A stretch of DNA of 61,093 nt from Deltaproteobacteria bacterium (lineage in GTDB: Bacteria; Desulfobacterota; Deferrimicrobia; Deferrimicrobiales; Deferrimicrobiaceae), in assembly GCA_037441465.1 (NCBI GenBank), contig JBBISC010000002.1, forward strand, positions 1 through 61,093, written 5' to 3'. The notes beneath the pieces are model-generated. The model did no database searches. It was not told the DNA's origin and saw nothing but the letters and a program-made list of their open reading frames with translations. This document shows, piece after piece, positions 1 to 61,093 of this stretch. Position numbers and translations under genes: made by a program. Position 1 is the first letter of the stretch; every line of letters starts with the position of its first letter.

Positions 1-302
1 ACGGTGCGGCATGCGACATCTTCTCCGATCATGTCACAGCACGATGCGCACGAACTCTCCCCTACGCTCGCCCCCGGGACAAGGGACTCCAGGGGAATCC
101 CGTTGAAAAGGATCTGGTTGGATTGCCGGATCTCGCCCGCCCCAAGCAATGTTTCCTTGAACTCGACCTGGATCCCGCTCCCCTCGTACTCCCGGGCCAG
201 TTCCTTCACCACCTCGGCCAGCGTCCTTCCGGTATCCGTGCAGCGCACGCAGGTCGCACCTTCCCTGTCCAGGTGCTTCCACTCGATCTCCAACGATTTC
301 AT
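1..302 (-). CDS. DUF2703-like Cys-rich small protein (N-terminal ~100 aa; 3-prime end lies outside the window)
   Basis: My own translation of the minus strand from ATG at 302-300 gives MKSLEIEWKHLDREGATCVRCTDTGRTLAEVVKELAREYEGSGIQVEFKE...SSCASCCDMIGEDVACRT. It is absent from the ORF track because it has no stop in the window. It has CxxC pairs and sits in an ars locus. Confidence 0.55.
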   Translation of the reverse strand, partial: MKSLEIEWKHLDREGATCVRCTDTGRTLAEVVKELAREYEGSGIQVEFKETLLGAGEIRQSNQILFNGIPLESLVPGASVGESSCASCCDMIGEDVACRT

Positions 303-312
303 TTTCTTCGCC

Positions 313-1446
313 TCACAGCATGGCATTGAACAGATACCCTACGATCAGGATCCCCACCCCGACGATCCCAGCGAACGTGGCGATCAGGCGAACCTTGAGA
401 ACCTTCCGAAGAATGATCATCTCCGGCAGGGAGAGCCCGATCACCGACATCATGAACGCCAAAACCGTCCCCAGCGCCGCTCCCTTCCCCAGGAGGGCCT
501 GTACGATAGGGATGATCCCTGCCGCGTTTGAATACATGGGGATCCCGATGAGTACCGCCAGCGGCACGGACCACCACGCTCCCGCTCCCATGATCCCTGC
601 CATGAAATTCTCCGGCACATAACCGTGGATTCCGGCTCCGACGGCGATCCCGGCCACCACGTAAGGCCACACCTTTCCGACGATGTCCCGGACGGAATCG
701 AGTCCGAAGTGGACGCGGTCCCGCCAGGAGACGTTCGGAGACTCGCCTCCTTCGTCCTTTCCAGCCGGCGCCGCGTAGACCCACTCCTCCACATGTTCCT
801 CCATCCCCAGGCGCCCGATGACCCACCCGGAAACCATGGCGATCGCCAGGCCCGTCCCCGCATAGATCGCGGCGATCTTCCAGCCGAACAGGCCGTAGAG
901 AAGGACGAGGGCGATCTCGTTGACCATGGGCGCGGAAACAAGGAAAGAGAACGTCACCCCGAGGGGGACGCCGGAAGTGACGAACCCGATGAAGAGCGGC
1001 ACCGCCGAACAGGAACAGAAGGGAGTTACGACCCCCAATAGGGATGCCAGCACGTTCCCCGCCGACTCACGATTCCCGGCGAGGATCCGGCGGGCCCTCT
1101 CCGGCGTGAAGAAGGACCGGACGATCCCCACCGCGAAGACGACCAGCGTGAGGAGCATCAGGACCTTCGGGGCCTCGAAGATGAAAAACTCCACGGCCGA
1201 TGTCAGATGCGACCCCGGCGCCAGGGTCAGCAGGGAGAAGGTGAACCACTTCGCGAAGGGGAACAGCCCCCGGTATATCAACCACCAGGCTCCCAGCGCC
1301 GGCAAGCCGATTCCGAAATATTTCGCGGTCGTACGGGGATCGACCGCCGTCGTCGTAACCGACGCCACCACGGGTCCTGATCCTTCGCGGCAGATCGCCC
1401 CCGGTTCGGATACCCCGACGGTTTTCCGTTCACAGCACTCGCTCAT
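313..1446 (-). CDS. COG0701/DUF318 permease (ArsP-like, putative organoarsenical/metalloid permease)
   Basis: 377-aa polytopic membrane ORF with the TPFCSCSAVPLF motif typical of this permease family. Its ATG overlaps the stop of the upstream thioredoxin-like gene (ATGA). It lies in an ars locus. Confidence 0.75.
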   Translation of the reverse strand: MSECCERKTVGVSEPGAICREGSGPVVASVTTTAVDPRTTAKYFGIGLPALGAWWLIYRGLFPFAKWFTFSLLTLAPGSHLTSAVEFFIFEAPKVLMLLTLVVFAVGIVRSFFTPERARRILAGNRESAGNVLASLLGVVTPFCSCSAVPLFIGFVTSGVPLGVTFSFLVSAPMVNEIALVLLYGLFGWKIAAIYAGTGLAIAMVSGWVIGRLGMEEHVEEWVYAAPAGKDEGGESPNVSWRDRVHFGLDSVRDIVGKVWPYVVAGIAVGAGIHGYVPENFMAGIMGAGAWWSVPLAVLIGIPMYSNAAGIIPIVQALLGKGAALGTVLAFMMSVIGLSLPEMIILRKVLKVRLIATFAGIVGVGILIVGYLFNAML

Positions 1447-1688
1447 GCCTCTCCACCGTGCGCCAGGAGCGCCTTGACTTCTTCCACCGTCGGAACCTTG
1501 CCGGAGATCCTCACCTGGCCGTCGACGGCGACGGCCGGGGTCATCATCACCTTGAACTTCACGATCTCCTGGATGTCCTCGACCTTGTGGATTGTTGCTT
1601 CGATACCCGCCTGTTCCACGGCGCGCCGGACCACCTCAGCCGTCTGTTTGCACTTGGGGCAACCGGTGCCAAGGATTGCGATCTTCAT
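1443..1688 (-). CDS. thioredoxin-fold protein (redox-active disulfide protein 2 type)
   Basis: Begins MKIAILGTGCPKCKQTAEVVRRAVEQAGIEATIHKVEDIQEIVKF, with a CPKC motif. The internal ATG at 1688 is preceded by GAGGAGGAAACA. The upstream part of the 123-aa ORF is R/P-rich junk. Confidence 0.8.
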   Translation of the reverse strand: MKIAILGTGCPKCKQTAEVVRRAVEQAGIEATIHKVEDIQEIVKFKVMMTPAVAVDGQVRISGKVPTVEEVKALLAHGGEA

Positions 1689-1701
1689 TGTTTCCTCCTC
1701 G

Positions 1702-2133
1702 TCATTTCGCCCCGGCGGCAACTTTCCGGGGGGCCGGACAGCACGCCGCGGCACGCCGTGCCGGTAGCGCCATTCCCCGCTCGCATATCTCCACGGGCCC
1801 GATCTCCCGGGCAAGAGCCTCCCGTTTTCGGTCCCGGGCGATCACCGGATCGCCGTTGAGCCACGCTTTCAAGGTATTCAGCATCTTCCTTGCGTACGGC
1901 ACTCCCTCCGAACCGTCGAGCGAATAGTGGACCCACTTCTTCTCCTGACGCTCCTTGACCAGTCCCGCCATCTTCAGCAGGAAGAGGTGCTTCGAAATGG
2001 TGGACTGATTCAGTTCGAGGACGGCCACGATCTGGCAGACGCACATCTCTCCCGCTTCCAGGAGCTTGAGGATCCGGGCACGCGTCGGATCGGCCACGGA
2101 CTTCATCACCATCTCGTACTCACGCAGGGACAT
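1702..2133 (-). CDS. arsR: ArsR/SmtB family transcriptional repressor
   Basis: Begins MSLREYEMVMKSVADPTRARILKLLEAGEMCVCQIVAVLELNQSTISKHLFLLKMAGLV. It has a winged HTH with a CVC metalloid-binding motif and a GAAGGAGG RBS before the ATG at 2133. It is divergent from ACR3. Confidence 0.85.
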   Translation of the reverse strand: MSLREYEMVMKSVADPTRARILKLLEAGEMCVCQIVAVLELNQSTISKHLFLLKMAGLVKERQEKKWVHYSLDGSEGVPYARKMLNTLKAWLNGDPVIARDRKREALAREIGPVEICERGMALPARRAAACCPAPRKVAAGAK

Positions 2134-2186
2134 GGCCCCTCCTTCAGATTGACAACTGGCGATGTGTAATATTAACATAACCCTCT

Positions 2187-3266
<1,080 letters not shown>

Positions 3267-3461
3267 CTCGTCAAGGCCAAAGCCCGGGAAATATATCCTC
3301 CCTTCGGCGAGCCGGAATTAATCCAGTCTAGCCTGGAAACGGAAAAAAGGAATCCGCCGGAAGGACAACTCAGGTCTTTGCATTTCCGGAGGGCTGATCC
3401 ATAGCGGCAGAGCAAGTAGTAATTCATTTCAAATTTCCCCAAAACTTCACCACGGGGCATT

Positions 3462-3502
3462 TTTCAAAGAAAAAGGGGACTCCTGCGAGAGCCGGAATCC
3501 CC
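3462..3502 (-). terminator. intrinsic terminator (hairpin plus U-run on the minus strand)
   Basis: The minus-sense sequence is GGGGATTCC-GGCTCTCGC-AGGAGTCCCC followed by TTTTTCTTTG. On the minus-strand RNA the single imperfect pair is a G.U wobble. On the plus strand it would be a C.A mismatch. Confidence 0.55.
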
Positions 3503-3513
3503 TTCGTTTCTAA

Positions 3514-3882
3514 CATGGCGCCGAAGGGGGGACTCGAACTCCACGGGATTTCCCACCCCCCCCTCAGATGCCGTTATTTGCAAGGGGTTTGCGGTCCGGG
3601 GGGCTGCCGGTGACATTTCCCTTGTCCAGCAGGCCCAAAATGGGGGACTGGTCACTTCCAATCGGTGGGGAGATTGTTTTTCATTCGCATTCGTCACCTC
3701 CTGCGTGTGGCCCTACGAGGTGATCCGGGGGAAGCGGCTGCAATAGCGCTGCTTGTCGGGTTGCAATCCCTATCCCCCGGAAGCCGACTACATCGTGAGT
3801 AACCCGATCCGCCGCCTACCTCGAATCCGGTTGCGGATAGTTGCGGAGGTTGGTCTTAATGTGTCATTCGCCGGCATTCCGT
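3514..3882 (-). ncRNA. unassigned structured RNA candidate with tRNA-like 3-prime end (T-loop-like UUCGAGU, ...GCCA)
   Basis: There is no credible ORF. Several complementary segments are present (CCGGGGGA...UCCCCCGG; GCCUGCUGG...CCGGCAGCC). The 3-prime end reads GGGAAAUCCCGUGGAGUUCGAGUCCCCCCUUCGGCGCCA and is followed immediately by a terminator. It fits neither tmRNA nor a complete tRNA. Confidence 0.25.
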
Positions 3883-3965
3883 GTCCATCGCAACATATAT
3901 AAATACTTGATTTTGTGTCCATATTCTTCGATTCTATCGTAAATGCGATCCCGGGGGGCGTTCAC

Positions 3966-5027
3966 ATGGATCACGCGGTGGTGATGGCGGGTGGGTCGGG
4001 AACGCGTTTCTGGCCGGAGAGCCGCGCGCGGCGATCGAAGCAGTTCCTGGACCTCACCGGCGGGGGGCCGATGATCCGGGAGACCCTCCTGCGCCTCTTC
4101 CCCGTCGTTCCCCCGGAACGGGTCTGGGTCGTCGCCGGGGTCAAGGACGCGCCGCACCTCTCCCACCGCGCCCTCGGCATCCCGAAACGGCACATCCTGC
4201 TGGAGCCGGAGGGGAAAAACACAGCCCCCGCGGTGGCGTACGCGACGGCGGCCGTCGCCGGGGAGGACCCCGACGCCGTGGTCCTGGCCACCCCGGCCGA
4301 CCACGCCATCAGCCACGTCCGGGCGTTCCAGGCCGTGCTCCGAAAGGGGCTTCGCCTCGCGCGGGAGACGGGGCGGTTCGTGACCCTCGGCGTTCCGCCG
4401 ACCCATCCCTCCACGGGGTATGGGTACATCGAGCGGGGGAGACCGTTCCCCGGAAAGGTACGGGGCGCCTTCGCGGTCGCCCGGTTCGCCGAGAAACCGG
4501 ACCTTCCCACGGCGAAGCGGTTCCTCCGTTCGGGCCGGTTCGACTGGAACAGCGGGCTGTTCCTTTTCAGCGTCGCGACGTTCGCCGACCGGCTGGCGAA
4601 ATTCCTTCCCGGAATTGATCGCGACATCCGTCGCGCCTTCCTGGGGGACCGCGCAGGGTTCCCGAAGCGACTCGCACGGGCGTACCGCCGGATGCCGTCG
4701 ATTTCGATCGACTACGGCATTTTGGAGAAAGAGAAGGGGATCCTCGTCCTGCCGGCGAACGTCGGGTGGAGCGACCTCGGGACGTGGAGCTCGCTGCACG
4801 AGTTCCTGTCGGGGACGGGGGAAAACGTCACGTTCGGCGACGTCATCCTCTCCGACTGCCGGTCCGTCCTCGTGCGTACGGACAGCGGCGTGGCGGCGGT
4901 ATTGGGGATGCAGGACGTTGTGGTGGTCCGAAGCGGGGACGCCGTGCTGGTCTGCCCGCGCGCACGCTCGGAGGAGGTGAAGGGTGTGCTGGAGGAGGTC
5001 CGGCGGCGGTTCCCCGCGCTGGCGTGA
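3966..5027 (+). CDS. mannose-1-phosphate guanylyltransferase (nucleotidyltransferase domain type)
   Basis: Begins MDHAVVMAGGSGTRFWPESRARRSKQFLDL, and contains LLEPEGKNTAPAVAYA and SIDYGILEK. I chose the internal ATG at 3966 to fit the canonical N-terminus. Confidence 0.8.
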   Translation: MDHAVVMAGGSGTRFWPESRARRSKQFLDLTGGGPMIRETLLRLFPVVPPERVWVVAGVKDAPHLSHRALGIPKRHILLEPEGKNTAPAVAYATAAVAGEDPDAVVLATPADHAISHVRAFQAVLRKGLRLARETGRFVTLGVPPTHPSTGYGYIERGRPFPGKVRGAFAVARFAEKPDLPTAKRFLRSGRFDWNSGLFLFSVATFADRLAKFLPGIDRDIRRAFLGDRAGFPKRLARAYRRMPSISIDYGILEKEKGILVLPANVGWSDLGTWSSLHEFLSGTGENVTFGDVILSDCRSVLVRTDSGVAAVLGMQDVVVVRSGDAVLVCPRARSEEVKGVLEEVRRRFPALA

Positions 5028-5036
5028 CCTCCTCCC

Positions 5037-5513
5037 CTAAACGAGAACGTCCCCGGACAGGGTGACGATCCGCCGGACCTCGTACTCCAGCGTCCCGCGG
5101 GGGATCGTGATCGTGACCGTGTCGCCGACGCGGCGATTCATGAGCGCCCTCCCCACCGGCGACGCCATGGAGACGAACGACTTGTTGCCGTCTGCCAGTT
5201 CCGGGATCACGAGGGTGTAACGGACCTCTTCCCCGCTCTCGAGGTTTTCCACGGTGACCTCGCTACCGAGCCCCGCACGGTCCTTCGGGACGCCCGCCAC
5301 GTCGATGCGGGAAAGGTCGGCCAGGCGCTTCTGGATCTGGGCGAAGCGCGCCTGAAGCGTCGACTGCCGTTCCTTGGCCGCCTCGTACTCGGCGTTCTCG
5401 GAGAGGTCGCCCTGGCCCAGCGCCGTTTGGATCTCCTTGGGAAGGGTCACCCGCAGTTCGTGGTCGATCCGCTGCACCTCTTCCTCGAGCTTCCGTTTCA
5501 CCTCGCGAAGCAA
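5037..5513 (-). CDS. greA: transcription elongation factor GreA
   Basis: 158 aa, with an N-terminal coiled coil (LSENAEYEAAKERQ) and a C-terminal globular domain (SMASPVGRALMNRRVGDTV). The TTG start is preceded by AGGAGAGGG. Confidence 0.85.
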   Translation of the reverse strand: MLREVKRKLEEEVQRIDHELRVTLPKEIQTALGQGDLSENAEYEAAKERQSTLQARFAQIQKRLADLSRIDVAGVPKDRAGLGSEVTVENLESGEEVRYTLVIPELADGNKSFVSMASPVGRALMNRRVGDTVTITIPRGTLEYEVRRIVTLSGDVLV

Positions 5514-5526
5514 CGCGATCCCTCTC

Positions 5527-6045
5527 CTACTGCTCCATCGTGAATTCCTGCATGTCGAACCAGAACCCGTTCTGCCCGATCGAGTCCACCTCGGCGCGCA
5601 GGATCTTCGCGTGCAGCTCCTCTTCCTTCGCCAGGGCGAGGAACATCTCCTTCGCCGAATCCTTCTTCGAGCGTCCCGCCATCTCGAGGTAGAACCGGTT
5701 CGCCTCGACCTCCCGGTCGATCGCGACCCCGAGGATCCGGATCGTATCGGCCTTGGCCAGTTTCTTCGGGTCGATCTTTTCGAGCACCGACGGCTGCGAG
5801 ACCTGCCGGGACATCGCCTCGACCAGATCCGCCCGCTCGATCACCCAGTCCTTCCCTCGCAGGACGCTGATCAGGTGCTTCTCGAGCTTCGTCATGTGGC
5901 CCACCTCGTCCGAGGCGAGGTGAACGAGCACGTTTTTCGCCTTTACGTCCGTGACGATCTTGGCCAGCCCGAGGTAGACGTTGATGGCGTCCCTCTCGCG
6001 GTCGATGGCGCGGTGCACGATGGAAACCATTTCCTGTGAACTCAT
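5527..6045 (-). CDS. ferritin-like / rubrerythrin-like diiron-fold protein
   Basis: 172 aa with two E..H-type helices (LASDEVGHMTKLE; LAKEEELHAKIL), typical of the ferritin-like superfamily. Confidence 0.6.
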   Translation of the reverse strand: MSSQEMVSIVHRAIDRERDAINVYLGLAKIVTDVKAKNVLVHLASDEVGHMTKLEKHLISVLRGKDWVIERADLVEAMSRQVSQPSVLEKIDPKKLAKADTIRILGVAIDREVEANRFYLEMAGRSKKDSAKEMFLALAKEEELHAKILRAEVDSIGQNGFWFDMQEFTMEQ

Positions 6046-6087
6046 GGTGTCTCCCTCCTCACGGGTATCCGGTATCGTATCCTTCGA

Positions 6088-6513
6088 TCAATGAAAGACG
6101 AGTTTCCCTCCGAAATGGCCGAGGACCACGCACGTGGCGGTGCAGGCGGCGAGGAGCCCGAAGTACGCCCACCCCAACGCTCCCAGCGGCAGAACGGCGA
6201 GGTCCGGGTGGAACGCCCGCAGCACCACCGCGGGACCCGCCAGCGCCATCAGGACGAACGACCCGGTGATCTTGATCTTGAACACGCTCGTCATGTACGC
6301 CTGGTAGCGGTTCCACCAGTCGAAGAACCCCGTTGCCGTCGTCACCGGCGCCGCCAGCAGCCCGAAGAGCGCGCAGACGAACGCCCCCGTCTCGAACTGC
6401 CGGACCTCCGTCATCATGTAGATGGAGAGCGCCGCGAAGGCCACCGGGAACAGGGCTTGCGGGAAATGGACGAATATAGGGTGCAGGTGCTGCACGTTCA
6501 CCTTTGCGTCCAT
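6088..6513 (-). CDS. DUF2231-like integral membrane protein
   Basis: 141 aa with four predicted TM helices. The N-terminal HPIFVHFPQALF motif is characteristic of DUF2231. A GAGGGA RBS is present. Confidence 0.6.
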   Translation of the reverse strand: MDAKVNVQHLHPIFVHFPQALFPVAFAALSIYMMTEVRQFETGAFVCALFGLLAAPVTTATGFFDWWNRYQAYMTSVFKIKITGSFVLMALAGPAVVLRAFHPDLAVLPLGALGWAYFGLLAACTATCVVLGHFGGKLVFH

Positions 6514-6529
6514 TCATCCCTCGCGACGT

Positions 6530-6640
6530 TTATTCCAGGAGCCGGAAAAATTCCTTCGGCGCGTCGCACACCGGGCACCAGTCCGGGGGTTCCTCCCCTT
6601 CGTGGATGTACCCGTAGATTATGCTCTCCCACTGCTTCAT
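6530..6640 (-). CDS. 36-aa rubredoxin-like mini-protein retaining only the second Cys pair
   Basis: My own translation gives MKQWESIIYGYIHEGEEPPDWCPVCDAPKEFFRLLE. It aligns to the rubredoxin knuckles, but the first CxxC is replaced by ESII. It sits directly upstream of the DUF2231 gene and is below the ORF-track length cut-off. Confidence 0.4.
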   Translation of the reverse strand: MKQWESIIYGYIHEGEEPPDWCPVCDAPKEFFRLLE

Positions 6641-6652
6641 GACCAGAATGGA

Positions 6653-6682
6653 ATTTTAACAGACCGGCGCCCGGTTGGGCAA
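6653..6682 (-). promoter_or_regulatory. sigma70-like promoter (TTGCCC-N18-TAAAAT) for the mini-rubredoxin/DUF2231/ferritin-like/greA string
   Basis: The minus-sense sequence is TTGCCCaaccgggcgccggtctgtTAAAAT. It ends about 12 nt upstream of the ATG at 6640. Confidence 0.35.
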
Positions 6683-7093
6683 TACGTTCAGGTCTTAGCG
6701 GACGATGCGCCCTTAAGGGTCAACCGGAGGAGCGGGAATAACCGCCCCTCTTCTTTCTCCGCCTCCTCCGGTTCCATCCCTTCGACCAGTCGTATCACGG
6801 ACGCGATGATCTGTTCTCCCACCATCCGGTCCGCGGGCTGGACAACAGGAATCTCTTTGAGAAACTCTTCACTGACATGGTAACGGATCCACTAGGCGCC
6901 GTCAGAGAAAGTCGTTCCCAATTCCGACCGTTGGTCAGAATGGCGGATCGCAACGTCCCATACGACCCTATCCGGCGTTCGAAATCCTCTCTTTCTTTCG
7001 AAGATGGGGAATGTCCCGGTCGGAGCCCCATCCGGCGTTTCCCGTCATCCGTTTGGATCGCCCTCTCGGGCTTCAGGTCCGACGGCGCAACCA

Positions 7094-7729
7094 TCAACCG
7101 GTCTTCCGCCGATGGGTCTCCTTCTCCGTCACGGCGAGATGCCCACGGATCGCATCGCGAATCATCTCCAGCGTCTCTTCCACTGTCTCTCCCTGGGACA
7201 GGCACCCGGGCAACTCCGGGCACTCAACCCAATACCCACCATCTTCCAGATCGGTATGAAGAATCACGGAAAAACGCCGACGACCAATTTGTACAGAGAA
7301 GAACTTTTTCTCTTCCGAGATCTGTATCTTCTCTTTCAATTCTTTCAGTAGTGCCCCAATGGAAAGCGCGAAGACCAACTGCCCCGCTCTCAGGGTATCC
7401 AAGACGATTTTTCGGTTCGAAGTAAGCACAAAAATGGTTTCTCCATCCGTAATGAATTGCAGGGAGGCAAGCGGGCGTGTGAGCTCGGCGCCTCTTTTTT
7501 TCAGAAAAGAGAGGCACCGGCGCATCTTTTGAAGGCTGATTCCTTTCTCCTTGAGAGATACGGCGACGCGGAACTGCACAAGATCAACAAAATCGTACAG
7601 CCGGCGGGTTCCCTTCCCGGATGGACTTTTCATGGAAGGCTTGATGAAATGCGTCCGGTCCCAATAGTCGATTTGCCTGGGGGTGAGACCGGTAAGTGCC
7701 GCTACCGTTCGGCTGCCGAATCCCTCCAT
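7094..7729 (-). CDS. MerR-family HTH fused to a HicB-like (UPF0150) antitoxin domain
   Basis: The N-terminus is FGSRTVAALTGLTPRQIDYWDRTHFIKPS...GTRRLYDFVDLVQFRVAVSLKEKGISLQKM (MerR HTH). The C-terminus is FSVILHTDLEDGGYWVECPELPGCLSQGETVEETLEMIRDAIRGHL (HicB fold). The ATG at 7729 is preceded by AAAGGAGAAG. GC content is lower than the flanks. Confidence 0.7.
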   Translation of the reverse strand: MEGFGSRTVAALTGLTPRQIDYWDRTHFIKPSMKSPSGKGTRRLYDFVDLVQFRVAVSLKEKGISLQKMRRCLSFLKKRGAELTRPLASLQFITDGETIFVLTSNRKIVLDTLRAGQLVFALSIGALLKELKEKIQISEEKKFFSVQIGRRRFSVILHTDLEDGGYWVECPELPGCLSQGETVEETLEMIRDAIRGHLAVTEKETHRRKTG

Positions 7730-7817
7730 GATAGCTTCTCCTTTGGGGGTATAAACTACATGCATGTATTTTACATGACAAGAAAAGAAGGGCAACCCGT
7801 ACGTGGAGGATTAGGAA

Positions 7818-9095
7818 CTACCGTTTCGTGATCCGTGCCAGTCCGCCCATGTAGGGGCGCAGGGCCTCGGGGACATCGACGGCGCCGTCCTCCCGCTGAT
7901 AATTTTCGAGGATCGCGACGACCGACCGACCGACCGCCAGCCCGGACCCGTTCAAGGTGTGGGCCAAACGGGTCTTCCCCGACGCCCCTTCCCGGAAGCG
8001 GATCTTCGCGCGGCGCGCCTGAAAGTCGGTGAAGGTGCTGCAGGAGGAGATCTCCCGGTACCGGCCCTGGGAAGGAACCCAGACCTCGATGTCGTACGTC
8101 TTCGCGGATGAGAAACCGATTTCCCCCGTGCACAGGGTCACCACGCGATACGGCAGGTCGAGGCGCCGAAGGATCTCCTCGGCGTCGTCGGTGAGCTTCT
8201 CCAGCTCCTGCGCGGACTCCTCCGGACGGCAGATCTTGACGATCTCCACCTTGTTGAACTGGTGCTGCCGGATCATCCCCCGCGTGTCCTTGCCGTAGGA
8301 CCCCGCCTCCGCCCGGAAGCACGGGGTGTACGCCGTCATCTTCAGGGGAAGCGTCTCGGCGGCGAGGATCTCGTCCCGCACGATGTTCGTCACGGGGACT
8401 TCGGCGGTGGGGACGAGGAAGTAGTCGGTCCCCGCCACGCGGAAGAGATCCTCCTCGAACTTGGGGAGCTGCCCGGTGCCGAAGAACGAGGCGCTGTTCG
8501 CCATGTAGGGGGGAAGCACTTCCAGGTAGCCGTGCTCCCGCGTGTGGACGTCGAGCATGAAGTTGATGAGCGCCCGCTCCAGAAGCGCCCCCGCCCCCTT
8601 CGACAGGCAGAAGCGGCCCCCGGTAATCTTGGCCGCCCGGTCGAAGTCGAGGATGTCCAGCGCCGCGCCGAGGTCGACGTGGTCCTTGACCGGGAAAGAG
8701 AAGACCCGCGGGGTCCCCCACGTCCGCACGACGGGGTTGTCCTCCTCCCCCGCGCCGTCCGGGACCGAGGGGTCCGGCACGTTCGGGAGGACGAGGAGAA
8801 ACTCCTCCATCTTCCGCTCGATCGTCGCGAGTTCCGCTTCCGCCTCTTTGAGCCGGGTCGAGAGCGCCTTCATCCGCTCCATGAGCTCCGACGGGTCCTT
8901 CTTCTCCCGGCGCAGACGCCCGATCTCCTCGGAAGCGGCGTTGCGCTCCGCACGCATCCCCTCGACGGCTGCGAGCCGTTCCCGGCGCGCCTTGTCCAGC
9001 GCCAGGAATCCGTCGAGGGTGAGGGAGGACCGGCGCTTCCGCAGCGCTTCTTCAACGACCGCTATGTTTTCCCTTACGAATTTCAGGTCGAGCAT
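7818..9095 (-). CDS. serS: seryl-tRNA synthetase
   Basis: Begins [22 protein letters not shown], and contains class II motifs ([43 protein letters not shown]). Confidence 0.95.
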
Positions 9096-9099
9096 CTTG

Positions 9100-10194
9100 T
9101 CAGGCCGCTCCCTCTGGAAAACGGAGATGTGTCTCACGCCGGAAGGGGGTGAACCCGGCGTCCCGGATCGTGGCGACGATCTCCTCCTCGGACATCCGGA
9201 AGGAGACGCCCGCGGAGGCGACCACGTTCTCCTCCATCATCGTGCTGCCGAAGTCGTCCGCGCCGAAGAAGAGCCCGATCTGCGCCACTTTCGCCCCCAT
9301 CGTCACCCACGACACCTGGACGGTCGAAACGTTCGGCAACAGGATCCGGGACAGCGCGAGCACCCGCAGGTACCCCACGGCATGGCCGAATCCCAGGGCC
9401 GACGCCTCCCCGAACCGCGGGTCGCGCGACAGCTCGGTGTTCCCCGATTGGAACACCCAGGGGATGAACGCGGTGAAGCCCCCCGTATCCTCCTGGAGCG
9501 CGCGGACCCGGAGCAGATGGGCGACGATCGCCTCGGGGCTCTCCACGCTGCCAAACATCATCGTCGCGGAGGACCGGAGCCCCTGCCGATGGGCCTCGCG
9601 CATCACCGCCGCCCACTGTTCCCAACCGATCTTCTTCGGGCTGATCCGGCGACGCACCTCGTCGTCGAGGATCTCCGCCCCGCCGCCGGGGATCGAGTCA
9701 AGACCGGCGTCCGAAAGACGCGCGATCACCTCCCCGATCGTCATCTTCGACTGATGCGCGAAGTGCCACACTTCCGGCGGAGAGAATCCGTGCAACAGGA
9801 TCGGGTGCCGCTTCACAGCCCGCACCAGCCGGACCGCCTCGTCGATCCCCCAGTCGGGGTGCAGCCCCCCCTGCAGCAGCACGCGGACCCCGCCCGCCGC
9901 GATCGTGTCCACGATCTTCGCGGAAAGCTCCTCCTCCGACAGGACGTAGGCGTCGGGAGCGTCCTTCTTCCGGTAGAAGGCGCAAAAGGAGCAGCCGCAG
10001 GAGCAGACGTTCGTGTAGTTGATGTTCCGGTCGACGATGTAGGTGACGATTCCGTCCGGGTGCAGTTTCCGCCGGACCGCGTCGGCCGCCCGCCCGAGCT
10101 CGAACAGCGGCGCCTCCCGCAGCAGCCGGACCCCCTCCTGAACCGTCAGTTTGCCCACGATCCCCTTTTGGAACAGCTCTCCCCAATCCATCAT
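9100..10194 (-). CDS. mqnC: radical SAM menaquinone (futalosine pathway) enzyme, MqnC-like cyclic dehypoxanthinyl futalosine synthase
   Basis: Contains [27 protein letters not shown] (CxxxCxxC), HGFSPPEV and GGGAEIL. The start MMDWGELF is at 10194. The MqnC versus MqnE assignment is from motif memory only. Confidence 0.7.
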
Positions 10195-10216
10195 TGACCA
10201 AGACGGAAGTCCGGCA

Positions 10217-10672
10217 TTACTTCCGCAACCTTTCGATTTCCCGTCGGATCTCTTCAACTACATCTTTGTTGTGAATTACTTTTCGTTTCTCTTCCGCAAT
10301 GGAGATTATGTAGAAGACCTTCCCCCCGTACTTTGCGGTGAACTTTTCATGGGTTTTTTTCTGAAATCCGGCCTCAGCGATGATTTGAGGGATATAAGCA
10401 TATCCTGAGGGTTTGATCTGCAGTCCGATATATTTCCCGTTTACTTGTATGAAAAAATCGACGTTGTAACCCCTGTCCCACTCGTCCGGCGCAGGCTCCA
10501 CCTTCACTCCGAGAAGGTCTTGCAGTTGTCCGTAAATCGTCTGGATTTCTGTCTGATACCCATCGAAGGTCCTATGGATGACAAGTGTGATGATAAAATC
10601 GATTCCAACCTTGGTCTTCCTTGTCAATCCCCATCGCATGTTGGCCTGGTTCAGGATCCATTCCTTGGCCAT
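10217..10672 (-). CDS. small PD-(D/E)xK-type restriction endonuclease candidate (MjaI-like)
   Basis: 151 aa with WDRGYNVDFFIQVNGKYIGLQIKP (D...QxK nuclease motif). Its ATG overlaps the methyltransferase stop by 1 nt (TAATG). It lies in a low-GC islet. Confidence 0.5.
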   Translation of the reverse strand: MAKEWILNQANMRWGLTRKTKVGIDFIITLVIHRTFDGYQTEIQTIYGQLQDLLGVKVEPAPDEWDRGYNVDFFIQVNGKYIGLQIKPSGYAYIPQIIAEAGFQKKTHEKFTAKYGGKVFYIISIAEEKRKVIHNKDVVEEIRREIERLRK

Positions 10673-11961
10673 TACACGGCCTCTTTTTGGGAAAGAAATT
10701 TTGTCCTGTACCGAAAATCGTAGCCGGTGTCCACATCAACCAAGCCGCTTTTGATGAGATGTGCGTTGATGAAGGTCTTGTTCGCCAAGTAGAGGTAGCA
10801 CATGAGGCGACGTTCGTCGTCGTATTTCAGGGCATCGAATTTAAGATACACTTTTTCCCCATTCGTTTTTTCCCTGATGAAATTGATCGCTTCTTCTTTT
10901 TTCCGGGGGTCCTCTCTGATTCCGATCAGTCGAATGGAGACTCCGTTGCTTAAGATCAACGTCTCCGGGGTAACAACCTCCGCAACCGTGAAAAACGTTT
11001 CCCTCCCCGTTTCCGATCCGTCGATCTTCGAACCGAATCGGATACGTTTAGGGTCGATCTTCTTATCGAAACGGACGGGATCCGTAAAGACGTATGGCAT
11101 ATCTTTCATTCTGGCCGAGTAGTCCGGTGCCCGACGGTCCGTACTCACCAATTCAATCCGGCTATCGCGGAAAAGATCCCTCTGCTCACCGCCCACTTTC
11201 TCGACGATCTTGGGAACATAGCTTGGATTGATCTCGTACCCCACAGAATTGCGGTTCAACTTTTTCGCCACAAGCGAAGTCGTACCGCTCCCGAGGAACG
11301 GATCGAGCACCGTGTCTCCCACGAAACTGAACATCCGAACAAGCCGCCGCGGCAGTTCTTCGGGGAACATCGCAAGATGCCTGTCCTGCTTCTCCCCCGG
11401 GAAATTCCAATGCCCTGCGAAATACTGATTCCAATCCTCCGTCGACATCTTCGACTGTTCCTTTACGTCTTCGGTCGCCTTCGGGGAGACACCATATTTC
11501 TTGAAGAACAGGATGAACTCGTAATCCAGCTTGAGAATCCCGTTCCTTGGGTAGGGGAAAGATCCCATGATCGTCGCGCCGCCCGTGGTGTTACAGGTTG
11601 TCACCTTCTGCCAGATGACGGCGCCCATGTAATCGAAGCCCGCGGTCTCGCAGAATTTGATGATCTCCGTGCGGATAGGGATGATCTTGTATCTTCCGTA
11701 GTAAACCGATCTCGCGAACTGATCGCCGATATTGACGCACAAGCGACAACCTTCGTGCAGGACCCTGTGGCATTCACTCCAAACAAGGTTCAGGTTGTTG
11801 ATGTATTCCTCGTAGCTGTCGTTGAACCCGATCTGCCCTTCGTTCCCGTAATCCTTCAGCTGCCAGTACGGCGGCGAAGTCACCACTAGATGGACGGACC
11901 GATCCGGCAGTTCTTTCATCCACCGAGAATCACCGATGATGATCTTGTGGGAAGTCGTCAT
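10672..11961 (-). CDS. beta-class N4/N6 DNA methyltransferase fused to a C-terminal SNase-like (thermonuclease-fold) domain
   Basis: Contains HLVVTSPPYW (motif IV), then LDPFLGSGTTSLVAKK (motif I). The C-terminus reads VVTPETLILSNGVSIRLIGIREDP...KVYLKFD...RRLMCYLYLANKTFINAHLIKSGLV and aligns to staphylococcal nuclease. The start MTTSHKIIIGDS overlaps the mqnE stop (ATGA). Confidence 0.8.
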   Translation of the reverse strand: MTTSHKIIIGDSRWMKELPDRSVHLVVTSPPYWQLKDYGNEGQIGFNDSYEEYINNLNLVWSECHRVLHEGCRLCVNIGDQFARSVYYGRYKIIPIRTEIIKFCETAGFDYMGAVIWQKVTTCNTTGGATIMGSFPYPRNGILKLDYEFILFFKKYGVSPKATEDVKEQSKMSTEDWNQYFAGHWNFPGEKQDRHLAMFPEELPRRLVRMFSFVGDTVLDPFLGSGTTSLVAKKLNRNSVGYEINPSYVPKIVEKVGGEQRDLFRDSRIELVSTDRRAPDYSARMKDMPYVFTDPVRFDKKIDPKRIRFGSKIDGSETGRETFFTVAEVVTPETLILSNGVSIRLIGIREDPRKKEEAINFIREKTNGEKVYLKFDALKYDDERRLMCYLYLANKTFINAHLIKSGLVDVDTGYDFRYRTKFLSQKEAV

Positions 11962-13055
11962 GCCCGGGCGCCTTCCGCGGGCCACTCGCGGACCACGTTG
12001 TAGAGGGTGTCCCGCTCGACGGGGATCTTCCCCGCCTGGCGGATCATCGTGACCAGCTCGGCGACGGACATCTCCTGCCCCGCCTGCGCTCCGGCCGCGT
12101 GGGTGATCTTCTCCTCGACCACGGTCCCGTCGATGTCGTCCACCCCGAAGTGGAGGGAGATCTGCGCCAGCTTCGGTCCCACCATGATCCAGAACGACTT
12201 GATGTGGCGGAAGTTGTCGAGGTAGAGCCTCGCCACCGCCAGCGCGAGCAGGTCATCGAGCCCCGTGGTGTACCCCTTGGCGATCTCCGTGTTCTTCGGG
12301 TGGAAGGCCAGGGGGATGAACGACTGGAACCCGCCGGTGCGGTCCTGAAGCGTACGCAGGCGCCGCATGTGGTCCACGCGCGACTCCAGCGTCTCCACGT
12401 GGCCGTAGAGCATCGTCGCGTTGCTTCGAAGTCCCGCCGCGTGGACCGCCTCCATCACCTCGAGCCATCGGTCCCCCGGGATTTTCTCGGGGCAGATCTC
12501 TTTCCGGATCTCAGGGGCGAAGATCTCCGCCCCGCCGCCGGGAAGGGATCCGAGCCCCGCATCCTTCAATTGCGCGATCACCTCGGCCAGCGGAAGCCCG
12601 GTGATCTCCCGGAAATAATCGATCTCAACGGCCGTGAAGGCCTGGACGTGCAGGGAGGGGAACCGCTCCCGCAGGGAGCGCAGCATCGTCAGGTAGAAGT
12701 CGAAGGGGAGATCCGGGTGCAACCCCCCGACGATGTGAAGTTCCGTGGCACGCTGTTCCCGAGCCTCTTCCGCCCGGCGGAGGATTTCGTCCATCGTCAT
12801 CGTGTACGCAAGGGGATCGTCCTTCCCTTTGCTGAACGCGCAGAACCTGCACCGGTTCACGCAGATGTTCGTCGGATTCACGTGCCGGTTGACGATGAAG
12901 CAGACGCGGTCGCCGTTCGCCCGTCGGTTCGCCAGGGCCGCCATCTCCCCGACGGCGAGGATGTCCCGCGAGCGGTAGAGTGCGAGCGCGTCGCTCTCCG
13001 ACAGCCGCTCCCCCGCTTCGACCTTATCCCGAAGGTGTCTTGATTCCGTTTCCAT
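11958..13055 (-). CDS. mqnE: radical SAM menaquinone (futalosine pathway) enzyme, MqnE-like aminofutalosine synthase
   Basis: Contains FIVNRHVNPTNICVNRCRFCAFSKGKDD, HVQAFTAVEI and PGGGAEIF. It is a paralog of the 9100-10194 gene. Confidence 0.7.
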   Translation of the reverse strand: METESRHLRDKVEAGERLSESDALALYRSRDILAVGEMAALANRRANGDRVCFIVNRHVNPTNICVNRCRFCAFSKGKDDPLAYTMTMDEILRRAEEAREQRATELHIVGGLHPDLPFDFYLTMLRSLRERFPSLHVQAFTAVEIDYFREITGLPLAEVIAQLKDAGLGSLPGGGAEIFAPEIRKEICPEKIPGDRWLEVMEAVHAAGLRSNATMLYGHVETLESRVDHMRRLRTLQDRTGGFQSFIPLAFHPKNTEIAKGYTTGLDDLLALAVARLYLDNFRHIKSFWIMVGPKLAQISLHFGVDDIDGTVVEEKITHAAGAQAGQEMSVAELVTMIRQAGKIPVERDTLYNVVREWPAEGARA

Positions 13056-15495
13056 TCACTCTGCCTTTGCGCATCTGCTCGAGGATCCGGTCCCCGGTCC
13101 CCGCCCCCCTCCGGAAGAGGGGGAGAAAGATGGAGAAGGCTACACCGGTCCCCTCCCGGTTGTCCAGATGGATCGTTCCCCCGTGCTTCTCGACGATGGC
13201 GTGGACGATGGGAAGCCCGAGGCCGGTCCCCTTCGCCTTCGTGGTGAAGAACGGGTTGAAGATGTTGTGCACCACGTCGTGCGGGATCCCGCCGCCGGTG
13301 TCGCTCACCTCGAGAACCACGCCGATTCCCTCCGCGGGGTCGGCGAGGTGCGTGGTGACGGTGAGGATGCCACTCCCCCCAACCGCCTGGATGGCGTTGG
13401 ATACGAGGTTCCATACCACCTGCCGGATCTGGTCCGGATCCGCCGAGATGGGGAGAAGGTCCGGGGAGAGGTCGACCACCGTGGAGATGCGGGCCTCCTC
13501 GAGCTCTTCCCGGAACATCGACAGCACGTCGTGGATCTCTGCGTTCAGGTTTACGGTGCGGAACGCGGGGATCCCCTCCCGGGAGAAGTAAAGCGTCTCG
13601 TTGATGATCCGCTCCAGGCGCTGCACCTCCTTCAGGATGATCTGCGCATACCGCTCGAGGGAATGCGCCCCTCTCCCGGCCCGGGGGGAGGCGATCCTCC
13701 GGGCGAACCCGCCGATCGCGGTGAGGGGGTTCTTGATCTCGTGGGCGATCCTGGCCGCCATCTCTCCAAGCGCCATGAGCTTCTCGCTCTGCACCAGCCG
13801 GTCCTGCGTGGTCCGGACGGTGTCGAGCGCGCCCTCCAGCGACTCGTAGAGGGAGGCGTTTTCCATCGCGAGGCACGCGTTGGAGGCGAACATCGTGAGC
13901 ACCTGGATGTCTTCGTCGCCGATCGTCCTCCCCTGGAACAGGTTGTCCACGTAGATCGCCCCGCGCGCCTCCCCCTTGGCCATCAGGGGAACGGCGGCGA
14001 AGGATGCCGGGTGGATGCCGCAGAACCCCCCCCCGGGGGCCGCATCGCCCGCACCCTCCCGGGCCGGGCAGCCGGCCTCCGTCCGAACCGACCGTTTCTC
14101 CTTCACCGCCCTCGCCACGAGGCAGGAGGCATCGGACAGCGGGATCGTCATGTTTCCGATGTCGGACCAGAGCAGGTTCCGGATCTCCTCCCCCGACACT
14201 CCGAGCGCGCCGTCGAGCAGCAGCCCCCGTGGAAGGCGGCCGATCCGCCGCGCCTCCTGGCGATCGCGCGGCCCCATCGCCATCCTGGGACGAAGTTCCT
14301 CCCCGTCCTCCGATGTAAGGAACAGGATCGCCCGGCTGAAGTTCAGCCGGCGCGGGGAGATGAGGGCGTACAGCATGATCGGAAGCAGCCGCTCCATCTT
14401 GACCGTGGACATGAGAGCGCGAGCGACGTCGTGGAGCGTCGAGATCCGCTGCATCTTGACCTGGTTCTCCTGCGCCAGCCGCTGCGCCTTCCGGAGAATC
14501 GATGCGTTCTCGATCATGTTCGCCAGATGGGAGCACACCGTCAGCATAAGGTGTACCCCTTCCATGTCGAAGCGCAGCCGGGGGGAGGCGGAGTAGTAGC
14601 TGATCGTCCCGAGGGACTGCCCCTGGGAAACGATGGGGAGGCCGAGGAAGGAGGCGATCCCGTGGCCGGCAAGCGCTGAATGGAGCGGCGAATCCTCGGG
14701 GGCGTTGATCAGGAGAGGGCGCTTCTCGCCGTGGATCCGCAGGGCCAGCTCCTTCCCCACCGACCGAAGCTCCCGGCGCAGGCCGGGGCGGCTGTACCCC
14801 TCGTCCACCGCCACCTTGAGAACGCCGCGCCCCTCCCCCGCAAGGCGCACCGTGCACCCTTCGGCCGACAGCAGCCGCAGCGTGGTCTTTGCGACGTATC
14901 CCAGCGTTTCCTTCACTTCGAAGGTCGAGGAGATCGCGCGTCCGATCTCGTTCAGCGTGATGAGCTCCGAGACGCGCTTGCGGGCGTCGCTGTAAAGCAG
15001 GCTGTTGCGGATCGTCCCCGCCACCTCCGTCGCCACCGACCCGAGGAACACCAGGTCCCCCTCCGCGTAGCTCGCGGGAGCAAGTGTGGAGAAGTTCATC
15101 ACTCCGTAGAGGTACACGTCGTCCATGATCGGCACGGAGAGGATGGAGGTGAAGTCGCGCGATTCCCGGGGAACGGCGAACGCCGGGGGATTCGTCTTCA
15201 CGTCGGGGAAGAAGACCGGGGCGCGCTTCCGCGCCGCCTTCCCGGAAACCCCTTCCCCCGGATGGACCACGAAGTCCATCAGCATGCACTCCTCGATCTC
15301 GACGCACGAGGAGACCCACGGCGCGAGGTCCTCCCCACGCACTTCGCGCCGGTAGATGCAAACGCAATCGGAACGGGTCTCCCGTGAGAGAAAATCGCAG
15401 ATGTGCTTCAGGCGGTTCTCCACCTGGATGTTCGAATTGGAGATCTCGACGATCCGGGCCAGGAGGGAAAAGCGGGTGTTCGGGCTCTCAATCAT
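13024..15495 (-). CDS. multi-GAF sensor histidine kinase
   Basis: The start MIESPNTRF is at 15495. It has several GAF-like segments, then HisKA (MAARIAHEIKNPLTAIGGFARR) and HATPase_c (EVSDTGGGIP...FFTTKAKGTGLGLPIV). No adjacent response regulator is present. Confidence 0.85.
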   Translation of the reverse strand: MIESPNTRFSLLARIVEISNSNIQVENRLKHICDFLSRETRSDCVCIYRREVRGEDLAPWVSSCVEIEECMLMDFVVHPGEGVSGKAARKRAPVFFPDVKTNPPAFAVPRESRDFTSILSVPIMDDVYLYGVMNFSTLAPASYAEGDLVFLGSVATEVAGTIRNSLLYSDARKRVSELITLNEIGRAISSTFEVKETLGYVAKTTLRLLSAEGCTVRLAGEGRGVLKVAVDEGYSRPGLRRELRSVGKELALRIHGEKRPLLINAPEDSPLHSALAGHGIASFLGLPIVSQGQSLGTISYYSASPRLRFDMEGVHLMLTVCSHLANMIENASILRKAQRLAQENQVKMQRISTLHDVARALMSTVKMERLLPIMLYALISPRRLNFSRAILFLTSEDGEELRPRMAMGPRDRQEARRIGRLPRGLLLDGALGVSGEEIRNLLWSDIGNMTIPLSDASCLVARAVKEKRSVRTEAGCPAREGAGDAAPGGGFCGIHPASFAAVPLMAKGEARGAIYVDNLFQGRTIGDEDIQVLTMFASNACLAMENASLYESLEGALDTVRTTQDRLVQSEKLMALGEMAARIAHEIKNPLTAIGGFARRIASPRAGRGAHSLERYAQIILKEVQRLERIINETLYFSREGIPAFRTVNLNAEIHDVLSMFREELEEARISTVVDLSPDLLPISADPDQIRQVVWNLVSNAIQAVGGSGILTVTTHLADPAEGIGVVLEVSDTGGGIPHDVVHNIFNPFFTTKAKGTGLGLPIVHAIVEKHGGTIHLDNREGTGVAFSIFLPLFRRGAGTGDRILEQMRKGRVNGNGIKTPSG

Positions 15496-15502
15496 TGGGG
15501 GG

Positions 15503-16963
15503 CTACCCCTTCGGGGTCCGCTTGCGCAGCGCCTTCCCGTAAAGGTCGACGTACGCCCGGGCCGACGCCTCCCAGGAAAAGTCCCGCGCCATCCCCCGGC
15601 GGACGATCGCGTCCCAGCGGGGACGGTCCGCATGCGCCGCCAATGCCCTCGTCACGGCGCCCTTCAGTTCCTCCGCCTCATAGCGCCGGAAGGTGAACCC
15701 GGTGCCCGCCGCGGGGTTCTCGTCGGCGTCCGCCACGGTATCCGCCAGCCCCCCCGTCTCCCGCACGATGGGGACGGTGCCGTACTTCAGGCTGTAGATC
15801 TGGTTCATCCCGCACGGTTCGTACCGGGAAGGCATCAGGTACATGTCCGACCCCGCCTCGATCTTGTGGGCCAGCGCGTTGTCGTACGCCACCCGGATCG
15901 CGATCCGGTCGGGGTATTTCCGCCCGAGCTCCTCCATCGCCTCCTCGTACTTCCGTTCCCCGGCTCCGAGAATCACCACCCGCAGCGGCTGTTCCGCAAG
16001 CCACCCCCCGATCCGCTCGACGAGGTCGAACCCTTTTTGCGCCGTGAGCCGCCCGATCAGGCCGAGGACCGGATCGTCCCCCTTCGATAGCCCGAACACC
16101 GAGATCAGGTCCCGCCGGCACGCCGCTTTCCCCGACAAGTCGTCCGCGGAGTAGTTCGCCGCGATCCACCGATCCGTGGCAGGGTGCCACTCGTCGTCGT
16201 CGATCCCGTTCACGATGCCGAAGAGGTCCTCCCGGCGCTCGTAGAGGACCCCCTCGAGACCGTACCCGTATTCCGGGGTCTGAATCTCGCGGCTGTAGGT
16301 GTCGGACACGGTGGAGAGGACGTCCGCGAACAACAGGCCCGCCTTCATCAGGTTGATCTTCCCGTAGAACTCCAGCCCCCGGGGGGTGAACAGCTCCCAC
16401 CCGAGGCCCATCATCGGAAGGTCGTGGTTCCAGAACAGCCCCTGGTACCCCAGGTTGTGGACGGTAAAGACGGTTCCCGTCCTGCGGAACGGCTCGCGGT
16501 CGGCATAGAGCGTCTTCACGTACACCGGGAGGAGGGCGGTCTGCCAGTCGTTGCAGTGGATGATGTCGTACCGCCGCCCGGAGCCCGCGATCCACTCCAT
16601 GACGGCGCGGCAGAAGAAGGTGAACCGCTCGGAGTTGTCGACGTAGTCGCCGTCGCGGGTCCCGTAAAGAAACTCCCGGTCGAAGAACCGGTCGTTGCGG
16701 ACGAGGAAAGCGCGGACGCCGTCCCCCGCGTCGGTCTCCTCGACGCTCCCTTCCTCATCCCGGGTCCCGAGGGGGACGAGGATCGCCTGCCCGGGGCCCG
16801 TGAAGGGGAACCGGTCCCGGTCCACGCAGCGGTAGAGGGGGAGGACGCAGTCGGCCTCGACGCCGATCCTGCGAAGCGCCTTGGGGAGAGCCCCGGCGAC
16901 GTCCGCCAGGCCTCCCGTTTTCGCGAAGGGGACGATCTCGGAAGAGGCCACGAGGACCTTCAT
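15503..16963 (-). CDS. glgA: glycogen synthase (ADP-glucose type)
   Basis: Begins MKVLVASSEIVPFAKTGGLADVAGALPKAL, and contains HCNDWQTAL and PSRYEPCGMNQIYSLKYGT. Confidence 0.92.
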   Translation of the reverse strand: MKVLVASSEIVPFAKTGGLADVAGALPKALRRIGVEADCVLPLYRCVDRDRFPFTGPGQAILVPLGTRDEEGSVEETDAGDGVRAFLVRNDRFFDREFLYGTRDGDYVDNSERFTFFCRAVMEWIAGSGRRYDIIHCNDWQTALLPVYVKTLYADREPFRRTGTVFTVHNLGYQGLFWNHDLPMMGLGWELFTPRGLEFYGKINLMKAGLLFADVLSTVSDTYSREIQTPEYGYGLEGVLYERREDLFGIVNGIDDDEWHPATDRWIAANYSADDLSGKAACRRDLISVFGLSKGDDPVLGLIGRLTAQKGFDLVERIGGWLAEQPLRVVILGAGERKYEEAMEELGRKYPDRIAIRVAYDNALAHKIEAGSDMYLMPSRYEPCGMNQIYSLKYGTVPIVRETGGLADTVADADENPAAGTGFTFRRYEAEELKGAVTRALAAHADRPRWDAIVRRGMARDFSWEASARAYVDLYGKALRKRTPKG

Positions 16964-16975
16964 CGGATCAGGGTC

Positions 16976-17971
16976 TCACTCCGGAAGCTCGCGGAGGTAC
17001 TTGGCGGACTCCTCCGGAGGGGTCGGGTTGATGTAGAACCCGGACCCCCACTCGAACCCCGCCACCTTCGTCAACTTCGGCATGATCTCGATGTGCCAGT
17101 GGAAAAAATCCGCCGCCCTCTCCATGAAAGGGGCGCTGTGGACGATGAAGTTGAAGGGCGGGTTTTCCAGGGCGAGGTTCAGGCGCCGCAAGGTCCGCCG
17201 GAAGACGGCGGCGAGCGCTTTCGCCTGGTCCCCCTCGATCATCTCGTAGGCGCACTGGTGGCGCTTCGGGACGATCCAGGTCTCGAAAGGGAAGCGTGGG
17301 GCGTACGGCGAGAAGGCGAGGAATTCCCCGGTCTCCTCGACGATGCGGACCTTCTGGTCCATCTCCTGGACGATGATGTCGCAGAAGAGGCACCGGTCGC
17401 GGAAGCGGTAATACTCCCGGCAGCCGTTCATCTCCTCCATCACCCGTTTCGGGATGACGGGAAGGGCGATCAGCTGGGAGTGACTGTGGGTCAGGGACGC
17501 CCCGGCGGACGCCCCGTGGTTCTTGAAGATGAGGACCGACTTGAACCGGTGATCGTTCTTCAGGTCGAGTACGCGGTCCCGGTACGCCCACAGGACATCC
17601 TGGAACCGCTTCTCGGGCAGATCGAACAGGTCGACATCGTGCCGTTCCGACTCGATGACGACCTCGTGTGCGCCGATGCCGTGCATCCGGTCGTAGATCC
17701 CGTCGGCCGCTTTTCCCAGCTCTCCCTCGATCCGCAGGGCGGGAAACTTGTTGGGAACGACGCGCAAGGTCCAGTTCGGGTCGTTGGGCTGCCCACCCGG
17801 GCGGTACCCGAGGATTTCGGGTGGGGTCATCCGCTCGCTTCCCGGACAGAGGGGGCACACCCCCTCGCGCCGCGGGGCGGGCTCCCGGGGAAATTCATGG
17901 GGACGCTTGGCCCGCTCGATGGAGATGATGACCCACCGGCCGACGACCGGGTCTTTCCGAAGTTCCGTCAT
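16976..17971 (-). CDS. GalT-like HIT-superfamily nucleotidyltransferase (galactose-1-phosphate uridylyltransferase family)
   Basis: Begins MTELRKDPVVGRWVIISIERAKRP, and contains CPLCPG, NKFPAL and KNHGASAGASLTHSHSQLIALP (HxHxQ). A GGAGG RBS precedes the ATG at 17971. Confidence 0.8.
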   Translation of the reverse strand: MTELRKDPVVGRWVIISIERAKRPHEFPREPAPRREGVCPLCPGSERMTPPEILGYRPGGQPNDPNWTLRVVPNKFPALRIEGELGKAADGIYDRMHGIGAHEVVIESERHDVDLFDLPEKRFQDVLWAYRDRVLDLKNDHRFKSVLIFKNHGASAGASLTHSHSQLIALPVIPKRVMEEMNGCREYYRFRDRCLFCDIIVQEMDQKVRIVEETGEFLAFSPYAPRFPFETWIVPKRHQCAYEMIEGDQAKALAAVFRRTLRRLNLALENPPFNFIVHSAPFMERAADFFHWHIEIMPKLTKVAGFEWGSGFYINPTPPEESAKYLRELPE

Positions 17972-18020
17972 GCTGCCTCCGATGGCGGGTGGAAGGCGGT
18001 GGAGGCCTCCGGCGGGACGC

Positions 18021-18407
18021 CTACTTGACCTCTTCCTCCTCGGCGACGATCTTGCAGTCAATGCACTGCGAGGTGACCGGCCGGGCGATCAGCCGCTTTT
18101 TCTCGATCTCCCCGCCGCACCCCTCGCAGATCCCGAACGTGCCGGCGTCGATCCGCTTGATCGCCTCCTGGATCTTGGCCACGAGCTTGCGGTCCCGGTC
18201 CCTAAGACGGAGGGTGAAGTTCCGGTTCGACTCGAGCGAGGCCCTGTCGGTCGGGTCCGGGAAGTTCTCCTCCTCGACGCTGGTCATGTCGACGACCGTC
18301 CGCTCCGCTCCCGCCAACAGTTCGTCCAGCTGACTCTGGAGTTCGGCCCGGCAATTTTCGATGACGACGCGGTCCATCGGTTCCAGCTCCCGGGGAACAG
18401 CTATCAT
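18021..18407 (-). CDS. dksA: DksA/TraR family C4 zinc-finger regulator
   Basis: Contains GTFGICEGCGGEIEKKRLIARPVTSQCIDCK. The start could alternatively be MDRVV at 18377. Confidence 0.8.
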   Translation of the reverse strand: MIAVPRELEPMDRVVIENCRAELQSQLDELLAGAERTVVDMTSVEEENFPDPTDRASLESNRNFTLRLRDRDRKLVAKIQEAIKRIDAGTFGICEGCGGEIEKKRLIARPVTSQCIDCKIVAEEEEVK

Positions 18408-18453
18408 TCGGATACGTTATCGCGTTTCCCCGGGGGTGTAAAGGCGGAGCGGC

Positions 18454-20391
18454 TCAGATACTCAACTCCGCCCCGAGGAGGAAGTTGAACCCCGGCGAGG
18501 GGAACCCTTTTCGCTCCTCGTAGCCGCGGTTCAGGAGGTTCTGGACCTTCATCGTCAGGGCGATCTCGCGGGCCTCCGACCCGGCGGGCTCCCAGGCGTA
18601 TCGCACGTGGGCGTTCACGACCGCGTTCCCGGGCCGACGTCCGGGGAGAAAGTCCGTGGGCCCGAACTCGTACTGGTCGCTCTCGAGCCGCCAGTCGAAC
18701 TGGGCCTGTAGACGTGTAGAGGGCGAGAACAGCAGGGATGCCGTCCCTCGCTGTTGCGGGATTCCCAGGATCCTGTTCGTTATGGCCGCAATCGCCGGAG
18801 AGGTATTCTGTGTTCCAGTATCCGTATACGTGTAGGAAACCTCTGCCCCCACCGCGGGGTGGAACCACCAGGTCGCCTGCGCCTCAACGCCCCGGGAGAA
18901 GGCGCCGCCCACGTTCTGGAGTTGCCCGAAAGGATGTCCGGCGGTCGGCGATCCCTGCTGGATCAACCCCCGGAAATCCTGATAGAAATACGTCGCCGAG
19001 ACGACCGCCCGCGTCCCTTTCGGACGGAAGTCGGCCCCCGCCTCGTAGGAGATCGCCGTCTCGGGGGACAGGTCGGGGTTCCCGCTCGTGGGGTCGAATT
19101 TCTCCACGATCGTTGGAACCCGGAATCCCCTGCCGTAGGCGGACCGCAGCGTGACATCGACCTTCTTCCCCGCCTCGGAGTTGTCGTCCAGACGCGCCCC
19201 CAGGCTGACGCCGGTCCGCTTACGGAACCGAAGTTCTTGCTGCAGGAAATACGACCGGTTGTACGTGGACGCCGAAACGTCGGTCACGGAATCGGGAAAC
19301 GGGGGAAACCGGAAGACGGCATCGTTCTGCGCCCGATCCTTGACATACTCGAATCCAAGGAATGTCGTGGACACGGGGCTCGCCGAGAGGCTCCCCTCGA
19401 CGCGGAAGAGGGTCTTGCGCGTCTTCACCTGGAAATCCGAAGAACCGAAGAGCGACGAGTCGGGCGGCTCGGACACGTGGAGAAACTCGTCGAACCCGGC
19501 ACCGGAGACAGAGAGCCGGACCGACTTCGAAACGGTCGTCTCCCACCGGAGGCCACCGAGAACGTCCCGCCGTTTCCGGCGCGCCACCGGATCCGGTCCT
19601 CGATCGTCGATGGGAATCCCCTTTTCTTCGCCCGTGGAGAGTGCTACCAGGTGGACCCGGTTCCGCTCCCCCACCGAAGTCTCCCCTGACCCGACGAAGG
19701 AAAAGAGGTCGGTGTCGTCGTTGGGGAGGGTCCCGTCGCTCTTGAGTCCTGAAACACCCAGGTGCAGGTTCTTTCCCTTCCCGGCCCCCTGGCCGAACCC
19801 GCTCCATTCGAGGGTGTTGAAACTCCCGCCCGAGAGCCCTGCCCCGTACTGCCGGCCTTCCTCCCCTTTCCGGGGTATGAAGTTCACCACCCCGCCCATC
19901 GCGTTCGACCCGTACAGGGCGCTCTGCGCGCCGCGGACGATCTCCACACGCTCGAACCCGTTCACCGGGAGGGCGCTGATATCGAACTCCCCCGATGAGG
20001 GGCTGTTCACGGGAAAACCATCGATCATCACCAGGGTGTGGGTGCTTTTCCCCCCGCGGATCTTGATGTTCTCCAGGCCCCCGAGACTTCCGGTCCGCTG
20101 GACATCGACCCCGGGGATCCCCTGCAGGACGTCGCCCGCCAGGGAAGGGCTCTTTTGATCCATGTCTTCCCTCGTCACCACGCTGACCGACGACGCCTGC
20201 TCCGAGACCTTCTCCTCGATCCGCGTCGCCGTCACGACGACGGGATCGGTACGCAGCGGCTCCTGCGCCATCGCCGGCAGGAAGCCCGTCAGGAAGAGTG
20301 CTGCGATGATCGCGGCCATGCACCACGCACCGTGGAGCACCCGCGTTGCTCTCCTCCGTTCCCGGAACCGTAACCTGTCGAATGCCTGCAT
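18454..20391 (-). CDS. btuB: TonB-dependent outer-membrane receptor, BtuB-like (cobalamin)
   Basis: It has a signal peptide, a TonB box (DPVVVTATR) and a plug (IEIVRGAQSALYGSNAMGGVVNFI). It is preceded by a cobalamin riboswitch and a GGAGGAACA RBS. Confidence 0.85.
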   Translation of the reverse strand: MQAFDRLRFRERRRATRVLHGAWCMAAIIAALFLTGFLPAMAQEPLRTDPVVVTATRIEEKVSEQASSVSVVTREDMDQKSPSLAGDVLQGIPGVDVQRTGSLGGLENIKIRGGKSTHTLVMIDGFPVNSPSSGEFDISALPVNGFERVEIVRGAQSALYGSNAMGGVVNFIPRKGEEGRQYGAGLSGGSFNTLEWSGFGQGAGKGKNLHLGVSGLKSDGTLPNDDTDLFSFVGSGETSVGERNRVHLVALSTGEEKGIPIDDRGPDPVARRKRRDVLGGLRWETTVSKSVRLSVSGAGFDEFLHVSEPPDSSLFGSSDFQVKTRKTLFRVEGSLSASPVSTTFLGFEYVKDRAQNDAVFRFPPFPDSVTDVSASTYNRSYFLQQELRFRKRTGVSLGARLDDNSEAGKKVDVTLRSAYGRGFRVPTIVEKFDPTSGNPDLSPETAISYEAGADFRPKGTRAVVSATYFYQDFRGLIQQGSPTAGHPFGQLQNVGGAFSRGVEAQATWWFHPAVGAEVSYTYTDTGTQNTSPAIAAITNRILGIPQQRGTASLLFSPSTRLQAQFDWRLESDQYEFGPTDFLPGRRPGNAVVNAHVRYAWEPAGSEAREIALTMKVQNLLNRGYEERKGFPSPGFNFLLGAELSI

Positions 20392-20399
20392 TGTTCCTC

Positions 20400-20584
20400 C
20401 TTTCCCTCGAAAGGGTGTGGTTTGATGCAGGGCGGCCCGGATCTTCTGGCTTCCGGCGGCCTACTCCCCGCGCCTTCCCATTCCGCGGAGCGGAACAGTG
20501 GCCTTGTGCGGGTTTCGTTCCGGTGACAGATGCGGGGCAGCGACGGATTCGCACCGTCTTCCCCGGTTCCGCCCTGGGTGAAAC
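20400..20584 (-). promoter_or_regulatory. cobalamin (AdoCbl) riboswitch upstream of btuB
   Basis: The minus-sense sequence is CAGGGCGGAACCGGGGAAGACGGTGCGAATCCGTCGCTGCCCCGCATCTGTCACCGG...AAGGCCACTGTTCCG...GGGAAGGCGCGG. It contains the GCCACTG B12 box and the GGGAAG...GGTG.GAATCC core. Confidence 0.85.
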
Positions 20585-21382
20585 CTAGTTCTTCGGAGGC
20601 ATCCCGCGCAGCGGGGTGACGCGGATCGAGCCGGTGGCGGGGTTCCGGTCGCAGGCGACAGCCACCCCGTACGCGGCCTGCACGTTGGCGGGAGTGAGCA
20701 CCTCCTCCGGCCGCCCCTGCGCCGCCACCGTCCCGCCGGACAGCAGAACGATCCGCTCCCCGTACTCCGCGCACAGCGACAGGTCGTGGGAGGCGACCAG
20801 CGCGGCGATCCCGCACGTCTCCTTCAGTTGCGTGACGATCTCGTAGAACGCTACCCGGTGGCGGATGTCGAGGAACGCCGTCGGCTCGTCCAGCAGCATG
20901 ACCCGCGCCTCCTGCGCGATCGCCCGCGCCACGGCGGCACGCTGGCGCTCCCCTGCGGAGATCTCCGCCAGGGTACGATCCCGCAGCCCGCTCAGTTCCG
21001 TCTTCTCCATCGCCCGGTCCACCTGCTCCCGATCCGCCGGCGACATTCCCCCGAAGAACCCCTGGTGGGGGAACCGCCCGAGCCCTACATAAGCGGCGAC
21101 CGTCATCGGGAAGTCGACCGGCGGATCCTGTCCCACGACGGAGAGGAGGCATGCCATCTCCCGGCGACGGAACTCCCCCGGGGGACGGCCGCACAGCCGC
21201 ACCTCCCCCTCGCGAGGCGCGAGGATCCCCGACAGGATCCGGATCAGCGTGCTCTTCCCGGCCCCGTTGGGACCGAGGAGGATCGTCACTTCTCCCGGCG
21301 AGAGGTCGAAGTTCACGCCGCGCAGGATGTCGCGGACCCCGTAGCCGAATCCCACTCCACGGGCGGACAGCACCGGGTTCAC
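20585..21382 (-). CDS. btuD: ABC transporter ATP-binding protein (BtuD/FecE type)
   Basis: The GTG start at 21382 overlaps the permease stop (GTGA). It has Walker A (GPNGAGKST), the signature motif (ISAGERQR) and Walker B (MLLDEP). Confidence 0.85.
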   Translation of the reverse strand: MNPVLSARGVGFGYGVRDILRGVNFDLSPGEVTILLGPNGAGKSTLIRILSGILAPREGEVRLCGRPPGEFRRREMACLLSVVGQDPPVDFPMTVAAYVGLGRFPHQGFFGGMSPADREQVDRAMEKTELSGLRDRTLAEISAGERQRAAVARAIAQEARVMLLDEPTAFLDIRHRVAFYEIVTQLKETCGIAALVASHDLSLCAEYGERIVLLSGGTVAAQGRPEEVLTPANVQAAYGVAVACDRNPATGSIRVTPLRGMPPKN

Positions 21383-22380
21383 GACCGTCCCCCGTTGCGG
21401 CGCAGCAGATAGAGGAAGAAGGGCGCGCCGGCGAAGGCGGTGACCGCGCCCACCGGCAATTCCCCCGCGGGGGAGGCGGCGCGGGCGACCGTGTCGGAGA
21501 GGACGAGGAAGGCGCCGCCCAACAGGAACGCGGCCGGCAGGAGGCGGCGGTGCCCGGAACCGACCAGCACGCGCGCGCCGTGGGGAACGATGAGCCCGAC
21601 GAATCCGATAAGGCCCGAGACCGCCACGACCGAGCCGGCCAGCAGCGACGCCGTGAGGTACGTCGCCGTCTTCACCCGCTCCACGGAGAGCCCCGCCTGG
21701 AAGGCGGCGTGATCGCCCAGGAGGAGCAGGTCCAGGCCGCGGGCGAGCACGTACAGGAGGACCGTGCCGAACGCCACGTACGGGAAGAGGACCGCGACGC
21801 GGCGGGGGGTTCCGAGGCCCAGGTCCCCCATCAGCCAATACAGCGCTCCGGGGATCTTCCCGGGCGGGGAGAGGGTTACCATCAGCATGATGACCGCGTT
21901 GAGAAACGCTCCCACGACGACGCCCATCAGGATCAACCGCTCAGGGGAGACCCCGCTGCGGCGGCGGGCGAGGAGGAAGACGGCCAGGGCGGACAGGGCC
22001 GCCCCGGCGAAGGCGCTCAGCGGAAGGAGGGGGGAAGCCTCCGCCGACAGGAAGAGGGCCACCGTGAGGGCGCCGACCGCGGCGCCTCCCGATACGCCGA
22101 GAATGTACGGGTCGGCGAGCGGATTGCGCAGCAGCGCCTGGAAGGCGACGCCGGAGGATGCGAGAGCCCCTCCCACGAGGGCGCCGAGGAGCGCCCGCGG
22201 GAGCCGCAGCGACAGCAGGACCCTGGCGGGGGTGCCGTCCGTTCCCCGGAAGATCGCGTCGAAGGCCGCGTGCGGGGAGATCGATACCGGCCCGATGGCC
22301 GCGGAGAGGACCAGCGCTCCAAAAAGCGCCGCGGCGAGCACGGGGAAAACCGCGCCGCTCTTTTTCCTTCCGCCCGTCAC
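21379..22380 (-). CDS. btuC: FecCD-family ABC permease (BtuC type)
   Basis: The GTG start at 22380 overlaps the btuF stop (GTGA). It contains RLPRALLGALVGGALASSGVAFQALLRNPLADPYILGVSGGA. Confidence 0.85.
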   Translation of the reverse strand: MTGGRKKSGAVFPVLAAALFGALVLSAAIGPVSISPHAAFDAIFRGTDGTPARVLLSLRLPRALLGALVGGALASSGVAFQALLRNPLADPYILGVSGGAAVGALTVALFLSAEASPLLPLSAFAGAALSALAVFLLARRRSGVSPERLILMGVVVGAFLNAVIMLMVTLSPPGKIPGALYWLMGDLGLGTPRRVAVLFPYVAFGTVLLYVLARGLDLLLLGDHAAFQAGLSVERVKTATYLTASLLAGSVVAVSGLIGFVGLIVPHGARVLVGSGHRRLLPAAFLLGGAFLVLSDTVARAASPAGELPVGAVTAFAGAPFFLYLLRRNGGRS

Positions 22381-23336
22381 CGCTTCCCCTTCCCACCCGC
22401 CGCAGGGGTCTTCCGGCGGGCTGTCCGCCAGTCGTCGAGAACGGCGGATACCCGCTCGAGCGCGGTCACCAGCCGAGGGCCGGGGCGCGTCACAAGGTCC
22501 CCGTCGAGGGTGATCACGGCGCCGTCCCGGAACGCGGGGACCTCCTTCCAGCGGGTGACCTCCGGTGGAAACCGCTCGACGCCGGACATCCCCGCGATGA
22601 AGATCACGTCCGGCCGGGACGCGACCAATTCCTCGACGGAGAGCCGCGGGTACCTGCCGGAAAAGCGCGCTGCGGCGTTCCTCCCGCCGGCGAGGCGCAG
22701 CAGTTCGTCCATGAAGGTGCCTTCGCCGGCGGCGATGATCGGCGCGGTGGAGACGACGAAGAGCGCGGCGGGCTTTTCCACGCCGCGGGAGAAGGTGCTC
22801 GCATGCCGCGCGCGAAGGCGAAGCGCCCCGGCCTCGGAGCGTCCCCGGTCCGCGGCGCCGAGGAGGGCCCCCAGGCGCTCGATCGCCGTGAAGACCGCGC
22901 CCAGGTCCTGCGGGGCCACCGCGAAGCACGGGATCCCCATCTCCTCGAGGGCCCGAACCTTCTCCCGGGGATTCCCGTCCGTCGTGCACAGGACGAGATC
23001 CGGTGACAGCGCGACGATCCGTTCTACGTCGGGATCACTCACGCCCCCGATCTTCGGAAGGCCGGAGGCCGCGGTCGGAACGTTGCAGAACCGGGTGACG
23101 CCGACGAGGGAACCGCCGCGGCCGAGGAGGAAGACGATCTCGGTGAGGCTGGGAGCCAGGGAGACGATGCGGCGGGGAGGGGCGGAGAGCCGAACGGTGA
23201 CGCCCCGGTCGTCCTTCAACGCGAGGGGGAACCGGTCCGCCGCGAACGCGGGGCGATCGATCACGGACGCAAGGAGGAAGACCGGGAGGAACCCCGCGAG
23301 AACAAGGCGTGCGACGGCGATCCGGACGCGGCCCAA
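22377..23336 (-). CDS. btuF: periplasmic cobalamin/siderophore-type substrate-binding protein (BtuF-like)
   Basis: It has a signal peptide, then RIVSLAPSLTEIVFLLG...PDLVL...PDVIF. The TTG start is preceded by GGGGGATGA, and a cobalamin riboswitch lies upstream. Confidence 0.8.
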   Translation of the reverse strand: MGRVRIAVARLVLAGFLPVFLLASVIDRPAFAADRFPLALKDDRGVTVRLSAPPRRIVSLAPSLTEIVFLLGRGGSLVGVTRFCNVPTAASGLPKIGGVSDPDVERIVALSPDLVLCTTDGNPREKVRALEEMGIPCFAVAPQDLGAVFTAIERLGALLGAADRGRSEAGALRLRARHASTFSRGVEKPAALFVVSTAPIIAAGEGTFMDELLRLAGGRNAAARFSGRYPRLSVEELVASRPDVIFIAGMSGVERFPPEVTRWKEVPAFRDGAVITLDGDLVTRPGPRLVTALERVSAVLDDWRTARRKTPAAGGKGKR

Positions 23337-23439
23337 AATGGATCATCCCCCGGCCCGATGCCTTGCGGAAAAACGGATGGGGGGGGTAAAACCGCGCGTC
23401 CTGACGGCGAAAGCGCCCCGGCCCTTCTCCCGCGAAAGG

Positions 23440-23660
23440 CGTCTCGGGATCTCTCCCCGCCGGGAAGGTCTCCTGGCTTCCGGTTCGCCGGCGGCCCCTC
23501 AAGGGTCGCCTCCCCTACTCTCCGCGCCTTCCCGCCCGTGCTCTCCTCATCCGGGCAGTGGCTCCGTTGCGGATTTCGTCACCGGTTACAGTTGCGGGGC
23601 AGCGATGGACTCGCACCATCTTCCCTTGCCCCGACGGGAACGTTCCGATCTGCGTGACCA
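23440..23660 (-). promoter_or_regulatory. cobalamin (AdoCbl) riboswitch upstream of btuFCD
   Basis: The minus-sense sequence is GGCAAGGGAAGATGGTGCGAGTCCATCGCTGCCCCGCAACTGTAACCGG...GGAGCCACTGCCCGG...GGGAAGGCGCGGAG. The outer boundaries are approximate. Confidence 0.8.
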
Positions 23661-23709
23661 TTCTGCAGCGCCGCGTCCCACCCGTCAAGACGGAATTACC
23701 GGCGTTCCG

Positions 23710-24777
23710 CTAAGGGGAGTCTCCCCATGCCCGCAGCCGGGCGCGGACCCGGTCCTCCATCGAGGGGCGCGACCCGGCGGAGGCGGCGAGGAACGCCGTG
23801 TACGCCTCGGTCCCCTTCGCGCGGTTCCCGGCGCGGTCGTACACCGTGCCGAGGTGGTACAGGACGTCGGGGTTGCCGGGGAACCGGCGGCCCGCGGCGA
23901 GCAGCGTCTCCTCGGCCTGCCCGAAATTCCCCAACCGCGCCTGCGCTACGGCGAGGTTCACTCGGGGGGCGAGCGCTCCGGGGGAAAGATCCGCCGCCCG
24001 GGAGAAAAAGGCGGCTCCCTCCTCGATCCGGCCCTGCGCAAGCCGGAGCAGCCCCGCGTTGAGCAGCCCGGGGGCATACCTGGGAGAGAGGGAGAGAACC
24101 TTCGAGAAAACGGCGTCCGCCTCGTCCAGCCGCTTCTGCCGGAGCAGCGCGAGGCCGAGCGCGTTCCACCCCTCCACGAGACCCGGCGATGACGCGGTGA
24201 CCTCCCGGAGCAGCAGCGAAGCCTCTTCCGTGTCCCCGCGGCCGAGCGCCGCGACTCCGGCGTTGAATTTCTCCAGCACCGGGTCGATCCGCTCTCCGGG
24301 CACCGGCAGGGGCGCGGTTCCGGCGGTCGCCGGGATGTCCGCCGCCGGAACGGACGGCGCGGAAGCGCGACGCGGCGCCGTCCTCCCCGGGGAGTGTACA
24401 CGGGGGGAGCCCGCCTTCGCCGTCGGCCGGATCGATGCGGGTTCGGAAACCGCCGCCGCCAAAGGTACTGCGGATGATGCCCCGGGCGGCGACGGCGCGA
24501 CGGGAGACGGCGGAGGGGTCGCCGGGGGCGCAGGCGGGAGGATCGCCTGCGATGCCGCAGGGACGGGGGGATTGGCGGGTGGAGGACCGGTCCCGCGGGT
24601 GAGGAAGAGTACCCCCGCGACGCCCACCGCGAACGCCGCGGCAAGGATCCCGGCGATCATCTTCCACCGCGTTCCCGGCATCCCGGGCGAACCCCCGCGG
24701 AGAGACGGAAGGGGCGGCGGAGAGTTTGACCCCCCGAGCCGCTGCGCCTTGCGGAGGGCGTCCTGGAGGAGACTCAC
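23710..24777 (-). CDS. membrane-anchored TPR-repeat protein (MshN/ExeB-like partner of the ExeA ATPase)
   Basis: The GTG start at 24777 overlaps the ExeA-like stop (GTGA). It begins VSLLQDALRKAQ, followed by a TM segment (IAGILAAAFAVGVAGVLFL), a Pro-rich linker and C-terminal TPRs. Confidence 0.7.
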   Translation of the reverse strand: MSLLQDALRKAQRLGGSNSPPPLPSLRGGSPGMPGTRWKMIAGILAAAFAVGVAGVLFLTRGTGPPPANPPVPAASQAILPPAPPATPPPSPVAPSPPGASSAVPLAAAVSEPASIRPTAKAGSPRVHSPGRTAPRRASAPSVPAADIPATAGTAPLPVPGERIDPVLEKFNAGVAALGRGDTEEASLLLREVTASSPGLVEGWNALGLALLRQKRLDEADAVFSKVLSLSPRYAPGLLNAGLLRLAQGRIEEGAAFFSRAADLSPGALAPRVNLAVAQARLGNFGQAEETLLAAGRRFPGNPDVLYHLGTVYDRAGNRAKGTEAYTAFLAASAGSRPSMEDRVRARLRAWGDSP

Positions 24778-25646
24778 GCGGCGCCCCCTCTCCCGAATCG
24801 GAACCATCGCCAGGGCCACGCCGTCCACCCGACCCTCCTCGACCCGTCGGAGAGGGACGCGGCGGCACGGACGACGTCCTCGGGCTCGACCCGCGCGGCG
24901 TTGCGAACGCACGCCGCGAGCAGGGCTCGGTCGCACAGCTGGTTGATCCGACGGGGAACTCCGCGCGACCGCCCGTGGAGCAGCCTCTCGGCCGCGGGGG
25001 ACAGGAAGGCCGATCCGGCGGCCCCCGCGACGCTCATTCTGTACTGGATGTACCGGGAGGTTTCCCGCAGGTCCAGCGGCAGGATCGTCGCCCGCACGGT
25101 GATCCTCTGGTCGAACTGTCGCAGCTGCGGAAGGCGGAGTTTTTCCCCCAGTTCCTTCTGTCCGAACAGGACGATCTGGAGGAGCTTGCGCTTCTCCGTC
25201 TCCAGGTTCGAGAGGAGCCGAACCTGCTCCAGGAGGGGAGGGGCGAGGTTCTGCGCCTCGTCGATGATCAGGACCGGGCGCCGCCCGGCTTCCGCCTCGG
25301 CGAGGAGGAACCGGTTCAGGGCGTCCAGCAGATCCTTCCGCGTCCCGTCCGGCACCGGCACGCCGAAGTCGTCGAGGACCGTGCGCAGCAACTCCTTCTC
25401 GGTCAGCAAGGTGTTCACGACCAGGGCGGTCGCGAACCGCTCCGGCAACCGCCGCAGCAACGCGCGGCAGACGGTGGTCTTCCCTACCCCGATGTCGCCC
25501 GTCACCACGATGAATCCCTCCCCCGACTCCAGCCCGAAGAGCAGGTGGTCCAGCGCCTGCTGGTGGCTCCCCGAGAGGAAGAGGAAATCCGGATCGGGCG
25601 TCAGCGAGAACGGCCGCTCTCTCAGCGAAAAGTATTCCTCGTACAT
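24774..25646 (-). CDS. ExeA/GspA/MshM-like AAA ATPase
   Basis: Begins MYEEYFSLRERPFSLTPDPDFLF, and contains GDIGVGKTT (Walker A), LIIDEAQNL and LLSNLETEKRKLLQIVLFGQ. Confidence 0.85.
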   Translation of the reverse strand: MYEEYFSLRERPFSLTPDPDFLFLSGSHQQALDHLLFGLESGEGFIVVTGDIGVGKTTVCRALLRRLPERFATALVVNTLLTEKELLRTVLDDFGVPVPDGTRKDLLDALNRFLLAEAEAGRRPVLIIDEAQNLAPPLLEQVRLLSNLETEKRKLLQIVLFGQKELGEKLRLPQLRQFDQRITVRATILPLDLRETSRYIQYRMSVAGAAGSAFLSPAAERLLHGRSRGVPRRINQLCDRALLAACVRNAARVEPEDVVRAAASLSDGSRRVGWTAWPWRWFRFGRGGAA

Positions 25647-25648
25647 GT

Positions 25649-27304
25649 TCAGTTCCACGGGCGGAACGTTTCCCGCTCCCCTTCCGTGCCGTAGAGCTGC
25701 GGCCGGCCGCCGAGGAGATGCCCCCGCTGCAGGTTCCGCAGCCGTTCCCGCTCCTGCGCCGCGATCTCCGCCCCCTCGCCGGGCCGGACGATCCTGGGCG
25801 AGATGAGGATCACCAGCTCGGTCTTCTTCTTGATCTGCTCGTTCTTCCGGAAGAGGGCCCCGAGGTACGGGATGTCCCCCAGCAGCGGCACCGAGGTGGC
25901 CGTCTCCTGGGTCCGCTCCTGCATCAGCCCGCCGATGAAGACTGTCTCCCCGTCGGCGACGGTCACCACCGTGTTCGCCTCCCGAACGTCGAGGATCGGC
26001 GCGGTGTTCTGGTCCGGCGCCACCGCGACCCCGACCTTCTCGGTGATCGTCGGGTGGATGGAGAGCATGATCCGTCCGTCCTGCCCTACCTGCGGCGTCA
26101 CGCTCAGGATGATCCCCTCCGTCACGCTGTCCGGAGTGTAGGTGGTGAAGGCGGCGGAGGTCGTGCTCGCGGGGGTGACCACCGCGCGGAAGAAGACGTC
26201 CTGCCGCCCGATCCGGATGATCGCCTTCTGGTTGTTGAGGGTGGACACCTTCGGCGCGGAGAGGATGTTCAGGTTCCCCGCCTGGGCCTGGGCGTCCAGG
26301 AACGCGTTGAACTTCGAGCCGGCGACGCCGAGCTGGAACGTCGTGGACCCGGTGGAAAGGCCCTGGATCGCGGTCGCTCCGCCGGCGAGGCTGCCGGACA
26401 GCGAAAGGGAGGAGAGGTCGGGGAACGCGGTCCAGTCGATCCCGTACTGCGTCGAGTCGTCGAGGGTCACTTCCATGATCCGCGTCTCGATCACGACGCC
26501 GGTGCGGACGCGGGCCTCGATCATCCGGAGGTACCGCTCCACCTCATCGACATTCGCCATGTAGTCCGTCACCGTGACGGTCCCCGACGTTCGGTTGACC
26601 ACTACTTTCCCGCTGCCGGGGGAAAGGAGCGCCCCGATCTCGTCCGCGAGCCCTCCCCAGAAATCCACCTTCTCCTCCGTGGTGACGGTGTTCGTGCTCT
26701 GGCTCTCCGAGCTGGTGGTGGAGGTCCCGGCGGAAGCCCCGGTGGTGCCTCCGCTCCCGCCGCCGCCCCCCGAAGTGGAGGTCGACGCCATGAGAGACCC
26801 CGACCCGGTTCGGCCGGTGATGAGGTAGTCGACCGGGAAGACGCGGGTCACCCGCTTCTCCGGGGCGACGCGGACCGTATTCCCGCCGAACACCGCCCGG
26901 CAACCGAGCATTCCGCAGACCTCGTCCATCAGTTCCTCGGCGGTCGCCTCCTTGATGTCCATCGTCACCGTGCCGGTCACCTCGGGGGAAAGGACGAGGT
27001 TGAAGTCGTTCTCCCTCGCAAGCGAGAGGAACAGCTCTCTCGCGTCCGCCCCCGCCATCACGAGGGTGTAGCGCCTCGCCGGCTTGCGGAACTCCGCGGC
27101 GGACGCACGGGTCCGTTCCATCCCCTCGAGCGGCGCGTCCGGAAGGGGCGCCGGTTTCGCGGAGACCGCCGGTTTCGGGGCGGGCGCCGCGGGGGCGACG
27201 GAAACCGCCACCGGCGGGGGGGGGGATTTCCTGATCGTCCGGGAGGTTGCGCACCCCAGACTCAGCGCCGTCATTCCGATCAGTGCAACCGCAAGGATCT
27301 TCAA
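25649..27304 (-). CDS. gspD: secretin (GspD/PilQ/MshL family) lipoprotein
   Basis: The TTG start follows AAAAGGAGG. It has a lipobox (ALSLGC) and the secretin C-domain (LNILSAPKVSTLNNQKAII...VPLLGDIPYLGALFRK). Confidence 0.85.
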   Translation of the reverse strand: MKILAVALIGMTALSLGCATSRTIRKSPPPPVAVSVAPAAPAPKPAVSAKPAPLPDAPLEGMERTRASAAEFRKPARRYTLVMAGADARELFLSLARENDFNLVLSPEVTGTVTMDIKEATAEELMDEVCGMLGCRAVFGGNTVRVAPEKRVTRVFPVDYLITGRTGSGSLMASTSTSGGGGGSGGTTGASAGTSTTSSESQSTNTVTTEEKVDFWGGLADEIGALLSPGSGKVVVNRTSGTVTVTDYMANVDEVERYLRMIEARVRTGVVIETRIMEVTLDDSTQYGIDWTAFPDLSSLSLSGSLAGGATAIQGLSTGSTTFQLGVAGSKFNAFLDAQAQAGNLNILSAPKVSTLNNQKAIIRIGRQDVFFRAVVTPASTTSAAFTTYTPDSVTEGIILSVTPQVGQDGRIMLSIHPTITEKVGVAVAPDQNTAPILDVREANTVVTVADGETVFIGGLMQERTQETATSVPLLGDIPYLGALFRKNEQIKKKTELVILISPRIVRPGEGAEIAAQERERLRNLQRGHLLGGRPQLYGTEGERETFRPWN

Positions 27305-27353
27305 CGGCCGACCTCCTTTTCCTATCTTCTGCGGACGCCGCACGCGATGCGCC

Positions 27354-27911
27354 TCATTGCTTGTACAACTCCAGGACAATCGTCTCATTCCCTCGACGGA
27401 GGGAGACGCGATACGGTTCGACCCGGGAGAGCGTCCAGTCTCCCACCTTCCCCCCGACGGGGACGAGACGATTTCCACCATCAGGTCCGTGACTCCGAAA
27501 GATCGCCATGGACACGGTCCCGCTCACGATGGTGCCCCTCAGTCCCGGCGACGACCCCTCCGCGCGGGGGTCCGAGGCGGCATCCCCGCTCTCCCTCCCC
27601 GCGGCGCGCCCCGCCGACGGACTTTCCGCGGTGGGCCCAAGGAACGGGTTCCGGTTCCACGACCAGGCCGGCCCCGTCCATCCCGCCGGGATCGGAAGGG
27701 CCGACGACGCCGGCGGCGGCGTCGGAGCCGAGGAGAGCGGCGCCGGTTCCCGGACGGCCGCGGGCGGCGAAGTCGCGACGGCGGTTGCCGGAACCGCGGG
27801 CGCCGGTCCCTTGCCGGCCCCGATCAGCCGGTAACCGACGAAGAGGATCGCCACGCCGGCAAGCGCGGCCGCCACCCTCTTGTCCCCGATCCACTCCCGG
27901 ACCGGCCTCAT
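27354..27911 (-). CDS. PilP/GspC/MshK-like inner-membrane-anchored pilotin-linker protein
   Basis: Begins MRPVREWIGDKRVAAALAGVAILFVGY (TM), followed by a Pro/Ala-rich linker. The C-terminal beta domain reads LRGTIVSGTVSMAIF...VGGKVGDWTLSRVEPYRVSLRRGNETIVLEL. The ATG overlaps the upstream stop (ATGA). Confidence 0.6.
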   Translation of the reverse strand: MRPVREWIGDKRVAAALAGVAILFVGYRLIGAGKGPAPAVPATAVATSPPAAVREPAPLSSAPTPPPASSALPIPAGWTGPAWSWNRNPFLGPTAESPSAGRAAGRESGDAASDPRAEGSSPGLRGTIVSGTVSMAIFRSHGPDGGNRLVPVGGKVGDWTLSRVEPYRVSLRRGNETIVLELYKQ

Positions 27912-28510
27912 CGCCCCCTCCGGTGCCATGCGGACAGCTCGATTTCGGTCGCCATGGCGTCCGCCTTTTCCCTGACCGACACCGACCGGATCGTCAGCAG
28001 CCGCCGGCCGCGCGGGATCTCGTCGAGGAACTCCGCGAGGTCCCGGTAGGTGGACCGGAACGTGAGGCGGAACCGGGCTTCCACGGCCTCCTCCTTCCCC
28101 TGCGCGGGGGCGCCCCCTCCAGCCGCCGTCGGATCCGGCGCGGCTCCGCCCTGCGCCTGTCCCGCGGCCGGCGCCACGGTCAACCCGAAAGCCTTCAGGT
28201 TGTGCCGCACCGCCATTTCGCCGATCTCCGCGAGGAGGTGCTCGGTGTCCGGGGTGGAGGGGACCCGCCGCTCCCACGCCCGGAGACGCTCTTCCCATCG
28301 CGCCCCATCGCCGACTCGCGATTCCGTCACCTCGGTCCGCAGCTTCATCGCCTCCGACACCTCCGCGTCCTTTGCCGCGATCTCCGCGCGAAGAGAGCCG
28401 ATCGTCCGGAGTTCCGGGGCGAACAGGAGGAAGTACGACGCGGCGCCGAGCGCCGCCAACCCCAGCGCGACCGGGAGGATCCCCTCTTTCTTGTACCAGC
28501 GCGACGACAT
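27908..28510 (-). CDS. PilO/GspM/MshJ-like assembly protein
   Basis: 200 aa with a single N-terminal TM, a coiled coil, and a C-terminal FRLTFRSTYRDLAEFLDEI...LLTIRSVSV segment typical of PilO-like proteins. Confidence 0.6.
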   Translation of the reverse strand: MSSRWYKKEGILPVALGLAALGAASYFLLFAPELRTIGSLRAEIAAKDAEVSEAMKLRTEVTESRVGDGARWEERLRAWERRVPSTPDTEHLLAEIGEMAVRHNLKAFGLTVAPAAGQAQGGAAPDPTAAGGGAPAQGKEEAVEARFRLTFRSTYRDLAEFLDEIPRGRRLLTIRSVSVREKADAMATEIELSAWHRRGR

Positions 28511-28513
28511 CGG

Positions 28514-30079
28514 CTACTTTTCCCTCAACGCGAAATCGAGAAGGAACTCCTGCTCGTACCCGCCGCCGCCGTCCTCTTCTCGCGGCCGGACCTCGAACAC
28601 CGTGTATCCCGGTTCCCCCACCACGGGCTGCGCGCGGACCGCGGCGAGAAAGGCGTTGACCCGGTTCTGCGCCTCCGCCGGCGTCTTCCCCGAGACGATC
28701 CCGCGGACCTCGCCCCGGCCGGCGAACGACCCGGACTCCGGCGAGAAAGCGGGAGTGAACGTCGCCGAACGGAACCGCATCTCCGACGGCACGGGGGCCC
28801 CCAGCGTCGCGAAGAGGGCCTTCCACCGGGTGAACGGGTTCTCGAGCGTCTTCTCTCCCCGACTCATTTCCGAGAGCGCGCTCCGCGTCGCCATCCAGCG
28901 GGAGATCTCCTCCGGCGACGCCGCCAGGCTCCGGGTGACCGCGGCCGCGCCGCCGAGGACGTCGCGGTACCGCATCGAAGCGTTGCGCAATCCCATGTAC
29001 AACCCCGCGTTCGCCAGGAGGAAGACGGCGAGGATGACGGCGACAGCGATGTAGCTCCCCCTCCGCTCCTTTCTCTGGAGATACTCCGCCGGGAGAAGGT
29101 TGACCCGGTCGACCCCCCACCCCTCCGCGGCCATCCCCACGGGAACCCCGAACGTCGCGGCGTCGAACGCGCCCTCTCCGCCGAAGACCGAGGCCCCCGC
29201 CGCCGGGTGCGCCCCGATCTCGAACTTCAGACGCTCCGAGATGAGACGTTTCGCCGCCTCGCCCGGCGGATCCCCGCTCCAGTAAAGGCGGGTGATGCTC
29301 CCCCCGCGGGAAATCTGGCGAAAATAGAGGAGCGAACGGGTGAGCTCCGTGACCAGACGCTCGGCGTGAACCGCTTCGCCGGAGAGAGGCGCGGGGGTCT
29401 CCGCAGCCGGGCCCCCGGCGAAGTCGATGTTCTTGTAGTCGGGTTCCTCCACGGCCTCCGCGGCGCGGCCGGGCAGCTCGAGCGCGAACTCCCGCGAAAA
29501 GCGCAGCTTCCCGGCCCCGGAGACGGAAATGACGCAACGCGACGGCTCCACGTGGAGGAACCCGCACAACTCGTCGGCGGCGTCTGCCGGGTGCAGCCCT
29601 GCGAGGGCCAGGGGGACGGAGACGACGCGGACGGGCGTCAGCCCCGCCTCGACGAGGAGGAAGACGAGCCGCCGGATCTCGAACTCCGGGACGTAAAGCG
29701 TCATCACCTCGTCGCGCTCATACCCTTGCTCCACCACCTTCCCGATGACTTCGCCCGTCACCCGCAGCTCGGCCACGGAGGTCGCCGTCTCCTGCGCGAT
29801 CTTCCCTCGCAGGAGTTCTTCTCGCGTCGTACCGGTCACCGGCGGAATCGCGAAGATCCGGTGCTCGATCACCGGCCCGAGGTAGCTGACAACGGCGCTC
29901 TTCGCCGTGAATCCGTTCTGTTCGAGAAAACCGCGGAGGAACTGGCCCACGGCCGCCGGCTCGCCGCCGGGGCGCTCCGTGACCGCCGCGCGGTGGATCT
30001 GCACCGGCCGTTCGCCGGGGGTGTACTCCACCGCCCGGATCACCCGCGGCGAGATCTCGATCGCCAGCATGCTGCTCAT
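28514..30079 (-). CDS. PilM-PilN (MshI/GspL-like) fusion assembly protein
   Basis: 521 aa. It has an actin-like N-terminal domain (LAIEISPRVIRAVEY...), an internal VNLLPAEYLQRKERR plus TM (the PilN signature), and a periplasmic C-terminal domain. Confidence 0.7.
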   Translation of the reverse strand: MSSMLAIEISPRVIRAVEYTPGERPVQIHRAAVTERPGGEPAAVGQFLRGFLEQNGFTAKSAVVSYLGPVIEHRIFAIPPVTGTTREELLRGKIAQETATSVAELRVTGEVIGKVVEQGYERDEVMTLYVPEFEIRRLVFLLVEAGLTPVRVVSVPLALAGLHPADAADELCGFLHVEPSRCVISVSGAGKLRFSREFALELPGRAAEAVEEPDYKNIDFAGGPAAETPAPLSGEAVHAERLVTELTRSLLYFRQISRGGSITRLYWSGDPPGEAAKRLISERLKFEIGAHPAAGASVFGGEGAFDAATFGVPVGMAAEGWGVDRVNLLPAEYLQRKERRGSYIAVAVILAVFLLANAGLYMGLRNASMRYRDVLGGAAAVTRSLAASPEEISRWMATRSALSEMSRGEKTLENPFTRWKALFATLGAPVPSEMRFRSATFTPAFSPESGSFAGRGEVRGIVSGKTPAEAQNRVNAFLAAVRAQPVVGEPGYTVFEVRPREEDGGGGYEQEFLLDFALREK

Positions 30080-30091
30080 TCGCCTATCCCT

Positions 30092-30901
30092 TCATCGCAG
30101 GTAGAGGTTCACCTGCGACTGCTGATTGTTGACCGGCACGTAGACCACCGCCTGTCCGGTCGCCGCCACCGGGCTTCCCACGAGCTGGCACGTTCCCGTC
30201 ACCGCGTGCAGCCCCGCATGGTAGCCGTTGAACGGATAAGGGGGGGCGAGCGGAATCGTAGCCGACACGCCGACCTGGCTCCCGTTGCTGGAGTAGTAGA
30301 ACGTCACCCCCATCGCCGTGACCTGGGCGGGCGCCGGGTTCAGGCGGTACAGCCCCGCGGCGGCGTCCCACACGTACAGGTTGACCAGCAGTCTTCCGGT
30401 GAGGATCACCGCGTTGGGTGGGTAGACCAGGTCATCCGCGCTACCGAAGGTGCGGTCCGCCGCCGCGCTCCGGATCTGCCCCGCCCCGTCCGGGGCCACG
30501 CCGTACCGGTAGGCGGTCCCCCAGGCGTCGTTGGTGTACCCCGCCGGGTCGAACCCGGCGTTGACGTAAGGTCCGTACCAGCCGACCTTCACGCCGAGGA
30601 GCCCTCCCCCGGGAAGTCCCTGGGGAGGAGGCGTGGGACCCGCGGTCCGCGTATTGAGCTCCGTGATGTTGGCGGGAAGCCTTCCAACGTCACCGACGAA
30701 CCCGGAGGTAGGGATCTTGGGATCCCCCATGATCGCGTTATATAGATCCTCCATCTCCTTTTTCGTCGCCTCCTCGCGGGACTGGTCGATGATCTTCACC
30801 GCGTAGGGAACCGCCATCGCCGCGAGGATCGAGATGACGGCGATCACGACGATCACCTCGATCAGGGTGAATCCGCCCGTCCCCGGCCTCCGCCCACTCA
30901 T
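30092..30901 (-). CDS. large pseudopilin with prepilin-type N-terminal cleavage/methylation domain
   Basis: Begins MSGRRPGTGGFTLIEVIVVIAVISILAAMAVPY. It is 269 aa, and the ATG overlaps the gspF stop (ATGA). Confidence 0.8.
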   Translation of the reverse strand: MSGRRPGTGGFTLIEVIVVIAVISILAAMAVPYAVKIIDQSREEATKKEMEDLYNAIMGDPKIPTSGFVGDVGRLPANITELNTRTAGPTPPPQGLPGGGLLGVKVGWYGPYVNAGFDPAGYTNDAWGTAYRYGVAPDGAGQIRSAAADRTFGSADDLVYPPNAVILTGRLLVNLYVWDAAAGLYRLNPAPAQVTAMGVTFYYSSNGSQVGVSATIPLAPPYPFNGYHAGLHAVTGTCQLVGSPVAATGQAVVYVPVNNQQSQVNLYLR

Positions 30902-32109
30902 TTCCCCGCTCCCAACGACCCGACCATCTTGTAGAGCGCGAGGAAGAACGACAGCGCCGCCCCGAGGACGACGAGCGCCAGGAGGATCGTCATCACGGGT
31001 TCGAGGATGGCGAACGTCTTCTTCACGATCGCCGGCACCTCCCGGTCGTAATACGCGGAGACGTTTTCGAGGGTGTCGTCGAGGTTTCCGGACGACTCCC
31101 CGGCCGAGACCATCCGCAGGACCATCGGGGGAAACTCGCCCGATTTCCGCAGCGCGACCGAGAGCCCGCCTCCCGCGATCATCTCCTCCCGCGCCTGTCG
31201 GACCACCGCCGCGAGCACCCGGTTCCCCATCACCTTCTCCACCACGGCAAGGGTCTGCGTCATCTCGACCCCCGCCCGGAAGAGGGACGCGGTGAAATGG
31301 CTGAACTGGCTCATCTCGATCCCCCGGATCACCTCCCCGACGAGCGGGATCTTCAGCTTCCAGCCGTCCACCCGAAACCGCCCGGCCTCGGTCCGCCCGT
31401 ACATCCGCAGCGCGACGACAAAAAGCACGATGGCGGCGAGCGCGTACAGGCCGTAGTCCCGGAAGAATCCGCTGATCCCGATCACGACGCGCGTGGGGAG
31501 CGGAAGATCGATGGCCGCCCCCTTGAAGATGGAGAGGAACCGGGGAAAGACGAAGGTGAAGAGCAGGACAATGAGCCCCGAAACCATGGCGACGACCGTC
31601 ATCGGATAGTACGTCGCCTGCCGGATCGTCTTGCCGAGCTCCTCCTGCCACGTGAGGAACCGGTTGAGGTCGGAGAGCGCCCCGTCGATGTTCCCCGTCA
31701 CCTCGCCCGCCCGCATGATCGAGATGAAGACCTCGGGGAAAACGTCCGGGTGCAGCGCGAACGACCCGGAAAGGGTCGCCCCGGACTGGACGTTTCGGCG
31801 GATGTCCCTCAGCACCTCGCGGAACTCCGGGTTGGTGGACTGCTCGGCGACGTCCGAGAGGCCGCTGACCAGCGATACCCCCGCGCCGAGAAGCGTCTTG
31901 AGGTGGTAGGTGAAGTCGATGAGGTCGATCCGTTTTATCTTCTGCCGGAAGAGCGCGCGTCCGCTGCTCTCCGCCACCTGCCGGTTGGAGACCAGGTGCA
32001 TCCCCATCGCCGCCAGTTGGTCCCGCAGCGATTTCTCGTCCGGCGACGACATCGTTCCGCGGGCCTTGCGCCCGTAGTCGTCCACCGCGGTGTAGTCGTA
32101 TCGGGCCAT
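30898..32109 (-). CDS. gspF: type II secretion / type IV pilus platform protein (GspF/PilC/MshG)
   Basis: 403 aa with two GspF repeats (LLGAGVSLVSGL...; LFRAGVEMTQTL...) and three TM segments. Confidence 0.9.
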   Translation of the reverse strand: MARYDYTAVDDYGRKARGTMSSPDEKSLRDQLAAMGMHLVSNRQVAESSGRALFRQKIKRIDLIDFTYHLKTLLGAGVSLVSGLSDVAEQSTNPEFREVLRDIRRNVQSGATLSGSFALHPDVFPEVFISIMRAGEVTGNIDGALSDLNRFLTWQEELGKTIRQATYYPMTVVAMVSGLIVLLFTFVFPRFLSIFKGAAIDLPLPTRVVIGISGFFRDYGLYALAAIVLFVVALRMYGRTEAGRFRVDGWKLKIPLVGEVIRGIEMSQFSHFTASLFRAGVEMTQTLAVVEKVMGNRVLAAVVRQAREEMIAGGGLSVALRKSGEFPPMVLRMVSAGESSGNLDDTLENVSAYYDREVPAIVKKTFAILEPVMTILLALVVLGAALSFFLALYKMVGSLGAGK

Positions 32110-32110
32110 C

Positions 32111-33802
32111 TCAGGTCAGCTGCACCACTTCCTCCAGCGTGGTCATCCCGCGCATCGCCTTTGCGACCCCGTCCTGCCGCATCGTCGTCATCCCCTCCGA
32201 CATCGCCTCCTCGAGCAGATCCTGGCTGTTCGCCCGCTTCATGATCAGGCGCGCGATCGCGGGGGTCACCTCCATCAGCTCGTACACGCCGACGCGCCCC
32301 CGGAACCCCGTCTGCCCGCACTGCGCGCACCCCGCCCCCCGCAGGAACGTCCCGTGGATCGATTCCGCCGGCAGCCCCGCCCGTTCGATCGTCTCCACCG
32401 ATGGGGTGTACGTCTCCCTGCACGCCGTGCAACTGACGCGGATCAGCGCCTGGCCGATGATCGCCCGCAGCGACGACGCCACCAGGAACGGCTCCTGCCC
32501 CATGTTGATGAGCCGCGGAACCGCGCCCGAGGCATCGTTCGTGTGGAGCGTCGAGAAGACGAGGTGCCCGGTCAAGGCCGACCGGACGGCCAGCTCCACC
32601 GTCTCGCCGTCCCGCATCTCCCCGACGAGGATGACGTCGGGGTCGTGCCGCAGGATCGACCGGAGCCCGGAGGCGAAGGTGAGCCCCGCCTTCACGTTGA
32701 TCTGGCACTGTCGTATGACCGGCAGTTCGTACTCGACCGGATCCTCCAGCGTGACGATGCTGCGCTCGAGGCTGTTGATGTAGGAGAGGGCGGAGTAGAG
32801 CGTCGTGGTCTTGCCGGATCCCGTCGGTCCGCACACCGTGATGATCCCGTTGCGGCTCTCGATCAGCCGCCGGAAACGCGCAAGGGTCGTCTCGTCGAAC
32901 CCGAGGGACTCGAGGCCCAGGACCAGCTTCGACTTGTCGAGCACCCGCAGGACGAGGTTTTCCCCGTGCACCGTGGGGAGCGTCGAGACGCGGAGATCGA
33001 TCTTCCGCTTGCCGACGTAGAAGTTGATCTTGCCGTCCTGGGGTTGCCGCGTCTCGGCGATGTTCATCGAGGAGAGGATCTTCACGCGGGCGGTGACGGC
33101 CGGCTGCAGCATCTTGGGGAGGGACGGCCCCATCCGCAGCTTTCCGTCGACCCGGTATCGGATCCGGAACACCCGCTCCTCGGGCTCCATGTGGATGTCC
33201 GTCGCCCCGTCCTGCACCCCGGTCAGGAAGATCTGGTCGACGAGGCGGATGATGGGCGCGCCCGCCGCGAGGTCCGCTTCGGAGAGACGGCCGGCCTCCA
33301 CCTGCCGGATCGACTTCTGGACGATCTCCTCGATGGAGACGCCGCCGGTGTAATACTGGTCGATCGCGGCAAGGACGCTGCTCTCGGTGGCCGAGACGAC
33401 GTCCACCACATACCCGGTGATCCGCTGGACCTCGTCGATCGCCAGGACGTCGAAGACGTTCGCCAGGGCGACGGTCAATTTCGGCGGTTCGAGGAGGACC
33501 GGGATCAGCTTGTGGCGGCGCGCGAGGCTTTCGGGGACGCATTTCAGGGCCGCCGGCTCGATCAGGTAGCTGTCGAGCTGGACGAAGTTGACGCCGGCCT
33601 GGGAGGCGAGGACCGCGGAGATCTGCTCCTGGGTTACGAAGCCCAGGTTGATCAGGATCTCCCCGATCCGCTCCCCGGTGCGCTTCTGCTCGCGCAGGGA
33701 AAGGTCCAGCTGGTCGGGGGTGACGATCCCCGCGTCGATCAGCCGCTCGCCGAGCATCTTCCGGCGGGGCGGCGCCTTCGCGTCCCCTGCCGCGGTCGTC
33801 AT
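32111..33802 (-). CDS. gspE: GspE/PilB/MshE secretion ATPase with N-terminal MshEN domain
   Basis: It has Walker A (GPTGSGKTT), the Asp box, Walker B (ILVGEMRD), a tetracysteine motif (CTAC...CAQC) and an N-terminal double LGxxLIxxGIV...Q motif. Confidence 0.92.
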   Translation of the reverse strand: MTTAAGDAKAPPRRKMLGERLIDAGIVTPDQLDLSLREQKRTGERIGEILINLGFVTQEQISAVLASQAGVNFVQLDSYLIEPAALKCVPESLARRHKLIPVLLEPPKLTVALANVFDVLAIDEVQRITGYVVDVVSATESSVLAAIDQYYTGGVSIEEIVQKSIRQVEAGRLSEADLAAGAPIIRLVDQIFLTGVQDGATDIHMEPEERVFRIRYRVDGKLRMGPSLPKMLQPAVTARVKILSSMNIAETRQPQDGKINFYVGKRKIDLRVSTLPTVHGENLVLRVLDKSKLVLGLESLGFDETTLARFRRLIESRNGIITVCGPTGSGKTTTLYSALSYINSLERSIVTLEDPVEYELPVIRQCQINVKAGLTFASGLRSILRHDPDVILVGEMRDGETVELAVRSALTGHLVFSTLHTNDASGAVPRLINMGQEPFLVASSLRAIIGQALIRVSCTACRETYTPSVETIERAGLPAESIHGTFLRGAGCAQCGQTGFRGRVGVYELMEVTPAIARLIMKRANSQDLLEEAMSEGMTTMRQDGVAKAMRGMTTLEEVVQLT

Positions 33803-33879
33803 CCGGTCACCCTGCGGCGCCGGCGAAAAAAAAGCCGAAGGGAGGGCCTTCGGCTTTCCTCGCGGCGCGTCTGCGTCCC

Positions 33880-34455
33880 TTACCGTACACGGAACCCGAT
33901 GTCGTCGCCTCCCGTCACGGTCGTGGCGGCGGCGATGTTCGTCTCTACGATGCCGTTCGGCCCCGCGGAGAGGACCCAGACCGGGATGGGCGGCACAACC
34001 GCCGACGTGAAATTCGCTGCGTTAATGACGTACGGCCTCCCCCACGGGTCGACGGGCAACGTGGCTGCGTAGGGACCGTTCCACCTCGTGTCTCCGGCGG
34101 CGGGGTACGTGTGGCCGTTCGTGACCAGGTGGGTGTCCAGGGAATTCCACAGGGCGCCGGGCGCGGCCCAGCCGGTGGCCGCCCCGAAGAAGGCCGCCGG
34201 CGGCGTGGTGGCGCCGGTGTAAAGCCCGCCGTAATCCGCCACGGCGGTGTTCCGGTTCGGCCAGCGGCCCAGGTCCTTGTAGGCGTTGGTGACGGCCGCC
34301 GCGATCACCTGCACTTCGTTGCGTGACTTGGCGATCTTGGAGTCGTCGATGTACTTCGTGATGTACGGCGTCAGGACCGCGGCCAGGATGGCGATCACCG
34401 CCACCACCACGACCACCTCGATCAGCGTGAACCCCTTCTCGTTCCGTTTGCGCAT
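33880..34455 (-). CDS. gspG: GspG-like major pseudopilin
   Basis: Begins MRKRNEKGFTLIEVVVVVAVIAILAAVLTPY and contains VDPWGRPYVI (the GspG DPWG.PY motif). The ATG at 34455 is preceded by GGGAGGGGAGG. Confidence 0.8.
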   Translation of the reverse strand: MRKRNEKGFTLIEVVVVVAVIAILAAVLTPYITKYIDDSKIAKSRNEVQVIAAAVTNAYKDLGRWPNRNTAVADYGGLYTGATTPPAAFFGAATGWAAPGALWNSLDTHLVTNGHTYPAAGDTRWNGPYAATLPVDPWGRPYVINAANFTSAVVPPIPVWVLSAGPNGIVETNIAAATTVTGGDDIGFRVR

Positions 34456-34543
34456 CGCGCCTCCCCTCCCGAGTAGTACATCCGTTCGATCCGCTCCCGA
34501 CCGCAAAACGGCCACAACGCTTTCGATCAATTACGCTCATTTA

Positions 34544-34572
34544 TACATAATGATACTCCATTGATCTGTCAA
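34544..34572 (-). promoter_or_regulatory. sigma70-like promoter (TTGACA-N17-TATGTA) for the gspG-led operon
   Basis: The minus-sense sequence is cccTTGACAgatcaatggagtatcatTATGTAtaaat, about 90 nt upstream of the gspG ATG. It lies in the only AT-rich patch of this spacer. Confidence 0.45.
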
Positions 34573-34856
34573 GGGAGATCTTCGCAGGGGAGGTCGCCAG
34601 GCTGCATTTCATAAATTCGGCAACGTATCCAAACTGCGAACCCGGAAGTCGCTGTGCCTCCAGGACTCACCCTTCGGCTGCGCCGCCTCGGAGGGGGACT
34701 CCGTTCGTGGCTCGCCGTGCGGTGAACCTGCACGGCTGCGCTTTACCTCACTGCGCCCCCCTCCTGCGGCGACTTTGCTGGACCCTCCCGTTGCGTGCGC
34801 CTTCCGTGCTGTCTTCCCGATACGTTACCGTATTTATGACGGGAACCACCAAGCGG

Positions 34857-35852
34857 TCAGCTGGTCCGGGACGTGATGTAGTCGGACAGGACGATCAGGG
34901 CGGACCGGGCCGGCGAGTCGGGAAAGCCGGCAAGGTATCGCTTCCCGCGCCGGACGTACTCCCTCGCACGGGAGGCGGCATACCCGAGCCCGTCATGGCG
35001 GGCCACCAGGCCGGCGAGGAAGGCGACGTCGCGGTCCGCAGGCTCCTTCTTCGCGAGGACGCGCCGCGCCCGCTCGCGGTCCGCGGCCCCCGCCTCGCGC
35101 AGCGCGTGCAGGAGCGGAAGCGTCACCTTCCCCTCCCGCAAATCCTGCAGGGGGCGCTTGCCGAGCGACTTCTCCGTCCCCGTGAAGTCGAGGATGTCGT
35201 CGACCAACTGGAACGCGATCCCGATCGACTTCCCGAACCCGAACATCTCCTTGCGCGTCGCGGTGTCCGCCCCGGCGAGCACCGCCCCGGTTTCAGCGGC
35301 CGCGGCGATGAGCGACGCGGTCTTGCAGAAGACGACGGTCAGGTACTCCTTCTCCGTGACCCCCGCGTCGCGCGTCTTCATCAACTGAAGCACCTCCCCT
35401 TCCGAGAGGTGGACCAGGGTGCGCGCGTAGATCCCGAGGACGTCGATGTCGCCGTCATCCGTCATCAACTGCGAAGCGCGGGCGAAGAGGAAGTCGCCCA
35501 CGAGGACGCTCACGGAGTTGCCGAACACGACGTTCGCCGACGGTTTGCCGCGGCGCACCGTCCCGGTGTCGACCACGTCGTCGTGCAGGAGGGCCGCCGT
35601 GTGCATGTACTCCGTCACGACGGACATCACGGTCCGCCTGAAGCCCCGGTAGCCGCAGGCGTCCGCGGTCAGGAGGAGGATCGCGGGGCGGACCCGCTTC
35701 CCGCCGGACAGGGTGATGTGCCTTCCGACGACGGGGATGAGCGGAACGGGGGAGGCCAGGTTGGAGACGAGCGCCCGCTCGACCGTGCACAGGTCGCGGC
35801 TCAGATAGCGGAAGACGCCGTCGATGTCGATGATCCTTCTCCTCCCGGGCAC
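34857..35852 (-). CDS. polyprenyl diphosphate synthase (IspB-like, long-chain)
   Basis: Contains LLHDDVVDTGTVRRGKPSAN (first DDxxD) and FQLVDDILDF (second DDxxD). It fits the menaquinone side-chain context. Confidence 0.85.
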   Translation of the reverse strand: MPGRRRIIDIDGVFRYLSRDLCTVERALVSNLASPVPLIPVVGRHITLSGGKRVRPAILLLTADACGYRGFRRTVMSVVTEYMHTAALLHDDVVDTGTVRRGKPSANVVFGNSVSVLVGDFLFARASQLMTDDGDIDVLGIYARTLVHLSEGEVLQLMKTRDAGVTEKEYLTVVFCKTASLIAAAAETGAVLAGADTATRKEMFGFGKSIGIAFQLVDDILDFTGTEKSLGKRPLQDLREGKVTLPLLHALREAGAADRERARRVLAKKEPADRDVAFLAGLVARHDGLGYAASRAREYVRRGKRYLAGFPDSPARSALIVLSDYITSRTS

Positions 35853-35906
35853 GTTGACTGTATCGTACAGGATTTCGGGCTGTCAACGGAGTCGAGTTCC
35901 AGTAGC

Positions 35907-36518
35907 ATGGTGGGCATGTACGACCGGAAAGATGCGTATTACCGGCAGGCGAAAAAGGAAGGGTACCGCTCCCGGGCGGCGTACAAGCTGACGCAGATCG
36001 CCGCGAAGGAGAAGGCGGTGCGCCCCGGGGACCGCGTGATCGACGCGGGAGCCGCGCCGGGCGGCTGGAGCCAGATCCTCCTCGGCATGGTGGGCGGCAA
36101 GGGGAAAATCGCCGCCGTCGACCTCCTCCCGATGGCGACGCTGCCCGGGGAGAACTTCCGCTTCTGGCAACGGGACCTGACCGACCCCGCACTGCCGGCC
36201 GAGCTCCTCGAATTCCTCGGGGGGAAGGCCGACGTGGTCGTCTCGGACGCCGCCCCCAACACGACCGGATCCTCCTTCACCGACAAGGCGCGCTCCGCGG
36301 ACCTCGTCCGGTCCGTCTTCGGCCTGGCGCGGGAGACGCTGCGCGGCGGGGGGACCTTCCTCGCGAAGATCTTCGGCGGCGCGGAAGCCGATGCGGTCTT
36401 CCGGGAACTCAAGCCGTTCTTCACCGAACTTCGCCGCCTCCGCCCCGAGGCGACCCGCAAGGAGTCGTTCGAACTCTACTTCCTCGGTAAAGGGTTCGGT
36501 CGGCAGGCTACCAGGTAG
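35907..36518 (+). CDS. rlmE: 23S rRNA (uridine-2-prime-O)-methyltransferase RlmE/FtsJ
   Basis: Contains YYRQAKKEGYRSRAAYKLTQI, VIDAGAAPGGWSQ and VVVSDAAPNTTG. The start is at 35907 or at the ATG at 35916. Confidence 0.88.
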   Translation: MVGMYDRKDAYYRQAKKEGYRSRAAYKLTQIAAKEKAVRPGDRVIDAGAAPGGWSQILLGMVGGKGKIAAVDLLPMATLPGENFRFWQRDLTDPALPAELLEFLGGKADVVVSDAAPNTTGSSFTDKARSADLVRSVFGLARETLRGGGTFLAKIFGGAEADAVFRELKPFFTELRRLRPEATRKESFELYFLGKGFGRQATR

Positions 36519-36937
36519 CGGTATCCGTATTCCATCACGGTCTCGCCTTTCTGGTTCACAACCTTGCACTTCAAGCCCGCGATCCCCCGGTCCGGCTTGC
36601 TCCGGGACCGGCGGAGACCTTCCCACCGTGCCTCGACGGTCAAGACGTCTCCCGGACGGACGGGGAGAGGCGTTCTCACATCGTCGACGCTCAGGCCCGA
36701 CAGGATCGCAAGGTCCCCGTGGGCATCCACCACGACGCGCGTACAGCAAGATATGGTGTGCAAGGCGGACGCGATCACGTCGCCGAAGATCGATCGGCGT
36801 GCGGCGTCCTCGTCCGCGTGGAACGGGAGCGGGTCGTACTCCTTCCCGAAGGCAATGATCCCTTCCCGGTCGAACGCCACGGGCCGGCACGTGAAACTTT
36901 CCCCCTCCGTCAAATCCTCCCAGTATCTCTTGCCCAT
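36476..36937 (-). CDS. MaoC-like (R)-hydratase / hot-dog fold protein
   Basis: Begins MGKRYWEDLTEGESFTCRPVAFDREGIIAFGKEYDPLPFHADEDAARRSIFG. It converges on and overlaps the rlmE 3-prime end by about 40 nt. Confidence 0.7.
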   Translation of the reverse strand: MGKRYWEDLTEGESFTCRPVAFDREGIIAFGKEYDPLPFHADEDAARRSIFGDVIASALHTISCCTRVVVDAHGDLAILSGLSVDDVRTPLPVRPGDVLTVEARWEGLRRSRSKPDRGIAGLKCKVVNQKGETVMEYGYRYLVACRPNPLPRK

Positions 36938-36939
36938 AC

Positions 36940-37200
36940 TCAAGACTCCCGACGGATCTTATCTGCCAACTGACGGGACAGATCGCGCCCGGCGCCGGCT
37001 CGTTTCTCCGCCATCAGAAAGAGTCCTTTCCCTCCGCTCTTCTCTTCCCACAACGCGCCGAGGTTCCGCTTCTCCCTGGTATCCGCGGAATCCGCGATAT
37101 GCTCGCCCTTGTACTCGACTACCAGAATCCGTCCGTCCGTAAGTTCCGCAACGAAATCGGGATAGAACCGGACGGCGACGTGGGAAGCCAGAAGGAGAAG
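36940..37200 (-). pseudogene. 3-prime remnant of a PD-(D/E)xK nuclease domain (as found at the C-terminus of type III/helicase-type restriction proteins)
   Basis: Reads VRFYPDFVAELTDGRILVVEYKGEHIADSADTREKRNLGALWEEK, with no credible N-terminus or start. The upstream part collides with the GIY-YIG pseudogene. Confidence 0.45.
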
Positions 37201-37237
37201 GCGGGCTGTGGGGCAAGATTGCGGACCCAGTAGTGCA

Positions 37238-45451: not shown

Positions 45452-46531
45452 TCAGCGGGTGCGCCGCTTCAGGGGCGGGAAGTGACCGAATCCGGAAGGG
45501 AGCGCGGCGCCTTCCATCCACGAGCCGTCCGCTCGCCGAACGCGGATCCCCGCGGCCTTCGTCACCGCGCCGACCGGGGCCGCGCCCGAAGGGAAAGAAC
45601 GGGCCGCGCGCAGAAAACTCGCGCGCCGCGCGGGACGGACCGCCATCAGCAGTTCGTAATCCTCCCCGCCTCCGAGGAACGCGTCCAGCGGGTCGACCCC
45701 GAGGGCGGCCGACGCAGCGCGGAACGACCGGGAGACGGGAAACGACTCCTCGGCGAGGACGGCGCCGAGTCCGTCGGGTTCGAGGAGGTGCGAGAGGTCC
45801 GTGAGGATCCCGTCGCTCACGTCGATCATCGCCGCGACCGCGCCGGAACGCGCCGCCGCCCGCCCCTCGCGCCAGCGGGCCGTGGGGGCAAGGTGCGCCC
45901 GCATCGCCTCGCGGCGCCACCCGGACGGCCTCGATGGACGCCCGCCGCGCAGTAGGGCGAGCCCCAGCCTCGACCATCCCGGCGACCCGGTGACGTAGAG
46001 GAGATCCCCCGGCCGGGCGCCGGCGCGGGAGACGGGCTTGCCACGCCCCACGGCCCCGACGACCGTCAGGCAGAGGGTGAGCCGCTCGCCCCGGCAGGTG
46101 TCCCCGCCCATCAGGCGTATCCCGGAAAGCCTGGCGGCGATCGCCATGCCTCGGAAGATCGCGTCGACCGTCGCCACGGGAGTCCCCGGAGGCGCGGCCA
46201 ACGCGACCAGGTAGCAGACGGGATCGGCCCCCATCGCCGCCAGATCGGAGAGGTTGGCGGAGAGGGCCCGTTCCCCCACCTCTTCCGGGCGGAAGTAGCC
46301 GAGGGAGAAGTGCGTCCCCTCGATCAGCAGGTCGGTGGAGAGAACCGCGCGCCCGCCGGGAACGCGCACCACGGCGGCGTCGTCGCCGATGGGGAGTTCG
46401 CCCGGACGGGCAACGCCGCCATACTTTTGCCGGAGGAGCTCGATCAGACCGGATTCGCCCACGTCCCGCAGGAGATCGCCGCGGAGCGCGAGCCCGGTTC
46501 CGTGAGGTTTGCCCGTGTCGCTCCGCTTCAT
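45452..46531 (-). CDS. thiL: thiamine-monophosphate kinase
   Basis: Begins MKRSD, and contains [37 protein letters not shown] and [11 protein letters not shown]. The ATG overlaps the lon stop (ATGA). Confidence 0.85.
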
Positions 46532-49107
46532 CGCGGCCCTTTCGCGCGAAGCTTCCGTCTCGGCTTCCCCGAACCCTTCGCCGGCGCGCTCTTTCCCCGG
46601 CGGGGCTTCGTCTTTCTCTTTTCCCACAGGAACGGGTCCCTCGTCAGCGCGAGGGAGAGGACCTCGTCCATCGTCTTCACCAGGGTGAAGCGCACCTGCC
46701 GGGCCTCGTGCTTTGGGATCTCCTCGAGGTCTTTCCCGTTCCGGGCAGGGGCGATCACGTGGCTGATCCCGGCGCGAAGCGCCGCCAGCGCCTTCTCCTT
46801 CAGACCGCCGATCGGGAGGACGCGGCCGCGGAGGGTGATCTCGCCGGTCATCGCCACGTCCCGGCGGACGGGGATCCCGGTGAGCGAAGAGACAATGGCC
46901 GTCGCGATCGTGATCCCGGCGGAAGGACCGTCCTTCGGGATCCCTCCCGACGGGACATGGATGTGGATGTCGTGCTTCGCGTGGAAATTCCGCGGCAGCC
47001 CGAGCTTCGCCGCGCGCGAACGGACGTAGGTGATCGCCGCCTGGGCGCTCTCCTTCATCACGTCGCCGAGGTACCCGGTGATCGTCACGTTTCCCTTCCC
47101 GTCGACGAGGGACACCTCGACGAAGAGGATGTCTCCCCCCGTCGGCGTCCACGCAAGGCCCGTCGAGACGCCGACCTCGTCGGCCTCCCCCTCCGTTTCC
47201 GGAAGGTTCCGTGGCGCCCCGAGGTACTTCGCGAGGCTCTTCGGCGTGACGGCGAAGGGCCCCTTCTCTCCCTCGGCGATCTTCCGGGCCAGCTTCCGGC
47301 ACACCTGGCCGATCTCCCGCTCGAGGTTTCGCAGCCCCGCCTCCCGCGTGTATTCGTGGATGATGGCGAGGATCGCCTTGTCCCTCATCGTGATCTTTCC
47401 CCGCAGGATCCCGTTCTCCTCGAGTTGGCGCGGCAAAAGGTATTTCTTCGCGATCGCGAGCTTGTCGACGTCGGTGTATCCGGACAGGGGGATGATCTCC
47501 ATCCGGTCCTTGAGGGCCGGCGGGACGGGGTCGATCACGTTCCCCGTGGCGATGAACAGGACCTTCGACAGGTCGAACGGGACGTTCAGGTAATTGTCGC
47601 TGAACGCGAAGTTCTGCTCGGGGTCCAGCACCTCGAGCAGCGCCGCGGAAGGGTCTCCCCGGAAGTCGGCGCCCACCTTGTCGATCTCGTCCAGCATGAA
47701 GACCGGGTTGCGCGTCCCGGCCTGCTTCATTCCCTGGATGACACGACCGGGAAGCGCACCCACGTATGTCCGGCGGTGTCCGCGGATCTCCGCCTCGTCC
47801 CGGATACCGCCCAGGGACATGCGGATGAACTTCCGCCCCATCGCGCGGGCGATCGACTTCCCGAGGGACGTTTTCCCCACGCCCGGGGGACCGACGAAGC
47901 AGAGGATCGGACCCTTCATCTTGTCCTTCAGCTTGCGCACGGACAGGTATTCGAGGATCCGCTCCTTGACCTTTTCGAGGTCGTGGTGGTCCTCGTCGAG
48001 GATCTCCTTCGCCTTTCCGATGCGGATGTTGTCCTTGGTCTCCTTCTTCCAGGGGAGCTCCACCATCCAGTCGAGGTAGGTGCGCACCACGGACGACTCG
48101 GCCGAGTCGGGATGCATCCCCTCCAGGCGGCGGAGCTGCTTCTCCGCCTCCTTTTTCACCTCCTCGGGCATTCCGGCTGCCTCGATCTTTCCCTTCAGGT
48201 CGTCGACCTCCTCGGACTTCCCGTCGATGTCGCCCAGCTCCTGCTTGATCGCCTTCATCTGCTCCCGCAGGAAATACTCCCGCTGGCTCTTGGACATCTC
48301 CTCCTTCGCCTGGTTCTGGATCTTCGCCTGCATCTCCGCCAGCTGCAGCTCGCGGGAGAGGAGGTTGCTGACCAGGTTCAACCGCGCGACGGGGTCTTCC
48401 TCCTCGAGCACCGATTGCGCCTCCTCGATCTTCAGGCGCAGGTTCGACGCCACGAGGTCCGCGAGCACGCCGGGATTGTTGATGTTCTCGGTGACCATCA
48501 GGATCTCGACCGGCATGTTCTTGAGCGACAGGATCTTCTCGATCTTCTCCCGGGAAGCGCGCATCAGCGCCTCCACCTCGAGGGACCCCTCCTTCATCGG
48601 GGACTCGACGATCCGGTCGATCCGGACGCGCACCGCGGGCTTCGCCTCGATGAACTCGACGATCTTCCCCTTCACCACGCCCTGGATGAGGATCTTCAGC
48701 CGGCCGTCGGGGAGCTTCAGCATCCGCATGATCATCGCCACCGTGCCAGTGCGGTAGAGGTCCCCCTCCTTCGGGTCCTCCACGGACGGGTCCCTCTGCG
48801 TGGCGAGGAAGATGTACCGGTCCCGCGCCAGCGCCTCGTCCACCGCGGCGACGGAACCTTCCCTCCCCACGAACAGCGGCAGGGTCATGTACGGGAAGAT
48901 GACGATGTCGCGCACCGGCAGCAGAGGGAGCACCTCCGGGATCTCCGGCCCGCTCTCCTTCTCCTCCTCCGGGGAGGAGCTGCCCCCCTTCGGGGTTTCC
49001 GCGTCCGGCTTCGCTTCCTCCGCGGCCGGGCGGCTCCCTGAATCGATCCGTTCCGCGGGAGCGGCCGTCCCCTCCGGCGGATTCGTCTTCTTCGCCTCGT
49101 CGGTCAT
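46528..49107 (-). CDS. lon: ATP-dependent Lon protease
   Basis: 859 aa with a LON N-domain ([15 protein letters not shown]), an AAA+ domain (GPPGVGKTS) and a protease domain ([19 protein letters not shown]). Confidence 0.95.
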
Positions 49108-49135
49108 GTCGTCGTTCCCCCTTCCGTCCTTCCCT

Positions 49136-49591
49136 TCATCCGATCTCCACCGGGATCCGGCGCTCCCGACCGCGCCGGTCCGCGATCTTCGGGATCGTGA
49201 TCACGAGAATCCCGTTCGCCATCCGCGCCGATACCTCCCCGAGGTTCACCGAACCCCTCACTTCGAAAGACCGCTGGAACTTCCCGAAGATCCGTTCCAG
49301 ACAGAGGAAGGAGGTCTCCCCCGCGGGGAAATCCTGGGTCTTCTCCCCGGTGATCTCGATCCGGTTCCCCAGCACCCGGACCTGCACGGACGCGGCCGGG
49401 ACCCCGGGGATCTCCAGCAGGACCCGGACTGCGTCGTCCACCTCCACGACGTCGGAGAGTGGCTGGCAAGCGGATTCCACCGGGAGGTCGAGCAGCAGGA
49501 CGTGCCCGGTCAGGCGGGCCGCCGCACCCTCCTCCCGGACCCCCCCCGAAGACTTTTGCCGCGTGCGGGGAACCCCGATCTTTCGGCTCAC
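49136..49591 (-). CDS. Hsp20/alpha-crystallin small heat-shock protein
   Basis: The GTG at 49591 follows GAAGGAGAT and overlaps the galU stop (GTGA). It contains [30 protein letters not shown]...FQRSFEV...[14 protein letters not shown]. Confidence 0.8.
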
Positions 49592-50454
49592 GTCAATATC
49601 TCCTTCTTCAGAAATGCCCGCAGCCCCGGGCCGAGTTCCGGGTCTTTCAGCGCGAAGGCGACGTTCGCCATCTGGAAACCGAGCTTCGTCCCCGCGTCGT
49701 ACCGGACCCCCTTGAACTCGTACCCGATGACCCGCTCCGTCCCGATGAGGGACCGGATGGCGTCGGTCAACTGGATCTCGCCCCCCGCCCCGGGCTTCGT
49801 CGCCAGGAGAGCCGGAAAGATCGACGGGGGGAGGAGATACCGGCCGATGATCGCCAGGTCCGACGGCGCATCCACGGGTTTCGGCTTCTCCACCATGTCC
49901 TCCACATCGTACACCCGGTTCGCGATCCGCTTCCCCCGGATGATCCCGTACCGGGAGACCGCTTCCTTCGGGACGCGCTGGATCGCGAGGACCGCGCCGG
50001 CGCTGTGCTTCTCGTACGCCTCTATCATCTGCCTCAGCACGGGGACCTCGGCGTCGATAACGTCGTCCGAGAGGATGACGGCGAACGGCTCCTGGCCGAT
50101 CAGGTCCATCGACCGGAGCACCGCGTGGCCCAGTCCCAGCGGGAGGTTCTGGCGGACGTAGAAGAAGTCGGCCCCGTCGGTGACGCAGCGAACGGAGGCG
50201 AGGAGGGCGCCGTCCCCCTTCTTCTTCAGCATGGCCTCCAGTTCGAAGGAGACGTCGAAGTGGTCCTCGATGGCGTTCTTTCCGCGGCCGGTCACGATGA
50301 TCATGTCCCGCACCCCGGCGGCCTTCGCCTCCTCGACCCCGTGCTGGATGAGGGGCTTGTCCACCAGGGGAAGCATCTCCTTGGGAGAGGCTTTCGTCGC
50401 AGGCAAAAACCGCGTCCCGAACCCCGCCGCGGGGAACACCGCTTTCCGTATCAT
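49588..50454 (-). CDS. galU: UTP--glucose-1-phosphate uridylyltransferase
   Basis: Begins MIRKAVFPAAGFGTRFLPATKASPKEMLPLVDKPLIQ, and contains VEKP and GGEIQLTDAI. A CAAGGAGGAAAAGGG RBS is present. Confidence 0.92.
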   Translation of the reverse strand: MIRKAVFPAAGFGTRFLPATKASPKEMLPLVDKPLIQHGVEEAKAAGVRDMIIVTGRGKNAIEDHFDVSFELEAMLKKKGDGALLASVRCVTDGADFFYVRQNLPLGLGHAVLRSMDLIGQEPFAVILSDDVIDAEVPVLRQMIEAYEKHSAGAVLAIQRVPKEAVSRYGIIRGKRIANRVYDVEDMVEKPKPVDAPSDLAIIGRYLLPPSIFPALLATKPGAGGEIQLTDAIRSLIGTERVIGYEFKGVRYDAGTKLGFQMANVAFALKDPELGPGLRAFLKKEILT

Positions 50455-52463
50455 CCCTTTTCCTCCTTGTTCTTCGTTCCGTGGAACCGGCGGAAGAACG
50501 CCGCCACATCGGCCCGATCGGTAGTCCACCGCGCCGGGGGAAGGTTGGCCCGGAAGAGCTCGCCGTACCCCCGGGTAGAGACCCTGCGGTCGAGCAGCGC
50601 CACCACGCCGTAATCGTCCCCGCGGCGGAGAAGCCTCCCGACGCCCTGCCGCAGCGAAAGGACCGCTTCGGGGAGCTGGTACTCCATGAACGGGTCCGCC
50701 CCCCGGTCGCGCAGGACCCGGATGCGGGCCGAGGTCACGGGGTCGGACGGGGAGGCGAACGGCAGCTTGTCGATGACGACGCACCGCAGGGAGGCGCCCG
50801 GAACGTCGACCCCCTCCCAGAACGTCCCCGTCCCGATCAGCACCGTGTCCTCTCCCTCCCGGAACGCCCGCAGGAGGTGCCCCCGCGGGGCGTCCCCCTG
50901 GACGTACAGGGTGTGCGGCAGCGTCCCCCGCAGCGCCTCCGTCAGCGCAGAGAGCGTCCGGTAACTCGTGCACAGGACCAACGCGCCGCCGCCGGAGCAC
51001 GACAGGACCTCCCGCGTCTCCTCCGCCGCCGCGGCCGGAAACGCGGAGTCCGACGGCTCGGGAAGCCCCTGCGGGACGTAGAAGAGCGCCCGCTCCGCGA
51101 AGTCGAACTCATTATCCACGATGAGTTCCCGGGCATCAACCCGCGCGAGACCCACCCGCTCCCGGAAATACGACAGGTCGCCCGAGACGGAGAGGGTCGC
51201 CGAGGTGAGCAGGAACGGGATCGGCTCCCCCCACAGCGCCCCGGAAAGGACCGGGGAGACCTCGACCGGCGTCCGATGGAGGGAGACGGACGCGCCGCGC
51301 CGCTCCGCCCACGCCACGGCGGAGGCTGAATTGGAGGAGAGGACCGAGCCGAGATCGTCGAGAAAGGAGCGGACCCGCCGGAGCAGGGGCTCCCGGTCCG
51401 TCCCCGGGTCCGGGCCACTCTCCCCGCGGGGAGCGCCGTCCGAGAGCGACAGGGCGAGTTCCTCTCCCGCGCGGAGCAGGGCCGACGCCTTCCGCCCGAA
51501 CGAGGTATCGGCGGAGGGCGCAGGCAGCGCGAAACGGGCTTCCCCGTCCCCCACCGCGTCGAAGGCGGATTCGGCGACGAGTCGGAACCGCTCGGCCATC
51601 GGAAGGATGGCGTCCCACCCGCCGCGCGCCTTCGCGGCGGAACGCTTGACGTCCCGCGCAAGCTCCCGTGCGCGGCCGAGAGAGACGGTCACGCCGAAGA
51701 AGACGGAGGCGGTCTCCTCGATCCCGTGCGCCTCGTCGAACACCACGGCGTCGGCGCGGGGAATCACCTCCCCGAATCGTCCCTCCTCGCCCCCTCGGCT
51801 TGGGCCGAGCCGCCCGCGCAGCGCGAGATCCGCGAAGAACAGGTGGTGGTTCACCACGACGAGATCGGCGTCCGCCGCCCGCCGCCGGGCCGCCGCGAGA
51901 TGGCACCGCTCGGTCTCCCCGCACGTCGACGAGTCGCACATCTCGCTGCGGGCGTTCACCTCCCCCCAGACGCGCGCGTCCTCGGGTACCCCGGCGCACT
52001 CGGATACGTCCCCCGTCCGGGTCGCCTCCGCGAACGCCTGCATCGCGGAGAAGTAGCCGGTTTCCCGGGCGAACTCGAAGAGCGGCTCGGCGCGGAACCG
52101 CTTCCAGCGGCGCAGGCAGAGGTAGTTGCCGCGTCCTTTGAGGACGGCGCACGAGAAAGGGTACTGGAGGATGTCCCGCACCAGGGGGACGTCGTTTTCC
52201 ATCAGCTGCTGCTGGAGGGTGCGGGTGCCGGTGGAGACGATCGTCTTCCGGCCGGAGAGGACCGCGGGGACGAGGTAGGCGAGCGTCTTGCCGATCCCGG
52301 TGGCCGCCTCGGCGACCAGCACGCGGGGCGTTTCGAGCGCCTCCGCCCACGCGAGCGCCATCCGGAGCTGCCCCGGCCGCGGCTCGAACCCCGGCATCGC
52401 CCGTGCGATCGGACCGTCGGGGGAGAGCGACATTCCCACTTTCCTGGCGAGATCTCCTGGCAC
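50451..52463 (-). CDS. dinG: DinG/XPD-family ATP-dependent DNA helicase (Fe-S type)
   Basis: Contains AATGIGKTLAYLVP, Cys-rich CDSSTCGETERCH, VVNHHL, and a helicase C_2 tail (GTGTFWEGVDVPG...VIDKLPF). The start could be the ATG at 52433. Confidence 0.85.
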   Translation of the reverse strand: MPGDLARKVGMSLSPDGPIARAMPGFEPRPGQLRMALAWAEALETPRVLVAEAATGIGKTLAYLVPAVLSGRKTIVSTGTRTLQQQLMENDVPLVRDILQYPFSCAVLKGRGNYLCLRRWKRFRAEPLFEFARETGYFSAMQAFAEATRTGDVSECAGVPEDARVWGEVNARSEMCDSSTCGETERCHLAAARRRAADADLVVVNHHLFFADLALRGRLGPSRGGEEGRFGEVIPRADAVVFDEAHGIEETASVFFGVTVSLGRARELARDVKRSAAKARGGWDAILPMAERFRLVAESAFDAVGDGEARFALPAPSADTSFGRKASALLRAGEELALSLSDGAPRGESGPDPGTDREPLLRRVRSFLDDLGSVLSSNSASAVAWAERRGASVSLHRTPVEVSPVLSGALWGEPIPFLLTSATLSVSGDLSYFRERVGLARVDARELIVDNEFDFAERALFYVPQGLPEPSDSAFPAAAAEETREVLSCSGGGALVLCTSYRTLSALTEALRGTLPHTLYVQGDAPRGHLLRAFREGEDTVLIGTGTFWEGVDVPGASLRCVVIDKLPFASPSDPVTSARIRVLRDRGADPFMEYQLPEAVLSLRQGVGRLLRRGDDYGVVALLDRRVSTRGYGELFRANLPPARWTTDRADVAAFFRRFHGTKNKEEKG

Positions 52464-52468
52464 GAGCT

Positions 52469-54415
52469 TTACGGGGTCGGGACGGGGACGAAGTTCCCCA
52501 GCTCGACCTGCAGAAGGGGGACTTTCCGGCGCAGATCACCCGCGGGGGTGAACTGGAACGTTCCCGTCACGCCGAAATAATTTTTCAGGCGGGGGATCTT
52601 TTCCCGCATCGCTTCCCCGAGGGAGCGTCCGGAATCGCTCTCGAGCGAAAACGCCTCGGAGAGAAAAAAGGCGCCGTCGTACCCCATCGCCTCGAACCGG
52701 GTGGGCGGAAGACGCATCACCTCCTGGAACGCCCTCCGGAATCGGTCGCCCTGGGATCCCGGGATCACGTCGGAGTAGTCCACCGGGAAGACCGCTCCGG
52801 AAACGGAACTGGCCGCCTTCTGCAGCAGTTCGGCGTCGTTCCAGCCGGAGAACCCGGCCAGCGGGAGATACACGTTGTAGTACCGCAGCTGGGACGCAAG
52901 GAGGAAAACCCGGTCCCACCGGTCCGCGATGATGATCCCCCCCAGCGGGAGCCTCATCGCCTTCCCCTTTTCCTTCGATCGCGACTGGCGCTCGAAGGTC
53001 GCGTTGCCGACCGCCCTCTTGATCGCGTCCGTGAAGTCCTGCACCTCCGGGGAATACGAAACGGTCTTCGCGATCCGGACTCCCGCCTGCCCGGCGGCCG
53101 CGGCGGCCGCGGCGGCGAATCCGTTCCCGTAGCCGTTCTCAGGGTGGAACAGGAGCAGGTCGGAAATCCCCGCGCGCGCCAGGTAGGCGAGAAGAGCCCG
53201 CGCCTCCTGCGCCGGAGAGAGTCCGAACGCGTAGAGGAACGGCTTTTCGAGGATCGGCTTCTGGCCGAGGTACAGCGTGGGCGGCGATTTCTGCGTGAAC
53301 GCCACGCCGACCGACCGACCCTCCTCCCCGGTTACCGGACCGAGGATGCCGAGCACCATCCGGTCGGCCGCGGCGGCAACGAATTCCCTCCGCGCCTTCT
53401 CCGGCTGCCCCGCCGTGTCCACCCACCGGAGGACCGGCGTCGCGCCGTTCCGCTCGAACCCGTGGGGTGCGCCGAGGGCCACTTCCGCCCCGGTGAGGAT
53501 AGCGTACCCGATGTCGGAGAGCTTGCCCGAGAGGGGCACGAGGCCGACGATCCTGGGCCGCGCGGCGATGATCTTCTCCGCCAGGAACAGGCGCTCCGCG
53601 GCTTCCCGGGACCATCTCCCACCGGCCAGCGCCGACCTCTCGAACGCGTGGGCCGCCATTCCGAGAAATCCCTTCCTGATCGCCGCGCTACCCATCGCGA
53701 GATACAGGTGACCGCGGACCTCCGCATCCTCCTCCTCCTCGGCCGCCCGCCGGAGCGCGGAGAGGTCCGTTGCTCCGTCGATGAGCGATTCCCGCTCGGC
53801 CGACAGCCGCGTAGATGTCTGCGGATCCGCGGCGGCTACGGCGCGGCGGTACAGGGCAAGCGCGCTGCCCAGCTTCCCCGCCCCGGCATCCGCTCGCGCC
53901 ATCAGGACCAGGAGCGCTGTAGGGTCCTCGCCCACGAACTTCCGGTCGAGGAGGTACGCCGCCATCTGTCGAGCTTCGTTGTTCCACTTCATCCGCTGGT
54001 AGATCCGCAGCTTGAGGTCGATGGCCGAGAGGGAGAGGTACGGTGCGCGGGAGAGGAGCACCGCCTTGTCCGCCGCCTCCAGCGCCTTGTCGAGATCCCC
54101 GCGGACCAGCAGCAGTTCCCCGACGCGCCACCAGATGAACCCCTTCCGCTCGTCGTCCGGGGTGGAGTACGCGAGGTCGAGGAACCGGGAGAGGGCCTCG
54201 ACGCTCTTCCCCGCGACGTACTCGCCCTCGGCCTGAAGGAAGGGGACGATCGGCGCCGTCCGCAAGGACCCGCGGGTCCCCGGACGAGGAACGGGGATCG
54301 CGTCGACCCCGCTGAGCAGCGGCCGGGGAGTCTCGGCGGCCCCGGCCGAAACCGGAGGAACGGTGAGCAGGAAGGCGAACAGGCAGGCGACGAGGAGAGT
54401 TAAGCGAACCGGCAT
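52469..54415 (-). CDS. secreted TPR plus periplasmic-binding (type I, LivJ/LpoA-like) domain protein
   Basis: It has a signal peptide (MPVRLTLLVACLFAFLLTVPPVSAGAAE), an N-terminal TPR-like region, and a C-terminal PBP fold (IVGLVPLSGKLSDIGYAILTGAEVAL...). Confidence 0.65.
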   Translation of the reverse strand: MPVRLTLLVACLFAFLLTVPPVSAGAAETPRPLLSGVDAIPVPRPGTRGSLRTAPIVPFLQAEGEYVAGKSVEALSRFLDLAYSTPDDERKGFIWWRVGELLLVRGDLDKALEAADKAVLLSRAPYLSLSAIDLKLRIYQRMKWNNEARQMAAYLLDRKFVGEDPTALLVLMARADAGAGKLGSALALYRRAVAAADPQTSTRLSAERESLIDGATDLSALRRAAEEEEDAEVRGHLYLAMGSAAIRKGFLGMAAHAFERSALAGGRWSREAAERLFLAEKIIAARPRIVGLVPLSGKLSDIGYAILTGAEVALGAPHGFERNGATPVLRWVDTAGQPEKARREFVAAAADRMVLGILGPVTGEEGRSVGVAFTQKSPPTLYLGQKPILEKPFLYAFGLSPAQEARALLAYLARAGISDLLLFHPENGYGNGFAAAAAAAAGQAGVRIAKTVSYSPEVQDFTDAIKRAVGNATFERQSRSKEKGKAMRLPLGGIIIADRWDRVFLLASQLRYYNVYLPLAGFSGWNDAELLQKAASSVSGAVFPVDYSDVIPGSQGDRFRRAFQEVMRLPPTRFEAMGYDGAFFLSEAFSLESDSGRSLGEAMREKIPRLKNYFGVTGTFQFTPAGDLRRKVPLLQVELGNFVPVPTP

Positions 54416-54546
54416 CCCACTCCCGTACGGATTGCGCCCCCTGGGGTATCCCCGGCTCGGCATGAGGGACACCCCGAAGCCGGAGCGGAAGCGCTCGAAT
54501 GCCAGGGCAATTGCGAGACGCCGCACAAGAATCCGCCGGAGGCGGG

Positions 54547-55656
54547 TCACCCGAAGATCTCCTTCACCTTCTCGAAGAAACTTCGGGAGATGGGACCCGG
54601 GGACTCCTCGGATAATTCCTGGTACTCCGCGAGGATCTCTTTCTGGCGCTTCGTGAGTTTCCTTGGGACCTCGATCAAAACGCGGATCACGAGGTTCCCC
54701 CGCCGGCCGGAGTCGAGGGCGGCGACCCCCTCCCCCCTCATCACGAAGTCGTGGCCGGACGGCGTGCCGGGCGGGATGGAGAGATTTTTCTTCCCGGAAA
54801 GGGTGGGCACCTCGATCATCGCGCCCAGGGCCGCCTGCGGAAAGGTGATCGGCACCTCGCAGAAAAGGTTGGCCCCTTCCCGGACGAAGAACGGGTGCCC
54901 CTTCACGGTGAGGACCACGTACAGGTCGCCGCCGGCCCCGCCCGCGGGCCCGGCCTCCCCCTCGCCGCGAAGCTTCAGGCGCGTGCCGCTGTCGACGCCG
55001 GGGGGGATCTTCACATTGAGCGTGCGGCTTTCCCGGACTTGGCCGGTGCCGGCACAGCTTCCGCACGGGTCCCTGATGACCTGGCCCGTCCCCCCGCAGC
55101 GGCCGCATGTGCGGCGGATCGCGAAGAACCCCTGCTGCATCGTGATATGGCCCTGCCCGTTGCAGGCGCCGCACCGCTCCGGACGGGTCCCCCTCCTCGC
55201 GCCCGTTCCCGAGCAGTCGCGGCACACACCCGTCCGGGGGACGACGATCTCCTTCTCGGCGCCGAAGACCGCCTCCTCGAAGGTGACCGTCAGGTTGTAC
55301 CGGAGGTCCGCGCCGCGGCGGGAGCGGCCGCCTCCTCCGCCCCCCCCGAACATCCCGCCGAAGAAATCGTTGATGATGTCCTCGACTCCGAACCCCGAAA
55401 AATCTCCGAAGCCGCCGAACCCCTGACCTGTGGGACCCGCGTGGCCGAAGCGGTCGTACTGCTGCCGCTTCTCCGGGTCGGAGAGGACCGAGTACGCCTC
55501 GTTGATCTCCTTGAAACGATCCTCCGCGGACTTGTCGCCGGGGTTCCGGTCGGGGTGGTACTGGAGGGCGAGCTGGCGGAACGCCTTCTTGAGGTCTTCG
55601 GCGCCGCTCTCCCGGGAGACGCCGAGGACCTCGTAGTAGTCGCTCTTCGACGCCAC
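54547..55656 (-). CDS. dnaJ: molecular chaperone DnaJ
   Basis: It has a J domain (DYYEVLGVSRESGAEDLKKAFRQLALQYHPDRN), a G/F region and four CxxCxGxG repeats. Confidence 0.95.
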   Translation of the reverse strand: MASKSDYYEVLGVSRESGAEDLKKAFRQLALQYHPDRNPGDKSAEDRFKEINEAYSVLSDPEKRQQYDRFGHAGPTGQGFGGFGDFSGFGVEDIINDFFGGMFGGGGGGGRSRRGADLRYNLTVTFEEAVFGAEKEIVVPRTGVCRDCSGTGARRGTRPERCGACNGQGHITMQQGFFAIRRTCGRCGGTGQVIRDPCGSCAGTGQVRESRTLNVKIPPGVDSGTRLKLRGEGEAGPAGGAGGDLYVVLTVKGHPFFVREGANLFCEVPITFPQAALGAMIEVPTLSGKKNLSIPPGTPSGHDFVMRGEGVAALDSGRRGNLVIRVLIEVPRKLTKRQKEILAEYQELSEESPGPISRSFFEKVKEIFG

Positions 55657-55657
55657 C

Positions 55658-56233
55658 CTACTCCCCCGATCCGGAGGGAGCGTCCCCTCCGCCGCCCTCC
55701 TTCGGTGCGGCGGCCACCGTCACCTGGGCGGGGCGCAGCAGGCGCCCGTGGAGAAGGTACCCCTTGCGCGTTTCGGCGAGGATGGCCCCCCCGGGCTTAC
55801 CCGGGGAAGGCACGCTCGCGATCGCCTCGTGCAGGGACGGGTCGAACGTCCCGCTTTGGGCGGGGAGCTGCTCAAGGCCGAATTTGCGCAATTCCAAGAG
55901 GAACTGGTCGTACGTCATCCGGACGCCGGAGATGAGGGCATCGGCGGATGCCCCCGCCTGGCCCATCGCCCGCTCGAGGTTGTCAAGGAACGGCAGGACG
56001 ACGCACAGCAGCCGTTCGTTCCCGAAGGCCGCCTGCGCCTCCCGCTCCCGCGCGACGCGCTTCCGGAAATTTTCGAATTCCGCGGCAAGGTACGCCAGCT
56101 GTTCCTTCAACTTCGCCGCATCGGCCGTTTCCGCGGATTCCCCGCCGCTCGCCGGGCCCTCTTCGACATCCTCCCCCGTCGGGACCTTCGCCATGGTTTC
56201 CGCCGGCTGCAATTCATTCTCTCTGTCTTCCAT
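55658..56233 (-). CDS. grpE: nucleotide exchange factor GrpE
   Basis: Contains LAAEFENFRKRVARE, FDPSLHEAI and GYLLHGRLLRPAQV. Confidence 0.92.
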   Translation of the reverse strand: MEDRENELQPAETMAKVPTGEDVEEGPASGGESAETADAAKLKEQLAYLAAEFENFRKRVAREREAQAAFGNERLLCVVLPFLDNLERAMGQAGASADALISGVRMTYDQFLLELRKFGLEQLPAQSGTFDPSLHEAIASVPSPGKPGGAILAETRKGYLLHGRLLRPAQVTVAAAPKEGGGGDAPSGSGE

Positions 56234-56285
56234 CCCTTTCCTCTCCTGGTGAAATTGTACGGGAAATCCTGGCGGACTTATGACG

Positions 56286-57323
56286 CTATCGGTCCTCGAA
56301 CATCGTGGTGAGCAGGGTCGCGGCGTACTCGACCAGCGGGATCACCCGGGAGTAGTCCATCCGGACGGGCCCGATGAGGCCGATGCTCCCCACGGAGGAA
56401 GCGCCCTGACGGTACCCCGAGGCGACCACCGAGATGTCCGGAAGTTCTTCCACCGAGTTCTCGAGCCCGACGGATACCTGGATCACCCGGCTCTCCATCG
56501 CCCGGTCGAGCAGGCGGAAGATCACGCTCTTCTCCTCGAAGGCGCGCAGAATCCGTTTCAGGCGGTGGACATCCTCGGCGAACTCGGGCTGTTCGAGGAT
56601 GTTGGCGCGCCCTTCGATGAAGATCTCGCCGGGAGCGGCGTCCGCGAGCGCCCGGGCACCCATCGTGAGGGCACGCCCCATCACGCGGTCGTACCGGGCC
56701 TTCTCCTTGCCGAGCTCGGCGAGGATCCGGGTGCGCAGTTGCAGCAGCGTCCGCCCCCCGGCCAGCTCGTTGAGGTATGCGCTGATCTTCTCGAGCTCGT
56801 CGCCGGTTAGATCCGGCTCCCCCTCGATCAGGCGGTGCTGAACCCATCCTCCGCGCATCACGGTGACCAGAAGGATCCTCTCCACCCCCGCCCGCATGAG
56901 GCTCACGGAGCTGAGGACCTGCTGTTCCGGCGAGGAAACCACGACGACGCTCGCCTGGCGGGCAAGGTTCGACAGCAGGCGGCTGACCTGCCGCACCAGC
57001 TCGTCCGCCGGGCCGTTCCCTTCCCCCGCCGCGCGGTGCAGCTGGTCCATCTCGCCGCGAACGAGGATTTGCCGCTCCAGGAGGTGGTCGATGTAGTACC
57101 GGAACCCCGCGCTCGTGGGGACGCGCCCCGCGGAGGTGTGCGGCTGGGCGAGGTACCCGGCCTCCTCGAGGTCCGCCATGATATTGCGGATCGTGGCGGG
57201 CGAGAGGGCCTGCCCCATCTTCTTGGAGATGGTCCTCGACCCGACCGGCTCCGCCGTGGCGATGTAATCCTCGACGATGTGGCGCAGGACCCGGGCCGTG
57301 CGATCGTCCATCCCGGAAGCCAT
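56286..57323 (-). CDS. hrcA: heat-inducible transcription repressor HrcA
   Basis: Contains RTARVLRHIVEDYIATAEPVGSRTISKK, GYLAQPHTSAGRVPT and LIGPVRMDYSRVIPLV. A CIRCE element lies upstream. Confidence 0.93.
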   Translation of the reverse strand: MASGMDDRTARVLRHIVEDYIATAEPVGSRTISKKMGQALSPATIRNIMADLEEAGYLAQPHTSAGRVPTSAGFRYYIDHLLERQILVRGEMDQLHRAAGEGNGPADELVRQVSRLLSNLARQASVVVVSSPEQQVLSSVSLMRAGVERILLVTVMRGGWVQHRLIEGEPDLTGDELEKISAYLNELAGGRTLLQLRTRILAELGKEKARYDRVMGRALTMGARALADAAPGEIFIEGRANILEQPEFAEDVHRLKRILRAFEEKSVIFRLLDRAMESRVIQVSVGLENSVEELPDISVVASGYRQGASSVGSIGLIGPVRMDYSRVIPLVEYAATLLTTMFEDR

Positions 57324-57344
57324 TTCACCTTCCCCGCGAACGAG

Positions 57345-57371
57345 TTAGCACTCCGGCAAGGAGAGTGCTAA
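57345..57371. promoter_or_regulatory. CIRCE operator (TTAGCACTC-N9-GAGTGCTAA)
   Basis: A perfect consensus inverted repeat, ttagcactc cggcaagga gagtgctaa, lies 22 nt upstream of the hrcA ATG. Confidence 0.95.
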
Positions 57372-57376
57372 TACAC

Positions 57377-57406
57377 AATGTAGCAGCCGCCGGCCGGCGG
57401 TGTCAA
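57377..57406 (-). promoter_or_regulatory. sigma70-like promoter of the hrcA operon (TTGACA-N18-TACATT)
   Basis: The minus-sense sequence is cTTGACAccgccggccggcggctgcTACATTgtgta, followed immediately by CIRCE. Confidence 0.55.
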
Positions 57407-57769
57407 GCCGGTCCGCCCTCTTCGAACTCCACCCGGTCGCCGGGCGCGGTTCCGGTGGCGGCGAGGGTCCCCGCGCGCAGCTCCAGCGCCCCCCGGGCAT
57501 CCCGATAGACGCGGCCGACCCGGTGTTTCGGTGGGAACCCCTCCCAGGATCCCGACCACGACCCCCTGCGCATCGAGGAACGCCACGTCGACCGGGTACC
57601 GCATCCCCAGGGTGTGCACGCTGCGGCAGGGGACGATCCGCAACCCCTCGCCTTCCGCGGTCGCGGCCGTTCCGGGCAACCCCGCAAGGCACGACAGGAA
57701 GGAGCCCGCCGTCCGCACCTTGTCCCCAAGGAGGATCCCCCCGCGTCCGGTTGGCGGCGCGCACGGCAT
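57403..57769 (-). pseudogene. DUF192 (COG1430) protein with a 1-nt frameshift in a G-run
   Basis: Frame 1 reads ...GLRIVPCRSVHTLGMRYPVDVAFLDAQGVVVGIL. Frame 2 reads EGFPPKHRVGRVYRDARGALELRAGTLAATGTAPGDRVEFEEG. The junction is at CTGGGAG (about 57540-57546), which has one extra G. Confidence 0.65.
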
Positions 57770-57853
57770 CTCCTCCCCCGCGGGTCATCGTACAAGCATA
57801 CCAGAGCACGGGTCCCGCTTGACGGTTCCTCCCGGGCCTGCGACGATGAGCCG

Positions 57854-59017
57854 ATGAACTTCGTCTATCTCTCCCCGCATTTTCCGCCGAACTATCACCG
57901 CTTCTGCGTCCGCCTCCGGGAGGAAGGGGTGAACGTCCTCGGGCTGGCCGACGCCCCGTACGGGTCGCTGCGGCAGGAGCTCCGCGGGGCGCTTTCCGAA
58001 TATTACCGCGTGGACGACATGAACTCGTACGACGCGCTGGTCCGGGCGCTCGGGCACTTCACCCACCGGCACGGGAAGCTCGACGGGATCGACTCCCACA
58101 GCGAGCATTGGCTGGAGACCGAGGCGCGCCTTCGGACGGATTTCAACATGGCCGGGCTTCGCCAGGAACGGATCGGGAGCGTCCGGCGGAAGTCCGCCAT
58201 GAAGGAAATCTACCGGGCCGCCGGGATCCGGGTCGCCCGCGGCGCGGTGGTCAGGACGCTGGAGGAGGCGCGACGGCTGGTCGCGGATACCGGCTACCCG
58301 GTGGTCGCCAAGCCCGACGTGGGGGTGGGGGCGGCGGCGACCTTCAAGATCCGCGACGACGGCGAGCTCTCCTCCTTCTTCGGACGGAAGCTGCCGGTGG
58401 ACTACCTCGTGGAGGAGTTCATCCAGGGAAAAATCTTCTCCTTCGACGGCCTGGCCGACCGCGACGGCAACCTCGTCTTCTTCACCTCGCATGCCTTCAG
58501 CCGGGGGATCATGGAGACGGTCAACGAGGACGGCGACCTCTTCTACCACTCCCTCCGGGAGATCCCGGCGGACCTGGAGAAGGCGGGTCGGCGCACGGCG
58601 CGGGCGTTCGACGTCCGCGGGCGGTTCTTCCACTTCGAGTTCTTCCGGGCCGACGGGGACGGCGGGATCGTCGCCCTCGAGGTGAACCTGCGGCCGCCGG
58701 GGGGGTTGACCACGGACATGTTCAATTACGCCAACGACATCGACATCTACCGGGAATGGGCGCGCGTGGTGGCCCACAACCGGTTCACGGCGGCGTGGTC
58801 CCGTCCTTACCATGTCGGCTACGTCGGCCGGAAACGGGGGAAGCGGTACGTCCACGGTCCCGGGGAGATCCTTGCTGCCTTCGGAAGCCTCATCGTGCAC
58901 CACGAGGAGATCGACTCCGTCTTCCGCGCGGCGATCGGCGACCACGGGTACCTGGTCCGGTCGAAGGACCTTGACGAGGTGCGGGCCGCCGCCCGGTACA
59001 TCCAGGAAACCGCGTAA
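57854..59017 (+). CDS. ATP-grasp domain protein (unknown ligase)
   Basis: Begins MNFVYLSPHFPPNYHRF, and contains GYPVVAKPDVGVGAAATFKI, VEEFIQG and IVALEVNLRPPGG. Confidence 0.75.
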   Translation: MNFVYLSPHFPPNYHRFCVRLREEGVNVLGLADAPYGSLRQELRGALSEYYRVDDMNSYDALVRALGHFTHRHGKLDGIDSHSEHWLETEARLRTDFNMAGLRQERIGSVRRKSAMKEIYRAAGIRVARGAVVRTLEEARRLVADTGYPVVAKPDVGVGAAATFKIRDDGELSSFFGRKLPVDYLVEEFIQGKIFSFDGLADRDGNLVFFTSHAFSRGIMETVNEDGDLFYHSLREIPADLEKAGRRTARAFDVRGRFFHFEFFRADGDGGIVALEVNLRPPGGLTTDMFNYANDIDIYREWARVVAHNRFTAAWSRPYHVGYVGRKRGKRYVHGPGEILAAFGSLIVHHEEIDSVFRAAIGDHGYLVRSKDLDEVRAAARYIQETA

Positions 59018-59039
59018 CGCGGCGAGGAGGGGACCTTCG

Positions 59040-59777
59040 ATGAACGTCGAGTACCACCGATGGTGGAGCCGGAACCTCGCGCAAGACATGGAGCTCAAGG
59101 TGTACGGCCACGCGGGGAAGCCGGTGGTCGTCTTCCCCTGCCAGGGCGGGCGGTTCTACGAGTACGAGGATTTCGGGATGGTCGGTGCGTGCGGTCCCTT
59201 CATCGATTCGGGTGCGATCACGCTGTTCACCGTGGACAGCGTGGACGCCCAGTCGTGGCTCAACGATTCCGCCCACCCCGCCGACCGGGCACGACGGCAC
59301 CTCGACTACGACAGGTACATCATCGATGAGGTCGCGCCGTTCACCTGGGGGAGGAACCAGCACGCCTCCGGTTTCCTGGCGACCGGGTGCAGCATGGGGG
59401 GGTACCACTCCGCGAACTTCTTCTTCCGCCACCCCGGCGTCTTCGACGCCCTGATCGCCCTCTCCGGCGTGTACAAGCTGACCCGGTTCGTCGGCGATTA
59501 TATGGACGAGAACGTCTACCTCAACACCCCTCTCGCCTACCTGCCGAACCTGACGGACCCCTGCTCTCTCGAACGGTACCGTCGCAGCCAGATCGTGGCG
59601 TGCGTCGGGCAGGGGGGATGGGAGGACGAATCGCTGGCGGACACCCGCGACCTGCAGGCGATCCTCGCGGCGAAGGGGATCCCCGCATGGATCGACTTCT
59701 GGGGGCACGACGTCAACCACGACTGGCCGTGGTGGCGCCGCCAGATGCCGTACTTCCTGGGACACCTGGACCTCTAG
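59040..59777 (+). CDS. esterase-family alpha/beta hydrolase (esterase D / putative esterase type)
   Basis: Begins MNVEYHRWWSRNLAQDMELKVYGHAGKPVVVFP and contains GCSMGGYHSANF (GxSxG nucleophile elbow). A GAGGAGG RBS is present. It lies 22 nt after the ATP-grasp gene. Confidence 0.75.
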   Translation: MNVEYHRWWSRNLAQDMELKVYGHAGKPVVVFPCQGGRFYEYEDFGMVGACGPFIDSGAITLFTVDSVDAQSWLNDSAHPADRARRHLDYDRYIIDEVAPFTWGRNQHASGFLATGCSMGGYHSANFFFRHPGVFDALIALSGVYKLTRFVGDYMDENVYLNTPLAYLPNLTDPCSLERYRRSQIVACVGQGGWEDESLADTRDLQAILAAKGIPAWIDFWGHDVNHDWPWWRRQMPYFLGHLDL

Positions 59778-59800
59778 TGAAGCTCTTCGACGCAGGAGGA

Positions 59801-61018
59801 TTACTTCCCTTTCCGCTCCAGTTTCGCCTTGAGGGCTTCCCCCAGGGAACCGAGGGCCGGGGGAGCGGGGGGCGGAGCGAGATACTTCGCATAATCCTCC
59901 GCTTCCCCTTCGGGCGTGTCCGGGGTCTCCGTCGCCGGAAGGGAGAGGGCGACGCGACGCTTCACGGGGTCGACCGAGTCCACCTTCACTTCGATCTCCT
60001 GCCCCGTGCGGAGAACCTCGCCCGCGCTCCGGATCCGCTTTCCCCCGCCGAGCTTCGATATGTGGAGCAGGCCGTCGACTCCCCCGCCGAGGGAGACGAA
60101 GGCCCCGAAGGCGGCCAGGCGGGCAACCTTGCCGACGTGGCGGGATCCCGCGGGGAAACGGTCGACGGCGGTTTCCCACGGGTCCGCGAGGGTCTTCTTG
60201 AGGCTGAAGGAGAAGCGCCTGTTCGCCCAGTCGAGGCGCGTGATCGCGACCTCGACCTGCTGTCCGACGGAGAGAACGCTCTGGATATCCTCCACTCTGT
60301 CCCACCCGATCTCCGAAATGGGGAGCAGCCCCTCGATCGGGCCGACGGAGACGAAGGCGCCGAACTCCCGGACCGCGGTGACGGTCCCCGTCATCACCAT
60401 CCCCTCCGTGAGCGTCGCCATCACCTCCAGCGTTTTCCGTTCCTCCTCCTCTTCCAGCAAGGCCCGGCGGGAGACGACGATGTTGCGACCCTTTTCCCCG
60501 TACTTCGTGATCCGGAACGCGGCGCGCTTCCCGACGTACTCCTCCTGGCCCCCGGACCGCGGAAGGTCCATCTGCGAGTGGGGGCAGAACGCCCTCGCCC
60601 CGCCCGCGAGGCGGATTTCGTATCCCCCCTTGATCTCCTTTACCACGACCCCGTCCACGGGGATCCCCGAGTTCGAGGCGTCCTCGAGCTGCGCCGCCCC
60701 GGCGGCCCCCCCGGCGACCCGGGTGGTGAAGAGCATCTCGCTGCCCTCCGCGGAGACGAAGTACGCCTCGAGGGTGTCCCCCTCCTTGACCGCGACGGTC
60801 CCCGCCTCGTCCAGTAGTTCCTTCGCCGCAAGGACACCCTCTCCCTTCCGGCCCATGTCGAGGAACACCCACTCCGGGGTCACCTTGACGACCCGGGCGG
60901 ATACCTTCCGCCCGGGCTCGTACCGCGTCGGGGCGACGAAGCTTCTGTCGAACATCTCCCCGAAACTCTCTTCTTCCGGCTCTCCCCCGGTTTCCGTCTT
61001 CTCTTCGTCCGGCTCCAC
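59801..61018 (-). CDS. S1 RNA-binding domain protein (four S1 repeats, ribosomal protein S1-like)
   Basis: It has repeated S1 OB-fold signatures (GRKVSARVVKVTPEWVFLDMG; GIPVDGVVVKEIKGGYEI; GMVMTGTVTAVREFGAFVSV; GSRHVGKVARLAAFGAFVSL) and an acidic N-terminus. Confidence 0.8.
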   Translation of the reverse strand: MEPDEEKTETGGEPEEESFGEMFDRSFVAPTRYEPGRKVSARVVKVTPEWVFLDMGRKGEGVLAAKELLDEAGTVAVKEGDTLEAYFVSAEGSEMLFTTRVAGGAAGAAQLEDASNSGIPVDGVVVKEIKGGYEIRLAGGARAFCPHSQMDLPRSGGQEEYVGKRAAFRITKYGEKGRNIVVSRRALLEEEEERKTLEVMATLTEGMVMTGTVTAVREFGAFVSVGPIEGLLPISEIGWDRVEDIQSVLSVGQQVEVAITRLDWANRRFSFSLKKTLADPWETAVDRFPAGSRHVGKVARLAAFGAFVSLGGGVDGLLHISKLGGGKRIRSAGEVLRTGQEIEVKVDSVDPVKRRVALSLPATETPDTPEGEAEDYAKYLAPPPAPPALGSLGEALKAKLERKGK

Positions 61019-61093
61019 GCGTTTCCCCCGTCCTGTTTTTCCCCGCCGCCTCCCCGCCCGGGCGAGACGCTACCCCAGCAATTTCGCCAGCCG

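Follow-up and report, generated by a model that had tools for sequence, protein, structure and literature searches.

The joint between the menaquinone genes mqnE and mqnC in the window (the whole 61,093-nucleotide stretch of DNA that was analysed) most probably holds an MjaI-type restriction-modification (R-M) cassette, in which the endonuclease (REase) gene has been newly hit by a deletion and the methyltransferase (MTase) is left in effect an orphan. We give this reading about three chances in four. The insert is a horizontally acquired type II R-M cassette of the MjaI family, and the locus is best read as one where restriction has lately been lost, or is being lost, with an orphan MTase in the making.

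The minus strand carries throughout the order mqnE, MTase, 151-aa open reading frame (ORF) and mqnC; the successive joints are ATGA, TAATG and a spacer of 22 nt (Table 1). These tight junctions, pointed out in the earlier note, are confirmed by coordinates: the TGA of mqnE (11960-11958) overlaps the ATG of the MTase (11961-11959), the TAA of the latter (10674-10672) has one base in common with the ATG of the 151-aa ORF (10672-10670), and exactly 22 nt (10195-10216) separate the stop of this ORF (10219-10217) from the mqnC ATG at 10194. The spacer is filled by an 8-codon mini-ORF, which has one base of its ATG in common with the TAA of the REase and ends in a TGA that overlaps the mqnC ATG, again as ATGA. 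Its frame is preserved in related loci L036, L037 and L039, and is the one used by the fused MTase ORF of sister species G010; as its putative function one may suggest a bridge towards mqnC. Both flanking enzymes scored above the equivalog cut-offs of their models (MqnE 530.9 bits against 434.55 for TIGR03700, MqnC 454 bits against 428.1 for TIGR03699), and serS belongs to the same tightly packed gene string as mqnC, the mqnC-serS order being kept in L036, L041, L165 and L173. A Shine-Dalgarno motif AAGAGG stands 7 nt upstream of the 151-aa ORF, and no promoter- or terminator-like sites were found on the coding strand within 9100-13055. Putative co-transcription and translational coupling of the string would agree with such a layout.

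Table 1. Features of the mqnE-mqnC locus (positions in the window)
Feature	Position	Strand	Remarks
serS	7818..9095	-	From the ORF list; likely ATG 4 nt past the mqnC stop
mqnC (cyclic dehypoxanthinyl futalosine synthase, 364 aa)	9100..10194	-	TIGR03699
8-codon mini-ORF MPDFRLGQ* filling the 22-nt spacer	10191..10217	-	Direct sequence reading
MjaI-family REase remnant, 151 aa	10217..10672	-	Residues 24-81 of the 209-aa enzyme are missing
Junction of the in-frame 174-nt deletion	10603..10604	-	Codon 23 ends at 10604, former codon 82 begins at 10603
Type II beta-class DNA methyltransferase, 429 aa	10672..11961	-	PF01555, PADLOC MTase_II; appears intact
C-terminal SNase-like domain of the MTase, aa 356-419	10705..10896	-	PF00565, 1.1e-4, 23 bits (cut-off 21)
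CTAG site inside the MTase gene	11886..11889		The 61-kb window has just 7 such sites
mqnE (aminofutalosine synthase, 365 aa)	11958..13055	-	TIGR03700; Radical_SAM + CofH_C
GGAAGG, Shine-Dalgarno-like motif	11971..11976	-	9 nt upstream of the MTase start, within the mqnE 3' end

The insert is AT-richer than its surroundings, as had been noticed before: in 300-nt windows GC content is 0.46-0.56 over 10200-11999 and 0.63-0.70 in both flanks, while GC3 is 0.58 in the REase remnant and 0.69 in the MTase versus 0.88-0.91 in mqnE and mqnC. In line with the same earlier observation, mobility genes are lacking around it, and the search for flanking direct or inverted repeats gave only chance-level 12-13-mers.

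The first gene of the insert does encode a DNA methyltransferase. Its product matches PF01555 (N6_N4_Mtase; aa 23-252, 151.9 bits, cut-off 26.7, E 3.4e-44) and, over the full length, the PADLOC MTase_II profile PDLC03259 (E 2.1e-193); motif IV (TSPPYW, ~aa 27-32) lies N-terminal to motif I (DPFLGSGTT, ~aa 228-236), which is the beta-class order. The SNase-like tail is a family-wide feature, since precomputed PF00565 matches are present on most MTase homologues across phyla. With dN/dS of 0.08-0.11 versus all relatives the gene looks constrained, and no second copy of either MTase or REase was found in this 94.5%-complete genome. The closest characterised systems are MjaI of Methanocaldococcus jannaschii (R.MjaI / M.MjaI) and its isoschizomer MthZI, type II R-M systems recognising CTAG; the specificity of MjaI is documented (PMC2615612), and the beta-class enzymes M.MjaI, M.MthZI and M.BfaI, which produce 4mC at CTAG, have an SPPY motif (PMC5867850). 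Based on the MjaI-family partner, the SPPY motif and family membership, one can assume that the MTase probably methylates cytosine N4 in CTAG. Automatic annotation at the source labels the MTases of relatives "adenine-specific". Like MjaI and MthZI, the cassette combines an endonuclease of Pfam family RE_MjaI with a beta-class N6_N4 MTase bearing SPPY (PMC5867850), encoded by adjacent genes on the same strand. Unlike them, it has a 429-aa MTase with an SNase-like tail, while characterised CTAG MTases have 303-364 aa (PMC5867850), its endonuclease is devoid of 58 residues and has a specificity predicted from the family, and it resides in a bacterial host, within an operon for biosynthesis.

CTAG is the rarest tetranucleotide of this genome (152 sites, O/E 0.156), and its avoidance was considered as a footprint of past restriction by the cassette. 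This idea was rejected: O/E is 0.20 and 0.29 in two congeners with empty sites (400-kb samples), so that the depletion is genus-wide and says nothing specific to the cassette.

The earlier note supposed that the R-M module was acquired horizontally, and suggested a comparison of the mqnE-mqnC junction in related genomes and profile searches with both proteins as checks. Both spoke in its favour. The two proteins clearly match R-M families, and the insert is far from universal: mqnE directly abuts mqnC in 19 of 24 species genomes of the same genus, and the two genes are adjacent in 12/12 genomes having both among 16 searched in other families of the class and phylum. The native junction is a GTGA overlap, shared by the empty alleles together with the native mqnC 5' end, and the cassette starts right after it; in the junction alignment the first ~20 codons of mqnC in the window are unlike those of the empty-site allele. 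At least 592 homologues of the MTase with 62-70% identity occur in unrelated phyla, none of them near mqn genes (the contig scan leaves out the genus of the window itself). In the tree of 94 MTase homologues from many phyla the 12 cassette MTases located at the mqn site form one clade (SH-aLRT 99), and a single entry into an ancestor within the genus therefore appears to be the best explanation.

Insertion of R-M genes into operon-like structures has a precedent: complexes devoid of mobility genes insert both at start/stop sites of translation and within operon-like structures (Furuta, Abe, Kobayashi 2010, PMC2853133). As in those cases, a lone type II R-M pair of lower GC content is found here between co-oriented host genes, relatives have empty sites, and the junction at the start/stop site leaves the target genes intact. 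The differences are that no long target duplication flanks the cassette (neither the repeat search nor the junction alignment gave a direct repeat >30 bp), that the fit to the shared stop/start tetranucleotide is exact, each junction being either a stop/start overlap or bridged by a mini-ORF, and that the target is an essential menaquinone operon.

The second gene had been described as encoding a PD-(D/E)xK-like nuclease of 151 aa, which is probably right as to the fold but not as to completeness. The protein matches PF09568 (RE_MjaI) with 71.3 bits (cut-off 22.7, E 1.1e-19), thus passing the gathering threshold, but covers only positions 77-164 of the model, while relatives P0001 and P0116 cover 1-164 and full-length relatives score 145-155 bits (P0001, 145). 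Residues 1-23 and 24-151 of the remnant correspond to residues 1-23 and 82-209 of P0001 with ~95% identity. Compared with the nearest intact alleles (L164, L165), ...AAGGTTGGA is followed there by GCTGTC...(174 nt)...GATTGC and then by ATCGATTTT, and the best repeat match at the ends of the deletion is an imperfect 9-nt similarity (5/9). The best 120 of 5335 homologues are 209-210 aa long and none of them has the 151-aa architecture, which is on record from this contig only. In the lost segment of 58 residues 22 are near-invariant, the mean column identity of the family being 82%. According to AlphaFold2 models, the deletion takes out three helices and also shortens the long core helix at its start; the first 40 residues of the 151-aa form then have pLDDT <50, while its beta core is still confident. 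The models show a core of putative PD-(D/E)XK type with invariant E100, D130 and Q143-x-K145, candidate catalytic residues that are kept in the remnant as E42, D72 and Q85-x-K87. Nearly all top Foldseek matches are PD-(D/E)XK nucleases, at E 2e-3 to 1e-1 and TM 0.35-0.46; for the 151-aa model Hjc was found with probability 0.99 and cap-snatching endonucleases with 0.96-0.98. A search of PDB sequences with the REase profile revealed no solved homologue, only chance-level nsp8 matches. Most likely the loss of 58 conserved residues abolished restriction. PADLOC and Pfam nevertheless call the 151-aa ORF a type II restriction enzyme despite the absence of more than a quarter of the protein, which calls for caution in annotation.

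Relatives support the same conclusion. Intact 209-aa REase genes are present at the same site in metagenomic relatives L036-L043 and L165-L173, while sister species G001 and G010 have larger REase deletions next to an intact MTase gene (dN/dS ~0.08). In G001 only codons 1 to ~21 and ~126-151 are left, out of frame; in G010 the REase is wholly lost and the MTase ORF now runs up to the mqnC start, which it overlaps as ATGA. Of 80 homologous loci in other phyla, approximately 24 lack an REase although there is space for one. With the REase of the window deprived of 58 conserved residues and nearly or wholly gone in two sister species, the locus is probably not a working defence module. We also considered that only frame-preserving REase lesions are tolerated since mqnC needs coupling. 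The window and G010 fit this rule, but it is contradicted by G001, where the frameshifted remnant stops ~75 nt before mqnC.

The cassette may alternatively be a still working R-M system, in which the shortened protein is an active or altered CTAG endonuclease and the MTase is needed for protection. The open frame with its ribosome-binding motif, the preserved beta-sheet core and E/D/QxK residues, and the predominance of PD-(D/E)XK nucleases among Foldseek matches would be in line with this, as would the lineage-specific codon changes of the remnant, 13 synonymous to 1 non-synonymous. Since this ratio gives no sign of relaxed constraint, some residual or altered activity might persist; taken together with the occurrence of the 151-aa form in one contig, it also suggests that the deletion is recent. 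Loss of 22 near-invariant residues, an architecture foreign to the best homologues, low model confidence in the first 40 residues and tolerance of complete REase loss in sister species, however, make a working system unlikely. Less probable still is that the deletion is an artefact of assembly or binning, or a minority variant, the true gene being an intact 209-aa one in a normal R-M system. The sequence comes from a metagenome-assembled genome broken into 176 contigs, and related environmental contigs often carry intact alleles, but the deletion junction is clean and in frame, no repeat long enough for assembly collapse flanks it, the 61-kb contig is otherwise colinear with relatives, and REase deletions recur in independent assemblies of other species (G001, G010).

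Cassette alleles proved to be deeply diverged (dS up to 0.95), beyond their flanks: for the same genome pairs dS of the MTase is 2-7 times that of mqnE. Occupied alleles are scattered among empty ones in the mqnE tree, and cassette and flank trees disagree. MTases of L036 and L173, for instance, pair with support of 100/99, while their mqnE genes are split by a 95/95 branch. Groups for the AU tests of incongruence were picked after the trees had been seen, and only the starred-branch conflict was used. The simplest account of this incongruence would be that homologous recombination within the conserved mqn sequences on either side has reshuffled the cassette between lineages. The same divergence and scatter could mean that the cassette was already present in the ancestor of the genus, or is older still, with empty sites arising by secondary precise deletions and no horizontal insertion at all. 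We consider this very improbable: mqnE and mqnC are adjacent in every genome of other families having both, repeated independent deletions would not recreate the common GTGA overlap and native mqnC 5' end, and GC3 of the cassette (0.58-0.73) differs from that of host genes (~0.9).

For the preferred reading, an MjaI-type cassette with a newly deleted REase, the following course of events may be proposed. A beta-class MTase gene with SPPY motif, followed by that of a PD-(D/E)XK-type endonuclease, would have entered an ancestor within the genus once, precisely where the mqnE stop and the mqnC start natively overlap as GTGA, so that the MTase would have taken over the mqnC start codon and Shine-Dalgarno site; empty alleles have the counterpart GGAGGG before the mqnC start. 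The whole cassette would then be expressed within the mqnE-mqnC-serS string without signals of its own and persist as a presence/absence polymorphism, reshuffled between lineages, until the clean in-frame deletion recently removed the 58 highly conserved N-terminal residues of the REase. What operates now would be an intact MTase and a translated nuclease remnant, which still carries ribosomes towards mqnC.

How such a cassette persists independently of restriction can be suggested only tentatively. By occupying the coupled stop/start of an essential operon it might hand ribosomes over to mqnC via overlaps and the 8-codon bridging ORF, in which case loss of the whole cassette or polar lesions would cost menaquinone synthesis, and conserved mqnE and mqnC flanks might serve as ready-made homology arms for its spread between species of the genus. 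The MTase could outlast the REase either due to this operon coupling or by protecting against re-invading CTAG systems. The expectation that the module is hard to lose fits the MTase only; the REase is evidently easily lost, and the allele of close relative G019 is empty.

Orphan CTAG MTases are known, for instance HVO_0794 of Haloferax volcanii (PMC5867850; Blow et al. 2016, PMC4752239). Similarly, a beta-class MTase of the CTAG family appears to be kept here without a working cognate endonuclease, and the MTases of G001 and G010 already stand alone, under purifying selection. Unlike HVO_0794, it belongs to a different MTase subfamily with an SNase-like tail, and it is seen in mid-transition: a single orthologous site has REase alleles that are intact, partly deleted or deleted altogether.

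On the whole, the locus is a tidy but ordinary example of a known process. With a start codon taken over and one stop/start overlap following another, it is a testable example of how foreign genes may be expressed without regulatory DNA of their own. Moreover, one orthologous site offers a natural series from an empty junction through intact R-M, in-frame-deleted REase and REase remnant to MTase only, so that close relatives can be compared to learn how an orphan MTase arises and what becomes of a selfish cassette within an essential operon.

The window carries between mqnE and mqnC the methyltransferase and endonuclease pair of an MjaI-family type II R-M cassette. The earlier note, which saw here a co-expressed foreign R-M module, was right in outline: profile searches with both proteins matched PF01555 for the methyltransferase (3.4e-44) and RE_MjaI for the 151-aa protein (1.1e-19), and sites devoid of the insert were found in relatives. 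Its description of the locus was also accurate, since coordinates, overlaps, the spacer of exactly 22 nt between the 151-aa ORF and the mqnC ATG and the drop in GC were all re-derived; in agreement with it, the search for repeats flanking the cassette gave none above chance. GC content in 300-nt windows is 0.46–0.56 in the insert versus 0.63–0.70 in both flanks, and GC3 is 0.69 in the methyltransferase gene and 0.58 in the 151-aa ORF versus 0.88–0.91 in mqnE and mqnC, the identities of which are firm. On the coding strand from 13055 to 9100 no promoter-like or terminator-like sites were registered. The likely start of serS lies 4 nt past the mqnC stop. Since ~32 nt at the mqnE start (13024–13055, minus strand) are shared with the GAF/histidine-kinase gene upstream, a tightly packed string may span the kinase, mqnE, cassette, mqnC and serS; gene order from kinase to serS is the same at loci L041, L165 and L173 of relatives.

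Genes and small reading frames of the cassette and its flanks
Feature	Coordinates	Strand	Profile match	Junction
mqnE	11958–13055	minus	TIGR03700, 530.9 bits (cut-off 434.55)	
Methyltransferase ORF, 429 aa	10672–11961	minus		ATG overlapped by mqnE TGA as ATGA
151-aa ORF	10217–10672	minus		ATG and methyltransferase TAA share one base: TAATG
8-codon mini-ORF (MPDFRLGQ, stop)	10191–10217	minus		starts in the endonuclease TAATG; stop overlaps mqnC ATG as ATGA
mqnC	9100–10194	minus	TIGR03699, 454 bits (cut-off 428.1)	ATG at 10194

The nuclease, taken to be intact in the earlier note, turned out to have lost an internal segment. Only the C-terminal half of RE_MjaI and of the PADLOC type II REase model is matched by the 151-aa protein; full-length relatives match RE_MjaI positions 1–164 with 145–155 bits, and the best 120 of the 5335 homologues found are 198–216 aa long, mostly 209–210 aa. 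Residues 1–23 correspond to residues 1–23 of the full-length 209-aa homologue P0001 and residues 24–151 to its residues 82–209 (~95% identity), which at the DNA level is a clean 174-nt gap between 10604 and 10603. In the nearest intact alleles the missing stretch, GCTGTC...GATTGC, lies between ...AAGGTTGGA and ATCGATTTT..., and the deletion ends share just an imperfect 9-nt similarity. The lost segment holds 22 near-invariant residues of a family with a mean column identity of 82%, unusually conserved between bacterial and archaeal phyla (75–83%). When the full-length enzyme was modelled with AlphaFold2 (pLDDT 77.7), this segment took in three helices plus the first part of the long core helix; when the 151-aa form was modelled, its beta core was still confident but the first 40 residues had pLDDT <50. 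Foldseek matches were weak (E 2e-3 to 0.1), nearly all of them PD-(D/E)XK nucleases: Hjc resolvases, cap-snatching endonucleases and EcoO109I. Invariant E100, D130 and Q143-x-K145 (full-length numbering) are kept in the remnant; the enzyme is probably inactive. The deletion looks recent, because codons unique to the remnant are 13 synonymous versus 1 non-synonymous and the 151-aa form was recorded from the window's contig only.

The methyltransferase covers PADLOC MTase_II model PDLC03259 end to end (2.1e-193) and has its SPPY motif N-terminal to an FxGxG-type motif; it is a beta-class N4/N6 DNA methyltransferase. A weak SNase-like match in its C-terminus (10675–10990, minus strand; PF00565, 1.1e-4) lies inside the PADLOC model and is a family-wide feature, present in most homologues from bacterial as well as archaeal phyla. 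Because MjaI from M. jannaschii is specific for CTAG (PMC2615612) and M.MjaI, M.MthZI and M.BfaI, all containing SPPY, are 4mC CTAG methyltransferases of the beta class (PMC5867850), the family matches make CTAG/m4C the likely specificity of the cassette. Of all tetranucleotides in the window's genome CTAG is by far the least frequent (152 sites in 2.3 Mb, O/E 0.156). Its depletion is genus-wide, although the density of sites is ~40% lower in the window's genome. Scarcity of CTAG was rejected as evidence of cassette activity, because congeners with empty sites are nearly as depleted (O/E 0.20 and 0.29 in 400-kb samples of G002 and G012).

The window's genome, a metagenome assembly of 2.3 Mb in 176 contigs, was compared with 24 same-genus species representatives and, beyond its own family, with 16 genomes of the class and phylum. 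The empty sites sought in relatives prevailed: mqnE is directly followed by mqnC in 19 of the 24 congeners and in all 12 more distant genomes having both genes, while three congeners (G001, G010 and G020) carry the insert and two could not be judged. At the native junction mqnE TGA and mqnC GTG overlap as GTGA, and the cassette begins directly after this tetranucleotide, so that the methyltransferase uses the former start codon of mqnC (GTG in G001, G010, L037 and L173, ATG in the window) together with the GGAGG-like motif located at the 3' end of mqnE. On the right side two junctions were found. In one (L041, L165, G001 and others) the endonuclease TGA overlaps a new mqnC ATG; in the other (window, L036, L037, G010) the spacer is exactly the 8-codon ORF, whose frame is kept in L036, L037 and L039 and reused by the fused methyltransferase ORF of G010. 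In the window allele no canonical Shine-Dalgarno motif precedes mqnC.

A GC-rich repeat of ~114 nt (...GGCTTCCACTCCGCTACGCTCGCGACCTTCGACCGCTCGCTGCGATTCCGCTCGACGC...), with 53 blastn matches in the window's genome, many at contig ends, looks like a MITE/REP-type element. It lies between mqnE and the methyltransferase gene in L165 (2486–2700), L167–L170 and L172, where the methyltransferase start is directly preceded by a copy of ~35 nt from the mqnE 3' end, now diverged, and at the junction of empty sites L017 and L020; its landing in the same place in several relatives identifies the junction as a hotspot of insertion. The stretch directly beyond serS differs between relatives, with a MerR-HTH/HicB-like ORF in the window (6800–7800), another small N6_N4 methyltransferase in L041 (9311–10753) and L165 (7292–8056), and a HicB-HicA pair with an Eco57I-type enzyme after it in L173 (7217–8630). 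This stretch may be another small hotspot of defence/TA genes, beside the operon.

In a tree of 94 homologues, the 12 methyltransferases found at the mqn site make up a single clade (SH-aLRT 99), so entry of the cassette into the genus was a single event. In the mqnE tree occupied alleles are interspersed with empty ones at three or more positions, and the tight clade of the window unites an intact allele (L036), the deleted one of the window, a remnant (G001) and an empty site (G019). Trees of cassette and flank conflict where branch support is high: the methyltransferase tree pairs L036 with L173 (100/99), whereas that of mqnE splits them by a 95/95 branch. This is most simply read as a polymorphism of old date that was reshuffled via homologous recombination in the conserved flanks. 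For the same genome pairs methyltransferase dS is 2–7 times that of mqnE and may be inflated by amelioration of a once AT-richer insert.

An intact 209-aa endonuclease is present in the same cassette (order mqnE-M-R-mqnC-serS) on metagenomic contigs of close relatives (L036–L043, L165–L173), one of them of 137 kb. G001 keeps the methyltransferase (92% identity) and only endonuclease codons 1 to ~21 and ~126–151, out of frame; G010 also keeps it (88% identity), with the endonuclease wholly lost and the methyltransferase ORF running on until it overlaps mqnC as ATGA. That the module would be hard to lose is, therefore, not supported for its restriction half. Methyltransferase dN/dS is 0.08–0.11 for every pair, G001 versus G010 included. 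Among 80 homologous loci in other phyla, none near mqn genes, the endonuclease is directly downstream at 52, while ~24 have room for it yet none there. Thus, given G001, G010 and these loci, losing R while keeping M is the common fate of this cassette family.

R-M units that lack mobility genes have already been described as inserting at start/stop sites and inside operon-like structures (PMC2853133), and Halobacteria are well known for orphan CTAG methyltransferases (PMC5867850, PMC4752239). The locus adds a clean example of both processes rather than a new kind of system. What is unusual is how exactly the cassette fits, with start-codon takeover and each junction formed by an overlap or a bridging ORF, that the host operon is essential and that a single orthologous site offers all stages of decay.
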